Translations under genes and position numbers: made by a program | Notes under the pieces: generated by a model | Database searches by the model: none | What the model saw: the letters and a program-made list of their open reading frames with translations, nothing else | What the model was told of the DNA's origin: nothing | Origin: Gammaproteobacteria bacterium | GTDB taxonomy: Bacteria > Pseudomonadota > Gammaproteobacteria > GCA-002705445 > GCA-002716945 | Assembly (NCBI GenBank): GCA_038142325.1 | Contig: JAYQJW010000002.1 | Location: forward strand, 491,324 to 555,323 | Direction of reading: 5' to 3' | DNA: 64,000 bases | In this document: piece by piece, positions 1-64,000 of the stretch | Position numbering within the stretch: the stretch's first letter is position 1 | Layout of the letters: each line of letters starts with the position of its first letter

Positions 1-126
1 AAAAAAATACTTGAAGATTACCTTGTTGCCGCATGTAACGATGCCATGAACAAACTAGAAAAAGAAACAAAAGATAAAATGGGTAGTGTTATGAACTTAC
101 CTGGCGGCATGAAGTTACCATTTTAA
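1..126 (+). CDS. ybaB: YbaB/EbfC nucleoid-associated protein, 3' part (truncated by window edge)
   Basis: Hand translation of frame 1: KKILEDYLVAACNDAMNKLEKETKDKMGSVMNLPGGMKLPF*; typical LEDL..AA.NDA and GMKLPF end; directly upstream of recR. Confidence 0.92.
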   Translation, partial: KKILEDYLVAACNDAMNKLEKETKDKMGSVMNLPGGMKLPF

Positions 127-131
127 TTTAA

Positions 132-752
132 ATGATTAAATCTAAATATCTTGAAAATCTCATAGATGCATTAACTATTTTACCAGGTGTAGGACGTAAG
201 AGCGCTCAGCGAATGGCCTATCAGCTGCTTAACTCTAATCCTGAAAAATCAATTCATTTAGCAAATCAACTCAATAACATTGACTCTAAAATATCTAAGT
301 GCAAAATTTGTGGATTATTCATGGATATAGATGAGGTTGAAATTCAGAGCGATGATTCATGTCATTTTTGCGAGAGAGAAAATAGAGATCCATCACTAAT
401 TTGTATAGTTGAGTCTGCAACAGATGTTTATACAATTGATGAAAGCACAAACTATCGTGGATATTTCTTTGTTTTACAAGGTAACTTATCACCTATTGAT
501 GGAAGAGGTCCATCAGAAATAGGTTTAGATAAACTTGAAATGAAACTATCAAAAAAAAATATCAATGAACTAATTCTTGCAACTAGTACAACAATCGAAG
601 GTGAAGCAACTGCACATTACATTAAAGATATGGCCTCTAGGCAAAATATTAATATCTCACGACTAGCATTTGGTTTACCATTAAATGGTGAAATTAGTTT
701 TCTAGATAATGAAACAATATCTCATGCTTTTAATGAAAGAAAAACATTTTAA
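132..752 (+). CDS. recR: Recombination mediator RecR
   Basis: LPGVGRKSAQRMA HhH, C4 zinc finger, Toprim with LSPIDG and TIEGEATA. Confidence 0.97.
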   Translation: MIKSKYLENLIDALTILPGVGRKSAQRMAYQLLNSNPEKSIHLANQLNNIDSKISKCKICGLFMDIDEVEIQSDDSCHFCERENRDPSLICIVESATDVYTIDESTNYRGYFFVLQGNLSPIDGRGPSEIGLDKLEMKLSKKNINELILATSTTIEGEATAHYIKDMASRQNINISRLAFGLPLNGEISFLDNETISHAFNERKTF

Positions 753-1087
753 AGCATTACGGCTTTATCTATTTTAGCAGCACATATAAAATCGTTTTCG
801 GATAAACCATCAATTGCATATGTAAAGTATTTAACTTTTGCGGTGTTATAGCCAAAGGTTATTTCAGGATGGTGATCTTCACTATGTGAAATATATATTA
901 TTAAATTTATTATGGAGGATATCTCATAATGATTCTTGCGAGTATATATTTTTTCAATAAATTTAAAATCATCACTAAGTTTCCACTCAGAATCTAATTT
1001 AGATAATAATTTTTCAGCCTCATTTTTTGAAAGTGTATCTAGACCCCCTTCACATGGTACACACTTTTTTTTATCTAAATCAGTCAT
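749..1087 (-). CDS. phhB: Pterin-4-alpha-carbinolamine dehydratase
   Basis: CVPCEGG start, EDHHPEI motif, GLSENDFICAAKID end. Confidence 0.93.
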   Translation of the reverse strand: MTDLDKKKCVPCEGGLDTLSKNEAEKLLSKLDSEWKLSDDFKFIEKIYTRKNHYEISSIINLIIYISHSEDHHPEITFGYNTAKVKYFTYAIDGLSENDFICAAKIDKAVML

Positions 1088-2306
1088 TTTTAATATTAAG
1101 GTTATTTATTCTCTCCAATACAGTTGGATGTGAGTAATAAACCATAGCATAAAGTTTGTTTGGTATTAAGAAAGTTAAATTTGATTTGTATAATTTTGTT
1201 AGAGAGCTTATCAAAAGACTTTTATCTACTTGTTTTGAAGCAAAACTATCAGCTTCGTACTCATTTTTTCTTGATAGTACAGAAAAAAATGGATCAATAA
1301 AAAAGCTGACAACTTGATATGTGAAGATTAGTGCAATAAGTTGTGAAGCTTCATTAAATGGTAAATTTAAAAGCTCAAGGTATGCTGAACTATTAATTAG
1401 ATTTGATAGAACAAATAAACCTAAAAAAATTATAATCGTTGATAACAACAATGACTTAGAAATATGTTTATGCTTATAGTGACCTATTTCATGAGCCAAT
1501 ACAGCTTTAATTTCTTTTGGGTTTAATAGCTCTAGAAGAGTATCGTAAAATACAATCCTTCTATTTTTAGAAAAACCAGTGAAATAAGCATTTGGATGTT
1601 TTGATCTTTTCGATTGATTCATTACGAACAAATTATCAATACTAAAGTTCGTTCTTTTTGATAGATCATCGATTTCATTTTTTATTTCTTCATCATCAAG
1701 GTTTTCAAATTTATTAAATAATGGAGATATGTATGTTGGATATATGAAAATACTTATTATAGTTATTGAAAAAATTGTCAATGCCATTAAAAACCACCAC
1801 ATGTCTTTGAAATCAATTATGTAAAAGAAAACAGAACTTATAAATGCAACTAAAACTAAAAACATAACAATTGATATGAGTTGATCCTTAAAGAATAGAA
1901 ACTTTGTTGATGTATTGAATTCATATTTTGTCTCAATAACAAATGTTGAGTAATATGATAACGGTAACATTGATAAAACAATGACTAATAATACGGTTAG
2001 CACAGTTAATAAGTTTATAAAGTAGTCATTAATAAAATAAATATTTATTATTGTATTTATTTGATAGACACCTCCGCCAATTAATAAATAATATACCCAT
2101 GACATATATATAATGTTTCTTAACATCGATATTCGAAGTTTAGAAATATTATATGAGCGTGATTTGGATTCTTGTTGCTCATCTATACCTAATAATGCTG
2201 CAGATTGTGGATCAACCTTTGCTGTTTTAGTTGTGTGTATTTGCATTGCGTCAAGCGCAAGTTTTGCAAATAGGTACAACAAAATAATTAATGTTACTTC
2301 ACTCAT
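1080..2306 (-). CDS. M48 family (Ste24-like) membrane metalloprotease
   Basis: NAYFTG, RIVFYDTLL, AVLAHEIGH (HExxH), SRKNEYEAD, YSHPTVLERI; several TM helices; divergent from orn. Confidence 0.93.
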   Translation of the reverse strand: MSEVTLIILLYLFAKLALDAMQIHTTKTAKVDPQSAALLGIDEQQESKSRSYNISKLRISMLRNIIYMSWVYYLLIGGGVYQINTIINIYFINDYFINLLTVLTVLLVIVLSMLPLSYYSTFVIETKYEFNTSTKFLFFKDQLISIVMFLVLVAFISSVFFYIIDFKDMWWFLMALTIFSITIISIFIYPTYISPLFNKFENLDDEEIKNEIDDLSKRTNFSIDNLFVMNQSKRSKHPNAYFTGFSKNRRIVFYDTLLELLNPKEIKAVLAHEIGHYKHKHISKSLLLSTIIIFLGLFVLSNLINSSAYLELLNLPFNEASQLIALIFTYQVVSFFIDPFFSVLSRKNEYEADSFASKQVDKSLLISSLTKLYKSNLTFLIPNKLYAMVYYSHPTVLERINNLNIKND

Positions 2307-2353
2307 AATTAATGTGGTTTTACTTTACTATACAATTATACTAACCTTAGCTC

Positions 2354-2896
2354 ATGAAAGATAGAAGTAACATGATTTGGATTGATCTTGAAATGACGGG
2401 ACTCGATACTCAAAGAGATTACATTATAGAAATTGCATCGATTATTACAGACAAAAACTTAAATATTCTTGATGAGGGACCCAATTTAGTTATAAATCAA
2501 CCAGATGAGATTTTAAATTCTATGGATAAATGGAATACAGACCATCACAACAATAGTGGTTTAGTTCAGAAAGTTAAAGATAGCAATATAACTGAATCGA
2601 TAGCTGAAAAACAAACAATTCAATTTTTATCAAAATATGTATCAAAAGGGACTGCGCCTTTATGTGGTAACACAATTTGTCAAGATAGAAGATTTTTAGC
2701 ACGATGCATGCCTGAGTTAGAGGCATTCTGTCATTATAGAAGTATCGATGTTAGCTCAATACGAGAGCTTGGAAAAAGATGGTACTTTGAAGATATTGAT
2801 AATTTTCAAAAACATTCTAACCATAGAGCTCTAGACGATATCAGAGATTCAATTGATGAATTGAGATATTACAGGAAAACTATTTTTAAGCTTTAG
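2354..2896 (+). CDS. orn: Oligoribonuclease
   Basis: [31 protein letters not shown]. Confidence 0.97.
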
Positions 2897-4493
2897 AAAC
2901 TAGTTTCATGAAGTAATCTTTCTTATTATTTTTTAGCTTAGTCGCGTTTTTATATTTTTCATCTTGATATAAATAATCTTTATTATAATGAAGACCTCGG
3001 CTTTCTTTTCTGTATGAAGCTGATCTTATGATTATGTCAGCAACATCAATAATATTTCTTAATTCAAGCAAATCGACAGTAATAGAATGTGTATGATAAA
3101 ACTCATTTATTTCACTGTGTATAAGACTTAATCGCTCTTTGGCATACGCTAGCATTTTATCTGATCTAACAATACCAACATAATTCCACATAATCTTTCT
3201 CAATTCAGCCCAGTTATGTTTTATAAGTACTGTTTCTTCATTGGGCTTTGAAACATAGCTATCATCCCACAAAGGCAATTCATTTTTTTTGCTAAAGCCA
3301 GTGTTTATCATTTTGATTTTTTTACAGCACTCCATTGCCATGACTGAGCATTCAAGTAGAGAATTACTTGCAAGTCGGTTTGCTCCATGAAGACCTGTAT
3401 GAGCTACTTCTCCTATAGCAAATAGATTGATGCATTCTGTTTGGCCAGAGACTGTTGTTTCAATTCCACCACATGTATAATGTGCAGCCGGAACAACAGG
3501 TATCGGTTCTTTTGTGATATCAATTCCTAATTCCAAGCATCTTTGATAAATAGTTGGAAATCTTGAAAGTATAAAATTTTTATCTTTCGATGATATATCA
3601 AGATATACATGATCGTAATTGTTATTCTTCATCTCAGAGTCAATTGCTCTTGCAACAACATCTCTTGGTGCAAGTTCAGCACGATCATCATATTTTTTCA
3701 TAAAGCAATTACCATGCAAGTCCTTTAGCTTTGCTCCTTCTCCTCTTAGAGATTCTGATATAAGAAAATTTTTTTCATCAGGATGAAATAAACATGTAGG
3801 ATGAAATTGAATAAATTCCATGTTTGTAACAGTGCAACCAAATCTCCAAGCCATTGCTATGCCATCTCCCGTAGAAGTTTGTGGATTTGTTGTATATTGA
3901 TATATCTTGCTTGCACCACCAGATGCTAGGATGGTTATATTTGATTTAATTGTTATTACATCTTTTTGATCATTGTCAAATGCATACAACCCTTCACACA
4001 TACTATCTTTTTTACCTATTAAATCTATCGCCATGAAATTTTCTTTGTATGTGATATTTTCTGAATTCATAATTATTTTCATCAGAGATGTGTGAATCTC
4101 TTCACCTGTATTATCGTTATGATAAATTATCCTTCTCTTAGAATGACCGCCCTCAAGAGTTTGATTGAATATTTGTCCTTCTTTATTAAACTTAACTCCA
4201 TGTCGAGCAAGAAGATCAATGCTTTGCTTACCTTGTTTAATGATATTCTCTACTGCATTAACATCACAAAGTTCATGCCCATTTTTTACAGTATCTTTAA
4301 TATGGTAATTAACATGATCATTATCATCTACGACAGCCGCAATACCTCCTTGTGCCCATGCAGTTGAACATTTATTCGAGGAGGACTTGCTTATTATTGT
4401 GACCTTAAATTCTTTAGACAATTCTATTGCAGCAAGTAATCCTGATACACCTGTCCCAACAATCAAGATTTCCGTATTAATTCTAGTCGGCAT
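2886..4493 (-). CDS. nadB: L-aspartate oxidase
   Basis: [43 protein letters not shown]; divergent from rpoE. Confidence 0.97.
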
Positions 4494-4518
4494 ATACTAT
4501 AAAATAACACAATAAAAA

Positions 4519-5093
4519 ATGACTACAAATATCAATATCGAAGAGGATGATGAGATCATAAAAAGGTGTCTATCTGGAGAGATAGAAGCGTTTAGATACC
4601 TTGTTGAGAAATATCAGATTAGAATAATCAACACATGCTTCAAGTACACTAAAATTTTGTTGATGCTGAAGATGTAGCACAAGAGGTGTTTCTCAGAGCT
4701 TATGATAATCTAAATAATTTTAAGTTTGATAGTAAATTTTATTCTTGGTTATACAGAATTGCAGTAAATACTAGTCTTAATTACATTAACTCTAAAGAAA
4801 AACGTAAAGAAAAAGAAACTATTTCTGATGAATCCTGTCTAAATAATTCAAATACATCATCTGATAATCCTAGTGATTATTATCAGATGTTGGAGTTAAT
4901 AGATAAAGTTGAGCCTTTATTTGATAATTTACCTGATGATTTAAAAAAGTTGTTAGAGTTATATGAAATTTATGATTACTCTTATGAAGAAATATCAAAA
5001 AAACTCTCTGTGCCAATCGGAACTGTGCGATCAAGGTTGCACAGAGCAAGGAGTATGCTAATCTCGAATTTTAAAGATTTATACGATGAATAA
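4519..5093 (+). CDS. rpoE: ECF sigma factor RpoE/AlgU (one frameshift near 4651)
   Basis: ATG at 4519 gives MTTNINIEEDDEIIKRCLSGEIEAFRYLVEKYQ; adding one A to the run at ~4651 joins it to DAEDVAQEVFLRAY, FYSWLYRIAVN, PIGTVRSRLHRAR. Confidence 0.93.
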
Positions 5094-5442
5094 AAACTAT
5101 AAAATACTGGGAATAATAATAAGCGGGTTGAACAAAGACTACCCGAATAAAATATCAAAAAATTTCACAGATAATGTTATGCGTAAAATAAATTCAAAAC
5201 AAATATCTAATAAAATTTCATTTAACAAAACAGATTTACTTAATATTGCTGCATCTATATTTTTCGCAGTTATTACATCAATAATCTTACTTGACTTTAA
5301 CTCAACTGAAAATAATCTTACTGTAAAAAAAGTAAATGAAAAAGAGGCTATAAATAAAGACATCATTAGAAAAGTAATTGATAAAGATGCCTGCACAGAT
5401 GAGATTAAAAATGATACTATTACAGGCAATGAATGTAATTAA
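5086..5442 (+). CDS. Reduced RseA/MucA-like anti-sigma factor (single TM)
   Basis: Position between rpoE and mucD; YKILG...NFTDNVMRKI and a TM segment with IAASIFFAV resemble RseA; only 118 aa. Confidence 0.6.
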   Translation: MNKNYKILGIIISGLNKDYPNKISKNFTDNVMRKINSKQISNKISFNKTDLLNIAASIFFAVITSIILLDFNSTENNLTVKKVNEKEAINKDIIRKVIDKDACTDEIKNDTITGNECN

Positions 5443-6838
5443 ACTCAGTAAATATATTACAACCTATCTTTCTATAGCACTTTTTTATTCAGCAAGTGCA
5501 TTTGCTCAATCATATCCTGATTTTACTGAAATTGTAGAACAAAATATGCCTGCAGTTGTAATTGTCAATGCTACTCGATCTAAGCCAAATACCAATAATA
5601 ATCAGTTTCAAACTCCACCTGGGATGCCTGATGAATTCAATGATTTATTTAAAAAATTTTTTGATGAGAGAAGAGATGCGCCAGAGAGAAGGGCTCCTAG
5701 TTCTGGCTCAGGTTTTATTTTATCTAGCGATGGATACATTATGACTAATCATCATGTAGTCAATGGTGCTGATAAAATTATGATACTTACTAATGATCAA
5801 TCAACATATGAGGCTGAACTTATAGGTTCTGATAAAAGGAGTGATTTGGCTCTCCTTAAAATTGACTCAAGAAACTTACCTACAGTAAGAATCGCATCAG
5901 ATGACAATGTTAAATTAGGAGAATGGGTTCTAGCAATTGGATCTCCTTTTGGATTCAACCAAACAGTAACGGCCGGTATCGTGAGTGGCAAGCAAAGAAA
6001 GTTAGCTGGTGATAATTACGTTCCATACATACAAACAGATGTTGCTATTAATCCTGGCAATTCAGGCGGCCCTTTGTTTAATTTATCTGGCGAGGTAATT
6101 GGTGTTAATGCACAGATATATAGTAGAACAGGTGGTTTTATGGGCGTTTCATTTGCAATACCTTCTGATACCGTGAATGATGTTTACTATCAATTAAAAA
6201 CAAAAGGAAAAGTTAGTAGAGGATGGCTTGGTGTTTATATCCAAGAGATAGACGATAAACTTGCTAAAAGTTTTGGTATGAAAAAATCTAAGGGAGCTCT
6301 TGTAAGTAAAGTCCTTTCAAATAGTCCCGCAGAGAAAGCCAAAATTCAACAAGGCGATGTTATTTTAAAATTCAATAACAATGATATAAATAAATCCACA
6401 GACTTACCTCTTGTGGTGGGACAATCTAAAGTAGGACAATCATTTAATGTACAAATCATGAGAAATAGAATGATTATGAATTTATCAGTTACACTTGAGG
6501 AGCTACCTACAGAGGAAAAAATAGCTTCTATCGGTTCAGGAAATAAAAAAATTATATCTAATGCAATATCAGGTATTTCTGTTAGAAATATGTCAATTGA
6601 TGACAAGAAGAATTTCGATTTATCAAGTGGTGTGGTTGTTACTGGTATTAATGAAAGTATCAATAACAACTATGATCTAAAATTGAATGACGTAATAACT
6701 AAGATAAATAATAAAGTCATTAACAACACTAATGATTTTACCAAGATTATGAATTCTGCGAGAAACAATAGCTATGTAAACCTACTTGTTTACAGACAAA
6801 CAACACCGCTATTCATTGCTCTAAAAATCTCTAAATAG
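5429..6838 (+). CDS. mucD: Do/DegQ-family periplasmic serine protease (MucD-like)
   Basis: Signal peptide, TNHHVV, SDLALLK, NPGNSGGPL, two PDZ domains; start placed at ATG 5429 rather than 5378. Confidence 0.9.
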   Translation: MNVIKLSKYITTYLSIALFYSASAFAQSYPDFTEIVEQNMPAVVIVNATRSKPNTNNNQFQTPPGMPDEFNDLFKKFFDERRDAPERRAPSSGSGFILSSDGYIMTNHHVVNGADKIMILTNDQSTYEAELIGSDKRSDLALLKIDSRNLPTVRIASDDNVKLGEWVLAIGSPFGFNQTVTAGIVSGKQRKLAGDNYVPYIQTDVAINPGNSGGPLFNLSGEVIGVNAQIYSRTGGFMGVSFAIPSDTVNDVYYQLKTKGKVSRGWLGVYIQEIDDKLAKSFGMKKSKGALVSKVLSNSPAEKAKIQQGDVILKFNNNDINKSTDLPLVVGQSKVGQSFNVQIMRNRMIMNLSVTLEELPTEEKIASIGSGNKKIISNAISGISVRNMSIDDKKNFDLSSGVVVTGINESINNNYDLKLNDVITKINNKVINNTNDFTKIMNSARNNSYVNLLVYRQTTPLFIALKISK

Positions 6839-6840
6839 AT

Positions 6841-6868
6841 TTGACGTTTTAAGCCTCTAATATATCAT
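6841..6868 (+). promoter_or_regulatory. Candidate sigma70 promoter for lepA
   Basis: TTGACG (6841-6846), 16 nt, TATCAT (6863-6868); ATG follows 9 nt later with no SD. Confidence 0.45.
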
Positions 6869-6877
6869 AGAGCCATA

Positions 6878-8662
6878 ATGAATATTAGAAACATAGCTAT
6901 AGTAGCTCACATTGACCATGGAAAATCTACTCTAGCTGATCGTCTGATTGAAAAGTATGGTGAAATAAACACCAGAAACATGCAAGATCAAGTCCTAGAT
7001 TCAATGGACCTCGAAAGAGAGCGTGGTATTACAATTAAAGCTCAAACAGTTTCTCTGAAAGTGAAATATGAAGGCGAAGAGTTCAATCTTAATATAATCG
7101 ATACTCCGGGTCATGTAGATTTCTCTTACGAGGTATCAAGATCATTGTCAGCATGTGATGGAGTAATATTACTTGTAGATGCAACGCAAGGTATAGAGGC
7201 TCAGACCTTAGCACATTATAATCTTGCTACAGAATTGAAACTCAAAATTATTCCCGTTATAAATAAGGTAGATCTTCCGTCAGCAGATACAGCATCTGTA
7301 TCAAAGGATTTATCTGAATTAACAGGAGTTTCAGAAAACGAAATAATAAAAGTAAGTGCCAAATCCGGTTTAGGTATTGATGATTTAATAACAAGTATTT
7401 TGTTAGATATACCAGCACCTAAAGGACAAAATAATCTAGAATTGAAAGCTCTTATTATAGATTCTTGGTTTGATAACTATTTAGGCATTGTTGTTCTAAT
7501 AAAAGTAATTGACGGTGAAATAAATCTAAAAGATAAAATTAAAATACTTTCTAATAATAGAGAATTTATTGTTGATAAACTTGGAACATTTAATCCTGAA
7601 ATGAAGAACACATCTTGTTTAAAATCAGGTATGGTTGGTTTTATGATTGCATCTATTAAAACACTTGATTCTGCACCTGTTGGAGACACCATCACGCTCT
7701 CAAAATTTAATAATATAAAGGCATTTCCAGGATTTAAGAAAATTCAGCCGAGAGTTTTTTCAGGATTTTATCCAGTAGATTCAAATGACTATCAAGAATC
7801 AAAAAAAGCATTAGACAAACTATCTTTAAACGATAATTCTTTTACATATGAACCTGAGAGTTCACAATCACTTGGACATGGCTTTAGATGTGGCTTTTTA
7901 GGATTGTTACACATGGAAATTATCAGAGAGCGTGTCCAAAGGGAATATAATCTTGAGTTTCTTATGACTGTCCCATCCGTTACATACCGCGTGGAAGATA
8001 AAAAAGGAAAGTTTATAGATATAACGAAGCCTAGTGATTTGCCAGAAGATAACAGTATAAAATGCTACTATGAACCTATTGCATTAATCTCTATTGTCTG
8101 TCCTGCAGAGTATCTTGGTTCAGTTATTGAATTATGTACATCTAAAAGGGGTAATCAAAAAGATTTAATATATCGTTCAAACATGGTTGAGATAAAATAT
8201 GAAATTCCATTATCTGAAATCATATATGATTTTTTTGATACTCTAAATTCTGTATCTAAAGGTTATGCATCTTATGATTATGATGTAATTGATTACATTG
8301 AGAGTAAAATGATTAAACTTGATATCCATGTCAATAAGAAAAAAGTGGATGCACTATCTCAAATATTACATAAAGATAACTCTTATAGAAGATCAAGAGA
8401 ATTGATTGAAAACTTAAAAAAACTTATTCCCAGACAAAATTTTGAGATTACAATACAAGGCTGTATCGGTTCAAAAATCATTTCTCCAACTTCTATTCGA
8501 GGATATCGTAAAGATGTCACTGCTAAGTTATATGGTGGTGATGTTACGCGAAAGATGAAACTTTTAAAGAAACAAAAAGAAGGTAAGAAAAAGATGAAAA
8601 AAATTGGTAACGTGGAAATTCCGAGAGAAGCATTTTATAAATTCTTGTCTACCTCAGATTAA
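6878..8662 (+). CDS. lepA: Elongation factor 4
   Basis: AHIDHGKSTLADR, DTPGHVDF, GFRCGFLGLLH, RKDVTAKLYGGD. Confidence 0.98.
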   Translation: MNIRNIAIVAHIDHGKSTLADRLIEKYGEINTRNMQDQVLDSMDLERERGITIKAQTVSLKVKYEGEEFNLNIIDTPGHVDFSYEVSRSLSACDGVILLVDATQGIEAQTLAHYNLATELKLKIIPVINKVDLPSADTASVSKDLSELTGVSENEIIKVSAKSGLGIDDLITSILLDIPAPKGQNNLELKALIIDSWFDNYLGIVVLIKVIDGEINLKDKIKILSNNREFIVDKLGTFNPEMKNTSCLKSGMVGFMIASIKTLDSAPVGDTITLSKFNNIKAFPGFKKIQPRVFSGFYPVDSNDYQESKKALDKLSLNDNSFTYEPESSQSLGHGFRCGFLGLLHMEIIRERVQREYNLEFLMTVPSVTYRVEDKKGKFIDITKPSDLPEDNSIKCYYEPIALISIVCPAEYLGSVIELCTSKRGNQKDLIYRSNMVEIKYEIPLSEIIYDFFDTLNSVSKGYASYDYDVIDYIESKMIKLDIHVNKKKVDALSQILHKDNSYRRSRELIENLKKLIPRQNFEITIQGCIGSKIISPTSIRGYRKDVTAKLYGGDVTRKMKLLKKQKEGKKKMKKIGNVEIPREAFYKFLSTSD

Positions 8663-8665
8663 ATC

Positions 8666-9393
8666 ATGGATTTTACATTTATATTAGTTCTTGCAACTTT
8701 GATAACGGGCATTCTGAGCCTAGTTAAGTTAAATCAATCAATAATTATTCATATCAGAGAATTCTCTGCTTCTATATTTCCTATTTTATTTGTTGTGTTG
8801 ATTATACGATCATTTTTTATAGAACCTTATAAAATTCCATCTGGCTCTATGATACCAACTCTTATGATTGGTGATTTTATTCTTGTTGATAAGAATATTT
8901 ATGGTTATAAGCTTCCACTTACAAACATTACTTTATTTGAAAATGAAAGCCCAAAAAGAGGCGATGTAGTTGTGTTTAAGTATCCAGAAAATAAAAAAAT
9001 TAATTATATAAAACGAGTTATTGCTTTACCTGGTGACAATATAATTTATAAAAATAAAAAATTATATGTTAATAATAATGAATATAAGACGCTTAAAATA
9101 AATCATTCTTTTGATCCTGTTGAAATAGCTGATGGTAATGTATTTTATGAGGATAATTCTGAAAAAGCTATATGATTTTAAATCAATCATCTCCTTCTTT
9201 TGATTTTCAATATACCGTTCCTAATGACACATACTTTGTATTAGGTGACAACAGAGATAATTCTAATGACAGTCGATATTGGGGGCCAGTGCCAAAAGAA
9301 AATCTAGTTGGAAAAGCATTTTTTATTTGGATGTTTTGGAACCCTGATAGTTACTACAGCTTTTCTGACAGAGTGGGTACAAAAATTGAGTGA
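8666..9393 (+). CDS. lepB: Signal peptidase I (frameshift near 9165)
   Basis: [10 protein letters not shown] and [11 protein letters not shown] in the first ORF; [14 protein letters not shown] in the second. Confidence 0.94.
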
Positions 9394-10052
9394 TAGTCAT
9401 AATCAACTAATTAAGGATATTATTTCTGATTCCTTTGGATATGATATAAAAAATATTGATTATTTTATTTCCGCATTAACCCATAAAAGTAAATCAAAAA
9501 ATAACTATGAAAGAATGGAAATTCTTGGTGATGCAGTCTTACAACTGGTCATTACTGATATGTTGTTTAAAAAATATAAAGATTCTAACGAAGGAAGAAT
9601 TACCGTTATGAGGCAGAATCTTGTAAATAAAAATAACCTTAGAACTATATTCAAAAATTTGAAAATAGAAAAAGTTGTTCATGAGATTAACCCTCAAATT
9701 AAAGAATCTGATTTATATTCAGATATTCTAGAGTCCTTATTTGGAGCACTATATTTAGACAGTAGCTTTAATAAAGTCTCAAAAATAATTTGTACATTAT
9801 TTAGAGATCAATTAGATGATAATTTGTATTCAAAAGACGCTAAAACCAATTTGCAAGAATTCTTACAAAAAAAATGGAATGTCATTACCATTATACTCTA
9901 CGCACAAATCTCATAAAAAATCATTCAAATACTTAGTCAAATGTAAAATACCAAACACTACTATCTCTCTTCATCTAGATTCAAATAAAGTTAAACCTGC
10001 TGAACAAGAGCTTGCATTTTCTGCTCTAAAAATTCTTAATGAAGAAAATTAA
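9386..10052 (+). CDS. rnc: Ribonuclease III (frameshift in A-run ~9870; probable TTG start 9386)
   Basis: [42 protein letters not shown]; dsRBD remainder (AEQELA) in next frame. Confidence 0.92.
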
Positions 10053-10904
10053 AGTATTAATCATTGGTAAGAGCAATGTCGGTAAATCCTCATTCATTAA
10101 CTATATTACTAACAACAAGAGCTCATTAGTCTCTAACAAACTTCATTCAACACGCTTATCAACATATCACGAACTAAAAAATAAAAATTTTGATATTCAG
10201 TTTATCGATACCCCTGGCGTATCTCTATCAGATAACAACTTACTTGCACAAGCCATGAAAAGTCAGGCAATCAAGCATATTACAAATAGTGATATTATAA
10301 TTTTATTTACTCAACCTCAAAAATCGTATGAATATGAATTCAATTTAATCAATGATATCAAGCAAGCTAATAAAGAATATCTGATTTGTGTAAATAAATG
10401 TGATTTAGATATTAATGGCGACTTTCGAATTAATCTTGAACAGAAATTAAATACAAAAGACTACTCTGCAATATCACTTACTCAAAATTTAGATATTGAT
10501 ATTTTCATCATCAAACTTCTAAAACAAATAAATAATTTGATACCAACAACTTCACATATAAATGATAGTAAGAATAACTTATATATTATTCAAGAATTAA
10601 TACGAGAAACTATTATCAATAGAACTAATAAGGAATTACCATATGAGTCTGCGGTTAGAATTGTTGATTATAATAAGCAAAAAAATATGGATATCATTAA
10701 AGCTGAAATTATTGTATCAAAAGATAATCATAAAAAAATTGTCATAGGTAAAAATGGAAATATGATTAAGGAACTTGGCATTAAATCAAGAGAGAAGATA
10801 GAGGGTTTTCTTAATAAGAAAGTTAGTCTTCTTTTACATGTTTTGTTAAGGCTAACTGGAAGAATAACTCAGATTTACTCAAAGACTTTGGATATATTGA
10901 TTAA
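10039..10904 (+). CDS. era: GTPase Era (frameshift ~10842; true end probably KANWKNNSDLLKDFGYID* at 10904)
   Basis: GKSNVGKSS, DTPG, NKCD, ELPY, KKIVIGKNG KH domain; rnc-era-recO synteny. Confidence 0.93.
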
Positions 10905-11569
10905 ATGATAATATCAACACAAGGTTTTCTCATACATACTAGAAAATATAGAGAAACTAGCAGTATAGTCAATTTTTTTACCAGTGAAAAAGGTGTTCAA
11001 TCTCTTCTTTTTAAAGGTAAATATACAAATAAAGATAGATATCGTTTTTCCATATTTAATGAATATATTTTTACATTTGATGACAAATATAATCTTCCAT
11101 ATTTGTCAAAATGCGAACATGTCCATGATTATGGCTTCGATAAAAAATACTATCTTTTGGGTTTATATATAAATGAGCTCTTGTATAAAACTAGTAGAGA
11201 GGGTTTTGATTTTGATAAAATATATAAAAGATATAAAGATTTCTTAGTAATACTATCAAACTCTTCAGATAGTAGTAATAAACTTGCACTTTTTTTGAAA
11301 AAAATTTACTTCAAGATTTAGGTTATGAGTTAACAGTATGTGATAAAGATATTAGCTATAATGTGAATTATGAATATTCATTCGGCGAAGGGTTTAAAAA
11401 AAGTATATCACCCATGGACAACATGTCTGTATCAGGACAAGATCTGGAGCTATTCTTAGATAACACGATGAGTGATGAAAAAGAAGTTATAAAATTTAGA
11501 TCTATAATTAAAAATATATTTTCTAATGTCTATCCTGACCTAAGATTGACTGGCGACAGACTATTTTAA
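10905..11569 (+). CDS. recO: DNA repair protein RecO (frameshift ~11295)
   Basis: HTRKYRETSSIV, GLYINELL; shifted frame reads EKNLLQDLGYEL and continues into ORF 11363-11569. Confidence 0.9.
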
Positions 11570-12271
11570 TTGTCCTTTATTAATTATGAACTTATTACCA
11601 TCTAGAGTAAGCACATAAAAATTATTGTACCAATCTCCCAATACATATCTAATTACATTATCGTGATGATGTATGTTTGGTCTGTGAGTATGTCCATGTA
11701 TAATTATATCTGGGTCATGTTTTTCTATTACAGATAAGACTTCGTTTTCATTGACATCCATTATCTCTTCACCCTTTTCCATATTTGCTTCTTTGCTTTT
11801 CTTTCTTAATGCCTCGGCAATCATTAATCTTTCATCAAGAGGTTTGTTCAACATTTCATTTTGCCATTTTTCTGATCTTACCATTAACCTAAACTTTTGA
11901 TAATCCAGGTCATCAGTACAAAGTGTGTCTCCATGCAATAACAGTATTTTCATGTTTCCATTATTGATAATGGTAGGATCTTGTAGAAGATTAATTTTTA
12001 AGTTGTCACAAATCTTTTTTGATACAAGAAAGTCACGATTACCATGCATGTACCAAATATTAATTTTTTTACCTACATCAATTATCGCTTCACAAACATC
12101 ATCAAGCCCATCCATTGGATCATCATCGCCAACCCAGTATTCAAATAAATCTCCAAGTATATAAAGATCAGATACATTATTATCTAATGATTTAAGGTAA
12201 TATATAAAGTAGTTATTTATATGAGGTCTAGATTTGTCTAGGTGAAGATCAGAGATAAAATTTATACTCAT
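11561..12271 (-). CDS. lpxH: UDP-2,3-diacylglucosamine hydrolase
   Basis: FISDLHL, GDLFEYWVGDD, HGNRDFL, HGDTLCTDD, HGHTHRP, VLGDW. Confidence 0.96.
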   Translation of the reverse strand: MSINFISDLHLDKSRPHINNYFIYYLKSLDNNVSDLYILGDLFEYWVGDDDPMDGLDDVCEAIIDVGKKINIWYMHGNRDFLVSKKICDNLKINLLQDPTIINNGNMKILLLHGDTLCTDDLDYQKFRLMVRSEKWQNEMLNKPLDERLMIAEALRKKSKEANMEKGEEIMDVNENEVLSVIEKHDPDIIIHGHTHRPNIHHHDNVIRYVLGDWYNNFYVLTLDGNKFIINKGQLK

Positions 12272-12276
12272 TAATT

Positions 12277-12873
12277 TTATTCTATAACTATGACTTCACT
12301 AATCACTACATTTTCTATTGGTACGTCTGAGTGTCCAGCATTATTACCTGTTGGAACAACACCAATCTGTTCAACAATTTCAATCCCATCAGTTACTTGT
12401 CCAAACACACAGTAACCATAACCATCTGCAGCATTTGCTTTATCTAGAAATTCGTTATCTCTTAAATTTATGAAAAATTGTGAAGTTGCAGAGTTTGGAC
12501 TACTTGTTCTTGCCATAGCAATTGTTCCTTTCTTATTACTTATGTTGTTATCTGATTCATTAATTATTGGATCGTAAGTATCAATTTGAGTCATATCTGG
12601 AAGATGACCACCACCTTGTATCATAAAATTTGGAATTACTCTATGAAATATTGTTCCATTTAATTTTCCATCTTTTGTATATTTTAAAAAATTTGCCACT
12701 GTCTCTGGTGCTTTGTCTTGAAATAATTCAATCGTAATATCACCCATGTTTGTTGAAAGCTTAATCAATTTAATCTCCTTTGATGTATTATCATGTATAA
12801 TATCACTACATGATGTTGTGCTCATAAAAAGCATTAATAATAATAGATATTTTATCCTGTAAATCTTGAACAT
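12277..12873 (-). CDS. Cyclophilin-type peptidyl-prolyl isomerase with N-terminal export-like signal
   Basis: FHRVIPNFMIQGGG, IAMART, SATSQFFIN; occupies the ppiB position but has a hydrophobic N-terminus. Confidence 0.93.
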   Translation of the reverse strand: MFKIYRIKYLLLLMLFMSTTSCSDIIHDNTSKEIKLIKLSTNMGDITIELFQDKAPETVANFLKYTKDGKLNGTIFHRVIPNFMIQGGGHLPDMTQIDTYDPIINESDNNISNKKGTIAMARTSSPNSATSQFFINLRDNEFLDKANAADGYGYCVFGQVTDGIEIVEQIGVVPTGNNAGHSDVPIENVVISEVIVIE

Positions 12874-12892
12874 TTTAATAATGATACATTAA

Positions 12893-14224
12893 ATGAATTT
12901 ATACATCCATAACACCTTAACAAACAAAAAAGAACTATTTGTTCCTCATAAAAAAAATAAGGTCAATATGTATGTTTGTGGACCAACTGTATATAGTAAT
13001 CCTCACATTGGAAATGCTCGTGCGGCACTTATTGGTGATTTGTATTTTCGTATATTATCTGAACTTTTTTCTGAGGTGACTTACATAAGAAATCTAACAG
13101 ATGTCGATGATAAGATCATTGCACAATCTAAAAAAACAGGCGTACCAATTAATGAGATAACTGAATCTGTTGCTAATTCATATAAAGATAATATGTTGAG
13201 CCTCAACATGCTGAAACCTACTTATGAGCCAAGAGTCACAGACAACATTGATAACATTATTGATACCATCAACAAAATCATAGCCAATAAATCAGCCTAT
13301 ATTTCAGATGGTCATGTAGTATTTGATATGGAATCATATACACAATATGGCTCATTGTCTAAGAAGGTAGCTGAAGACCTGATCGATGGAGCCAGAATAG
13401 AGCCTGAATCATATAAAAAAAACCCAAAAGATTTTGTTTTATGGAAGCCAGCACTAAATGATGATTGTGGGTGGTCAAGTCCATGGGGCTATGGGAGGCC
13501 TGGATGGCACATTGAGTGTACTAGTATGATTAAGAGCTTGATAGGCAACGATCAAACTCTAGACATACACGGAGGGGGCAATGATTTAATATTTCCTCAT
13601 CATGAAAATGAGATTGCTCAAGGATCATGTTGTTCATCTGCTAATTATTGTAACTATTGGTTTCATAATGGAATTGTTTTAGTCAATAAAAAGAAAATGT
13701 CAAAGTCTCTGGGCAATGTAATTTTAGTATCCGATATACTTCAGGACATCAATCCAAACATCATAAGATTAGCTCTAATGAGCGCACATTACAGGCAACC
13801 ACTTAACTGGACAAATGAAACTCTAAAATATTCTACAAATGTTTTTGAAAAGATTTATTCAAGTCTAGCGGTTCATGATGGATTGTCTTTTGAAAAGGAT
13901 GAGTTGTTTCTTAAATTGTTGTGTGATGACATCAACACACCTAATGCAATTCAATATTTAATAAAGCAATCTAAAGAGGTAAGAAATAAGGATAATTTAT
14001 TACCAAAATTCGCATATAACTGTAACTTGATTGGTATAAAAGCCGTGTCATCAAAAATAGATAAAGCACTTGAAGATAAGATTAATGATTTGATTGATCA
14101 GCGGGAGAGCGCTAGAAAAAATAAAGACTTTGATACCGCTGATAAGATTAGAGATGAAATAGAGACAATGGGTATAGAGCTTAAAGATACCCCTGATGGA
14201 GTATCGTGGAAAATTAAGTCTTAG
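12893..14224 (+). CDS. cysS: Cysteine--tRNA ligase
   Basis: YVCGPTVY, HIGN, GRPGWHIEC, DLIFPHHENE, KMSKS. Confidence 0.98.
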   Translation: MNLYIHNTLTNKKELFVPHKKNKVNMYVCGPTVYSNPHIGNARAALIGDLYFRILSELFSEVTYIRNLTDVDDKIIAQSKKTGVPINEITESVANSYKDNMLSLNMLKPTYEPRVTDNIDNIIDTINKIIANKSAYISDGHVVFDMESYTQYGSLSKKVAEDLIDGARIEPESYKKNPKDFVLWKPALNDDCGWSSPWGYGRPGWHIECTSMIKSLIGNDQTLDIHGGGNDLIFPHHENEIAQGSCCSSANYCNYWFHNGIVLVNKKKMSKSLGNVILVSDILQDINPNIIRLALMSAHYRQPLNWTNETLKYSTNVFEKIYSSLAVHDGLSFEKDELFLKLLCDDINTPNAIQYLIKQSKEVRNKDNLLPKFAYNCNLIGIKAVSSKIDKALEDKINDLIDQRESARKNKDFDTADKIRDEIETMGIELKDTPDGVSWKIKS

Positions 14225-14267
14225 AAGGATTTAATATATATTTAGTATAGGTATAATAAGCACACAA

Positions 14268-14341
14268 CGGGGTGTAGCGCAGCTTGGTAGCGCGGCTGGT
14301 TTGGGACCAGTAGGTCGTAGGTTCGAATCCTATCACCCCGA
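14268..14341 (+). tRNA. tRNA-Pro(TGG)
   Basis: CGGGGTG/CACCCCG acceptor stem, CTGGT-TTGGGA-CCAG anticodon arm, GTTCGAATC T-loop; TATAAT at 14252-14257 upstream. Confidence 0.96.
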
Positions 14342-14346
14342 AATAT

Positions 14347-14421
14347 GCGCCTGTAGCTCAGTTGGATTAGAGTATATCGCTACGAACGATAGGGTCGGAG
14401 GTTCGAGTCCTTCCAGGCGCG
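14347..14421 (+). tRNA. tRNA-Arg(ACG)
   Basis: GCGCCTG/CAGGCGC acceptor stem, ATCG-CTACGAA-CGAT anticodon arm. Confidence 0.95.
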
Positions 14422-14423
14422 TA

Positions 14424-14432
14424 TGTTATAAT
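14424..14432 (+). promoter_or_regulatory. Extended -10 element upstream of tRNA-His
   Basis: Exact TGnTATAAT (TGTTATAAT) in the 26-nt Arg-His spacer. Confidence 0.5.
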
Positions 14433-14447
14433 GTTTATAGAGAATAT

Positions 14448-14520
14448 GGTGGGTGTAGCTCAGTGGTAGAGCCCTGGTTTGTGGTACCGGTTGTCGTGGG
14501 TTCGAATCCCATCATCCACC
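14448..14520 (+). tRNA. tRNA-His(GTG)
   Basis: 8-bp GGTGGGTG/CATCCACC acceptor stem including G-1; CTGGT-TTGTGGT-ACCGG anticodon arm. Confidence 0.96.
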
Positions 14521-14529
14521 CAAAATTTT

Positions 14530-14610
<81 letters not shown>

Positions 14611-14628
14611 AAATTTGAAGGTAATAGC

Positions 14629-15033
14629 ATGGCAAAAATTTATCATAAAGAGTTCAAAAAAAAACTTGAAGATAAGAAGAAGATAATCTGGACTAATGAG
14701 CCTAAACATGAGAATAAGTTCAAGAAGAATTTGGAAGAAAAAAGAGCATTTTTCAAAACAACACTATTAGATTATTTGGAAGATGACATTATCAAAAAAT
14801 GCGATAGATCTTTTGATATTTGTGCACTGAAATACGGACCTAAAGACTCTAACCACGAGAGCACACTAGTATTACAAGAATATTCTAATGATGAATCCGA
14901 TCTTATTTCTACGTGGGAGTTTCTTTTATACAATAGAGATTCTGAAGATTATGATGATTCAAAATTTTTCACTGATTCAGACAAAGCACTCGTATATTTC
15001 ATTGATAAAACAAATAAATTGATTAATAATTAA
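14629..15033 (+). CDS. Hypothetical protein, 134 aa (basic N-half, acidic C-half)
   Basis: ATG 14629 after GAAGGT; fills the space from tRNA-Leu to tig; the 14479 start in the ORF track runs through tRNAs and is wrong. Confidence 0.75.
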   Translation: MAKIYHKEFKKKLEDKKKIIWTNEPKHENKFKKNLEEKRAFFKTTLLDYLEDDIIKKCDRSFDICALKYGPKDSNHESTLVLQEYSNDESDLISTWEFLLYNRDSEDYDDSKFFTDSDKALVYFIDKTNKLINN

Positions 15034-15039
15034 GCACCT

Positions 15040-16344
15040 ATGAGTCAAGTAAAAACCATCAAAGAATCATCAGCAGAATTAAAAATATCTGTTGAGATTG
15101 AATCATCTGAATATGAAAAAATTTTTAATGACGAACTCATTAAACTTGCTAAAACAGTTAAACTTGATGGTTTTAGACAAGGTAAAGTTCCAGTTGCTGT
15201 TATTAGAAAAAAATATGAAGGTCAATGTCATCAAAAAACTATTAGCTATTTAATTGATACATACACACAAAAAATTATTAATGAAAAAAAATTAGATTTG
15301 GTGGATACACCATCAGCTAAGCTATTAGATGCATCATCTAAGAACAAAAATTTATCATTTGAAATCAGTTTTAATATTATGCCTGAAATTGACTTAAAAC
15401 TATTAAAGACATGTAAACTTGAAGTTCCTGAAGTTGAAATAAATGATAATGACATTGATAAAGTTATTTATAACATAAGAAAACAGAATGCAACTTGGAA
15501 TGACTCAGACAAACCAGCTGCTGATGGCGACAAAGTTGTTGTTGATTATGAGGGAAAAATTGATGGGAAAGCATTCACAAACAACAAACAGGATGATTTT
15601 ACTTTTATAATTAATGATACCATTAAAGGTGATCCTGCTACAGTAGCACTCTTCAAAGAATTTTCTTCTAAGTGTCTAAACACTAAAGTGCAGGACGTCG
15701 TGGAAGTAACAAATCAAATGCCTGATGATTTTACTGACAAAGAACTTGCTAGTAAAATGGTCATTTACACAGTAAAAATAAAAAAAATATTAAAAGGACA
15801 ACTGCCAGACCTTAATAAGGATTTTTATGAGACTCTCGGCATACCAACTGATGACGAAAAAATATTTAGAGATAGTGTAAAGACTCATATGAACTTTGAA
15901 CTATCAGATAAATTAGTCTCAAAAAAATATGGTCTAGTTAATGAAAGTTTAGTAAATATTTTTGATTTTCCGTTATCAGAAAATTTAGTAAGCAAGCATC
16001 AAAGGGAACTTGATGAACAATATAAATCTTTAAAACAATCCGATGAAAATTTAGATGATAAAATTAAAGATATTGCTATCAAAAGGGTTAAGTTAAACAT
16101 GATTTATATGTGTCTAGCAAAAGAAGTAAAGACAAACATTACTGACCAAGAAGCAATAGATTTTTGTAATGAGCAATCTCCAGCATTCAGACAATTCTAT
16201 AGTGAAAAAATAAAAAAAGATAAAGCTTCAACATTATTGGACGTTAAGAATAAAATAGTAGAAAATAGTATAGTGGAATATGTTATTCAAAACTCTGAAT
16301 CAAATAAAGTTGAAATGTCATTTTCAGAGGTGATGGATGGCTAA
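15040..16344 (+). CDS. tig: Trigger factor
   Basis: GFRQGKVP ribosome-binding motif, FKBP domain [10 protein letters not shown], upstream of clpP. Confidence 0.95.
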
Positions 16345-16936
16345 TACATATAATAACCTTGTACCTATGGTTGTAGAATCTACATCTAGAGGTGAACGTG
16401 CGTTTGATATTTATTCGAGACTTTTAAAAGAAAGAATAATATTTTTAACGGGTCCAATAGATGATAATCTCTCTAACCTAATAGTTGCGCAATTACTTTT
16501 TCTAGAATCTGAAGATCCAAAATCCGACATCTCACTTTATATTAATAGTCCAGGGGGAAGCGTGACTTCTGGTTTGTCTATTCTTGATACAATGAACTTT
16601 ATAAAACCATCAGTTAGCACACTGTGTGTTGGACAAGCTGCAAGTATGGGAGCAGTTTTACTGAGTGGCGGTGAAAAAAACAAAAGATTTTGTTTGTCTA
16701 ATTCTCGCGTAATGATTCATCAACCTTTGGGTTCGTTTCAAGGTCAAGCAACAGATTTCGACATTCAAGCAAAAGAAATATTAAGCATACGAGCTAGACT
16801 AAATGAAATTCTCTCTAAAAATACAGGACAAAGCATTAAAAAAATACAAGCAGACACTGAGAGAGATAACTTCATGCAAGCTGAGGAAGCTAAAAAGTAC
16901 GGCTTAATCGACAACATCTTAACTAGTAGAGAATAA
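16337..16936 (+). CDS. clpP: Clp protease proteolytic subunit
   Basis: [33 protein letters not shown]. Confidence 0.98.
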
Positions 16937-16991
16937 ATCTCAAGAATTTGATTATATAAAGTTTCCTTGTATACTGAGAAGAGGTATATAT

Positions 16992-18260
16992 ATGGACGAT
17001 AATACAAAAAATTCATCTAAGTTACTTCACTGTTCTTTCTGCGGTAAGAATCAAAACGAGGTCGCCAAATTAATAGCTGGTCCATCTGTTTTTATATGTG
17101 ATGAATGTGTTGATTTATGTAATGAAATTATTAGTGTTGAGCTAGAGGAGAAATCAGCGCAATCAAAAGAAAAGTTACCTAAACCTCATGAAATAAATGA
17201 TATTTTAGACAATTATGTTATTGGTCAACCACACGCTAAAAAAGTTCTATCTGTTGCTGTCTACAATCATTACAAGAAGCTTAATATTACTCCTAAAAAA
17301 AATGATGTTGAATTAAACAAAAGCAATATCTTGCTCATTGGACCAACAGGTTCTGGAAAAACACTACTTGCTGAGACACTTGCAAGACTACTGAATGTCC
17401 CTTTTACCATTGCTGACGCAACAACACTTACCGAAGCTGGATATGTAGGTGAAGATGTTGAAAATATAATACAGAAATTATTACAAAAATGTGATTATGA
17501 TGTAGAGAAAGCGCAAACTGGGATAGTGTATATTGATGAAATTGATAAAATTTCTAGAAAATCGGATAATCCATCTATTACAAGAGATGTATCAGGCGAT
17601 GGAGTTCAACAGGCATTATTATAGCTTATAGAAGGAACTATTGCATCTGTACCTCCTCAAGGTGGAAGAAAACATCCTCAACAAGAATTCCTTCAAGTTG
17701 ACACATCCAATATGCTATTTATCGTGGGTGGAGCATTCTCTGGATTAGACAAAATAATTAACCAGAGAAAAAATGATTCTGGAATAGGTTTCTCAGCAAA
17801 GGTAAAAGATATTAAAGCTGACAAATCATTTTCACAGACATTAGATAGTGTTGGCCCTGAGGATCTTATCAAGTTTGGTTTAATTCCTGAGTTCGTTGGA
17901 AGATTGCCTGTTACCGCAACACTTGATGAGCTTGATGAAAAGTCACTAATAAGAATACTTACAGAGCCGAAAAATGCCCTTGTTAATCAATACAAAAAAC
18001 TATTTGATATGGAAGGATGTGAGCTTGAATTTAGACAAGATGCATTATCTGCAATTGCTAAAAAAGCTATGAAAAGAAAAACTGGAGCTAGAGGCCTGAG
18101 AACATTAATTGAAAGTCTTTTGCTAGATACAATGTACGATCTTCCATCTCAAGAGGATATAGTCAAAGTTGTTATCGACAAGAACGTTGTTGATGCTGAA
18201 TCTAAGCCGTTAATAATTTATAAGTCTAAGAGCGGCGAAAAAGAAGTTAGTAAGTCTTGA
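16992..18260 (+). CDS. clpX: Clp protease ATPase ClpX (in-frame TAG at 17622-17624)
   Basis: CSFCGK zinc finger, [15 protein letters not shown]; frame continues past TAG with [18 protein letters not shown] to TGARGLR. Confidence 0.96.
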
Positions 18261-18281
18261 TAATTTAAAATTCGACCATAG
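18256..18281 (+). promoter_or_regulatory. Possible sigma32-type promoter for lon
   Basis: CTTGAT...gaCCATAG resembles the CTTGAA-N13/14-CCCCAT heat-shock consensus; lon is a classic sigma32 target; match is imperfect. Confidence 0.3.
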
Positions 18282-18290
18282 ATTAGTGTT

Positions 18291-20688
18291 ATGAAGAAAA
18301 AGTATTTATCACTTCCGTTATTGCCTCTCAGGGATGTAGTTATTTATCCTAATATGGTTGTACCTCTATTTGTTGGAAGGGACTTATCGATTAAATCTTT
18401 AGATGAATCTATGAATAATCATCACAAAAATATTGTTCTTGTGACACAAAAGAGCGCCCAAGTTGATGATCCAGATGCAAATGATTTGTATAAAATTGGA
18501 ACTGAAGCAAATATACTTCAGCTGCTAAAATTACCCGATGGAACTATGAAAGTTTTAGTTGAGGGTGTCTCTCGTGTCGAAATTAATAAAATTGAAAATA
18601 ACAGCATATTAACATGCACATATTCTCATTTGGATAGTGAAAATCTTGATAATGATAATCAGCACGATGCATTATTCAGAACATTGGAGGATACATTCTC
18701 AAATTATGTAAAGCTAAACAAAAAAGTCCCACCTGAAGTTATATCTTCAGTAACAGGTATAGATGATTTATCTAAACTTGCTGACAGTATAGCTGCTCAC
18801 ATGACATTAAAACTTGATGAGAAACAGCAAGTTTTAGAACTTATAGACATAAAAAAACGTTGTGAATACTTAATTAAAGCTATGGAGGGTGAGCTAGATA
18901 TTCTTCATGTTGAGAAGAAAATAAGGAGTCGAGTTAAACAGCAAATGGAAAAGAGTCAGAGAGAATATTACCTCAACGAACAAATGAAAGCCATTCAAAA
19001 AGAACTTGGCGAAATTGGAGACGATAATAATGATATAGATCAACTCCTAAATAAAATCAAATCTCTTAAACTCCCTGGCTGATGCACATGAAAAAGCAAT
19101 GAGTGAATTTAATAAACTAAAAATGATGTCACCAATGTCTGCTGAGGCTACTGTGGTAAGAAATTATCTAGATATTCTTGTAAGCTTACCATGGAACCAA
19201 TCGACTGAGATATCAACAGATATGGTAAGTGCTAATAAAATACTCGAAGATGATCATCATGGACTTGAAAAAGTCAAAGAGAGAATACTTGAGTATTTAG
19301 CAGTTACAAAAAGAGTAAATAAAATCAGAGGTCCTATTTTATGCTTAGTTGGACCACCTGGTGTCGGTAAGACATCATTAGCAAAATCTATAGCTAGATC
19401 TACATCTCGTAAGTTTATTAAGATGTCACTTGGAGGGGTAAGGGACGAAGCTGAAATAAGAGGGCATCGTAAGACTTATATAGGATCAATGCCTGGAAAG
19501 ATAATGCAAAATCTTGGTAAAGTTAAAACTAATAACCCTTTATTTTTACTTGATGAAATAGATAAAATGGCTATGGACTTCAGAGGAGATCCATCATCTG
19601 CGCTTCTTGAAGTATTAGATCCTGAGCAAAATAATGCATTTAATGATCATTACCTTGAGGTAGATTTTGATCTATCGAATATTATGTTTATCGCTACTGC
19701 GAACTCAACTGATACAATACCTGCACCTCTTTTAGATAGAATGGAGGTAATTAGACTACCGGGATATACCCAGAATGAGAAACTTGAGATTGCTAAAAAA
19801 TATTTAGTTCCAAAGCAATTCAAAATGAACGGCTTAAAAAGCAATGAACTTACTATATCTATTAAAACTATTAAAGACATCATAAGTAGTTATACAAGAG
19901 AAGCCGGAGTAAGAAGTCTAGATAGAGAAATAAATAAAATTTGCAGAAAAGTTGTTAAAGAAATTTTAATGTCAGATAAAACTAAACTAAAAATATTACC
20001 GAATGAAATAGAAAATTATCTTGGTGTCAGAAGATTCTCCTCAATGATGCGTGATAAAAAAGATATGATAGGTCAAGCAAATGGCCTTGCTTGGACATCT
20101 GTTGGTGGTGAAATGTTAAGAGTTGAGTGTGAAGCTATGTCTGGAAAGGGAAAAATTACACAAACAGGACAACTTGGTGATGTAATGCAAGAATCTATTA
20201 AGGCAGCTATAACCGTTGTGAAGACGAGATCATTAGATTTAGCGATAGATTTAGAAGATTTTGATAAAAAAGATATTCACATACATGTGCCCGAGGGAGC
20301 AACACCCAAAGATGGTCCTAGTGCTGGGATAACTATGGCCCTAGCAGTTGCTTCGGCTTTATCTAATATACCAATCAAATCTGATATTGCGATGACTGGC
20401 GAGATAACTTTAAGAGGCGAAGTGCTTGAGATAGGCGGTCTCAAAGAAAAACTCTTAGCGGCTCAAAGATCTGGCATAAAAGAAGTCATTATTCCAAAAG
20501 ATAATGAAAAAGATCTTAGAGATATCCCTAGTATTATTTTAGATAAACTAAAAATAAACGCTGTTAAATTTGTTGATGAAGTGTTTGCTATAGCTCTAAA
20601 AAGCAAACCAATTAAATCAAAATCTAAAGTGACTAAAACTAGTCCCGAAAAGAATAAGGTAGAAAATATTTCTAAAAATTTACAATAG
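18291..20688 (+). CDS. lon: Lon protease (frameshift ~19077)
   Basis: LPLRDVV N-domain, [27 protein letters not shown]; removing one G joins the two ORFs. Confidence 0.97.
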
Positions 20689-20838
20689 CTTACAAAAAAT
20701 TCCTAAAAGTAAACAAAAATTTACAGTTTTTTTATGATATTTATTATATTTAATATACATTTTAAAGCTTATTGATGTAGAATAATTCTTATGTTGATTA
20801 CATTCAACATTCTATAACTGCGATTAAAGAGGTGTTAA

Positions 20839-21111
20839 ATGAATAAAGCAGAATTTATCAATGCTGTTTCTGAAGCAGCAGGTAGTAGCAAGTCTGATGC
20901 CACAGCTCATGTTGAGGCAATGATAAGTGTAGTAACTAATGCTCTTAAAAGCGATAGTGAAGTTGCGCTTGTTGGTTTTGGAACTTTTAAGGCAAAGAAA
21001 AGGGAAGCAAGAACTGGGCGTAATCCAAGAACAGGGGAATCAATTCAAATCTCTGCTTCTGTAGTACCTTCTTTCAAAGCTGGTAAAGCTTTAAAAGATG
21101 CTCTTAATTAG
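20839..21111 (+). CDS. hupB: DNA-binding protein HU
   Basis: MNKAEFI, LVGFGTF, RTGRNPRTGE, FKAGKALKDA; GAGGT SD; lon-hupB-ppiD synteny. Confidence 0.96.
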   Translation: MNKAEFINAVSEAAGSSKSDATAHVEAMISVVTNALKSDSEVALVGFGTFKAKKREARTGRNPRTGESIQISASVVPSFKAGKALKDALN

Positions 21112-21124
21112 AAATTCTAATTAA

Positions 21125-21201
21125 GGGTGATTAGCTCAGCTGGTTAGAGCGCCGCCCTTACAAGGCGGAGGTCGTAAGTTCGACTCTTACATCACCCACC
21201 A
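21125..21201 (+). tRNA. tRNA-Val(TAC)
   Basis: GGGTGAT/ATCACCC stem, CCGCC-CTTACAA-GGCGG arm, encoded CCA. Confidence 0.97.
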
Positions 21202-21213
21202 AAAAATTATTAT

Positions 21214-21237
21214 AAGAAGCAGCGAAAGCTGCTTCTT
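21214..21237. terminator. Intrinsic terminator-like hairpin after tRNA-Val
   Basis: AAGAAGCAGC-GAAA-GCTGCTTCTT perfect 10-bp stem with GNRA loop. Confidence 0.75.
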
Positions 21238-21274
21238 TAGTAATAATAATTTGTGTTAATATACATCACAACAC

Positions 21275-21348
21275 GGAGGCGTAGTTCAGTTGGTTAGAAT
21301 GCCTGCCTGTCACGCAGGAGGTCGAGGGTTCGAGTCCCTTCGTCTCCG
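21275..21348 (+). tRNA. tRNA-Asp(GTC)
   Basis: GGAGGCG/CGTCTCC stem, CCTGC-CTGTCAC-GCAGG arm. Confidence 0.96.
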
Positions 21349-21363
21349 TGAAATACTATTATA

Positions 21364-23211
21364 ATGTTAAGCGCAATAAGAGATAGATTAAAAACTTGGG
21401 TAATAGGATTGCTAGTAATTCTTGTTGCTATACCCCTAGTTTTTTTAGGTGTAGGTGATTATGGTTCAAACCAGGAGCAATATGCTTTCAGTGTTAATGA
21501 TCAAGACATTAGCAAATCTATTGTTCAACAAGAAATGTCTCAGTTTAAAGATGTTCTGAGAAAAAATTATCAAGGTAATATTCCACCAATCTATACTGAT
21601 AATTTTATTAAAAAAATTACATTTGATAATTTGATTCGTAGAAATATCGAGAATTCAATATCTTCGAACATTGGCCTGGTGACCAGTGATGAGTCGATTA
21701 TTAATGAAATTCAAGAAACATCATCTTTTAGAGATGAAAATGGTTTTAATCCAAGTTTATATAAAAAGCGTTTATTTCTAATTAATATGAACCCTGATGT
21801 CTACGAACAATATCTTTATCAAAAAGGTATACGTGAACAGCTTAGAAAAACAATTACAGATACATCTATCTTAAATCTTACTGATAAAAAGTTAAACATA
21901 AACGCAAACTACCATAAGCGCGATGGTAAGATATTATTTTTGAAATTAAATGATATGAAAGATGTAACTAATATTACATTAGACGAGATCAATGATTATT
22001 ATATTAAAAATAAAGAAGCATTCATGTCGACCTCATCTGCCGAATTTAGTTATATAAGATTAAGTAAAGAATCGATTATTTCATCTATTGAAATATCTGA
22101 TAGTGAATTGCTAGAGGACTATCAAAAGAAAATCGATTCAGGTTTATTATCTCTTGATAAAACATATACTTTAAATCATCTTGTTTTCCCAATAAAAGAT
22201 AATAAAGAATCTGTATTAGCTAATGCAAATGAAGCCTTAAACGAATTATTATCAAATATGTCATTTGAATACATAACTAAAAAATATGAGGTTGATGAAG
22301 ATACTAAAAATAATTTAGGTTTCATTGGTAAGTCATCTTTTGATGATTTACCGAACTTTATAAAAAATAATCTAGTTTCAATGAAAAATGGAGATATTAA
22401 ATTAGTATCATCTGAATCAAATGCTATACATATTATAAAGTTGATTGAGTCTAGCACGCCTGAAAATAAAAAGTTTGAAGATGTTAGAGAGGATATTAAG
22501 AAGGAAATTCAGAAAAATAAAGGTTCAAATAAATATTTTTCTATACTTGATAGCATCAAAGAGAAAATATACATTCAGAATTTATCTTTAACAGAAATAT
22601 CTAAATCATATGATCTTACTCTGTTAAGTACTGAAAAAATAGGTCAAGACTATAATGATAATATTTTATCCAGAACAGTAGTTAATCAATTATTTAATGA
22701 CATTAGCTCTACAGATATATATCCCCCTATATATATTTCAAATGATGATGTACTTTTTGTTAAAAAAAATAAATATTATCCACCCTCTCAATTAACACTA
22801 AGTGAATCAGAGCAAGCAATCAAAGCCTTGCTCATGACTCAAAAAAGTAATAAAAAATTAAATCAATCATCATCAAAAATACTACAAAGTCTAAATGCTG
22901 GTTCGTTTAATGACTATGAATCATTTTCAGTATATCAGTATGATAAAACTTTTGATGATGAAGTCATGAAGATTATAAATAGTCAGCCAATAAGTAATAT
23001 GTTTACTTCCAATAGGTTAGAGAATGGTGATTATGTATTAATAAAGGTTGAATCAATTAACTTATCATTGGTCAAACAAGATAAGGTAGATGATGATAAC
23101 TATTTAGATTATTTGAGAAATACTCAATCTGAGTCAGACTATAATAGTTTCTATCTTTCTAAATATGATACTTATGTAATTGACATCAATAATGATTATC
23201 TAAATCAATAA
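21364..23211 (+). CDS. ppiD: Periplasmic chaperone PpiD (SurA N-terminal plus degenerate parvulin domain)
   Basis: N-terminal MLSAIRDR plus TM anchor, FRDENGFN motif, 615 aa, position after hupB/tRNAs. Confidence 0.85.
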   Translation: MLSAIRDRLKTWVIGLLVILVAIPLVFLGVGDYGSNQEQYAFSVNDQDISKSIVQQEMSQFKDVLRKNYQGNIPPIYTDNFIKKITFDNLIRRNIENSISSNIGLVTSDESIINEIQETSSFRDENGFNPSLYKKRLFLINMNPDVYEQYLYQKGIREQLRKTITDTSILNLTDKKLNINANYHKRDGKILFLKLNDMKDVTNITLDEINDYYIKNKEAFMSTSSAEFSYIRLSKESIISSIEISDSELLEDYQKKIDSGLLSLDKTYTLNHLVFPIKDNKESVLANANEALNELLSNMSFEYITKKYEVDEDTKNNLGFIGKSSFDDLPNFIKNNLVSMKNGDIKLVSSESNAIHIIKLIESSTPENKKFEDVREDIKKEIQKNKGSNKYFSILDSIKEKIYIQNLSLTEISKSYDLTLLSTEKIGQDYNDNILSRTVVNQLFNDISSTDIYPPIYISNDDVLFVKKNKYYPPSQLTLSESEQAIKALLMTQKSNKKLNQSSSKILQSLNAGSFNDYESFSVYQYDKTFDDEVMKIINSQPISNMFTSNRLENGDYVLIKVESINLSLVKQDKVDDDNYLDYLRNTQSESDYNSFYLSKYDTYVIDINNDYLNQ

Positions 23212-23975
23212 CCTATTATATTAAACCCATTATCAACATAAATCGTCTGTCCAGTAATTGCAGTTGAATAATCAGATAATAAGAAAAAGGCAGTTTTTGC
23301 AACATCTTCACTTGTAATATTTGCTTTTATTGGAGATTTATTTTCATAAATTTCGAGTATCTTATTAAATCCACTTATTCCAGATGCTGCTAACGTTTTT
23401 ATTGGTCCTGCTGATATTGCATTTACCCTTATATTTTTTTCACCAAGAGAATCAGCAAGATATTTAACGCTACTTTCTAGACTAGCCTTAGCTATCCCCA
23501 TTACGTTATAGTTTTGAACAACTTTATTGGCTCCTATGTAAGATAAAGTGATAAGAGATGCTTTTTCGTTTAAATCATCACGGAATGCTTTTGCGAGAGC
23601 TGTAAAAGTATAGACACTAACATCATGAGCAACTAAAAATCCATCTTTTGTTATGTTATCTAGATACTTTCCATTGAGTTGCTCACGTGGTGCAAATGCA
23701 GCGGAATGAACAATACCGTCAAGATTATTAAATTTTTCAATAATATCATTTCTCATTTTTAGAATTTCATCATCATTCGTGAGGTCACACTGATAAGCAT
23801 CGTTTGCTATGCCAATATCATCAGTTAACTTGATCACTCTATCTTTTAATCTTTCATTTTGATATGAGACTATTACATTCGCTCCAGCTTCCTGTAATAT
23901 TTTTGCTATCGAAAATGAGATGGATCTATTACTTGCTATACCAGTGACGAGTATGTTTTTTGATTTAAGATTCAT
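23205..23975 (-). CDS. fabI: Enoyl-ACP reductase
   Basis: TGIASNRSI, YNVMGIAKASLE, NAISAGPIKTLAASGI; start set at ATG 23975. Confidence 0.97.
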   Translation of the reverse strand: MNLKSKNILVTGIASNRSISFSIAKILQEAGANVIVSYQNERLKDRVIKLTDDIGIANDAYQCDLTNDDEILKMRNDIIEKFNNLDGIVHSAAFAPREQLNGKYLDNITKDGFLVAHDVSVYTFTALAKAFRDDLNEKASLITLSYIGANKVVQNYNVMGIAKASLESSVKYLADSLGEKNIRVNAISAGPIKTLAASGISGFNKILEIYENKSPIKANITSEDVAKTAFFLLSDYSTAITGQTIYVDNGFNIIGY

Positions 23976-24007
23976 TATATATTTGTAATATAATATATTA
24001 TACAAAG

Positions 24008-25784
24008 ATGATATTAAAGAAAGTAATCAACCTTATATTTACATTTCTTGTTCTTTTGAACTTTACTGAGGCAAATACGTCTATAAGTATTGGATATCAG
24101 GCAAAATATCAGAATTTTAATCACTTTGATTATGTTAATCCCGATGCTAAAAAAGGAGGTAAAATTATACTTTCTGCATTTGGTACTTTTGATTCATTAA
24201 ATCCATTTTTATTAAAATCACTTATCACCAGCACAAATTAATAATTTGATGTTTGACACGTTAATGACTAGAAGCCTTGATGAGCCATCATCTAGCTATC
24301 CATTAGTTGCCAAATCATATCAATTATCAAAAGATAAACTGTCTGTAAAATATTTTATTAATGAAAATGCAAAGTTTAGTAATGGTAATGAAGTAACAGC
24401 GCATGACGTAAAACACTCTTATGATTTATTGGTCTCTAAAGATGCTCATCCTCAATATAGAATTTATTGGAATGATATAAAATCTGTAGAAATAATAGAT
24501 AAGAATACTATTAAATTTATCTTTAAGAGAGTTAACCCTGAACTTCACATGATAATAGGCGATCTTCCAATCTTCTCAAGAGATTGGCTACACAAAGATA
24601 ATTTTTCTAAAGAAGTTAAAAAAATTCCCATAACAAGTGGACCATATATAATATCTGATTTTAACATTGGGAAAAATATAACTTATATCAGAAATAAATC
24701 ATATTGGGCAAAAGATCTACCAACTAGAAAACATATGTTTAATTTTGATCAAATATTGATCAAGTACTACAAAGATATGACAGTTGCTTTAGAAGCTTTT
24801 AAAGCTGGAGAATATGATTACATACATGAAAATCACTCTAAAAGATGGGCGAGAGACTATAATGGCCCTAACTTTTTAAACAACAAAATAATCAAAACAG
24901 AATTAAAACATTCAAACAATACTGGAATCCAAGGTTTTGCCTTTAACACTAGAAGAGTTCTATTTTCTGACATTCATCTACGAAAAGCAATTACTTATGC
25001 TTTCGATTTTGAATGGTCTAATAACAAACTGTTTTATGGACAATATCTAAGATCTGATAGTTATTTTAGTAATAGCGAGTTGAAAAGTGATATTAAAGTT
25101 TCTGACAAAGAGCTTGAGCTTGCAAAAGAGCTAAAAATCTCATTACATAAAATTCAACCTAAAATAAAATTACCTATTAATAAAGATTCAGCTGATTATA
25201 GAAATTCTCTTATTATGGCCAAAGAAATTCTTGATAAGGCAGGATATTATATTAACGATGGTCAACTCTATTCATCTAACAAAGAACCCGTGATAATAAA
25301 CTTTTTGCTTGCGCAGAAGGGATTCGAAAGAATCCTTGCACCATTTAGGAATAATTTGAAAAGATTAGGAATTAAATTAAACTACAGAACTGTTGACTTA
25401 TCCTTGTATCAACAACGTCTAGATGAATACGATTATGATATGACCGTTGTAAGTTACCCTCAATCTCAGTCACCTGGGTCGGAGTTGATGAGTATGTTTT
25501 CATCTGATAGTGCAAATAGAAATGGAGCATTCAATTTTCCTGGCATCAAAGATAAAGATGTTGATAGTCTTATTAAAAACATAATTTATTCAAAGCAGAG
25601 GAATCAAATGCTTGTTTCTGCAAAGTTACTGGATAGAATTTTATGGAATCAATATTATATGGTCCCAAACTGGTATATAAATACTCATAGAGTAGCTTAC
25701 TACAATCAATTCGAATTCCCCAAAAAGCTACCACTATATTATCAAGCAACAAATTATGTATTACAAACCTGGTCGTCAAAATGA
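24008..25784 (+). CDS. yejA: YejA-like ABC peptide-binding protein (frameshift ~24225)
   Basis: HFDYVNPDAKKGG, GTFDSLNPF, AFDFEWSN, SQSPGSEL. Confidence 0.88.
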
Positions 25785-26841
25785 CTTTATATATTATAAA
25801 AAGATTATTATTAATGATTCCGACTCTTCTTGGAATTTTATTCTTAACATTCTTAATCATACAATTTGTACCCGGCGGTCCTGTAGAGCAACTAGTAAAC
25901 AAACTATCGGGTTTAGATGCAATATCTGAATCCTCTTCATCGTCAAATTTATATAGAGGTTCAAGCGGTCTTTCAGAGGAGCATATTAGTCAGTTAAATG
26001 AATTTTATGGATTTGATAAACCTTTTTTGAAAGGTTTACAATCCTGGTTAGCAATTATGCTTTTTTTGATCTAGGAGTCAGCTATTTTCATAATCAAAGC
26101 GTTAGTGAATTGATCATAAGCAAACTACCTGTTTCTATTAGTCTTGGATTATGGTCTTTCTTAATTGTCTACTTAGTCAGTATTCCACTTGGTATAAAAA
26201 AAGCTATGGAAGATGGCAGTAGATTTGATTTAGTGTCAAGTTCTATAGTCTTGATTGGATACGCAATACCAGGATTTGTTTTAGGTATAGGATTGATTGT
26301 ATTATTTGGAGGAGGTAGTTTTTTTGATCTATTTCCGACACGAGGTCTAGTCTCTGATAATTGGTCAAATCTAAATTTCTTTGAAAAAATATTAGATTAT
26401 TTATGGCACATCACTCTTCCAATAATTTGTCTAATTATTGGAAGTTTTGCAGTCATGACAATGTTGACTAAAAATAGCTTTATCGATGAAATTAATAAGT
26501 TGTACACAACAACTGCTAGAGCCAAAGGATTGAGTGAAAATAAAGTCCTTTATTCTCATGTTTTTAAAAATGCTATTATACCAATCCTGACAGGTTTCCC
26601 TGCACAATTTGTTTCTGCATTTTTCACAGGAAGTATTCTTATAGAGACTATTTTTTCTTTGGATGGGATTGGTTTATTATCTTATGAATCGATTATTCAA
26701 AGAGATTACCCTGTTGTAATGGGTACATTATTTATCTTCACCCTTTTAGGGTTACTCACTAAATTATTGACAGATATTATGTATGTATATGTTGATCCAA
26801 GAATAAAATTCTCATCATCTAATTCAGAAAAAAACTTGTAA
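25781..26841 (+). CDS. yejB: YejB-like ABC permease (frameshift ~26030)
   Basis: [43 protein letters not shown]. Confidence 0.9.
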
Positions 26842-27854
26842 TGAACACTTATTCTATAATTTGGAAAAACTTTCGTAGAAGTAAAAGGAGTATTTACTCA
26901 CTCTATATTTTTTTAATACTTTTTATTGTTAGTCTGTTTGCAGAAATTATAAGCAATGATAAGCCAATTATTATGAGTATTAATGACAAAATATACTATC
27001 CATATGTCATTGAGTATACAGAAGTTGATTTTGGTGGTGTTTTTGAAACATCTCCTGATTATAAAGGCCACTATATTTCGAAGTTATTAATGGATGAAAA
27101 CAATTGGGCAATATTTCCAATCAATGCGCATTCATATAATTCAATAAATTTTAATAATACAGCACCCAACCCGGCTGCGCCATCGATGGATAATATTTTA
27201 GGCACGGATGATAGAGGGAGAGATGTTTTTGCAAGACTTTTGTATGGATTCAGAATATCAGTTATATTTGCACTAGCACTTACTGCGATAGGAATACTTA
27301 TAGGATTATTTTTTGGTGCGATACAAGGTTACTTTGCAGGTAGAGTAGATCTATATCTACAAAGATTTGTTGAAATTTGGGGCTCGATGCCTGAGTTATA
27401 TATTTTAATTATATTTGCTTCAATTTTTGAACCGAGCATTCTTTTACTTATAGTGCTTTTATCACTATTTGGCTGGATAAGTTTATCAGATTACGTTCGC
27501 GCTGAATTTTTGAAAGGCAGAAATATGGATTATGTCAATGCAGCAAGAACATTAGGTCTTACAGATTGGCAAATTATAACTAAACATATACTACCTAACA
27601 GTCTTATTTCTGTTGTAACATTTTTACCATTTAGAATTAGTGGAGCAATATTGATTTTAACAAGCTTAGATTTCTTGGGATTAGGTGTTCCATCAACAAC
27701 TCCTAGCTTAGGCGAACTGCTCTCACAAGGAAAAGATAATATCTCAGCCTGGTGGTTATCACTTACAACATTTGTTGTCCTAGTTACCACATTAATACTT
27801 TTGATATTTATTGGAGAAGGTATTAGAGAATCTATAAGCGGAAAATCATCATGA
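26841..27854 (+). CDS. yejE: YejE-like ABC permease
   Basis: LGTDDRGRDVFARLLYGFRIS, VRAEFLKGRN, LDFLGLG. Confidence 0.92.
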   Translation: MNTYSIIWKNFRRSKRSIYSLYIFLILFIVSLFAEIISNDKPIIMSINDKIYYPYVIEYTEVDFGGVFETSPDYKGHYISKLLMDENNWAIFPINAHSYNSINFNNTAPNPAAPSMDNILGTDDRGRDVFARLLYGFRISVIFALALTAIGILIGLFFGAIQGYFAGRVDLYLQRFVEIWGSMPELYILIIFASIFEPSILLLIVLLSLFGWISLSDYVRAEFLKGRNMDYVNAARTLGLTDWQIITKHILPNSLISVVTFLPFRISGAILILTSLDFLGLGVPSTTPSLGELLSQGKDNISAWWLSLTTFVVLVTTLILLIFIGEGIRESISGKSS

Positions 27855-29422
27855 GTTTAGTTAAATTTGATAAGTTGAACATTTCATTAATCTCAACAGG
27901 TATCAATTTAGTTCAAAATTTATCTTTTGAAATAGAGAAGGGTGAATCTTTTGGTATTGTAGGTGAGTCCGGTTCTGGAAAATCATTAACGGCACTCTCA
28001 ACACTTGGATTGTTAAATAAAAAAATTTTTAAAACATCAGGACAGATTTCTATAGATAATAAAAATATAAATAACATCACGGATAGTGAATTAAATAATA
28101 TTAGAGGAAATAAAATTTCTATGATATTTCAAGAACCAATGCTTTCACTTAATCCTGTAAAAAGCCTTCATTCTCAAATAGTTGAATGCATTGAGCTATC
28201 AGATAAGAATTTAGATATTAGTGATGTTAAGGAAGCATTAATTGCCGTTGGTCTGAATGATACAAAAAAAATATTAAATAGCTACCCGCATATGATATCT
28301 GGTGGTCAAAGGCAAAGATTTATGATCGCAATGTCAGTATTGAGAAAACCAAGCATTATTATTGCTGACGAGCCTACTACAGCTTTAGATGTAACACTTC
28401 AAAAACAAATTCTTGATACACTCAATAATTTAAAAAATGACATGAATATGTCAATGATGTTAATTTCTCATGATATTGAATTAATAAAGAGATATTGTGA
28501 TTCTATTGCTGTTATGAAAGACGGGTCTATAATTGAAAAAGATACTACAGATAAAATATTTGCTTATCCTAAGCATGAATATACAAAAAGTTTAGTAAAT
28601 TTTAAATCAATATCTTATCGTAAAGAAAATTATGATAAAACAGAAAATATTCTAGAGACGAAAAATCTTAATTGTAAATATTTAACTAAAGACAGTCTTC
28701 TTAAAAAAAATAAAATATATTTTCAAGCATTAAATAACATCAATATTTATATTAATCGTGGAGAGTCAGTTGGAATCGTTGGCGAATCTGGATCTGGTAA
28801 AACAACTTTGGCAATGTCGATAATGCACCTATTAGGATATGATGGTGAAATAAAAATCTGTCAAAATATTACTAAGAATAAGCTGAGTAAAGATAGGTCA
28901 CTTAGAAAAAATTTTCAAATCATATTTCAAGATCCTTTTTCCTCATTATCACCAAGAATGACTATCAAACAAATTATATCTGAAGGCATTGTCAACCTGT
29001 TAAATATATATGACGATAAAGTCATAATTCAATGTGCACGAAAGTAATGAATGAAGTCGGTCTAAATGAAAATATGTTATTGAGATATCCTCAAGAATTC
29101 TCTGGAGGACAGAGACAAAGAATAGCAATTGCACGCGCTTTAGTTCTTCAACCAAAATTATTAATACTTGATGAGCCTACAAGTGCGCTGGATGTCTTAG
29201 TACAGGAAAATATCATTAAACTTCTGATAAACCTTCAAGAAAAATTCAATCTATCATATTGTTTCATCAGTCATTATCTTAGTTTAATTAAAAAACTATG
29301 TCACAGAGTATATGTTATGAAGGATTCATCAATTGTAGAAGAGGGGAGCTGCAAAAGAGATTTTCGATAAACCCAAACATGTATATACTCAAAAACTATT
29401 AGAGTCTTCGTTTATTACTTAA
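27851..29422 (+). CDS. yejF: YejF-like double-domain ABC ATPase (frameshifts ~29035 and ~29355)
   Basis: Two GESGSGK Walker A motifs, two SGGQRQR signatures; last frame ends [16 protein letters not shown] at 29422. Confidence 0.9.
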
Positions 29423-30551
29423 AAATATTAACTAAGATGTTTTGGTAAATATTCTTAAGTTTTTCTAAATCATCTGCCCTTATGGACTCGTTAATTTTAT
29501 GTATAGAGCGATTTGTTAATCCAAGTTCAATAACTTGATTGCACACTTTTGCCATAAACCTTCCATCTGAGGTGCCGCCATTAGTGCTTACGATAGTGTC
29601 TTGATTAGTAGTAGATTTAATTGATTTTTTGCATATATTCATAAATTCTTTATCTGTGGTTAGAAATGGTTCTCCTGAATGTTTCCAAGTAATTTCATAT
29701 TTTATATCTTCGCTCTCTATAATGTCTGTTATTTTGCTTTTAATTTCATCAGCAGATGTCTCAGTAGAATATCTTATATTAAATGCAATTTTTATATCAG
29801 CAGGTATTACGTTATCAACACCTGTTCCTGCATTAACGTTTGATATTTGAAATGAGGTTGGAGGAAAATATTCATTACCTTTATCAAATTTAATATCAAG
29901 AAACTTGGATATGATTTTTACAGAGCTATGAATCGGATTATCAGCTTTCTCTGGGTAAGCGACATGCCCCTGTATGCCAAATAAGGTTAGATGACCTGTG
30001 ATTGAACCGCGTCTACCATTTCTGATGACATCACCAATTTCATCTGAGGATGATGGTTCTCCTACAAGACAATAATCAATTTCATTTTTTTGAAAGACTC
30101 CTTCTTCAACCATTTTACGTATACCATTAGTTGCATCACCTTCTTCATCAGCTGTAAGAATAATTCTAATTGAACCATTTATTTCTTTATTATTTTTAAC
30201 ATAGTCTTTTACAGCTGTCATAAAACACGCTATACCGCCTTTCATATCCGCAGTGCCTCTGCCCGTAAGCAGACCATCATTATATGAGAGTGTGTATGGA
30301 TTTGATTTCCATAATGATAATTCTCCCGGTGGAACTACATCAGTATGACCAATGAATGCCAGGCACGGATTACCTTTTCCTAGGCTTGCTATCATGTTAT
30401 TTACATCACCATACATAAAATATTTTGTTTCAAAACCGAACTTTGACAGATAATTATCTATATATTTTTGACAACCTGATTTATCTGGTGTTACTGACTC
30501 AAATTCAATTAAATCAGATAAAACGTTCATAGTTTCATTATTTGAATTCAT
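29415..30551 (-). CDS. dapE: Succinyl-diaminopimelate desuccinylase
   Basis: GHTDVVP, GRGTADMKG, DEEG, GRRGS, QGHVAYP, GGTSDGRF. Confidence 0.96.
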   Translation of the reverse strand: MNSNNETMNVLSDLIEFESVTPDKSGCQKYIDNYLSKFGFETKYFMYGDVNNMIASLGKGNPCLAFIGHTDVVPPGELSLWKSNPYTLSYNDGLLTGRGTADMKGGIACFMTAVKDYVKNNKEINGSIRIILTADEEGDATNGIRKMVEEGVFQKNEIDYCLVGEPSSSDEIGDVIRNGRRGSITGHLTLFGIQGHVAYPEKADNPIHSSVKIISKFLDIKFDKGNEYFPPTSFQISNVNAGTGVDNVIPADIKIAFNIRYSTETSADEIKSKITDIIESEDIKYEITWKHSGEPFLTTDKEFMNICKKSIKSTTNQDTIVSTNGGTSDGRFMAKVCNQVIELGLTNRSIHKINESIRADDLEKLKNIYQNILVNIFK

Positions 30552-31319
30552 CTTCATCCTCTTCAGTTCTTATGGTTAGTATATCTGAACCATCTTTTGT
30601 TACTAAAATTGTATGTTCATATTGCGCAGATAATTCATGATCTTGAGTTACAACAGTCCATCCATCGCTAAGCGTTTTAGTTTTATAATTACCAACATTT
30701 ATCATTGGTTCAACAGTAAAAATCATACCTTCATGAAGTTCTACACCCGTGTTTTTTTTGGCGTAATGAAGTATTTGTGGGTTTTCATGAAATTTCTTTC
30801 CTATGCCATGACCACAATAATCTCTTACAACTGAAAAGTTATTTGCTTCAGCATAAGTCTGAATAGCAAAACCTATATCTCCAGTAGTCGCTCCAGGCCT
30901 TACCGCTTTTATACCTTCTATCATTGCTTGTCGTGTTACTTCGCAAAGCCTCTGCGCTTGGATTGATGTTTTACCTACTGTGAACATTCTACTTGTGTCC
31001 CCATGATAACCATCTTTAATTACTGTCACATCTATATTGATAATATCACCATTTTTTAGTTTTTTAGTATCTGATGGTATTCCATGACAAATTTGGTGAT
31101 TTACTGATGTACATATTGATTTTGGAAAGCCTCGATAATTTAGCGGTGCAGGGATAGCTTTTGATTATCCACAATATAATTGTGACATATACTGTCTAGT
31201 TCACCAGTTGTTATACCTGGTTGTACATATTCCTTAATCATCATTAAAACATCAGATGCCAGCTTGCCAGCGATTCTCATTTTTTGAATCTCATCGGGTG
31301 TTTTTATATATTCATTCAT
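30538..31319 (-). CDS. map: Methionine aminopeptidase type I (frameshift ~31160)
   Basis: Hand translation from ATG 31319: MNEYIKTPDEIQKMRIAGKLA...GFPKSICTSVN..CHGIP; then GYHGDTSR, GHGIG, EPMIN, SAQYEHT. Confidence 0.95.
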
Positions 31320-31425
31320 AAGATTTTAAAAGTTATAAAATCACTAAAAAAATAGTAGTTTATAGTTGTTGTAAACACTCAAATATGATACAACACTTTA
31401 TGAATTTTATTGGAGTAATTTTGGC

Positions 31426-32266
31426 ATGATAGGATTATCAATCAAGGATATGATCGATGCAGGGGTCCATTTTGGTCATAGGTCTAAGTATTGGAATCCT
31501 AAGATGGCGCCATATATATATACAACTCACAAAAAACTCCACATAATTAATCTTCAAAAAAGTTCTGAAAGATACACAGAAGCAGCTAAGTTTATTGAGA
31601 AACTAGTCTCAAATAATGGAAAAATTATGTTTATTGGAACTAAACGTGCTGCCTCAGATATAGTAAAAAAATACTCTGACATAACATCCATGCCGTACGT
31701 AAATAATCGTTGGTTAGGCGGCTTATTGACTAATTTCAATACTATAAAAAAATCTATATCTAAACTTGAGGATCTTAGAAATAAACTCAAGAATCAAACG
31801 CTTTATAAACTATCAAAAAAGCAAATTATTGATCTAAAACGAGACATAGATAGATTAGAAAAAAATCTATTGGGTGTTCAGAACTTAACAAAATTACCAG
31901 ATGCATTATTTGTTATTGATACAAGATATGAGCGTATTGCAATCCAAGAAGCAAACAAACTTAACATTCCTGTTATTGCTCTGGTTGACTCAAATAATTC
32001 TTTTGATGGTGTTGACTATATGATACCTGCAAATGATGACGCTATGTCTTCAATTGATTTATTTATGAAATCAATTTCTGAAATTATTATTAAATCTAAG
32101 CCGTCAAAGTCTGAGTCAGCTACAAAAAAAAATGATAATACTAAATCTATCAAAGCTAAAAAAATCTCTAAAAACATCTGATATTAAAAAAGAAACTTCT
32201 ACAAAAAAAGAGACATCTTCAAAAAAAGAAAGTGGAAAAAAAGCTAAATCATCTGAGGATAATTAA
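31426..32266 (+). CDS. rpsB: 30S ribosomal protein S2 with Lys/Ser-rich C-terminal tail (frameshift ~32170)
   Basis: AGVHFGH, WNPKM, RWLGGLLTN, PANDDA; +1 frame continues to TAA at 32266 abutting tsf. Confidence 0.95.
32186..32233 (+). repeat. Degenerate 18-nt tandem repeat (KKETST/KKETSS/KKES)
   Basis: aaaaaagaaacttctaca / aaaaaagagacatcttca / aaaaaagaaagt. Confidence 0.7.
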
Positions 32267-33097
32267 GTGAGTGATTCATTAAAACTAGTAAGACAGTTAA
32301 GAGAGATAACTGGAGCAGGAATTCTTGATTGTAAAAAATACCTAGAGCAAACAAATAATAACCTTGATGATGCTGTCAAACTATTTAGAACTGAATCAGG
32401 AAAGAAAGCAGAAAAAAAATCATCAAGAATAGCAGCTGAAGGTTTAGTAAACTATTTTGAAAATTCAAAAAGTATGCTGATTTTAGAATTAAACTCAGAG
32501 ACCGACTTTGTTGCTAAAGATGAGAATTTTATCACTCTGTCTGAATCTATAGCTGAAATATTAATGAACCAAGATGAATCTGATAATATGGAAGCTATCA
32601 ATAGTATTGTAACTGAGTCGATATCCAAACTTGGAGAAAACATCAAACTTAGAAGATACCTTAAAATTGATAAAAACAATAATCTTTATGGTTACGCCCA
32701 CAACAATAAGATTGTGTCAATAGTGGAGCTGAAAAATCCAGATGAGAAACTTGCAAAAGATATTTGCATGCAAATTGTAGCATCTAACCCATTAGCACTT
32801 GATGAATCATCGCTTAATGAGGAAGCACTCAAATCTGAAAAAGAAATTTATAAAAAGGAATTAGATAAAGTAGATAAGAAAGAGGATATTAAAAGAAATA
32901 TACTTGATGGTAAAATGAAGAAATTTATTAATGATAATACGTTATTAAATCAACCTTTTGTTAAGGATCCATCTACAACCCTTACTAAAATTATTTCAAA
33001 TAATGAAATATTGTCATATCATAGATATGAAGTTGGCGAAGGTTTGGAAAAGAAATCTGAAGATTTTGCACAAGAAGTTTATAATCAAATAAGCTAA
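32267..33097 (+). CDS. tsf: Elongation factor Ts
   Basis: LREITGAGILDCKK, ELNSETDFVAK, EVGEGLEK. Confidence 0.97.
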   Translation: MSDSLKLVRQLREITGAGILDCKKYLEQTNNNLDDAVKLFRTESGKKAEKKSSRIAAEGLVNYFENSKSMLILELNSETDFVAKDENFITLSESIAEILMNQDESDNMEAINSIVTESISKLGENIKLRRYLKIDKNNNLYGYAHNNKIVSIVELKNPDEKLAKDICMQIVASNPLALDESSLNEEALKSEKEIYKKELDKVDKKEDIKRNILDGKMKKFINDNTLLNQPFVKDPSTTLTKIISNNEILSYHRYEVGEGLEKKSEDFAQEVYNQIS

Positions 33098-33106
33098 AAT
33101 ACTTAC

Positions 33107-33664
33107 ATGTTTGATCAAATTAAATCTGACACCACGTCAACAATGGATAAAAGCATAGATAACTTTAAGCTGGTTTTATCAAAAATTCGTGCAGGAAGGC
33201 CAAACCCAAGTATTCTTGATCAAATCATGATTGATTACTTCGGTACCAATACCCCCATCAAACAACTTGCTAATATAACTGTTACAGATGCATCAACAAT
33301 AAGTCTAAGCGTATGGGATAAAAATGCGGTTTCATTAATAGAGAAAGCTCTCAATGAAAGCAACCTAGGAGTTAACCCAACTGTCAATGGTACGAATCTG
33401 CACATAAAGTTCCCGCCACTTACTCAGGAAAGAAGAGAAGAATTGAAAAAAATTGTTAAAAAAGAGGCAGAGAACATTAAGATTACTCTTAGAAATATTA
33501 GAAGAACTGCTAATACATCAATTTCCAATTTAGAGAAGGAAAAGAAGATATCCAAGGACTTTGAAAGGGACTACATTATTGAGATTCAGGAGCTTACTGA
33601 CAACTATATAAAGACCTCAGAAGATATTTCAGATAATAAGATTAAAGAAATAAGTGAAATATAA
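33107..33664 (+). CDS. frr: Ribosome recycling factor
   Basis: IRAGRPNP, PPLTQERR, LRNIRR; 185 aa. Confidence 0.96.
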   Translation: MFDQIKSDTTSTMDKSIDNFKLVLSKIRAGRPNPSILDQIMIDYFGTNTPIKQLANITVTDASTISLSVWDKNAVSLIEKALNESNLGVNPTVNGTNLHIKFPPLTQERREELKKIVKKEAENIKITLRNIRRTANTSISNLEKEKKISKDFERDYIIEIQELTDNYIKTSEDISDNKIKEISEI

Positions 33665-33666
33665 AC

Positions 33667-34335
33667 ATGGACCATATAGCCTTTATAATGGACGGCAATG
33701 GGAGATGGGCTAATTCACAAAAAAAAGCACGTAAGCATGGCCATGAATCAGGCTCATCAAATGTCTATAATATATTTTCTTCATGTATAGATTTAGGAAT
33801 TAACTCAGCAACATTCTTTGCGATGAGTAGCGAGAATATGTATAGGTCAAAAGAAGAAACTGATTATATCTCCTACCTTCTCGATAAATCAATCAAACAT
33901 CACTTGCATGATTTATTGAATAATAAAGTTAAATTCAAAGTCATCGGGGATGTTACTGATTTACCAATCTCAATAAAAAAAACAATTCTACAAGCTGAGC
34001 AACTGACTTCTAAATTTAATAAATATTCTCTTAACATTGCATATAATTATGGTGGACAGTGGGACATTATTAATGCAATTGAAACCATGATTGATGATAT
34101 CGGTAATTTTGATAATACTAAATTACCAGATTATCTATCTACAGGTAGAAACTATCCAGATCTAATCATACGAACTGGAGGTTATCGAAGATTAAGTAAT
34201 TTTATGCTTTGGCAGTCGGTATATAGTGAGTTAGTTTTTGTTGATACTTTATGGCCAGATTTTTGCTCAGATGAGTTAAAGAAGATTATTAATGATTATA
34301 AATTAATCAAAAGGAACTTTGGTAAAGTCGACTAA
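33667..34335 (+). CDS. uppS: Undecaprenyl diphosphate synthase
   Basis: HIAFIMDGNGRWA, NYGGQWDI, DLIIRTGG, RLSNFMLWQ. Confidence 0.96.
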   Translation: MDHIAFIMDGNGRWANSQKKARKHGHESGSSNVYNIFSSCIDLGINSATFFAMSSENMYRSKEETDYISYLLDKSIKHHLHDLLNNKVKFKVIGDVTDLPISIKKTILQAEQLTSKFNKYSLNIAYNYGGQWDIINAIETMIDDIGNFDNTKLPDYLSTGRNYPDLIIRTGGYRRLSNFMLWQSVYSELVFVDTLWPDFCSDELKKIINDYKLIKRNFGKVD

Positions 34336-35147
34336 TGCCAGAATATTTAACAAGAACTCTTACTGGCATGTTTATGTTGGTATTACTAGCATTACTCTTT
34401 TTATTTTGGAACTAATATTATCTTTAATATTACAATATATACGATATCATTAGTCGCATATCTAGAGTGGTTACGACTTACATCAAAATCAATTATATTT
34501 TTTTCCCTTTCTTCGTTTTACTTATATTTTTACATTACTTTCTAATCATTAACCTTACAATATTTTCATATGCTTTTATCATGTTATGGCTTCTACTTTC
34601 TATCTATCTATTTTTCTTTAAAAAATTTCTTCAATATTTTATCAAAAAATACTCTTTGTTGATTGGCACTCTTATTATTTCCTCATTTTTCACTTTCCTT
34701 ATTAATTTGTATCCTTCAAGTAATACAATAATTATTGATAATGAATTAATTGATAATAAATCATATTTTTTGACACTAATATTAATGGTTACATCTGTTG
34801 ATGTATATGCATACATATGTGGCAAAGCAATAGGTAAAAATAAGATTGGTTCAGATATAAGTCCTAATAAAACGTTTGAAGGTTATATAGGTTCCTTGAT
34901 CTTAACTTTTTTTACTTTTCATATTATATCTACTCACTTAAATTTCAATTGGACATTACTTGACTTAATAATTATGTTGATATTTATTTTAATGGCTTTT
35001 TTTGGAGATTTATTTATGAGTTTTATTAAAAGAACTTATAAGAAAAAAGATACAGGATCTATTTTACCAGGTCATGGCGGTATTTTAGATAGACTCGATA
35101 GTTATTTTTCTGCACTACCAGTATTTTTTGTTTGGTTCTTGTCATGA
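34335..35147 (+). CDS. cdsA: Phosphatidate cytidylyltransferase (frameshifted in T-runs of the 5' part)
   Basis: SPNKTFEG, KDTGSILPGHGGILDRLDS; 5' part from ATG 34335 reads MPEYLTRTLTG. Confidence 0.92.
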
Positions 35148-36343
35148 AAAAGATAAGTATACTAGGTTCAACAGGATCAATAGGACAAAACACTCTTGAT
35201 GTCATGACATCATTGAATGGTAATTTCTCTTTATATGGAATTTCTTGTAATAATAATACTGATTTATTACTTAAACAAATTTATAAATATAAACCTAACA
35301 TAGCTGTAATAACGAATCTTGAAAAATATAATTTATTTATCAAAAATCATGGAATTAAGTTAAAAGATACTGAAATATTATTTGGTACTGATGGTCTTGA
35401 AGAAATATGTTCTAACAATGATGTCGATATAGTTGTAGCCTCGATAGTTGGATTTGAATGTTTAAAACCTGTGATAACTGCTATTAAAACTAATAAAACT
35501 ATATTAGCTGCTAACAAAGAAATACTAGTTTCTGCTGGGGATCTTATCCGTGATTTAATTCGCAAATCGAATGCTTTGCTATTACCAATCGATAGTGAAC
35601 ATAATGCTATTCTACAAATAATTTTATCATCAGGATTAGATCTTAAGATATTTCATAATGATTATTACAAATCTAAAATTAATAAACTTACAATTACAGC
35701 ATCAGGCGGACCCTTCATAGATTATAAGCTTTCTGACTTACAAAAAGTGACACCAAAAGAAGCAGTTATGCATCCTACATGGAAAATGGGTGATAAAATT
35801 TCTGTAGATTCATCAACAATGATGAATAAAGGGCTAGAGATTATAGAAGCAAAATTGTTATTTAATTTGGATTTATCTAATATCAATGCTGTAATACACC
35901 GTCAAAGTCAAGTACATGCTTTAGTAGATTTCTTTGATGGAACTACCATTGCTCACTTTTCTCAACCTGATATGCGAATACCAATATCATACGCATTAAC
36001 ATTTCCTGATAGACTGTACACAGGATCATCAAAGTCTTTTGATTTCTCCAACTTAACATTTGAAGCTGTCCCAATAAACAAATTTCCATGTTACCAGATT
36101 GCCAGAGATGTTGCAGAAGTTGGAAAAAATTCTGGACTAATTCTTAATGCTGCTAATGAAATTAGTGTAGAATATTTTCTTAAAGGCATGATTAAATTTA
36201 CAGATATATCCAATATCATCAATAATGTATTGGATCAAAATGAGCTATGTAGTCACACTAATATTAAGTCTATAATAGATAATGATATTTCGGTAAGAAA
36301 ATTAACAAAAGAAATAATAAGTAAAAAATATGGAATTAATTAA
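35144..36343 (+). CDS. dxr: 1-deoxy-D-xylulose-5-phosphate reductoisomerase
   Basis: LGSTGSIG, ANKE, PIDSEHNA, TASGGPF, MNKGLEIIEA. Confidence 0.97.
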   Translation: MKKISILGSTGSIGQNTLDVMTSLNGNFSLYGISCNNNTDLLLKQIYKYKPNIAVITNLEKYNLFIKNHGIKLKDTEILFGTDGLEEICSNNDVDIVVASIVGFECLKPVITAIKTNKTILAANKEILVSAGDLIRDLIRKSNALLLPIDSEHNAILQIILSSGLDLKIFHNDYYKSKINKLTITASGGPFIDYKLSDLQKVTPKEAVMHPTWKMGDKISVDSSTMMNKGLEIIEAKLLFNLDLSNINAVIHRQSQVHALVDFFDGTTIAHFSQPDMRIPISYALTFPDRLYTGSSKSFDFSNLTFEAVPINKFPCYQIARDVAEVGKNSGLILNAANEISVEYFLKGMIKFTDISNIINNVLDQNELCSHTNIKSIIDNDISVRKLTKEIISKKYGIN

Positions 36344-37641
36344 CAGTATAGTTGGATTCATTATTGCAATAGGTATTTTGGTTACCTTTCATGAATATGG
36401 TCATTATCTGGTGGCTAGAATGTGTGATGTTCGAGTGCTTAAGTTTAGTGTAGGATTTGGAAAACCAATTTATTCTTGGATTTCTAGTAAAACAAATACT
36501 AAATATTCACTATGTATGATTCCTCTTGGCGGCTATGTACAAATGTTAGAATCAAAAAACCAAGATGGGCAACCTAGCGAACATTGATGAAAATGACCAT
36601 AAATACTGTTTTGATAAAAAAAATGTTTACCAGAGATTTGCTGTTGTTGCAGCAGGCCCTATTTTTAATTTGATATTAGCTGTAATATTTTTTGCTATAA
36701 CTTTTATGTATGGCATCAGTGGTGTTAAGCCAAAAATATCGCTGGAAAATAATGTTTATGAAGTACTATCTGTAAACAATAATGATGTACAACGATGGCA
36801 GGATGTAAGAGTTGAGTTATTGAATAATGTGGTCAATCAAAAAAAAATTATCTTAACACTAAAAGACACAAACAATAACCTAAATAAATTTCCTGTTAAA
36901 TATGATTCAACCATCTTGAACAAAGAAGGCGATATCGTATCAAATATAGGTTTAGACATAATATATCCGGGACGTGATGCAATAATTGGTGATGTAAATA
37001 CTAATGATAATAATCAAAATATAAAGGTAGATGATCGAATTTTAAGCATCGATGGACAACTGGTAGATAGTTGGAACGACTTTGTAAGTATTATTAAGAA
37101 ATCGCCTGAGCAGAAAATAAACATAGTTGCGTTACGTGATAATAAGGTCATTGATTATGACGCACGCGTACTTGAAAAAAATGGAAATGGATTTTTAGGA
37201 GTTTCAAAAAAAATTGATAAAACAGATTTCGTTTTTGTAAATTATAACTTTTCTGATTCAATCAATCGTGCAATTACTAGTACGTCTGACTACACACTTT
37301 TAACCTTTAAGATGATTGGAAGACTTATTATCGGTGAGGCTAATGTAAAAAACCTTAGTGGCCCACTTTCAATTGCTCAGTTTTCAGGAAGATCTCTTGA
37401 AATGGGACTTTCATATTTTTTGTATCTACTAGCAATTTTAAGTGTAAGTCTGGGAGTCCTAAATCTATTACCAATTCCAATGTTAGATGGAGGTCATCTT
37501 GTATATTATCTTTATGAAATAGTATTCGGTGAAGAATTACCTCATAAAGTTCAATTAGTAGCTCAGTTCATAGGTATAGCACTTCTTGGGTTTATTATGA
37601 TAATTGCATTTTATAACGATTTCGTCAGAATATTTTCATGA
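36330..37641 (+). CDS. rseP: RIP metalloprotease RseP (frameshift ~36575)
   Basis: HEYGH, FSVGFG, IPLGGYV, AGPIFN, NLLPIPMLDGGH. Confidence 0.95.
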
Positions 37642-39970
37642 TTCGAATTTTCTTTCTAATCCTTATTTCTTTTTTTATAAATCTATCTCATGCTGATGAA
37701 CAGCAGCTAAATTTCATTGAAATAGATGGAAACAAAAGAATAACAAATGAAGAGATAATTGAATATTCAAATTTTGAGATTGGCAAGAATTACAATCAAG
37801 ATGATATTTCAGAGATTATAAAACGTTTATTTTCCACAAACCTTTTTACAGATATAAGTATTAAAACGGAAAATAACACTCTAATAATTAATGTTATAGA
37901 GACACCTTTAGTATCTAGAATAAACGTTGAAGGCAACAAACTTCTTGAAACTGAACAAATCATTTCATCTCTTGAAAGTATTGGTATAAAAAAAAGTAAA
38001 CCTTATAGCAAAAATTTATTAGATAAGGTCGAACAGGAACTTGTTAGATTATATTATGATAACGGTCGCTATTCTTCATTAGTTGAGATTGATGGAATTA
38101 AGGTTGAAAATAATCTAGTCAATCTAAATGTAAAAATTAATGAAGGTGAGGCTTCAACTATAAAGGAAGTTAAAATTATAGGTAATAGAAGTTTTTCTAC
38201 CCGTCAAATTAAATCTATCATTAAATCTGGCCCTAAGTATTGGTTTGAATTATGGTCTGATAAAGACATATATAACAATACTCAGCTGGATCAAGATATT
38301 GAATCAATAATACAATTCTATCAGAACATGGGGTACGCAAAGGTTAAGATTGTGTCAAAACAAGTTAACTTATCTTCAGATAAGAAAGATATTTATATAA
38401 CTATTTCAATTGATGAAGGAAAAAAATATATATTTGGAAGCGTTAGCGCAATGGGTCTTGAAAATTTTAATGATGAAATATTTAAAAACATCCTAAAATT
38501 TAATTTAAAACCAGGAACATCATTTAATCGATCAAAAATTGAATCTACTAAAGAGAGCATAAAGTTTGTACTTGGTGAAAAGGGCTATGCATTTCCTGAT
38601 ATAAATTATAATGCTTCATTTAATGATAGTACTTCATCTGTGGATATAGCTTTTCTTATCAACTCAAACTCTAAATCCTTTGTAAGAAGAATAAATATAA
38701 TCGGAAACACCAAGACTAATGATGAAGTCTATAGACGTGAGCTAAGACAATTTGAGTCATCATTGTATCAAGAAAATAAAATTAATAGATCTAAAATAAG
38801 ATTGCAACGTTTAAAATATGTAAATAACGTTGAGGTTAAGAAGACAATCATAAATCAATCGACAGGTGTAATTGATATTGATTTTATAATTGATGAAACA
38901 CAATCTGGTGAATTTCAAATTGGTGCGGGTTATTCTGACTCCTCAGGTGCTATTTTTAACGTTAAGCTTCAGCAAGATAATTTTCTAGGGAAAGGTAACA
39001 ATGTTTCTTTAGAACTAGAAAAAAGTTCTTATAAAAAGATGATTAGATATAGTAATACAAATCCTTATCATACACGAGATGGAATTTCTAAGACTACCAA
39101 CCTTGTTTTTAGTGAAACTGATGTTTCTTCGACTTCTACAGCAGCATATATATCAGATACTATAGCTTATGGAGTTAATTATAATGTCCCAATATCTGAG
39201 ACTAAATCATATGGTTATGGAGGACAGCTAGTTTTAACTGAGTATACGACAACTTCGGGTTCACCATCAAATGTTCGGTCATTTTTAAATAAACATGGTA
39301 ATACACATTTAGGCTTTTTATTTAATGCGAATTACACTGAAGATACAAGAGATCGAACTGTTTATGCGTCTTCCGGTAAAAGACAAAGCATAATTTCACA
39401 TTTGTATATCCCGCCTGATTTTGATTATTCTTATGCGTCTGTTAAATTTATGGGTGAATACAACAAACCTTATAAACTAAACTTTTTAAATATGTTTGAT
39501 TGGAATACTGTTCTTCAAACTAAGCCGCAAATTGGGATTGGTGCAGGTTTAATAGGATCATCAAGCCTACCATTTCATGATAAATTTTTTGCTGGCGGCG
39601 ATCGAACTGTAAGAGGGTTTGATTCTAATAGCTTAGGACCACTCAGAAATAATACTACATGTACAGCAAAACTTGTGATGCAATTGGTGGAGATTTTCTT
39701 TTTGCAATCCAAAATAACTGGATTTTTCCTCCTCCACCATTCTTAGGTGAGGATAATAGAAACTTTAGAGCATCATTATTTGTTGATATAGGTAATGTAT
39801 TTGAAGATATTGCAGATTTTAGTTATAGTGATTTACGTGGTAGTTATGGAATTCAAGGAAATTTCAGAACTCCTGTAGGTGCTGTATCTATTGGATTTGT
39901 GGATACATTCAAGTCTAAAACAGGCGATGATACAAAACCTATTATATTTTCTCTTGGAGGAGCATTTTGA
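37638..39970 (+). CDS. bamA: Outer-membrane assembly factor BamA (frameshift ~39670)
   Basis: POTRA repeats, GNTKTNDEVYRRE, TVRGF lid-lock, terminal FSLGGAF. Confidence 0.95.
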
Positions 39971-40470
39971 TGATGAAGAAAATCTATACATTTTTGCTTA
40001 TAATTTTTATTATTTCACCAAATCTTGTACAAGCTGAAATTAAAGTAGGAATTGTAAAGCTTGATGTGTTATTCAAAGAGATACCTATATACAAAGAGTC
40101 TCAAAATAATATTAAAAATGAATTTAAACCTAAAGCAGATGAACTAAAAGAGATAGAGACTTCATGGAATAAGTTAAATGATGATTATCTTAAAAATGAG
40201 AGAGTCATGTCAAAGGACGAGAGAAAAAACAAAATAAGCCAAATTAATAAAATTGAAAAAGAATTTAGAGAAAAACAACAATCTCTTCAGAAAGAACTAC
40301 AAACTAAACAGAACTCTGAACTAAATAGAATCAGAGTTATTGTAGAGAATGCTATTAATGAATATGCTAAAGATAATGATTATGATTTAATATTAAGAGC
40401 GGACGGTACAACTTTGTATGCTAAGAAATATGTTGATATTACTCAAGAGATTATAAATAAGCTCAACTAG
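39967..40470 (+). CDS. skp: Skp/OmpH periplasmic chaperone
   Basis: Signal peptide, coiled coil, YDLIL, DITQEII; between bamA and lpxD. Confidence 0.92.
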   Translation: MMMKKIYTFLLIIFIISPNLVQAEIKVGIVKLDVLFKEIPIYKESQNNIKNEFKPKADELKEIETSWNKLNDDYLKNERVMSKDERKNKISQINKIEKEFREKQQSLQKELQTKQNSELNRIRVIVENAINEYAKDNDYDLILRADGTTLYAKKYVDITQEIINKLN

Positions 40471-40471
40471 A

Positions 40472-41356
40472 ATGAAGCTAGATAAAGCTTATACTATTAG
40501 TGAATTAGAGAATGTACTTGGCGCAGAGTGTATTTCAAATGATAATAAATTATTTGATACCATATCAACTATTACCAATCCTATTAAAGGATCACTAGGT
40601 TTTCTTACTAGTGATAATGATTATGATTTATCATTATTTGCTGGTTTAATTGTAGATATATCGTTTTCAAGAGAAATAAGTAAAGACATTTTGTTATTCA
40701 GAACTAAAAATGTATCTAAATCTTTATCCAAATTACTTTATAGGATTGATAATGGTAGTGAATACGAATTATTAAAAAATCATCTTAATGTCACAATTGG
40801 AGAGAACGTTTCAATTGGAAGTAATTGTTTAATATATCCTGGAGTATTTATCAATCATAATACTATCATTGGAGACAATGTAATAATACATCCCAATGCT
40901 GTTATTGGCTCTGATGGCTTTGGACTTTATCGCGATGAAAACTCATGGGTAAAAATACCTCATGTTGGCTCTGTTGTTATAGAAAATAACGTTGAAATAG
41001 GTAGCGGCACAACCATTGATAGAGGCATGATTGATAATACATATCTAAGAAAAAACTGTAAAATAGATAATCTAGTACACATTGCGCATAACGTAACGAT
41101 AGGCGAGAATACAGCAATCGCTGCTTGTACTGGAATTGCAGGTAGCACAATTATTGGAAATAACTGCACTATTGGTGGTGGTGTTGGTATTAACGGGCAT
41201 ATAACAGTATGTGATAATGTGCATATTCATGGTATGACAATGGTTACTAAATCTATTAAGAAAGAAGGATCATATGCGTCAGCAATGGCAGCTGATACAG
41301 TTCGTAATTGGAGCAAAAATCAAGTATTATTCAGAAATCTGCATAAGAAAAAATAG
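40472..41356 (+). CDS. lpxD: UDP-3-O-acyl-glucosamine N-acyltransferase (short)
   Basis: IGSDGFG, VEIGSGTTIDRG, KIDNLVHIAHNV. Confidence 0.95.
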   Translation: MKLDKAYTISELENVLGAECISNDNKLFDTISTITNPIKGSLGFLTSDNDYDLSLFAGLIVDISFSREISKDILLFRTKNVSKSLSKLLYRIDNGSEYELLKNHLNVTIGENVSIGSNCLIYPGVFINHNTIIGDNVIIHPNAVIGSDGFGLYRDENSWVKIPHVGSVVIENNVEIGSGTTIDRGMIDNTYLRKNCKIDNLVHIAHNVTIGENTAIAACTGIAGSTIIGNNCTIGGGVGINGHITVCDNVHIHGMTMVTKSIKKEGSYASAMAADTVRNWSKNQVLFRNLHKKK

Positions 41357-41365
41357 GCACATAAT

Positions 41366-41797
41366 ATGATAATTCAAAATTACTTACCTCATAGATACCC
41401 TTTTCTTTTGATTGATAAAGTTATTAAAATCGAAGAAGGTAAAACTATAATAGCAAACAAAAACGTTAGTAATAATGAACCTTTTTTCCAAGGACATTTT
41501 CCTGAACATCCAGTATTCCCAGGTGTTCTTTTGCTTGAAGCTATGGCACAAGCTACAGCAATTCTTGATGTACATAGTAATAAAAGAGATATGACTAAAC
41601 ATCTCTATTATTTCGTTGGTATAGATAATGCAAGGTTCAAAAAACAGGTACTTCCTGGTGATATAATTACTATTCATGCAGAGTTACTTCAAAGCAAAAG
41701 CGAAGTCCATAAATTTGCTGCCTATTGTGAGGTAGAATCTGAAATTGTTTGTAAAGCTGATTTAATTGGAGCGATTAGACCAAGGAATGATACATAG
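41366..41797 (+). CDS. fabZ: 3-hydroxyacyl-ACP dehydratase
   Basis: LPHRYPFLLID, FFQGHFP, PGVLLLEAMAQ. Confidence 0.97.
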   Translation: MIIQNYLPHRYPFLLIDKVIKIEEGKTIIANKNVSNNEPFFQGHFPEHPVFPGVLLLEAMAQATAILDVHSNKRDMTKHLYYFVGIDNARFKKQVLPGDIITIHAELLQSKSEVHKFAAYCEVESEIVCKADLIGAIRPRNDT

Positions 41798-42557
41798 TAC
41801 AGCAATCATTGATCCGTCAGCTGATATAGATGAGAGCGTTGAAATAGGTGCTTATTCTGTTATTGAAAAAAATGTGTCCATTAAAGCAGGCACAATAATA
41901 AAAGAACATTCAATCATCAGACAAAATACATCGATTGGTAAAAATAATATCATCTATCAATTTTCCACAATTGGTGAAGAACCCCAAGACTTAAAGTTTG
42001 ATGGAGAGAACACCACTTGCACAATAGGTGACAATAATACTTTTAGAGAATATTGCAGCATACATCGTGGCACAGAAAAAGGCATATCTGATACATTTAT
42101 CGGGAATAATAATTTATTTATGGCTTATACCCATGTGGCACATGATTGTATAATAAATGACAACTGCATATTATCAAATGCTGCGAGTCTTAGCTGGCCA
42201 TGTATATCTAGAATCATATGTTTCATTAGGGGGTTCAGTTTAGTGCATCAGTTTTGCAGAGTAGGTGAATATGCATTCTCTGGACTTGGGACTGTTATTA
42301 CGCAAGATATAACTCCTTATACACTGGTGTCAGGAAATCATGCAAAAGCATATAAAATAAATGTTGAAGGACTAAAAAGAAAAGGTTTTGATAAAAATAC
42401 TATTCAATCACTTGAGAAATGTTTCAAATTATTTATAAAATCAAAAAAAACATCTGATGAAAAATTAGATGAATATAATTCTCTTAATATAGAAAATGAT
42501 TTCACAAAAAAATTTGTAACTTTTTTTGTTGAAAGTAAAAGAGGTGTTACTAGATAA
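41787..42557 (+). CDS. lpxA: Acyl-ACP--UDP-GlcNAc(3N) acyltransferase (two compensating indels 42190-42233)
   Basis: MIHSTAII, PQDLKF, HVAHDC, VHQFCRVG, INVEGLKR; alternative frame restores LAGHVYLESYVSLGG. Confidence 0.95.
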   Translation: MIHSTAIIDPSADIDESVEIGAYSVIEKNVSIKAGTIIKEHSIIRQNTSIGKNNIIYQFSTIGEEPQDLKFDGENTTCTIGDNNTFREYCSIHRGTEKGISDTFIGNNNLFMAYTHVAHDCIINDNCILSNAASLSWPCISRIICFIRGFSLVHQFCRVGEYAFSGLGTVITQDITPYTLVSGNHAKAYKINVEGLKRKGFDKNTIQSLEKCFKLFIKSKKTSDEKLDEYNSLNIENDFTKKFVTFFVESKRGVTR

Positions 42558-43683
42558 CATTTAGTAATCTATCTATGATACTGTTTAAATTATCCTGCGA
42601 CTTACCTGATAGACTGCTTTTGATTTCCTTGTACATATTAATCATATCTTGTCTATACTTATTATCATTATCAATCTTGTTTAGTTCAACCATAACATCA
42701 ATTTGATCTGAATATGATGGTTGAATGAACTCTTTTACAATTGGTTTTGACCCTATAGTATCACCAAGAACTAAGTTAACTAATCCAATATATTTTAATT
42801 TAACCAAAGATTTCATAACAAAGTATGTGATTAATGATAATTTATACATTATGACCATCGGTACTTCTAAAATTGCTAGTTGAAGTGTAACTGTGCCTGA
42901 AGCACATATAGCTTTTTTACAGTTACTTATTGCATTGATATCCTCTCCTGATTTTAAACATGGATGATAATTCTCAGGTAATAATTTTTCTAATAATTCT
43001 AAACACGTCTTATTGGCATAAAATATTGCAATATTTTGTTTTTTTTTATTTTGTAAACAGTCAAGCATCATGTGTATATTATTTTTAATCTCTGATTCTC
43101 TACTTCCGGGGAAAATACCAAGATCAATTGACCTTTCGTTAATGCTTTTTACAGAATTTATCAAATTAGCATCATGAAATAAAGGGTGTCCAACAAATGA
43201 CACATCTTTTGTATATTTTTTAAAAAATAACTCTTCAAATGGAAATATCACTGCTAAGTAACTTATGTTTTCAATTAGAGATTGCGCTCTTTTTTCTCTC
43301 CAAGCCCAAAGTTGTGGGGCAATATAAAATAAAACAGGAATATTTAAGCTTTTTGCATATTTAGCAATTTTCAAATTGAACTCAACATAATCTACTAAAA
43401 TTATAAGATTGGGTTTAGTATCTTTGATATGGTTTTTAGCTATTTTAAGTGCATCTGAGATTTTATTAATTTTCGAGAGAACTTCAATAACGCCTACTAC
43501 AGAGATCTTTTCTGTATTATATATCATGTTAGCTCCAGTTTTCTCTAATTCATTTTGACCAAAGGCATCAACTATTACATCTTTATTTTTTTCTGTATAT
43601 TGTCTAATAAGTCTAGATGCATGTTGATCACCAGATGGCTCTCCTGCAATAATGAATACTCTTTTTGTTTTGTTAATATTCAT
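42550..43683 (-). CDS. lpxB: Lipid-A-disaccharide synthase
   Basis: AGEPSGD, PQLWAWR, IFPFEE, FVGHPL, PGSRESEI, SGTVTL. Confidence 0.96.
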   Translation of the reverse strand: MNINKTKRVFIIAGEPSGDQHASRLIRQYTEKNKDVIVDAFGQNELEKTGANMIYNTEKISVVGVIEVLSKINKISDALKIAKNHIKDTKPNLIILVDYVEFNLKIAKYAKSLNIPVLFYIAPQLWAWREKRAQSLIENISYLAVIFPFEELFFKKYTKDVSFVGHPLFHDANLINSVKSINERSIDLGIFPGSRESEIKNNIHMMLDCLQNKKKQNIAIFYANKTCLELLEKLLPENYHPCLKSGEDINAISNCKKAICASGTVTLQLAILEVPMVIMYKLSLITYFVMKSLVKLKYIGLVNLVLGDTIGSKPIVKEFIQPSYSDQIDVMVELNKIDNDNKYRQDMINMYKEIKSSLSGKSQDNLNSIIDRLLNVI

Positions 43684-44758
43684 TTATGACATTACATATC
43701 ATTTTTATATCATTTGTTTTTAACTCAGGATATATAGGTATTGATATACATTCTTTTGATATTTTCTCAACCATTGGCATGGAATTATATTTATATACTT
43801 CATAAGCTTTATATTTATAGATTGGTTTTGAATAATAAATTCCATAAGGAATTTTATGTTGCTTGAGGTGTTTTTCAAATTTGTTTCTATTCTTAACTCT
43901 CAAAGTAAATTGATTAAAAGTGTGTTTAGAATTTTTATCTACAAAAGGTAATATAACTTTATCGTTATTTATTAATTTAAAATACATTTTTGCAATGGAC
44001 CTTCTATTCTCTATGAATTTATTGATGTAGGGTAATTTAACTGCCAGAATGGCAGCTTGTAATTCATCCAGTCGACTATTATATCCAATTACATCATGTT
44101 GATTCCTCTTGATTCCACCATGAGTACGGAGTTTCAATAATAAATTATAAGCTTTCTTATTTTTTACCGTAATTAAACCTCCATCTCCAAAACATCCAAG
44201 GTTTTTTGTTGGAAAAAAACTAAAGCATCCAAATTCACCATATGTTCCGCTTTGTTTATTATTATGAGTTGCACCAAAAGATTGAGCGCAATCCTCTATA
44301 TGAGCAATGTTATACTCATTTGCTAGAGTATTAATTTCATCTAATTTACATGTTTGTCCAAAAATATTAACTGATAAGATTGCTTTTGTTTTTCTATTAA
44401 TCATTTTTTTTATATTTTTAGGATTAATATTGAATGTATGAGGATTAATATCTGCAAACACTGGTTTAGCTCCAACTAGCGATATTGCTTCTGAACTAGC
44501 AAAATATGTAAATGGTGTTGTTATTACTTCATCATCTTTTTCGATACCTAAGGCTCTAAGTGATAAAATTAGTGCATCAGTACCAGAATTACAACTAACT
44601 GAATATTTACTACCAAGATAATCATTTATTTTTTTTTCAAAAAATTTAACATTGTCACCTAATATATAATTTCCAGATGCAAGAACTTCGAGTACCTTGC
44701 TATTAATTTTCTTTTCTAATTTTTTATATTGTTCAGTTAAGTCAAATGATTTTATCAT
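43673..44758 (-). CDS. gnnB: DegT/DnrJ/EryC1/StrS PLP aminotransferase, probable GnnB
   Basis: SGTDAL, EDCAQSFGA, SFFPTKNLGCFGDGG, GYNSRLDELQAA; overlaps the lpxB start. Family is secure; GnnB call rests on context. Confidence 0.8.
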   Translation of the reverse strand: MIKSFDLTEQYKKLEKKINSKVLEVLASGNYILGDNVKFFEKKINDYLGSKYSVSCNSGTDALILSLRALGIEKDDEVITTPFTYFASSEAISLVGAKPVFADINPHTFNINPKNIKKMINRKTKAILSVNIFGQTCKLDEINTLANEYNIAHIEDCAQSFGATHNNKQSGTYGEFGCFSFFPTKNLGCFGDGGLITVKNKKAYNLLLKLRTHGGIKRNQHDVIGYNSRLDELQAAILAVKLPYINKFIENRRSIAKMYFKLINNDKVILPFVDKNSKHTFNQFTLRVKNRNKFEKHLKQHKIPYGIYYSKPIYKYKAYEVYKYNSMPMVEKISKECISIPIYPELKTNDIKMICNVINEY

Positions 44759-44760
44759 TG

Positions 44761-45672
44761 TTATAAATTCCTTGTAATTTTTTTAGCTACAGCTAAAGCC
44801 TTTTGTCCTTCTACCCCAGTGGTCACAGATTTTTCTTTGCCATAACAAGCTTTTATAAAATTATTTATCTCGTCACGTAGAGAATCAGATTTTTTGAACT
44901 TATAGTCAACATGTTTGAATGTATTATTTTTATTCTTATTTAGCTTTTTCAATTCATTATTAATAAAATCAACAGAGTAGTAAGAATTTTTTAAAAATAT
45001 TCTCATTTTACGTTCATTCTTGGTACTTATCCTGCTTGCTGTTAAATTAGCAACAACATTATTTTTAAACTCTATTCGAACGTTTGCTATATCTATTAAT
45101 TCAGTAATTACTTTCTTTCCTGATACTGATATTTTTTTTATCTCGTGATTTACCAGTGATAAAACAATATCTATATCATGTATCATTAGATCCAAAACAA
45201 CATCAACATCTGTTGCTCTTGGATTAAACTTACATAATCGATGAACCTCAATAAATTCTGGACTTTTAAGTTGTGACTTTAATTTCTTTATAGCAGGATT
45301 AAATTGCTCTAAGTGTCCAATTTGTAATATACATTTATTTTTTTTTGCTATTTTATTGATTGAGCATGCTTGACTAACAGTTTCTGTCATTGGTTTCTCA
45401 AGGAGAACATGCTTTTTATTTTCCAAGAAAAATTTAGCAATTTTATGATGAGTAATTGTTGGTGTAACAATAGATACAGCATCAACTTTATCAAGAATAT
45501 CTCTATATGATTTAGATTTAAAGATATTATTATTCTTGATAATTTTAAAATTAGCCTCATCAGTATCTACAATAGATGTAACTTTGACAGATGGGTTTAA
45601 CATATACTTTTGATAATGAAATTTACCTAAATATCCTAATCCAATTATTCCAATTCTAATTTTAGTAGTCAT
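44761..45672 (-). CDS. gnnA: Gfo/Idh/MocA NAD-dependent oxidoreductase, probable GnnA
   Basis: GLGYLGKFH, LLEKPM, GHLEQFNPA, DVVLDLMIHDID, ANLTASRIS; in an operon with the aminotransferase and lpxB. Confidence 0.8.
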   Translation of the reverse strand: MTTKIRIGIIGLGYLGKFHYQKYMLNPSVKVTSIVDTDEANFKIIKNNNIFKSKSYRDILDKVDAVSIVTPTITHHKIAKFFLENKKHVLLEKPMTETVSQACSINKIAKKNKCILQIGHLEQFNPAIKKLKSQLKSPEFIEVHRLCKFNPRATDVDVVLDLMIHDIDIVLSLVNHEIKKISVSGKKVITELIDIANVRIEFKNNVVANLTASRISTKNERKMRIFLKNSYYSVDFINNELKKLNKNKNNTFKHVDYKFKKSDSLRDEINNFIKACYGKEKSVTTGVEGQKALAVAKKITRNL

Positions 45673-45690
45673 AATATATTATTATTTATA

Positions 45691-45707
45691 GTGATTTGCG
45701 AAATCAC
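45691..45707. promoter_or_regulatory. Inverted repeat in the gnnA/rnhB divergent spacer
   Basis: GTGATTT-gcg-AAATCAC perfect 7-bp dyad. Confidence 0.4.
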
Positions 45708-45723
45708 ATTATATACCATTTAG

Positions 45724-46287
45724 ATGCAATCAAGGAAAATAATAGCAGGAGTTGATGAAGTGGGTAGAGGAAGCCTTGTTGGTTCGGTTGTATCTGCTGC
45801 AGTTATATTATCTGATAACACGTCTACTGAGGATTTTAAAGATTCAAAGAAATTAAGGGAAAAAAAGAGAATAGCTATTGCAAATAATATCATTCAATCG
45901 TCTTTAAGTGTTTCAGTTGGAATTGCCACTAAAGAAGAAATTGACTTAATGAATATACACAATGCTTCATTGCTAAGTATGAAGAGAGCTATAAATAATC
46001 TTTATTTAAAACCAAATTTAGTACTTGTTGACGGTATTCATTCACCGGATATTGATATTGAATGCAGGTCAATAATTAAGGGTGACGATAAAATCAAACA
46101 AATCTCTGCAGCATCTATAATAGCAAAGGTAACAAGAGATTTTGAGATGAACTATATTGATACTAGATACCCTATGTATAGTTTAAAGGATAATAAAGGT
46201 TATTTAACGAGACAACATAAACAAGCAATAGCATCATTTGGCAAAACCATTTATCATAGAGATTCATTTTTCACACAGTATGAATAA
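45724..46287 (+). CDS. rnhB: Ribonuclease HII
   Basis: GVDEVGRG, DSKKL, IKGD, AASIIAKVTRD, NKGY. Confidence 0.96.
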   Translation: MQSRKIIAGVDEVGRGSLVGSVVSAAVILSDNTSTEDFKDSKKLREKKRIAIANNIIQSSLSVSVGIATKEEIDLMNIHNASLLSMKRAINNLYLKPNLVLVDGIHSPDIDIECRSIIKGDDKIKQISAASIIAKVTRDFEMNYIDTRYPMYSLKDNKGYLTRQHKQAIASFGKTIYHRDSFFTQYE

Positions 46288-49200
46288 TTTTACTCATTTA
46301 CATTTACACACTGCATATTCATTGAATTCAGGTACCATCAAGATAGATGATTTAGTCAGTTTCGCTAAGAAAAACAATTTCAAATCATTAGCACTGACAG
46401 ATTATTTAAATATATTTGGAGCTGTTAAATTTTATAACAAATGCATTGAAGCATCTATCAAACCTATCATTGGTTGCGAGATTCCATTACTATATGAAAA
46501 CAATATATCTGCTGGCAATATTGTTTTGCTATGTCAAAATCTTGATGGGTACTACAATATAAATAAAATATTGTCTTTAATCCATAAATCAAGATCATCT
46601 TATCTTGGTTCAAATATTGAAACTCTAAAAAAATATAATTCTGATTTAATATGTCTGTCCGGAGGGAGAAATGGCGTTAATGGTTTAAATCTACTTAGAC
46701 ATTCAAATGAGATTATGCGCGATGTTATTTCAAATTTATCTGAAATATTTATTAATAGATTCTATATTGAAATTGATAGGACTAACAGAACTAACGAAAA
46801 AGAATATAATTCTTTATCATTGACATATGCACGAGATCATAATTTACCTATTGTAGCAACCAACGATGTCATATTTATGACTGATTCTGATTATGAGGCT
46901 AATGAGGTTAAAGTATCAATAATTCAAAAAACTAAGTTAGACGATAGGGTAAATCAAGATGATTATTCTACAAGTCAATATTTTAAAACTACAACAGAAA
47001 TGACATCTTTGTATAAAGATTTAAAATCTGCTCTCACGAATGTGGAAAATATTATAGAAAGATGTAATTTTAAATTCCCTGATTTTAAATATCATCTACC
47101 TAAATTTACAAACCCATCATCTAAAAGTGATACACAGTATTTTAATGATCTTTGTCATGATGGACTGAGAGATTATTTAGGCTCAAGCACATTAGATAAC
47201 AAAATTTATGAAGAAAGGCTTGAGGAAGAAATTCGAGTAATAAATAATATGGGTTTTTCCAGCTATTTTCTTATCGTTCAAGAATTTATTACGTGGGCAA
47301 GAAAAAATGATGTTCCAGTTGGTCCAGGTAGGGGCTCTGGAGCTGGATCATTAGTGGCTTTTGTTCTGGGTATTACAAACATTGACCCACTTAAATATAA
47401 TTTGCTTTTTGAGAGGTTTTTAAATCAAGAGAGAATATCAATGCCTGATTTTGATACAGATTTTTGTATGAATAAGCGTCAGAAGGTAATTGATCATATT
47501 ATTGATACATACGGACAGGATAAAGTATCACAAATCATAACTTACAATACACTATCAGCACGAGCCGTGATAAGAGATGTCGGTAGAGTTCTAGATTATA
47601 CATATGGGTTTGTTGACACAATTGCCAAGCTTGTTCCATTTACGCTTGGCATCACTATAGATGAAGCCCTAAAAGCTAGCAAAGAGCTCTCAAAAGAATA
47701 TAAAAGTAAAGACGATGTTAAAATACTTATTGATTTAGCTAAAAAAATTGAGGGACTTCCACGTGGTGCAGGAACACATGCAGCTGGTATAGTTATTGCG
47801 CCTTCAGATATCACAGATTTTATGCCGCTTTATTCTTTAGAAGATAAAGATGACCTTATCACTCAATTTGATAAAGATGATAATGAATCATTAGGCCTTG
47901 TAAAGTTTGATATTCTTGGCCTTACAACTCTTACCGTGATAGATGATACATTGAAATTGATTAAAAAAAATAAACATAATTTCAAATTAAACTCTATACC
48001 ACTTGATGACAGTAAAGTTTTTTCACTACTAAAAAAGAAAATGACAACAGGTATTTTTCAACTTGAATCATTAGGAATGAAAAAATACATGGCTCAACTA
48101 ATGCCTGACAAATTTGAGGATATTGTGGCTTTAGTAGCCCTATATAGACCTGGCCCTCTTGGAACAAATATGGTTGATGACTTTATTGCAAATAAACACG
48201 GCGCTGAAATCAAATATGAACATCCATTACTAGAAAAGATACTTTCTGAGACAAATGGATTAATTTTGTATCAAGAACAAGTAATGGAAATTGCTAAATC
48301 TTTAGGTGGTTATTCACTTGGCGATGCTGATCTATTGAGAAGAGCCATGGGTAAGAAAAAACAAAAAGAAATGGAAAATCATAGATCAAGATTTATAAAT
48401 GGATGCAAGAAAAATAATATAAACGAAATAACCTCAATATCTATTTTTGATAAGATGGAAAAGTTTGCTGGATATGGTTTCAATAAATCTCATTCTGTCG
48501 CATATGCGATGCTATCCTATCAAACTGCTTATCTTAAAGCATACTATACAAGTGAATTTCTTGCTGCTGCTATGTCTTCAGATATGGATAATACAAATAA
48601 AATTATTAATTTATTATCTGCATGTAATGAAATGGATATTATTGTTTTATCACCAGATATAAATTCATCAAGTTATCGATTCCTTCCGACAAAGAAAGAT
48701 ACAATCAGTTATGGTTTATGTGCTATTAAGGGCGTTGGCGATAATGCAGCAAAACACATTTGTGAAATTAGAAATAAAACTGGACCATATAAAAATATTG
48801 AAGATTTCTGCTCAAGAGTAAATTTAAATACTGTCAATTCAGGTACTATAGATGCATTAATATCATCGGGCTGCTTTGACAAAATAAATGAATCTTCAAG
48901 ATTGTCTACTATAGAAAATCTAAATATCATTATGTCGCAAGGACAGAAAAATCAACTTGATATAGCAGCTGGCCAAAATGAACTCTTTTCCTCATCCGAA
49001 TCAATATTACAATCTAATATCCCAAAAAAAATTGTCAAAATTTCTCCGTCTAATAAAGAGCTTATAATGGAAAGAAAAGTTCTTGGTTATTACATGTCTA
49101 AACATCCAATGGAATCATATCTTAATGAATTAAATGATATGAATCTTAAAGAATATATTATCAATAAATAACTATATTATTGATAATTCAATAGCTAAGC

Positions 49201-49706
49201 TAAATACAACCATTTCAGGCGTCATTATAGATTCTCGTATACAAAAGATAGGTAAAAATAAATACCTTAATATTTTCAAAGTGGATGATGGCAGTGGATT
49301 TATTAATGCTTCATTTTTTGAAGAAAAATATCTCACTTACAAGCATCATATCAAAGAGGATGTGATTTTATTTTTTCATGGTGAAACTTTTATTGATGAA
49401 TATGATTCACAACTTTCAATGAGAGTAGATAATGTCTATTCATTAAATGATGCTAGAGAAAGACACTCTAAATATATTGAAATCATATTGACTGCTGATT
49501 TAAAATCCAAAGAAACATTACAATCTATTAAAAATATTATCACTGAATCTGAAGCAGGAAATACTAAAGTAACTATATCTTATGTGTCCAGAGATCTTCT
49601 TGTTCCAATAAAATTCACGAAAGAGATATCCATTAAAATCAATGATAAATTAATGCAATCACTGCAATCTATCGTTGGCACTAAAAATGTTATAATAAAA
49701 TACTAA
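46280..49706 (+). CDS. dnaE: DNA polymerase III alpha subunit (frameshift ~49150)
   Basis: PHP start FTHLHLHTAYS, GRGSGAGSLVA, MPDFDTDF, YGFNKSHS; OB-fold and C-terminus in the next frame. Confidence 0.96.
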
Positions 49707-49740
49707 TAGAATTATTATTGATAATAATTATAATGTAGAG

Positions 49741-50706
49741 ATGTCAGAATATAATATAAACTATCTTGATTTTGAGCAGCCTCTATTAGAAATAGAAAAT
49801 AAGATTGCATCAATCAAAACTAGCGCAAGTACATCTCAAGGCGATAGAAATAAAATCGATTCATTGAATAAAGAGTTAGAGAAAAATATCTCTAAAATAT
49901 TTTCTTCTTTATCTGATTGGCAAATTTCTCAACTCGCAAGACATCCTTTACGTCCTTATACGCTTGATTATGTTTCTAATATTTTTGATGATTTTGTAGA
50001 GATTCATGGAGATAGAATGTTTGGTGATGACAAGGCGATTATTTGTGGGTTAGCAAAGCTTGATGGAAGATCGATTATATTAATTGGACATCAAAAGGGA
50101 AGGGACTCAAAAGATAAAGTATTTAGAAACTTTGGTATGCCTAAACCTGAGGGATATAGAAAAGCGTTGCGAGCAATGAAACTTGCGGAAAAATTTAAAA
50201 TACCAATCGTCACGTTCATTGACACTCCAGGCGCATATCCTGGTATAGATGCTGAATCGAGAAATCAAAGCATTGCAATAGCAGACAATCTTTACCAAAT
50301 GTCAAAAATCAAATGCCCTATCATATCTATAGTTATAGGAGAAGGAGGATCGGGTGGTGCACTTGCGATTGGTGTGGCAGATAAGTTAGGAATGCTACAA
50401 TATAGTATTTATTCTGTTATTAGCCCTGAAGGATGCGCTTCTATACTTTGGAAAGATGCATCTAAAGCAAATATTGCTGCAGAAGCACTGTCTATAACTT
50501 CAAAAAAATTATTAGAACATAAATTAATCGATAAGATTATTCCAGAACCTATTGGTGCAGCACACAGAGATTATAATGCCATGTATTCATCACTTAAAAC
50601 TAATATCATTGAGTTGATTGACGAAGTAGAAATAATTCCTATTTCAGAACTTTTAGAAATTAGAAATTCAAAAATTTCATCTTATGGACAATTTGAATCT
50701 TCCTGA
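49741..50706 (+). CDS. accA: Acetyl-CoA carboxylase carboxyltransferase alpha
   Basis: LDFEQP, ARHPLRP, DTPGAYPG, GEGGSGGALA. Confidence 0.97.
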   Translation: MSEYNINYLDFEQPLLEIENKIASIKTSASTSQGDRNKIDSLNKELEKNISKIFSSLSDWQISQLARHPLRPYTLDYVSNIFDDFVEIHGDRMFGDDKAIICGLAKLDGRSIILIGHQKGRDSKDKVFRNFGMPKPEGYRKALRAMKLAEKFKIPIVTFIDTPGAYPGIDAESRNQSIAIADNLYQMSKIKCPIISIVIGEGGSGGALAIGVADKLGMLQYSIYSVISPEGCASILWKDASKANIAAEALSITSKKLLEHKLIDKIIPEPIGAAHRDYNAMYSSLKTNIIELIDEVEIIPISELLEIRNSKISSYGQFESS

Positions 50707-51961
50707 AGCTAAACAGCTTGTAAATAACTTACTTAATAAATCAAAAAACAAAGACTTTCTTGTTGGTATTAGTGGTGGAGTTGATTCACTTGTACTTCTA
50801 TCAATAATTAACGAATTGAAATTGACATATGATTATAATTTTAGGGCCATTCATATCAATCATAACTTTTCAAGTAATTCAAATGAAATGGAAAGTCGTT
50901 GCATAGACGTATGTAACCAATATGATATAGACCTTATCATAAAACATATTCAGCCAACTAAGACATCAAATATAGAGGAATACCTCAGAGAAAAACGATA
51001 TGAAATATTTCTGGATACTCTTTCTGAAAATGAATCCCTTGTGCTTGCTCATCATTTAGATGATCAGGTTGAAACATTTTTTTATCGTTTATTTCGAGGC
51101 TCATCTCCAATTGGTTTATCATCTATGAAAAAGATATCAATAAAAAATAATAAAATTATTTACAGACCACTTTTATCTATTTCAAAAAGTATAATTATTA
51201 ACCTTGCTAAACAATTTAGTTTGAATTTTGTAAATGATACAACTAATGATGACTTAAATTATCATAGAAATTATATTAGGAAAAAAATCATACCTCCTAT
51301 AAAAAAAATTTGGCCTGAACTCAATCAGGTTATGTATCATAATATTTTATTGCAGGATCAGTATAATAAGTTAGCAAATGATTATTGCGCCAAAATATAT
51401 AATGATATTATTATCAATAATAATCTTGAAATAAACAGACTCAAAGTATTTCCAGAACACATACATACTATCTTCATAAAATTTTGGATTGAGAAAAATA
51501 TTAATTTTAAGCTCTCTAAGAACGATTTATCTAATCTGTTAAATATAGTAAATAGTAATAATAATGATTATCCGAGATATTTATTAAATGATAAAGTTAT
51601 TACAAAATATAATAATACTTTATACATACTCTCTGCTCATGAAAAGCATTTAATAAAAGACAAAGTGTGGGATCTTAAAAATGATATTGTGTTTGGAAAA
51701 AGAAAAATATTAATTGAAAAATTAAAAGAAAAAGGTATTTATGATTATTTGTTTAATAAAGCGCCTATTACTCTTAAATCATTTAATGGAAAGGAAAAGA
51801 TATCATTAAATAAAAACTTTTCTCAATATTTAAAAAAAGTTTTCCAAAGCAACTCAATCCCTACATGGGAAAGAGATAGATTTATACTACTTTTTTCTCA
51901 AGAAACTCTGTTAGTTGCCTATAGTGAGAACCATATTTTTATTTCATCATATATAAGATAA
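50684..51961 (+). CDS. tilS: tRNA(Ile)-lysidine synthetase
   Basis: SGGVDS, AHHLDDQVET, YRPLL, RNYIR. Confidence 0.94.
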   Translation: MDNLNLPEAKQLVNNLLNKSKNKDFLVGISGGVDSLVLLSIINELKLTYDYNFRAIHINHNFSSNSNEMESRCIDVCNQYDIDLIIKHIQPTKTSNIEEYLREKRYEIFLDTLSENESLVLAHHLDDQVETFFYRLFRGSSPIGLSSMKKISIKNNKIIYRPLLSISKSIIINLAKQFSLNFVNDTTNDDLNYHRNYIRKKIIPPIKKIWPELNQVMYHNILLQDQYNKLANDYCAKIYNDIIINNNLEINRLKVFPEHIHTIFIKFWIEKNINFKLSKNDLSNLLNIVNSNNNDYPRYLLNDKVITKYNNTLYILSAHEKHLIKDKVWDLKNDIVFGKRKILIEKLKEKGIYDYLFNKAPITLKSFNGKEKISLNKNFSQYLKKVFQSNSIPTWERDRFILLFSQETLLVAYSENHIFISSYIR

Positions 51962-52005
51962 ATCTATATCTTTTTACCTTTATGCATTATAATTTAAGCA
52001 TCTGA

Positions 52006-53622
52006 ATGGCTAGATATATATTTATTACAGGTGGTGTTGTATCATCCCTTGGAAAAGGTATTGCAGCCGCCTCCCTAGCATCATTGTTCAAACTACGAGG
52101 CTATAAAGTTTCCTTACAAAAACTCGACCCATACATCAATCTTGATCCTGGTACTATGAGTCCTTTTCAACATGGTGAAGTGTTTGTTACTGAAGATGGA
52201 GCAGAGACAGATCTTGATCTTGGTCATTACGAGAGATTTGTTGGTATTACTATGAATCAAAATTCAAATGTTACTGCTGGAAGAGTTTACTCAAATGTGA
52301 TCAAAAAAGAAAGAGAAGGAAAATATCTTGGTAGTACTGTACAAGTGATACCACATGTTACTGATGAAATAAAAAAATTAATAAAATTAGGCTCTAAAGG
52401 TGCAGATGTCTCATTCGTTGAGGTTGGTGGTACTGTAGGTGATATAGAATCATTACCTTTTCTTGAATCAATCAGACAGCTGAATATGGAAATGTATGAT
52501 GGCCATACATTATTTATTCATCTAACACTCCTGCCGCTAGTAGAAGTCACTAATGAAATCAAAACAAAACCCACACAGCATTCTGTCAAAGAATTAAGAT
52601 CAATAGGGATACAACCAGATATATTATTATGTCGTGCTAAAAATAAGTTAAATAATCATATCAAAAATAAAATATCATTATTTACAAATGTATCTAATGA
52701 CGCTGTTTTTTCAGCTCAAGATGCATCATCAATATATGAAATACCTATTGACTATAAACAGCAAAAAATTGATAGCTATATACTTAAAAAACTTAAATTA
52801 CCAAACAAGAAGTCTGTTATCAAACCATGGATAAGTTTTACTAATAAGATTAAAAAATGCAATAAAAAATTAACTATTGGTATGGTAGGAAAGTATGTTG
52901 AACTCGAAGATTCTTATAAATCTTTAAATGAGTCTCTTTTACATGCGTCTATACATAATCAAATTTCATTGGAAATTAAATTTATTGATTCTGAGGATAT
53001 AAAGAAATCAAATATGAAATTACTCAATAATTTACAAGGTATAGTTGTGCCAGGTGGATTTGGAAATCGAGGTATTGAAGGTAAGATTCTTACGGCACAA
53101 CATGCGCGAACTAAAAATATACCTTATTTAGGTATTTGCTTAGGTATGCAAATATCTGTTATTGAGTATGCTAGAAACGTTCTTGGCTTTAAAAAAGCAA
53201 ATAGTACTGAATTTGACATGAATACACCATATCCCGTAATATCTCTTGTTTCAGAGTGGGAGGATTTTCTAAAAGGTAATATGAAGGGGACAACAAAAAA
53301 TCTTGGAGGAACTATGCGTTTAGGTGCACAAGAATGCAGCCTTGTTACACCTTCTTTAGCTTATAAACTGTATAAGAAAAAGACTATCACTGAGAGACAT
53401 AGACACCGATATGAGGTAAATAATAAATATATATCTGATTTTAATGATTCTGATTTATTGTTTTCTGGATTTTCTGGAGATTATAATTTAGTTGAAATAC
53501 TTGAGCTAAAAAATCATCCCTGGTATTTAGCAAGTCAATTTCATCCTGAATTTACATCCTCACCAATGAATGGCCATCCTTTATTTAATAATTTCATTAA
53601 AACTTCTTATGAAACAAAATAA
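52006..53622 (+). CDS. pyrG: CTP synthase
   Basis: TGGVVSSLGKG, DLDLGHYERF, GICLGMQ, QFHPEF. Confidence 0.98.
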   Translation: MARYIFITGGVVSSLGKGIAAASLASLFKLRGYKVSLQKLDPYINLDPGTMSPFQHGEVFVTEDGAETDLDLGHYERFVGITMNQNSNVTAGRVYSNVIKKEREGKYLGSTVQVIPHVTDEIKKLIKLGSKGADVSFVEVGGTVGDIESLPFLESIRQLNMEMYDGHTLFIHLTLLPLVEVTNEIKTKPTQHSVKELRSIGIQPDILLCRAKNKLNNHIKNKISLFTNVSNDAVFSAQDASSIYEIPIDYKQQKIDSYILKKLKLPNKKSVIKPWISFTNKIKKCNKKLTIGMVGKYVELEDSYKSLNESLLHASIHNQISLEIKFIDSEDIKKSNMKLLNNLQGIVVPGGFGNRGIEGKILTAQHARTKNIPYLGICLGMQISVIEYARNVLGFKKANSTEFDMNTPYPVISLVSEWEDFLKGNMKGTTKNLGGTMRLGAQECSLVTPSLAYKLYKKKTITERHRHRYEVNNKYISDFNDSDLLFSGFSGDYNLVEILELKNHPWYLASQFHPEFTSSPMNGHPLFNNFIKTSYETK

Positions 53623-54427
53623 ATTTAAATTAGTATCTAAAGAATACTTAACTATCATTTCTGGACCATGCGCAATTGAATCAGAGAAATCAGCAATGTT
53701 TACTGCTGAGTATTTAAAAAACATTACCGAAAAGTATGATATCAACTTTATTTACAAGTCTTCATTTGATAAAGCGAATAGATCGTCAGTAACATCAAAG
53801 AGAGGAGTGGGTATTAAAGATGGTCTTGAGATTCTTAATAAGGTGAGAAATACATTTGAAATTCCTGTACTGACAGATGTGCATGAATACACGCCATTTG
53901 ATGAAGTAGCTGATGTTGTAGATGTTTTGCAGACTCCTGCATTTCTATGCAGACAAACAGATTTTATTACTAAAGTTGCATCTACTCAGGCGCCGATAAA
54001 TATAAAAAAGGGTCAATTTATGTCGCCTGATGAGATGAAGTTTGTTCTAGATAAAGCCTATTCAACAGGAAATAAAAATATTTATCTATGTGAAAGAGGG
54101 TATATGTTTGGTTATAATAACCTTGTTTCTGACATGAGATCATTAGTGATTATGAAAGAAAATGACTGTCCCATTGTTTATGATGCTTCTCATTCTGTAC
54201 AAAGGCCAGGCGCTAAAGTTGGCGCATCTAGCGGCGATAGTAAATTTATTATCCCACTAGCTAGAGCTGCATGTGCGGTAGGAATTGATGGTTTATTTGT
54301 TGAATCTCATCCATATCCTGCTAATGCTATAAGTGATGGTGATAATTGTATAAATATCAATGATATAGAAATTCTTATAAAAAATATAATTAGCATAAAT
54401 AATGCCAGAGCTGTGGAGTTAACTTAA
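53609..54427 (+). CDS. kdsA: KDO-8-phosphate synthase
   Basis: GPCAIE, FDKANRSS, PAFLCRQTD, KKGQF, DASHSVQ. Confidence 0.96.
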   Translation: MKQNKFKLVSKEYLTIISGPCAIESEKSAMFTAEYLKNITEKYDINFIYKSSFDKANRSSVTSKRGVGIKDGLEILNKVRNTFEIPVLTDVHEYTPFDEVADVVDVLQTPAFLCRQTDFITKVASTQAPINIKKGQFMSPDEMKFVLDKAYSTGNKNIYLCERGYMFGYNNLVSDMRSLVIMKENDCPIVYDASHSVQRPGAKVGASSGDSKFIIPLARAACAVGIDGLFVESHPYPANAISDGDNCININDIEILIKNIISINNARAVELT

Positions 54428-54430
54428 AAA

Positions 54431-55706
<1,276 letters not shown>

Positions 55707-55707
<1 letters not shown>

Positions 55708-55983
55708 TGAAAAAATTCTTTTTTTCTAGGACTGTTAATTTTTATTAACTTTCAGCATTCTCTTTTTTTTTTGCTAATAATAATATAGTTGATTTTTTCT
55801 ATTTAAATTCTCAAAATAATCTTTTAAAAGAAAAAAATATCAAAATTAAATCAAGCTAATAAAAAAATATCAATGGAAATAAATGAGCTTAGATCATCAA
55901 AACATGCACTAGAAAACTTTGCTAGATATAATTTAGGACTTGTTAAAAGTGATGAGATATATGTTCATATAATTAACAAATGA
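55707..55983 (+). CDS. ftsB: Cell division protein FtsB (frameshifted in homopolymers; missing from ORF track)
   Basis: 5' MKKFFFLGLLIFINFQHSLF; 3' EINELRSSKHALENFARYNLGLVKSDEIYVHIINK*; eno-ftsB-ispD synteny. Confidence 0.85.
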
Positions 55984-56645
55984 ATACACAGATTTCAGTG
56001 ATAATGTTGGGTGCAGGTAAAAGCAAAAGATTTGATTCTTCAGAATTAAAGCAAAATTATAAAATTAAAAATAAATCTTTACTAGATTATTCAAGAAACT
56101 TCTTTTCTAAATATTTTAAATCATCAAAAAGATATATCGTGATTAATAAAAGAGTGAAAGTTAAATCTCTTCAAAAAAATGAGCATATAACATTAGGCTC
56201 AACATCTCGTTTGAAGTCATTAAATAATTGTTTAAATTATATTTATAATAATAATTTAAAAACGTCGCTTACAATGGTACATGATGTTGCAAGGCCAGTT
56301 TTAAATCTATCTGATATAACTAAAATGATTAAATCATTAAATAATAAAACAGATGGCGTATCTCTTGGCTACCCGGTTACTAATGCCATAAAAGAGTTAT
56401 CTAATCTAAATGTTAAGAATAATATTATTAGAGATCATTTATGGTCATCTTTTACTCCTCAAATCTTTAAAACAGATAAACTTTATAAATCAATTCAAGC
56501 TTGTATTGCCAATGAAACTGAAATTGATGATGATATAGAAGCTTTGGTTCTTAATAATCTTAAATGCTCCTTAATTATGTCTAATCCCATAAATATTAAA
56601 ATCACTTATTTAAGTGACCTTCAATACATCAAGAATCTATTATGA
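55980..56645 (+). CDS. ispD: MEP cytidylyltransferase (divergent)
   Basis: GAGKSKRF, VHDVARP, TPQIF, NIKITY. Confidence 0.9.
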   Translation: MNTQISVIMLGAGKSKRFDSSELKQNYKIKNKSLLDYSRNFFSKYFKSSKRYIVINKRVKVKSLQKNEHITLGSTSRLKSLNNCLNYIYNNNLKTSLTMVHDVARPVLNLSDITKMIKSLNNKTDGVSLGYPVTNAIKELSNLNVKNNIIRDHLWSSFTPQIFKTDKLYKSIQACIANETEIDDDIEALVLNNLKCSLIMSNPINIKITYLSDLQYIKNLL

Positions 56646-57118
56646 ATGACTTTAAAATAGGGTTTGGATTTGACTTTCATAAACTTATAAAAGGAAACAC
56701 TATTAGGCTTGCAGGCATTAATATTCCATCTGAATATTCTGTCGATGCTCACTCAGACGGTGATATTGTATTTCATGCATTATCTGATGCCATTTATGGC
56801 GCATTAGCTCAAGGTGACATAGGTACACATTTTCCCTCAAACAATGACAATAAAAATATTGATAGTAAACAAATCATCAATCATGCACTGTCGCTTTTAC
56901 AATCTGATAATTACTCTATTAATAATATTGATATAACTATCGTACTTGAGAAGCCGCATCTTCAAACAAAGGTTAATGACATGCGCTTAAATCTAGCTAA
57001 GATATTAGGTTGTGAAACCAGTCTCATAGGCATAAAATCATCAACGTATCAGAAAACTGGTATTATTGGTAACAATCAAGGCATAGCTTGCTATGTTAAT
57101 ATTTTGATAAAAAAATGA
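56642..57118 (+). CDS. ispF: MEcDP synthase
   Basis: GFGFDFH, HSDGDIVFHALSDA, GDIGTHFP. Confidence 0.95.
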   Translation: MNDFKIGFGFDFHKLIKGNTIRLAGINIPSEYSVDAHSDGDIVFHALSDAIYGALAQGDIGTHFPSNNDNKNIDSKQIINHALSLLQSDNYSINNIDITIVLEKPHLQTKVNDMRLNLAKILGCETSLIGIKSSTYQKTGIIGNNQGIACYVNILIKK

Positions 57119-58146
57119 TTAGTGCATCTGCACCTATTATTATTAATTTAGACTCAATATCTATCAGCACTGAGGAAAAAGATCTATTATCAAGTAATTT
57201 GATTGGTGGCGTAATTTTATTTAGTCATAATTATGCAAATAAAAATCAAATTAAATCATTAATATCATCTATCAAAGAAATTAGAGATAATATTATTATA
57301 TGCATTGATCATGAGGGTGGTCGTATTCAAAGATTTAAAAATGAATTTACATTACTTCCATCATTTCAAGTAATTGGTAATTTATATTCTATTGATAAGA
57401 CAAAAGCTGAAGATCTAGCTTACTATTCAGGATACATTGCAGGTTATGAATTGAAAGACATTGGTATTGATATTAACTTCTCTCCTGTTGTTGATTTAAC
57501 ATCAAAGAGTTCTGTATTGAACAGTCGAACTTTTTCAAATAACCCAAATGTCGTTGTAGATTTAGCATGCAAATATATTCAAGGTTATGTAGATAATGGT
57601 ATTATACCAACACTAAAGCATTTCCCAGGGCATGGTGTGATAACAACAGATACACACACAGATATTTCATATTGTAACCTTTCTTATGAACAACTTGATT
57701 CGCATATTTATAGTTTTCAAAATATTCATACTAAAATTAAGATACCAATTATGACTGGTCATATTATTTACCCGAAAGTTTCAGATCAACCTGTCACATC
57801 ATCTTCAAAATGGCTACGAGTAATATCAAATAACATTTTTTCTCAAAAACCATTCTTTATAAGTGATGACTTAGAAATGAAAGGTTTATCTGATCATTTT
57901 AAAAATGAGAGTAGGTTAAATATCTTTAAAAAAGTCTTGTCTTCTGGTTGCGATATGTCAATTATAACTACAATGCAAAATCAGAAATTAATTGAAGATA
58001 AAAAAAGCTATTACTTTTATCAAAAAGAATTTATTGAACCTTTAGGCAAATCAGGCAAAATTCAGATATCAGATATCAATATTCCATGCAGTGACGATAT
58101 ATCATATAATATAGGTGATTTTGATGTTTATAAAAATGCTCATTAA
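57115..58146 (+). CDS. nagZ: Beta-N-acetylhexosaminidase (GH3)
   Basis: GGVILF, DHEGGRIQRF, KHFPGHG..DTH, SDDLEM. Confidence 0.93.
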   Translation: MISASAPIIINLDSISISTEEKDLLSSNLIGGVILFSHNYANKNQIKSLISSIKEIRDNIIICIDHEGGRIQRFKNEFTLLPSFQVIGNLYSIDKTKAEDLAYYSGYIAGYELKDIGIDINFSPVVDLTSKSSVLNSRTFSNNPNVVVDLACKYIQGYVDNGIIPTLKHFPGHGVITTDTHTDISYCNLSYEQLDSHIYSFQNIHTKIKIPIMTGHIIYPKVSDQPVTSSSKWLRVISNNIFSQKPFFISDDLEMKGLSDHFKNESRLNIFKKVLSSGCDMSIITTMQNQKLIEDKKSYYFYQKEFIEPLGKSGKIQISDINIPCSDDISYNIGDFDVYKNAH

Positions 58147-58174
58147 ATATTTGGATAATATCTCTTTAAATTAA

Positions 58175-59230
58175 ATGAATCTAATACTAGATAATGCACA
58201 TTTTGACTTGATTACTCTGAGCCTTGCTGCTGTATTTTTACTTACAATAAAAAATAAAATTATTAATGTCATATTATCTTTGTCAAAAAAATCAAATACA
58301 GTTTATGATGAACTTTTACTTCATTCAGTAAAAACACCATCTTCATATTTAATTATAATTGGTTATTTATTGCTACTTCTTAATTATCTCAAAAATGAAA
58401 AAATTATAATTTATGATTTCCATTTATCATCATCAATATTTATTTTGATGGTCATATTAATTTCGTGGTCAATCCAAAGAGGTTTAAACTTTTATATTGA
58501 TTCTAAACCTTTTTTAAAAAATATCTCTGAAGAAGATGACGCTACTTTAGTATCCGAGACATATGAAATAGTTGTAAGAATAATTAAAGTTATTGTTGTA
58601 GTGATTGCAATTTTATTAATCATGCAAGAATTGGGATTAAGCATATCTGGTCTTTTAGCATTTGGGGGCGTTGGAGGTTTAATAGTAGGTTTAGCTGCCA
58701 AAGACCTTCTTTCAAATTTCTTTGGTGGAATGATGATCTTTTTTGATCGACCATTTAGGGTTGGTGAATTTATTAAATCTCCAGATAGAAATATTGAGGG
58801 CATTGTTGAAAAGATTGGATGGAGATTAACAGTTGTTAGAACCTTTTCAAAAAATGTCCTTTATATTCCAAATACTGCATTTTCAAGCATTATTGTTGAA
58901 AATGCTACACGAATGTCTAATAGAAGAATAAACGAGACAATAGGAATTAGATATGATGATCTTAAAAAGATGAACCTTATACTTAATGATGTCACCAATG
59001 CTTTGGAAAAAAATTCAAAAATAGATCAGACTATTAAGCCAAAAGTATATTTTAAAAGCTTTGCGCCTTCTTCATGTGATTTTTTTGTTTATGCATTTAC
59101 AGTTACAAAAGATTGGGAAGAATTTCTATCTATTAAACAGGGTATTCTATTTGAAATCGCAGAAATTATTGAAAATCATAATGCTGAAATTGCCTACCCT
59201 ACATCAACAGTATTTATCAATAAGAACTAA
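58175..59230 (+). CDS. MscS-family mechanosensitive channel
   Basis: GLLAFGGVGGL, DRPFRVGE, EGIVEKIGWR, YIPN, EIAYPT. Confidence 0.93.
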   Translation: MNLILDNAHFDLITLSLAAVFLLTIKNKIINVILSLSKKSNTVYDELLLHSVKTPSSYLIIIGYLLLLLNYLKNEKIIIYDFHLSSSIFILMVILISWSIQRGLNFYIDSKPFLKNISEEDDATLVSETYEIVVRIIKVIVVVIAILLIMQELGLSISGLLAFGGVGGLIVGLAAKDLLSNFFGGMMIFFDRPFRVGEFIKSPDRNIEGIVEKIGWRLTVVRTFSKNVLYIPNTAFSSIIVENATRMSNRRINETIGIRYDDLKKMNLILNDVTNALEKNSKIDQTIKPKVYFKSFAPSSCDFFVYAFTVTKDWEEFLSIKQGILFEIAEIIENHNAEIAYPTSTVFINKN

Positions 59231-62200
59231 CACGTAATTTCAGATATTACTTTTATGATTTCAGAACAAATATCTGAAAAACTTCCATCTGATTCAATCG
59301 AGTATTTGATTTGATTACTATTGATAATTTTAATTCTTTTTGAATTTGTATATTTGTCTACAAGAGTTGTAGTGTCTATTGAATTTTCATCATTTAGGAT
59401 TATTACAACATTATCTCTATTAATTTTTATTCTTTGCGCACCTAATGCGCCTCCTGCAATTTTTACTCGGCTAAGATCTAAGAGATTTAACAAGTGATCA
59501 GGTATAGGGCCAAATATATCAATTAAATTCGTCATAATTTGATTAATGTCATGATCATTTGTAGCGCTTGAAATATCCTTATAAAAATCTAACCTCTGAA
59601 ATATATCCTCTATATAATCTTGAGGAATTAATGTTGATTCGAACGCATCAATTTCAACTTGATTCGTATCATCTGTTTCATCAATATTCTTAAGCCGATT
59701 AACAGCACGTGAGAGCATAGAGGTATACATGCCATAACCAATTTCAGTAATTTGTCCGCTTTGCTCCTCTCCTAAAAGTTCACCAGCACCTCTAATTTCT
59801 AGATCATGACTAGCTATATCCAGTCCTCCGGCCAAACTATTAGTGTTTATAAATGCATCTATTCTTTTTTGAGCTTCATTTGTAAGTTTTTTTTGATCAT
59901 CTATAATCATTCCTGCGTATGCTTGTTTTGCACTTCTTCCAACTCTACCTCTAATTTGATGAAGTTGAGATAAACCAAAGTTTTGAGCATTATTTATTAT
60001 AATTGTATTTACATTAGTCATATCTAAGCCGCTTTCAATTATACTTGTACAAATAAGTATGTTTATTTTTTCACTTAAAAAACTATTCATCACTTTTTGA
60101 ATTTGTTGTGTTGACATTCTTCCATGAACATTATCAATTTTGTAATTTGAATTTATTCCTCTTAAATATGATATTTCGTCATTCATAGTTTCAATTCTGT
60201 TATGAATATATAAAACTTGTCCACCCCTAGTGATTTCACGATCTATGTATTCTCTAATCTCACTTTCTGATTTATTAATAATATTCGTCTGTATATTTTT
60301 TCTTCCTATAGGAGGAGTGTTAATAATACTCATATCTTTTATTTCTGAGAGAGCAGTATTAAGAGTTCTAGGAATAGGTGTTGCAGTTAATGTCAAAACA
60401 TCGATATTATTTTTAATATTTTTAATAGACTCTTTATGTTTTACGCCAAATTTATGCTCTTCATCTATAATTAATAATCCTAAATTTGCATATTTAATTT
60501 CTTTATTCAATAATGCATGAGTACCGATTACTATATTAGTTTTACTATTTAACAAATTATTTTTGACATCTAACTTTTCTTTTTGAGAAACTGCTCGTGT
60601 CATTAATTCAATTTTAGTATCATAATTTATAAATCTTTTTGTAAATGTATCGTAATGCTGTTTAGCTAGTACAGTTGTAGGCACTATAACAACTACTTGT
60701 TTATCATTATTAATTGCAATAAATGCTGCCCTCAGTATCACTTCTGTTTTGCCGAAACCTACATCTCAACAGATAACTCTATCCATAGCTTTTAACGAGC
60801 ACATATCTTCAATCACTTGATTTATGGTGCTTAATTGGTCATCTGTTTCAACATATGGAAATAAATTACAGAATTTTCCATATTCATGTGTATCTAAATT
60901 AAATTTATAACCTTTATTTAGTTCTCTTTGTGCTTGAATAGTCAGTAATTCAGCAGCAATATCCTCAATTTTCTTTTTAGCTCTTTGTTTAATTTTTAGC
61001 CATCTATCTGTACCTAACTCTGAGAGTTTAGTGTTGATACCAGTATTTCCAATATATTTTTGTATTAAAGATATAGAAGTAATAGGCATATAAAGATTAT
61101 TATTATCTGCGTATTCAATCTTGACTAATTCTGTTACTTTATTTTCTATATTCATGATTTCAAGACCTTTATATCTTCCTATTCCATGTTCTTGGTGAAC
61201 AATATAATCATTGAATTTTATTTGAGTAAGGTTATCAATAACTGATGATTTAAGTATTTCTTTAGAAGATAATCGAGTTTTAATAAGCCCAAAAAGATCA
61301 TTGGAGCTGACATAGATAATTTTTTTATTATTATCAGTAAATCCTTCGTTTATATGTTCTCTCATTATTTGAATTTTATATCTTGAAATACTAATATTAT
61401 CCGTTTCATAGAATTCAATATCTTGAGATTTTAGATAGTCTGTTAATGTTTTATAATTGTCATTTCTCTCTATAAAAAATATAAAATTATATTTAGAATT
61501 AAAAAGAACCTTTTCTAAATTTATAAATGGATTTTTATAATTATAATTGATAGCCAATGACGGCAAAGTTGTGTAGCTAGATTTATGAAAATTCTTTTCT
61601 TTCGTATAATCAGATGCTATAAAAAAATAATTATTATTGACAATATGTTCAACATCATTTTCACTTATTATTAGTTCATCTGGTTTAATAAGATATCTAT
61701 TAAATATTTCATTATCATAGATTTTATTTAATGTATTTCTAAAGTCATTATATTCTTCGTGTAAATTTTTGTTCATGAAGCAAACTAAATTATTACCAAG
61801 CAATGATATTAATGACTCTGATTTTTTCTGAAGAGTATAGGAATTAGGTTATGAATATAATTTTTACTATCATTTGAAATAATCTTCTCATACTCAATAT
61901 CTTCGATATATTCAGAATCAAAATATTTTTTTACGTTTGCTTTATAAAATTCAATATTTTTCTGATCTAAGTGATAAATGCAACCAGATGTGAGTATGCC
62001 GCTGTCAATATCATTTTTTGTTAATTGAGTAGTCGAATTAAATATTTTTAAAGATTCTAAAATATCTTCAAAAAAATTTACTCTTACAGGATCATGTGAA
62101 GATATAGAAAAGAAATCTACTATTGATCCTGATATTCGATATTGACCAGGCTCAATAACCTTAGATGTTTTTTCATAATTAAAGGATTTTAATGTATCTA

Positions 62201-62597
62201 TAAGTTCGTTATATTTTATGTATTTGTCAATTTTTTTCCATGATTTTGATATTTCATTTAATTGTGGAATTTTATAAAATATTGATCTGCAGGATGTAAT
62301 TATTATTTTGTTGTCAGCATTATGAGATAACTCTATCAAACATTCATATCTATCTTTAATTATATCTTTGTCAATCGCGACGCTGCTATAATCATCAAGT
62401 CCATAATTTGGAAATTTAAAAATTTTTTTTGCTTTATATAGTTTTGATAATTCATTATATAAAGCATCAATTTGATGATTATTGTCTAAAATTATTAGTG
62501 TATTTTGATATTTTTTTGATAGCTCATCCATTTCAATGATATACGAGGAGCCAACAATATTTTTTACAACATTGAATCCTTTATTAAGTTGTTTCAT
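59227..62597 (-). CDS. mfd: Transcription-repair coupling factor (frameshift ~61825; in-frame TGA at 60766-60768)
   Basis: RID (VHQEHGIGRY), MDRVIC*DVGFGKTEV, IDEEHKFGV, TATPIPRTL, QIRGRVGRS, DLEIRGAGELLGEEQSG; N-terminal UvrB-like part divergent. Confidence 0.94.
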
Positions 62598-62603
62598 AAT
62601 TTC

Positions 62604-62638
62604 AAAAAAAAAGCAGCACATTTAATCATGTGCTGCTT
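62604..62638 (-). terminator. Rho-independent terminator of the microprotein-rhodanese unit
   Basis: AAGCAGCACAT-N6-ATGTGCTGCTT 11-bp stem followed on the minus strand by a long T run; 17 nt after the rhodanese stop. Confidence 0.85.
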
Positions 62639-62655
62639 AATCGGATAATATTGTT

Positions 62656-63338
62656 TTATTTAACGGTATTGAATCCTAAGTTTTCCCAGTTTTGCATACC
62701 ACCACGGTACCATTTAATTTTATTTGCTGGATAACCGTATCTTAATAAGACTTTTGATGTTATTAGGTGATTGACCGCACCACATTCCGTTACAAAACAG
62801 AACTAGGGTTTTTGCATCATCAAAATAGAAAAGTCCATTTTGCTCTTTAGCGCCAAATTTACTAGTCATTAATTCAGCTATAGATAGTGGATCTGCACCT
62901 TTCCTTTCACTCAAAAGAGTCCAAGGTAAATTCACGGCACCTGGAATTGTTCCTTTAGCAACCCAATCAGGTGTTCTAGAAGTCTATAAGCATGATCTCT
63001 GAGCCATCTGGCATCTTTTGCCCCTTACTCATCATTACAGCATAATGAATTAATTCTTGTTCACCAAGAGTTTCAATACCTGGTCTTAATTGCATTGGTT
63101 GAATGCAAAATGGCGGACAAGGTCTAGACGTTTTAGCAAAAGCTGGATTAACTGTTGCACTGTTATCTTGGTTTCTCATGATTTTATGTTCACCAACTGA
63201 TACTGAAAGTCCTAACTCAAGTGAATTTGGACCATCTGCTTTTGAAATTGCAACTGGTTTACCTGCAAATGCAGAAAACGATACAAGAACAAAAGAGAGT
63301 AGAGCAGCTGATAATACGTTATGTTTAATTTTTAACAT
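62656..63338 (-). CDS. Secreted rhodanese-domain sulfurtransferase, SoxL-like (frameshifts ~62980 and ~62743)
   Basis: Reassembled ~226 aa: signal peptide (..SAFA), SRPCPPFCIQP, IDSRTPDW..GTIPGAVNLPW, LFCNGMWCGQS, WYRGGMQNWENLG; GGAGGAG SD. SoxL resemblance is from memory of the family. Confidence 0.85.
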
Positions 63339-63353
63339 ATCTCCTCCCATTAA

Positions 63354-63506
63354 TTATTCACAATCTGGCTCTTCATCATCTGAAGACTTTTCTTTCTCAT
63401 CCTCAGCAAATATTATATTTGAGGTTATTTCATCATCTGCAAACGATGGTTGAGTTATTGAAATACTCATAATAAGCATTGCTAATATTAAAAAGTAGTT
63501 TCTCAT
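63354..63506 (-). CDS. Secreted acidic microprotein, 50 aa, C-terminal EEPDCE (not in ORF track)
   Basis: Hand translation: MRNYFLILAMLIMSISITQPSFADDEITSNIIFAEDEKEKSSDDEEPDCE*; AAGGAG SD upstream; Sec-type signal ending SFA; 15 nt from the rhodanese start. Confidence 0.8.
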   Translation of the reverse strand: MRNYFLILAMLIMSISITQPSFADDEITSNIIFAEDEKEKSSDDEEPDCE

Positions 63507-63611
63507 TGTGTAAAAATCTCCTTTATTTTAAGCACTGATTGAATTAAGGACATTATAATGGTTACTTATGAGATTTGACATATATTTTTATAATAATCAC
63601 TAAATTATTGC

Positions 63612-64000
63612 TTAATTTAGAAAATTCCATGATCTTTTTGCTGTATTTTGATCACGAAAATCAATTTTATGATCAACTACAGATTGTTTTGATTGGCATT
63701 TTTTTACAATATTACCATTAGAATCTGTAATGAAAGCTATTCCCCCAAAACTTTATAGTTTGATTTACTTCTGTTTCATTACCAATTCTATTGGCAACAA
63801 TCATTGGTGTATTTATCATAAGACTATTAGCTTTGATGACATCAAACCATTTATGCTGTTCATTTTTTAAGTTAAAAATTCTCTTTTTGTAAAAGCAATG
63901 TCCAATTGCAGTTGGACAAATTATTAAGTTGATATTATTTTTTTTTCATAAATGCATATGAATTCATATGCCACTGATCCCAACATATCATTACACCAAT
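63612..64000 (-). CDS. Carbon-nitrogen hydrolase, N-carbamoylputrescine amidase-like, 3' part (frameshifted; truncated by window edge)
   Basis: Hand translation: IGVMICWDQW, CPTAIG, ANRIG, FWGNSFITD, ending RSWNFLN*. Confidence 0.8.

Follow-up and report, generated by a model that had tools for sequence, protein, structure and literature searches.

This locus raises the question of whether a 50-codon open reading frame (ORF) just upstream of a putative secreted rhodanese encodes a real exported protein, and what such a protein, with its only cysteine next to the C-terminus, might do beside a sulfurtransferase. The DNA analyzed, hereafter the window, is a 64,000-nucleotide (nt) stretch of the genome of a marine gammaproteobacterium (the host).

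A small ORF with a cysteine-tipped tail precedes a rhodanese gene

The small ORF and the signals around it were located as follows.

63552..63581, minus strand: sigma-70-like promoter match ATGTCA-18-TATAAT (10/12 consensus positions, consensus match only)
63518..63523, minus strand: Shine-Dalgarno-like AAGGAG of the small ORF, 11 nt 5' of its ATG
63354..63506, minus strand: small secreted protein of 50 aa (signal peptide, aa 1-23; hydrophobic NIIFA; acidic linker; EEPDCE tail)
63357..63374, minus strand: EEPDCE tail of the small ORF (Cys49 codon, 63362-63360)
63341..63347, minus strand: Shine-Dalgarno-like GGAGGAG of the rhodanese gene, 2 nt 5' of its ATG at 63338
62603..62638, minus strand: intrinsic-terminator-like 11-bp hairpin with T-run at the end of the two-gene unit

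The original prediction had described the ORF (63506-63354), its AAGGAG, a Sec-type signal ending in SFA, the 15-nt gap to the rhodanese gene and the GGAGGAG in front of the latter; all were confirmed in coordinates and sequence. The product begins with MRNYF, and its Sec-type signal peptide, assigned by eye, would release the mature peptide DDEITSNIIFAEDEKEKSSDDEEPDCE. As had been proposed, this 27-aa peptide is very acidic and hydrophilic (13 D/E and 2 K) and has a single Cys at the penultimate position, residue 49 of 50. The promoter match is weak, because 39 such sites were observed in comparison to 31.6 expected. Strong Shine-Dalgarno sequences had been called scarce elsewhere, a claim that received a loose check only: AAGGAG occurs 17 times and GGAGGAG five times on the two strands of the window, counts that are not tied to start codons. 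A terminator had been thought to close the unit, and its hairpin, which starts at 62638, is indeed one of two terminator-like sites between 60000 and 64000 (shuffle mean, 0.9).

The host pair is flanked by a carbon-nitrogen hydrolase gene and mfd; in the host and at most other loci, it is surrounded by housekeeping genes, away from sox. Its GC content is 0.356 versus 0.301 for the window. A horizontal origin, which this difference might suggest, was set aside, since the neighbors of the pair are common to 22-34 of the best 80 of 575 loci. Expression of the pair, which had been called for as a check, is supported by RNA contigs from four runs of three studies (public metatranscriptomes). They cover 62606-63541, including both genes, and one 789-nt contig (62646-63432) bridges the two genes; the runs were selected with this very stretch, and a contig proves neither a single transcript nor a level. 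The flanking genes had no contig cover in any of the four runs, which were selected with this stretch. This was not used as evidence, because the runs were preselected and contigs cannot rank expression.

When the small ORF was compared with that of L001, a near-identical assembly, eight codons differed. Seven of these changes are nonsynonymous and none falls in the last 11 codons; therefore, purifying selection on the peptide body is not visible. The peptide had been called unannotated. It is unnamed, and no family model covers it, but its homologues in public sets have already been called as genes, with the label "hypothetical protein." The original prediction also knew of no named family, in agreement with the absence of an above-chance Pfam or NCBIfam match for 61 members (0/61) and of an above-chance PHROGs match for the window peptide or one phage copy. 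The ESM Atlas returned just unnamed clusters (0.79-0.81), a lead at most. Literature searches by motif and topic, in which subscription journals were thinly covered and supplementary proteome tables lay outside the scope, found no description of it.

The downstream gene encodes a predicted four-cysteine sulfurtransferase

The following features belong to the enzyme.

62656..63338, minus strand: secreted four-cysteine rhodanese, SoxL family, 226 aa if intact (assigned by PF00581, fold and the SoxL position of relatives)
63105..63119, minus strand: CPPFC motif of the N-terminal extension (C74, C78), conserved without exception across 99 aligned members
62777..62794, minus strand: CNGMWC loop of the active site (catalytic position, C182; position of the Arg of other rhodaneses, C187)

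In the window, the rhodanese gene is spread over three frames, because one extra base is present near 62981 and another near 62748. Both frameshifts are assembly errors, because the gene is intact in L001 (226 aa; protein P0001), the extra bases are absent from the RNA contigs, and the neighboring genes are frame-shifted likewise. The first two of these observations also led us to reject a pseudogene.

Intact P0001 matched PF00581 with 50.3 bits (curated cut-off, 22.2; E 3.5e-13). A rhodanese fold was modeled over residues 85-225 (pLDDT 76), and the model matched sulfurtransferase structures with a best Z of 8.3 (rmsd 2.6-3.0, 107-118 aligned residues); a sequence search of the PDB gave no match below E 0.03. 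Thus, by profile and modeled fold, the protein is a PF00581 sulfurtransferase, with a predicted activity. C74, C78, C182 and C187 are invariant in 99 family members, and the model is of low confidence at residues 76-78. In the alignment of CNGMWC with CASGKR of yeast YOR285W (3d1p), C182 corresponds to the catalytic Cys and C187 to the Arg of the CxxGxR loop. Phosphatases and arsenate reductases of the Cdc25/Acr2 type have an HCx5R loop. This assignment was rejected, since the loop reads CNGMWCGQS, with no Arg in any row displayed.

The tail is conserved upstream of related rhodaneses

With the N-terminal part of the enzyme as the query, the best 80 of 575 confirmed GTDB loci were analyzed. 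Of these best 80 loci, 73 have an ORF fitting the strict pattern [DEQKA]-P-[DE]-C-[DE]-stop immediately upstream, on the strand of the enzyme; the figure is 71 among the 77 with at least 500 nt of upstream sequence. A looser rule added three (EPDC, EPDCDE and EPDC), so that 76 of the best 80 have a tail directly upstream. The four without one are L014, whose ORF has an N gap, L041, with 51 nt of upstream sequence, L052 and L080. By the loose rule, no tail was found upstream of 359 other long frames in the same loci. Conservation of a PDCE-type end beside homologous rhodaneses had been proposed as a check, and these counts confirm that the small ORF and its EEPDCE tail are real and conserved, beyond chance.

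The 83 distinct tail proteins with a recognizable start are 41-124 aa long; they were chosen by the motif, so its invariance among them is partly circular. The same reservation applies to the 61 aligned members, also chosen via the motif, in which E46, P47 and C49 are invariant. An unindexed profile search yielded 311 clusters at 50% identity, and all 150 clusters listed have a Cys within the last three residues; 113 of these 150 have a second mature Cys. We considered a selenocysteine variant of the tail and rejected it, because none of the 150 listed matches appears truncated at the Cys (the profile favors Cys).

The bodies vary from short acidic linkers and disordered stretches to lipoproteins and a helical five-Cys domain, modeled as three helices (pLDDT 86). 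Lipoprotein-like forms (L067, L108 and L135) have a lipobox-like Cys, recognized by eye, followed by a long disordered linker of 40-85 aa. A three-Cys form ending in EPSCD precedes tandem enzymes (L149 and L155), and some forms carry His or additional Cys. The codons of the tail Cys vary synonymously (TGT 35, TGC 37). Since lengths and bodies vary while the tail codons change synonymously, selection appears confined to the Cys-tipped acidic tail.

Within the host genus, the tail was found in nine of 12 other genomes, including 7/7 of those that are at least 90% complete. Tail lineages include SUP05-type bacteria, Arenicellales, Thiotrichaceae and sediment lineages. Tail and enzyme were also searched for reciprocally. 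A tail-only scan of metagenome contigs gave at least 119 stretches, of which 80 with flanks were analyzed: in 51, a member of the enzyme family follows 82-327 nt downstream; 21 share genes with the phage loci described below, and eight fall into neither group. Among these eight, the tail directly precedes soxY-soxZ and a cytochrome c gene in L305, two lie near NapC-type cytochrome genes, and one precedes a secreted protein that is DsrE-like by eye, without a Pfam match; three end within 231 nt, and one lacks a signal peptide. The strict DNA tail pattern matched 14 of 301 evenly drawn Gammaproteobacteria genomes, 12 of them with the enzyme, and the reversed pattern, used as a control, matched five. 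Out of 18 pattern matches, 13 adjoin the enzyme, three are extra copies in enzyme-bearing genomes, and two, without a signal peptide, are chance-like. A natural tail-enzyme fusion was searched for and rejected: nine matches were obtained among longer proteins, and the three examined are tandem double rhodaneses without a tail, which is weak evidence of absence.

The enzyme is a SoxL paralogue, and most of its relatives lack the tail

The enzyme family is large (7994 of 8000 scored candidates). Three members, L153, L178 and L146, lie directly downstream of soxXA. L153 has the order soxX-soxA-[SoxK::rhodanese], and its fusion protein is 45% identical to P0001 (E 1e-59); relatives of this type share the CPPFC and CNGxWC motifs. 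In Allochromatium vinosum, soxX, A, K and L are Alvin_2168-2171, as given in the relevant part of PMC3368242. We assign the family to SoxL because relatives occupy the soxL position after soxXA(K). By gene position of its relatives and the 45% identity to the SoxK-rhodanese fusion, the host rhodanese is a SoxL paralogue. It lies outside a soxXAK-L operon (soxA at 461 kb and the rhodanese gene at 554 kb of contig C2) and no second family copy was detected in the host genome, where the tail is likewise single. A passage in PMC10892978 describes paralogues in Thiocapsa that share 61% and 43% identity with SoxL.

A quick tree of 115 rows was calculated, with every third tail locus of L001-L080 kept and eight broken or partial rows omitted. 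In it, 41 of 44 tail rows fall into one 53-row group (SH-aLRT 85) and the rest into a five-row group (100), which also holds L149 once EPSCD is counted as a tail. Two soxXA-linked rows form a separate pair (97), and the host rhodanese is on a different branch from the soxXA-linked copies.

Loci were examined for 65 of the 66 family-bearing genomes (G135, a fragmentary match, was omitted), and a tail gene was present in 20 of the 65. No tail was found upstream of 60 of 83 full-length family rows in the class sample, at any of the three soxXA-position members or at 28 loci newly retrieved from elsewhere in the phylum, in which a true tail was sought. Thus, the enzyme type works without a tail, because most members, including those at the soxL position, have none. 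A Chromatiaceae-wide search for the SoxL operon returned one genome. Some family members sit in contexts unrelated to sulfur oxidation.

Tail-linked enzymes have Lys146 in 74% of cases versus 7% for the others, and a mean net charge of +3.7 versus +1.3. Both properties may reflect an acidic ligand; descent alone could explain them.

The pair occurs in genomes with a truncated Sox pathway

The host genome is a streamlined marine genome of 1.1 Mb (98% complete). It has soxA-Z-Y-X, soxB, dsrAB, dsrEF and dsrC, and a YeeE-type transporter gene adjoins the sox cluster; searches for SoxC and FccB found neither. The host thus has Sox without SoxC, plus rDsr.

In a sample of 300 Gammaproteobacteria, the enzyme family is present in 66 genomes, 62 of them with SoxA (one below the cut-off) and 50 with DsrA, and in just three of the 167 genomes lacking both SoxA and DsrA. 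Co-occurrence of the pair with sox and rDsr genes had been put forward as a test and was observed: among the 20 tail genomes, SoxA is present in 20, DsrA in 18 and SoxC above the cut-off in two. SoxC was detected in seven of 23 non-tail family genomes tested. These co-occurrence counts are overstated, because related genomes are not independent and the tail genomes fall largely into one or two branches. Only about 18 of 87 SoxA+DsrA genomes carry a tail gene, so the tail is not a general solution to sulfane transfer.

Gene neighborhoods point in the same direction at some loci. In L133, the tail-rhodanese pair lies between dsrE2 and soxXYZA; G267 has the order dsrE2, FadL-type outer-membrane protein, DUF3530, tail, rhodanese, soxX, soxY, soxZ and soxA. 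In the sediment clade, the pair heads a cluster with genes for a thioredoxin, a secreted DsrE-like protein (a weak match, E 0.003), DUF3530 and a TlpA-like protein, each at 16-19 of the best 80 of 575 loci; soxX lies within about 5 kb in five loci.

The original prediction saw a candidate sulfur-carrier/sulfurtransferase system. What stands is the conserved coupling: the tail is tightly coupled to one branch of SoxL-family rhodaneses and is confined to the Sox genomes of the sample. The enzyme, however, belongs to the SoxL family, whose members mostly lack the tail, and tail genes were also found apart from it, namely ahead of soxYZ, as additional copies and in phages.

Marine phages carry the tail protein without the enzyme

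The tail pattern matched 53 viral contigs, and 33 of them encode a signal-bearing protein ending in EEEPDCE (30 whole genes and three that are partial or have another start), mostly with a short, hairpin-like body. The 20 other matches, which lack a signal peptide, were discarded as chance tails. Neighbors of the phage tail genes are T4-like (exonuclease, ribonucleotide reductase and endolysin), and GC is 0.29-0.38. The family enzyme was found neither in the viral scan nor in five records inspected, and the 33 copies have no such enzyme nearby. The phage tail protein had no match among GenBank phages. L335, a phage-like contig, has an ordinary signal-less rhodanese gene directly after the tail gene.

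According to the relevant sections of PMC8190135, phages favor sulfur carriers over enzymes, and their sulfur auxiliary genes comprise dsrA, dsrC/tusE, soxC, soxD as well as soxYZ. A TusE/DsrC-like gene with only the terminal Cys was detected in two of the 33 tail phage records, including the sole record above 25 kb; the other records are 1-13% complete. This co-carriage is weak support, because such genes are common in phages, as the same sections indicate.

A candidate carrier of sulfane sulfur, and other explanations

Rhodaneses pass sulfane sulfur via a Cys-persulfide, and the cysteine that bears sulfur in SoxY and in DsrC lies close to the terminus. We propose that the small protein would be a scaffold-free cysteine-persulfide carrier, which accepts sulfane sulfur from the enzyme in the periplasm as a mobile or tethered pool, and we hold this to be a proposition with about as much for it as against it. 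The carrier would be exported and largely unstructured, consisting of an acidic arm with its Cys in the penultimate position and lacking a folded body. In favor of this reading are the tight coupling to the enzyme, a constraint confined to the tail, the association with Sox genomes and the RNA cover of both genes. Along the established pathway, SoxXA and SoxB would oxidize thiosulfate, leaving the sulfane atom on SoxY, where it is not oxidized further because SoxCD is missing. C182 of the rhodanese would then take this sulfane, or polysulfide, as the fold and the reported role of SoxL suggest, and would hand it to the tail Cys as a persulfide or short polysulfide, while the second loop Cys and the CPPFC pair might resolve or reset the site. 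Least securely, the loaded peptide might form a diffusible pool, tethered in the lipoprotein forms, from which sulfur would be stored or would be handed to an importer of the YeeE/SoxT type that supplies rDsr in the cytoplasm. For phages, the tail gene would be a further addition to their sulfur-carrier genes. The passages on SoxL in PMC3368242 have it transfer the sulfane atom from SoxY and name no acceptor there; those on sulfur import in PMC11582611 state that sulfane reaches the cytoplasm "by unknown means." Against a carrier stand the many family enzymes and Sox+rDsr genomes, the majority of both, without a tail, the phage tails without an enzyme, the housekeeping surroundings of the pair in the host and at most loci, and the family members in contexts unrelated to sulfur oxidation. 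The carrier reading is weakened further by the second mature Cys in 113 of the 150 profile matches listed, which could trap the tail Cys in a disulfide.

The pairing could also be explained by thiol redox chemistry without net sulfur transport, in which mixed disulfides would keep the rhodanese or SoxY reduced and neighboring thioredoxins would recharge the peptide in the manner of SoxS/SoxW. Such a role, which we think unlikely, would account for the thioredoxin and TlpA-like genes next to the pair at 17 of the best 80 of 575 loci, for the two Cys pairs of the enzyme and for the tail gene that precedes soxYZ, and SoxS targets SoxYZ according to the corresponding passage of PMC11582611. Yet the constant neighbor is a sulfurtransferase fold and not an oxidoreductase, the host pair has no thioredoxin neighbor, and one-Cys forms cannot hold an internal redox pair. 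If the peptide instead served sulfur storage, it would cap or solubilize polysulfane chains (R-Sn-R) or coat periplasmic globules, with the enzyme elongating the chains. Tail genomes are mostly of the sulfur-storing type, SoxCD-less and rDsr-positive, the mature peptide is very hydrophilic, and a passage in PMC8232776 describes globule sulfur as thought to be chains with organic end groups, formed by an unknown enzymatic process. We nevertheless give storage a slim chance, as the tail was not found in most SoxA+DsrA genomes sampled or upstream of L080, the sole Chromatiaceae locus examined, and the peptide resembles no Pfam or NCBIfam model.

Strict co-location and a short linear motif would equally suit a regulator or pseudo-substrate whose tail would bind in the active site to inhibit the enzyme or tune it, with phage mimics redirecting host sulfur flux. 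Lys146 and the charge bias of tail-linked enzymes (confounded by descent) fit this idea, as does the retention of the tail by phages without the enzyme; carriers, however, are typically built with an invariant Cys near the terminus, and the 40-85 aa linkers of the lipoprotein forms are suited to a swinging arm, so that regulation seems improbable to us. The acidic run with a Cys, and the His or further Cys of some forms, would be compatible with a peptide that binds or chaperones metal through Cys and carboxylates and has no part in sulfur transfer. We rate this as very improbable: no recurrent metal transporter or metalloenzyme was found among 34 neighbor clusters scanned, the distribution follows Sox, and just one Cys is constant.

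Extending the carrier reading, the peptide might be a ribosomally made, exported substitute for a low-molecular-weight thiol, a body-less carrier that joins truncated Sox to storage or import in abundant marine sulfur oxidizers and has its own rhodanese branch, and the T4-like marine phage copies might represent a new class of secreted auxiliary metabolic gene acting on the host periplasmic sulfur pool. This wider picture is possible, and we lean against it on balance. What appears new, judged from sequence, is a peptide without a family model or a description found, next to an unstudied paralogue branch of a known enzyme family. The peptide is a concrete candidate for the step that moves SoxY sulfane to storage or the cytoplasm in organisms without SoxCD. 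The peptide is retained in a streamlined 1.1-Mb marine genome, as it is in all genomes of the genus with a completeness of 90% or more (7/7), and the tail is the only constant feature of a tiny exported protein in many marine sulfur-oxidizing bacteria and some ocean phages. If the reading is true, the phage copies would add to the known sulfur auxiliary genes a secreted microprotein that annotation pipelines cannot name.

Comparison with known sulfur carriers and rhodaneses

If the carrier reading holds, the peptide would work like SoxY or DsrC while belonging to neither. With SoxY (TIGR04488, PF13501) it shares a predicted periplasmic location, a flexible arm with a putatively reactive Cys close to the C-terminus and the same organisms, and soxY genes neighbor the tail in L305 and L133. 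It differs in having no immunoglobulin-like body, SoxZ partner or GGCGG, a Sec-type and not a Tat signal, and an EEPDC[DE] tail; none of the 61 members matched the Sox models of Pfam and NCBIfam. DsrC/TusE (PF04358) likewise has a Cys one residue from the C-terminus and is phage-borne, as noted in part of PMC8190135, but it is cytoplasmic and folded, whereas the peptide members carry signal peptides and show no PF04358 match.

The sulfur globule proteins SgpA-D consist of Gly/Pro/Tyr-rich repeats; the peptide is acidic, not G/P/Y-rich, and without a model match. Regarding the enzyme, SoxL of A. vinosum (Alvin_2171), an organism with truncated Sox, is like the host rhodanese a secreted single rhodanese domain in a host without SoxCD. 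The host enzyme differs from soxXA-linked SoxL-type copies in lying away from sox, on another tree branch and with a tail peptide. The two-Cys active-site loop is shared with TIGR03865 (PQQ_CXXCW). Membership in that family was rejected on a weak match (E 2.9e-6, 27.2 bits versus a cut-off of 128.05). TIGR03865 is linked to PQQ catabolism, and its rhodanese pairs with the SoxYZ-like carrier TIGR04557, a folded SoxYZ fusion. Sud of Wolinella succinogenes (PDB 1qxn), for which we know of no peptide partner, aligned with the host rhodanese at Z 6.2 (rmsd 3.3, 109 aligned residues, 22% identity). Sud is described in a section of PMC6378623 as a periplasmic rhodanese with a single Cys that handles sulfane sulfur at low concentration.

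Genes neighboring the tail gene and its enzyme

The pair, a tail gene (a small secreted ORF with an acidic, Cys-tipped end such as EEPDC[DE]) followed by a secreted four-cysteine rhodanese of the SoxL family, recurrently neighbors DUF3530 proteins with an AHSCG elbow. These were found in 19 of 80 loci, the best 80 of 575 confirmed in GTDB, fetched with the enzyme's N-terminal part. Adjoining the sox cluster of the host genome (L279:1432-3592; C2:458-460 kb) are genes for a YeeE-type transporter and then an alpha/beta-hydrolase-fold protein. The host soxB has a stop inside the gene, and two window genes are, like the rhodanese, broken by single-base errors:

59227-62621, mfd
63575-64000, upstream carbon-nitrogen hydrolase gene

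The host assembly is prone to indels.

Tail genes were also seen in other settings. At L305 (274-1695), soxY, soxZ, and a cytochrome c gene lie directly downstream of the tail gene and an HpaB-like gene lies farther upstream; the family rhodanese was not found within 1.5 kb. Three genomes with the pair (G267, G110, and G290) carry additional tail genes (L123, L130, and L131), with no enzyme within 1.5 kb. At L338 (642-1124), a membrane-anchored, repetitive Met-rich protein is encoded upstream of the tail gene.

Variants of the tail protein and the rhodanese

Some tail variants have small, Cys-rich bodies:

L074:4680-4868
L149:3599-3856
L155:5222-5455

Five-Cys variants occur in Arenicellales-type loci, and three-Cys variants in SUP05-type loci, where they precede tandem enzymes. 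The odd Cys number would leave one free thiol if the remaining Cys residues pair.

Tandem double-rhodanese forms of the SoxL-type family (P0272-P0280, approximately 450 aa) come from Thiotrichales/Beggiatoaceae-type records and have CPPxC instead of CPPFC in the second domain. Downstream of soxXA, genome G153 encodes a natural SoxK-SoxL fusion (L153:4236-5198); in this form, the rhodanese would be anchored to the SoxXA complex through its SoxK part.

Phage and viral loci

On a phage-like metagenome contig (PVBE011735919.1, L335:1100-1704), the tail protein gene is followed by a 108-aa rhodanese gene. In contrast to the cellular partner of the tail protein, this enzyme is of the ordinary type, without a signal peptide and with the loop CHLGIRS. 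Two further phage protein families, of 71 aa (with CxC/CxxC) and 133 aa, have the EEPDC[DE] end without a signal peptide (L199, L204, L198, L200, and similar viral loci); we took these ends as chance. Two phage records with the tail also contain a DsrC/TusE-like gene (L248:1483-1788 and L249:983-1791) whose product has the terminal Cys only; in L249, this gene is preceded by a gene that, by eye, looks IscA/ErpA-type.
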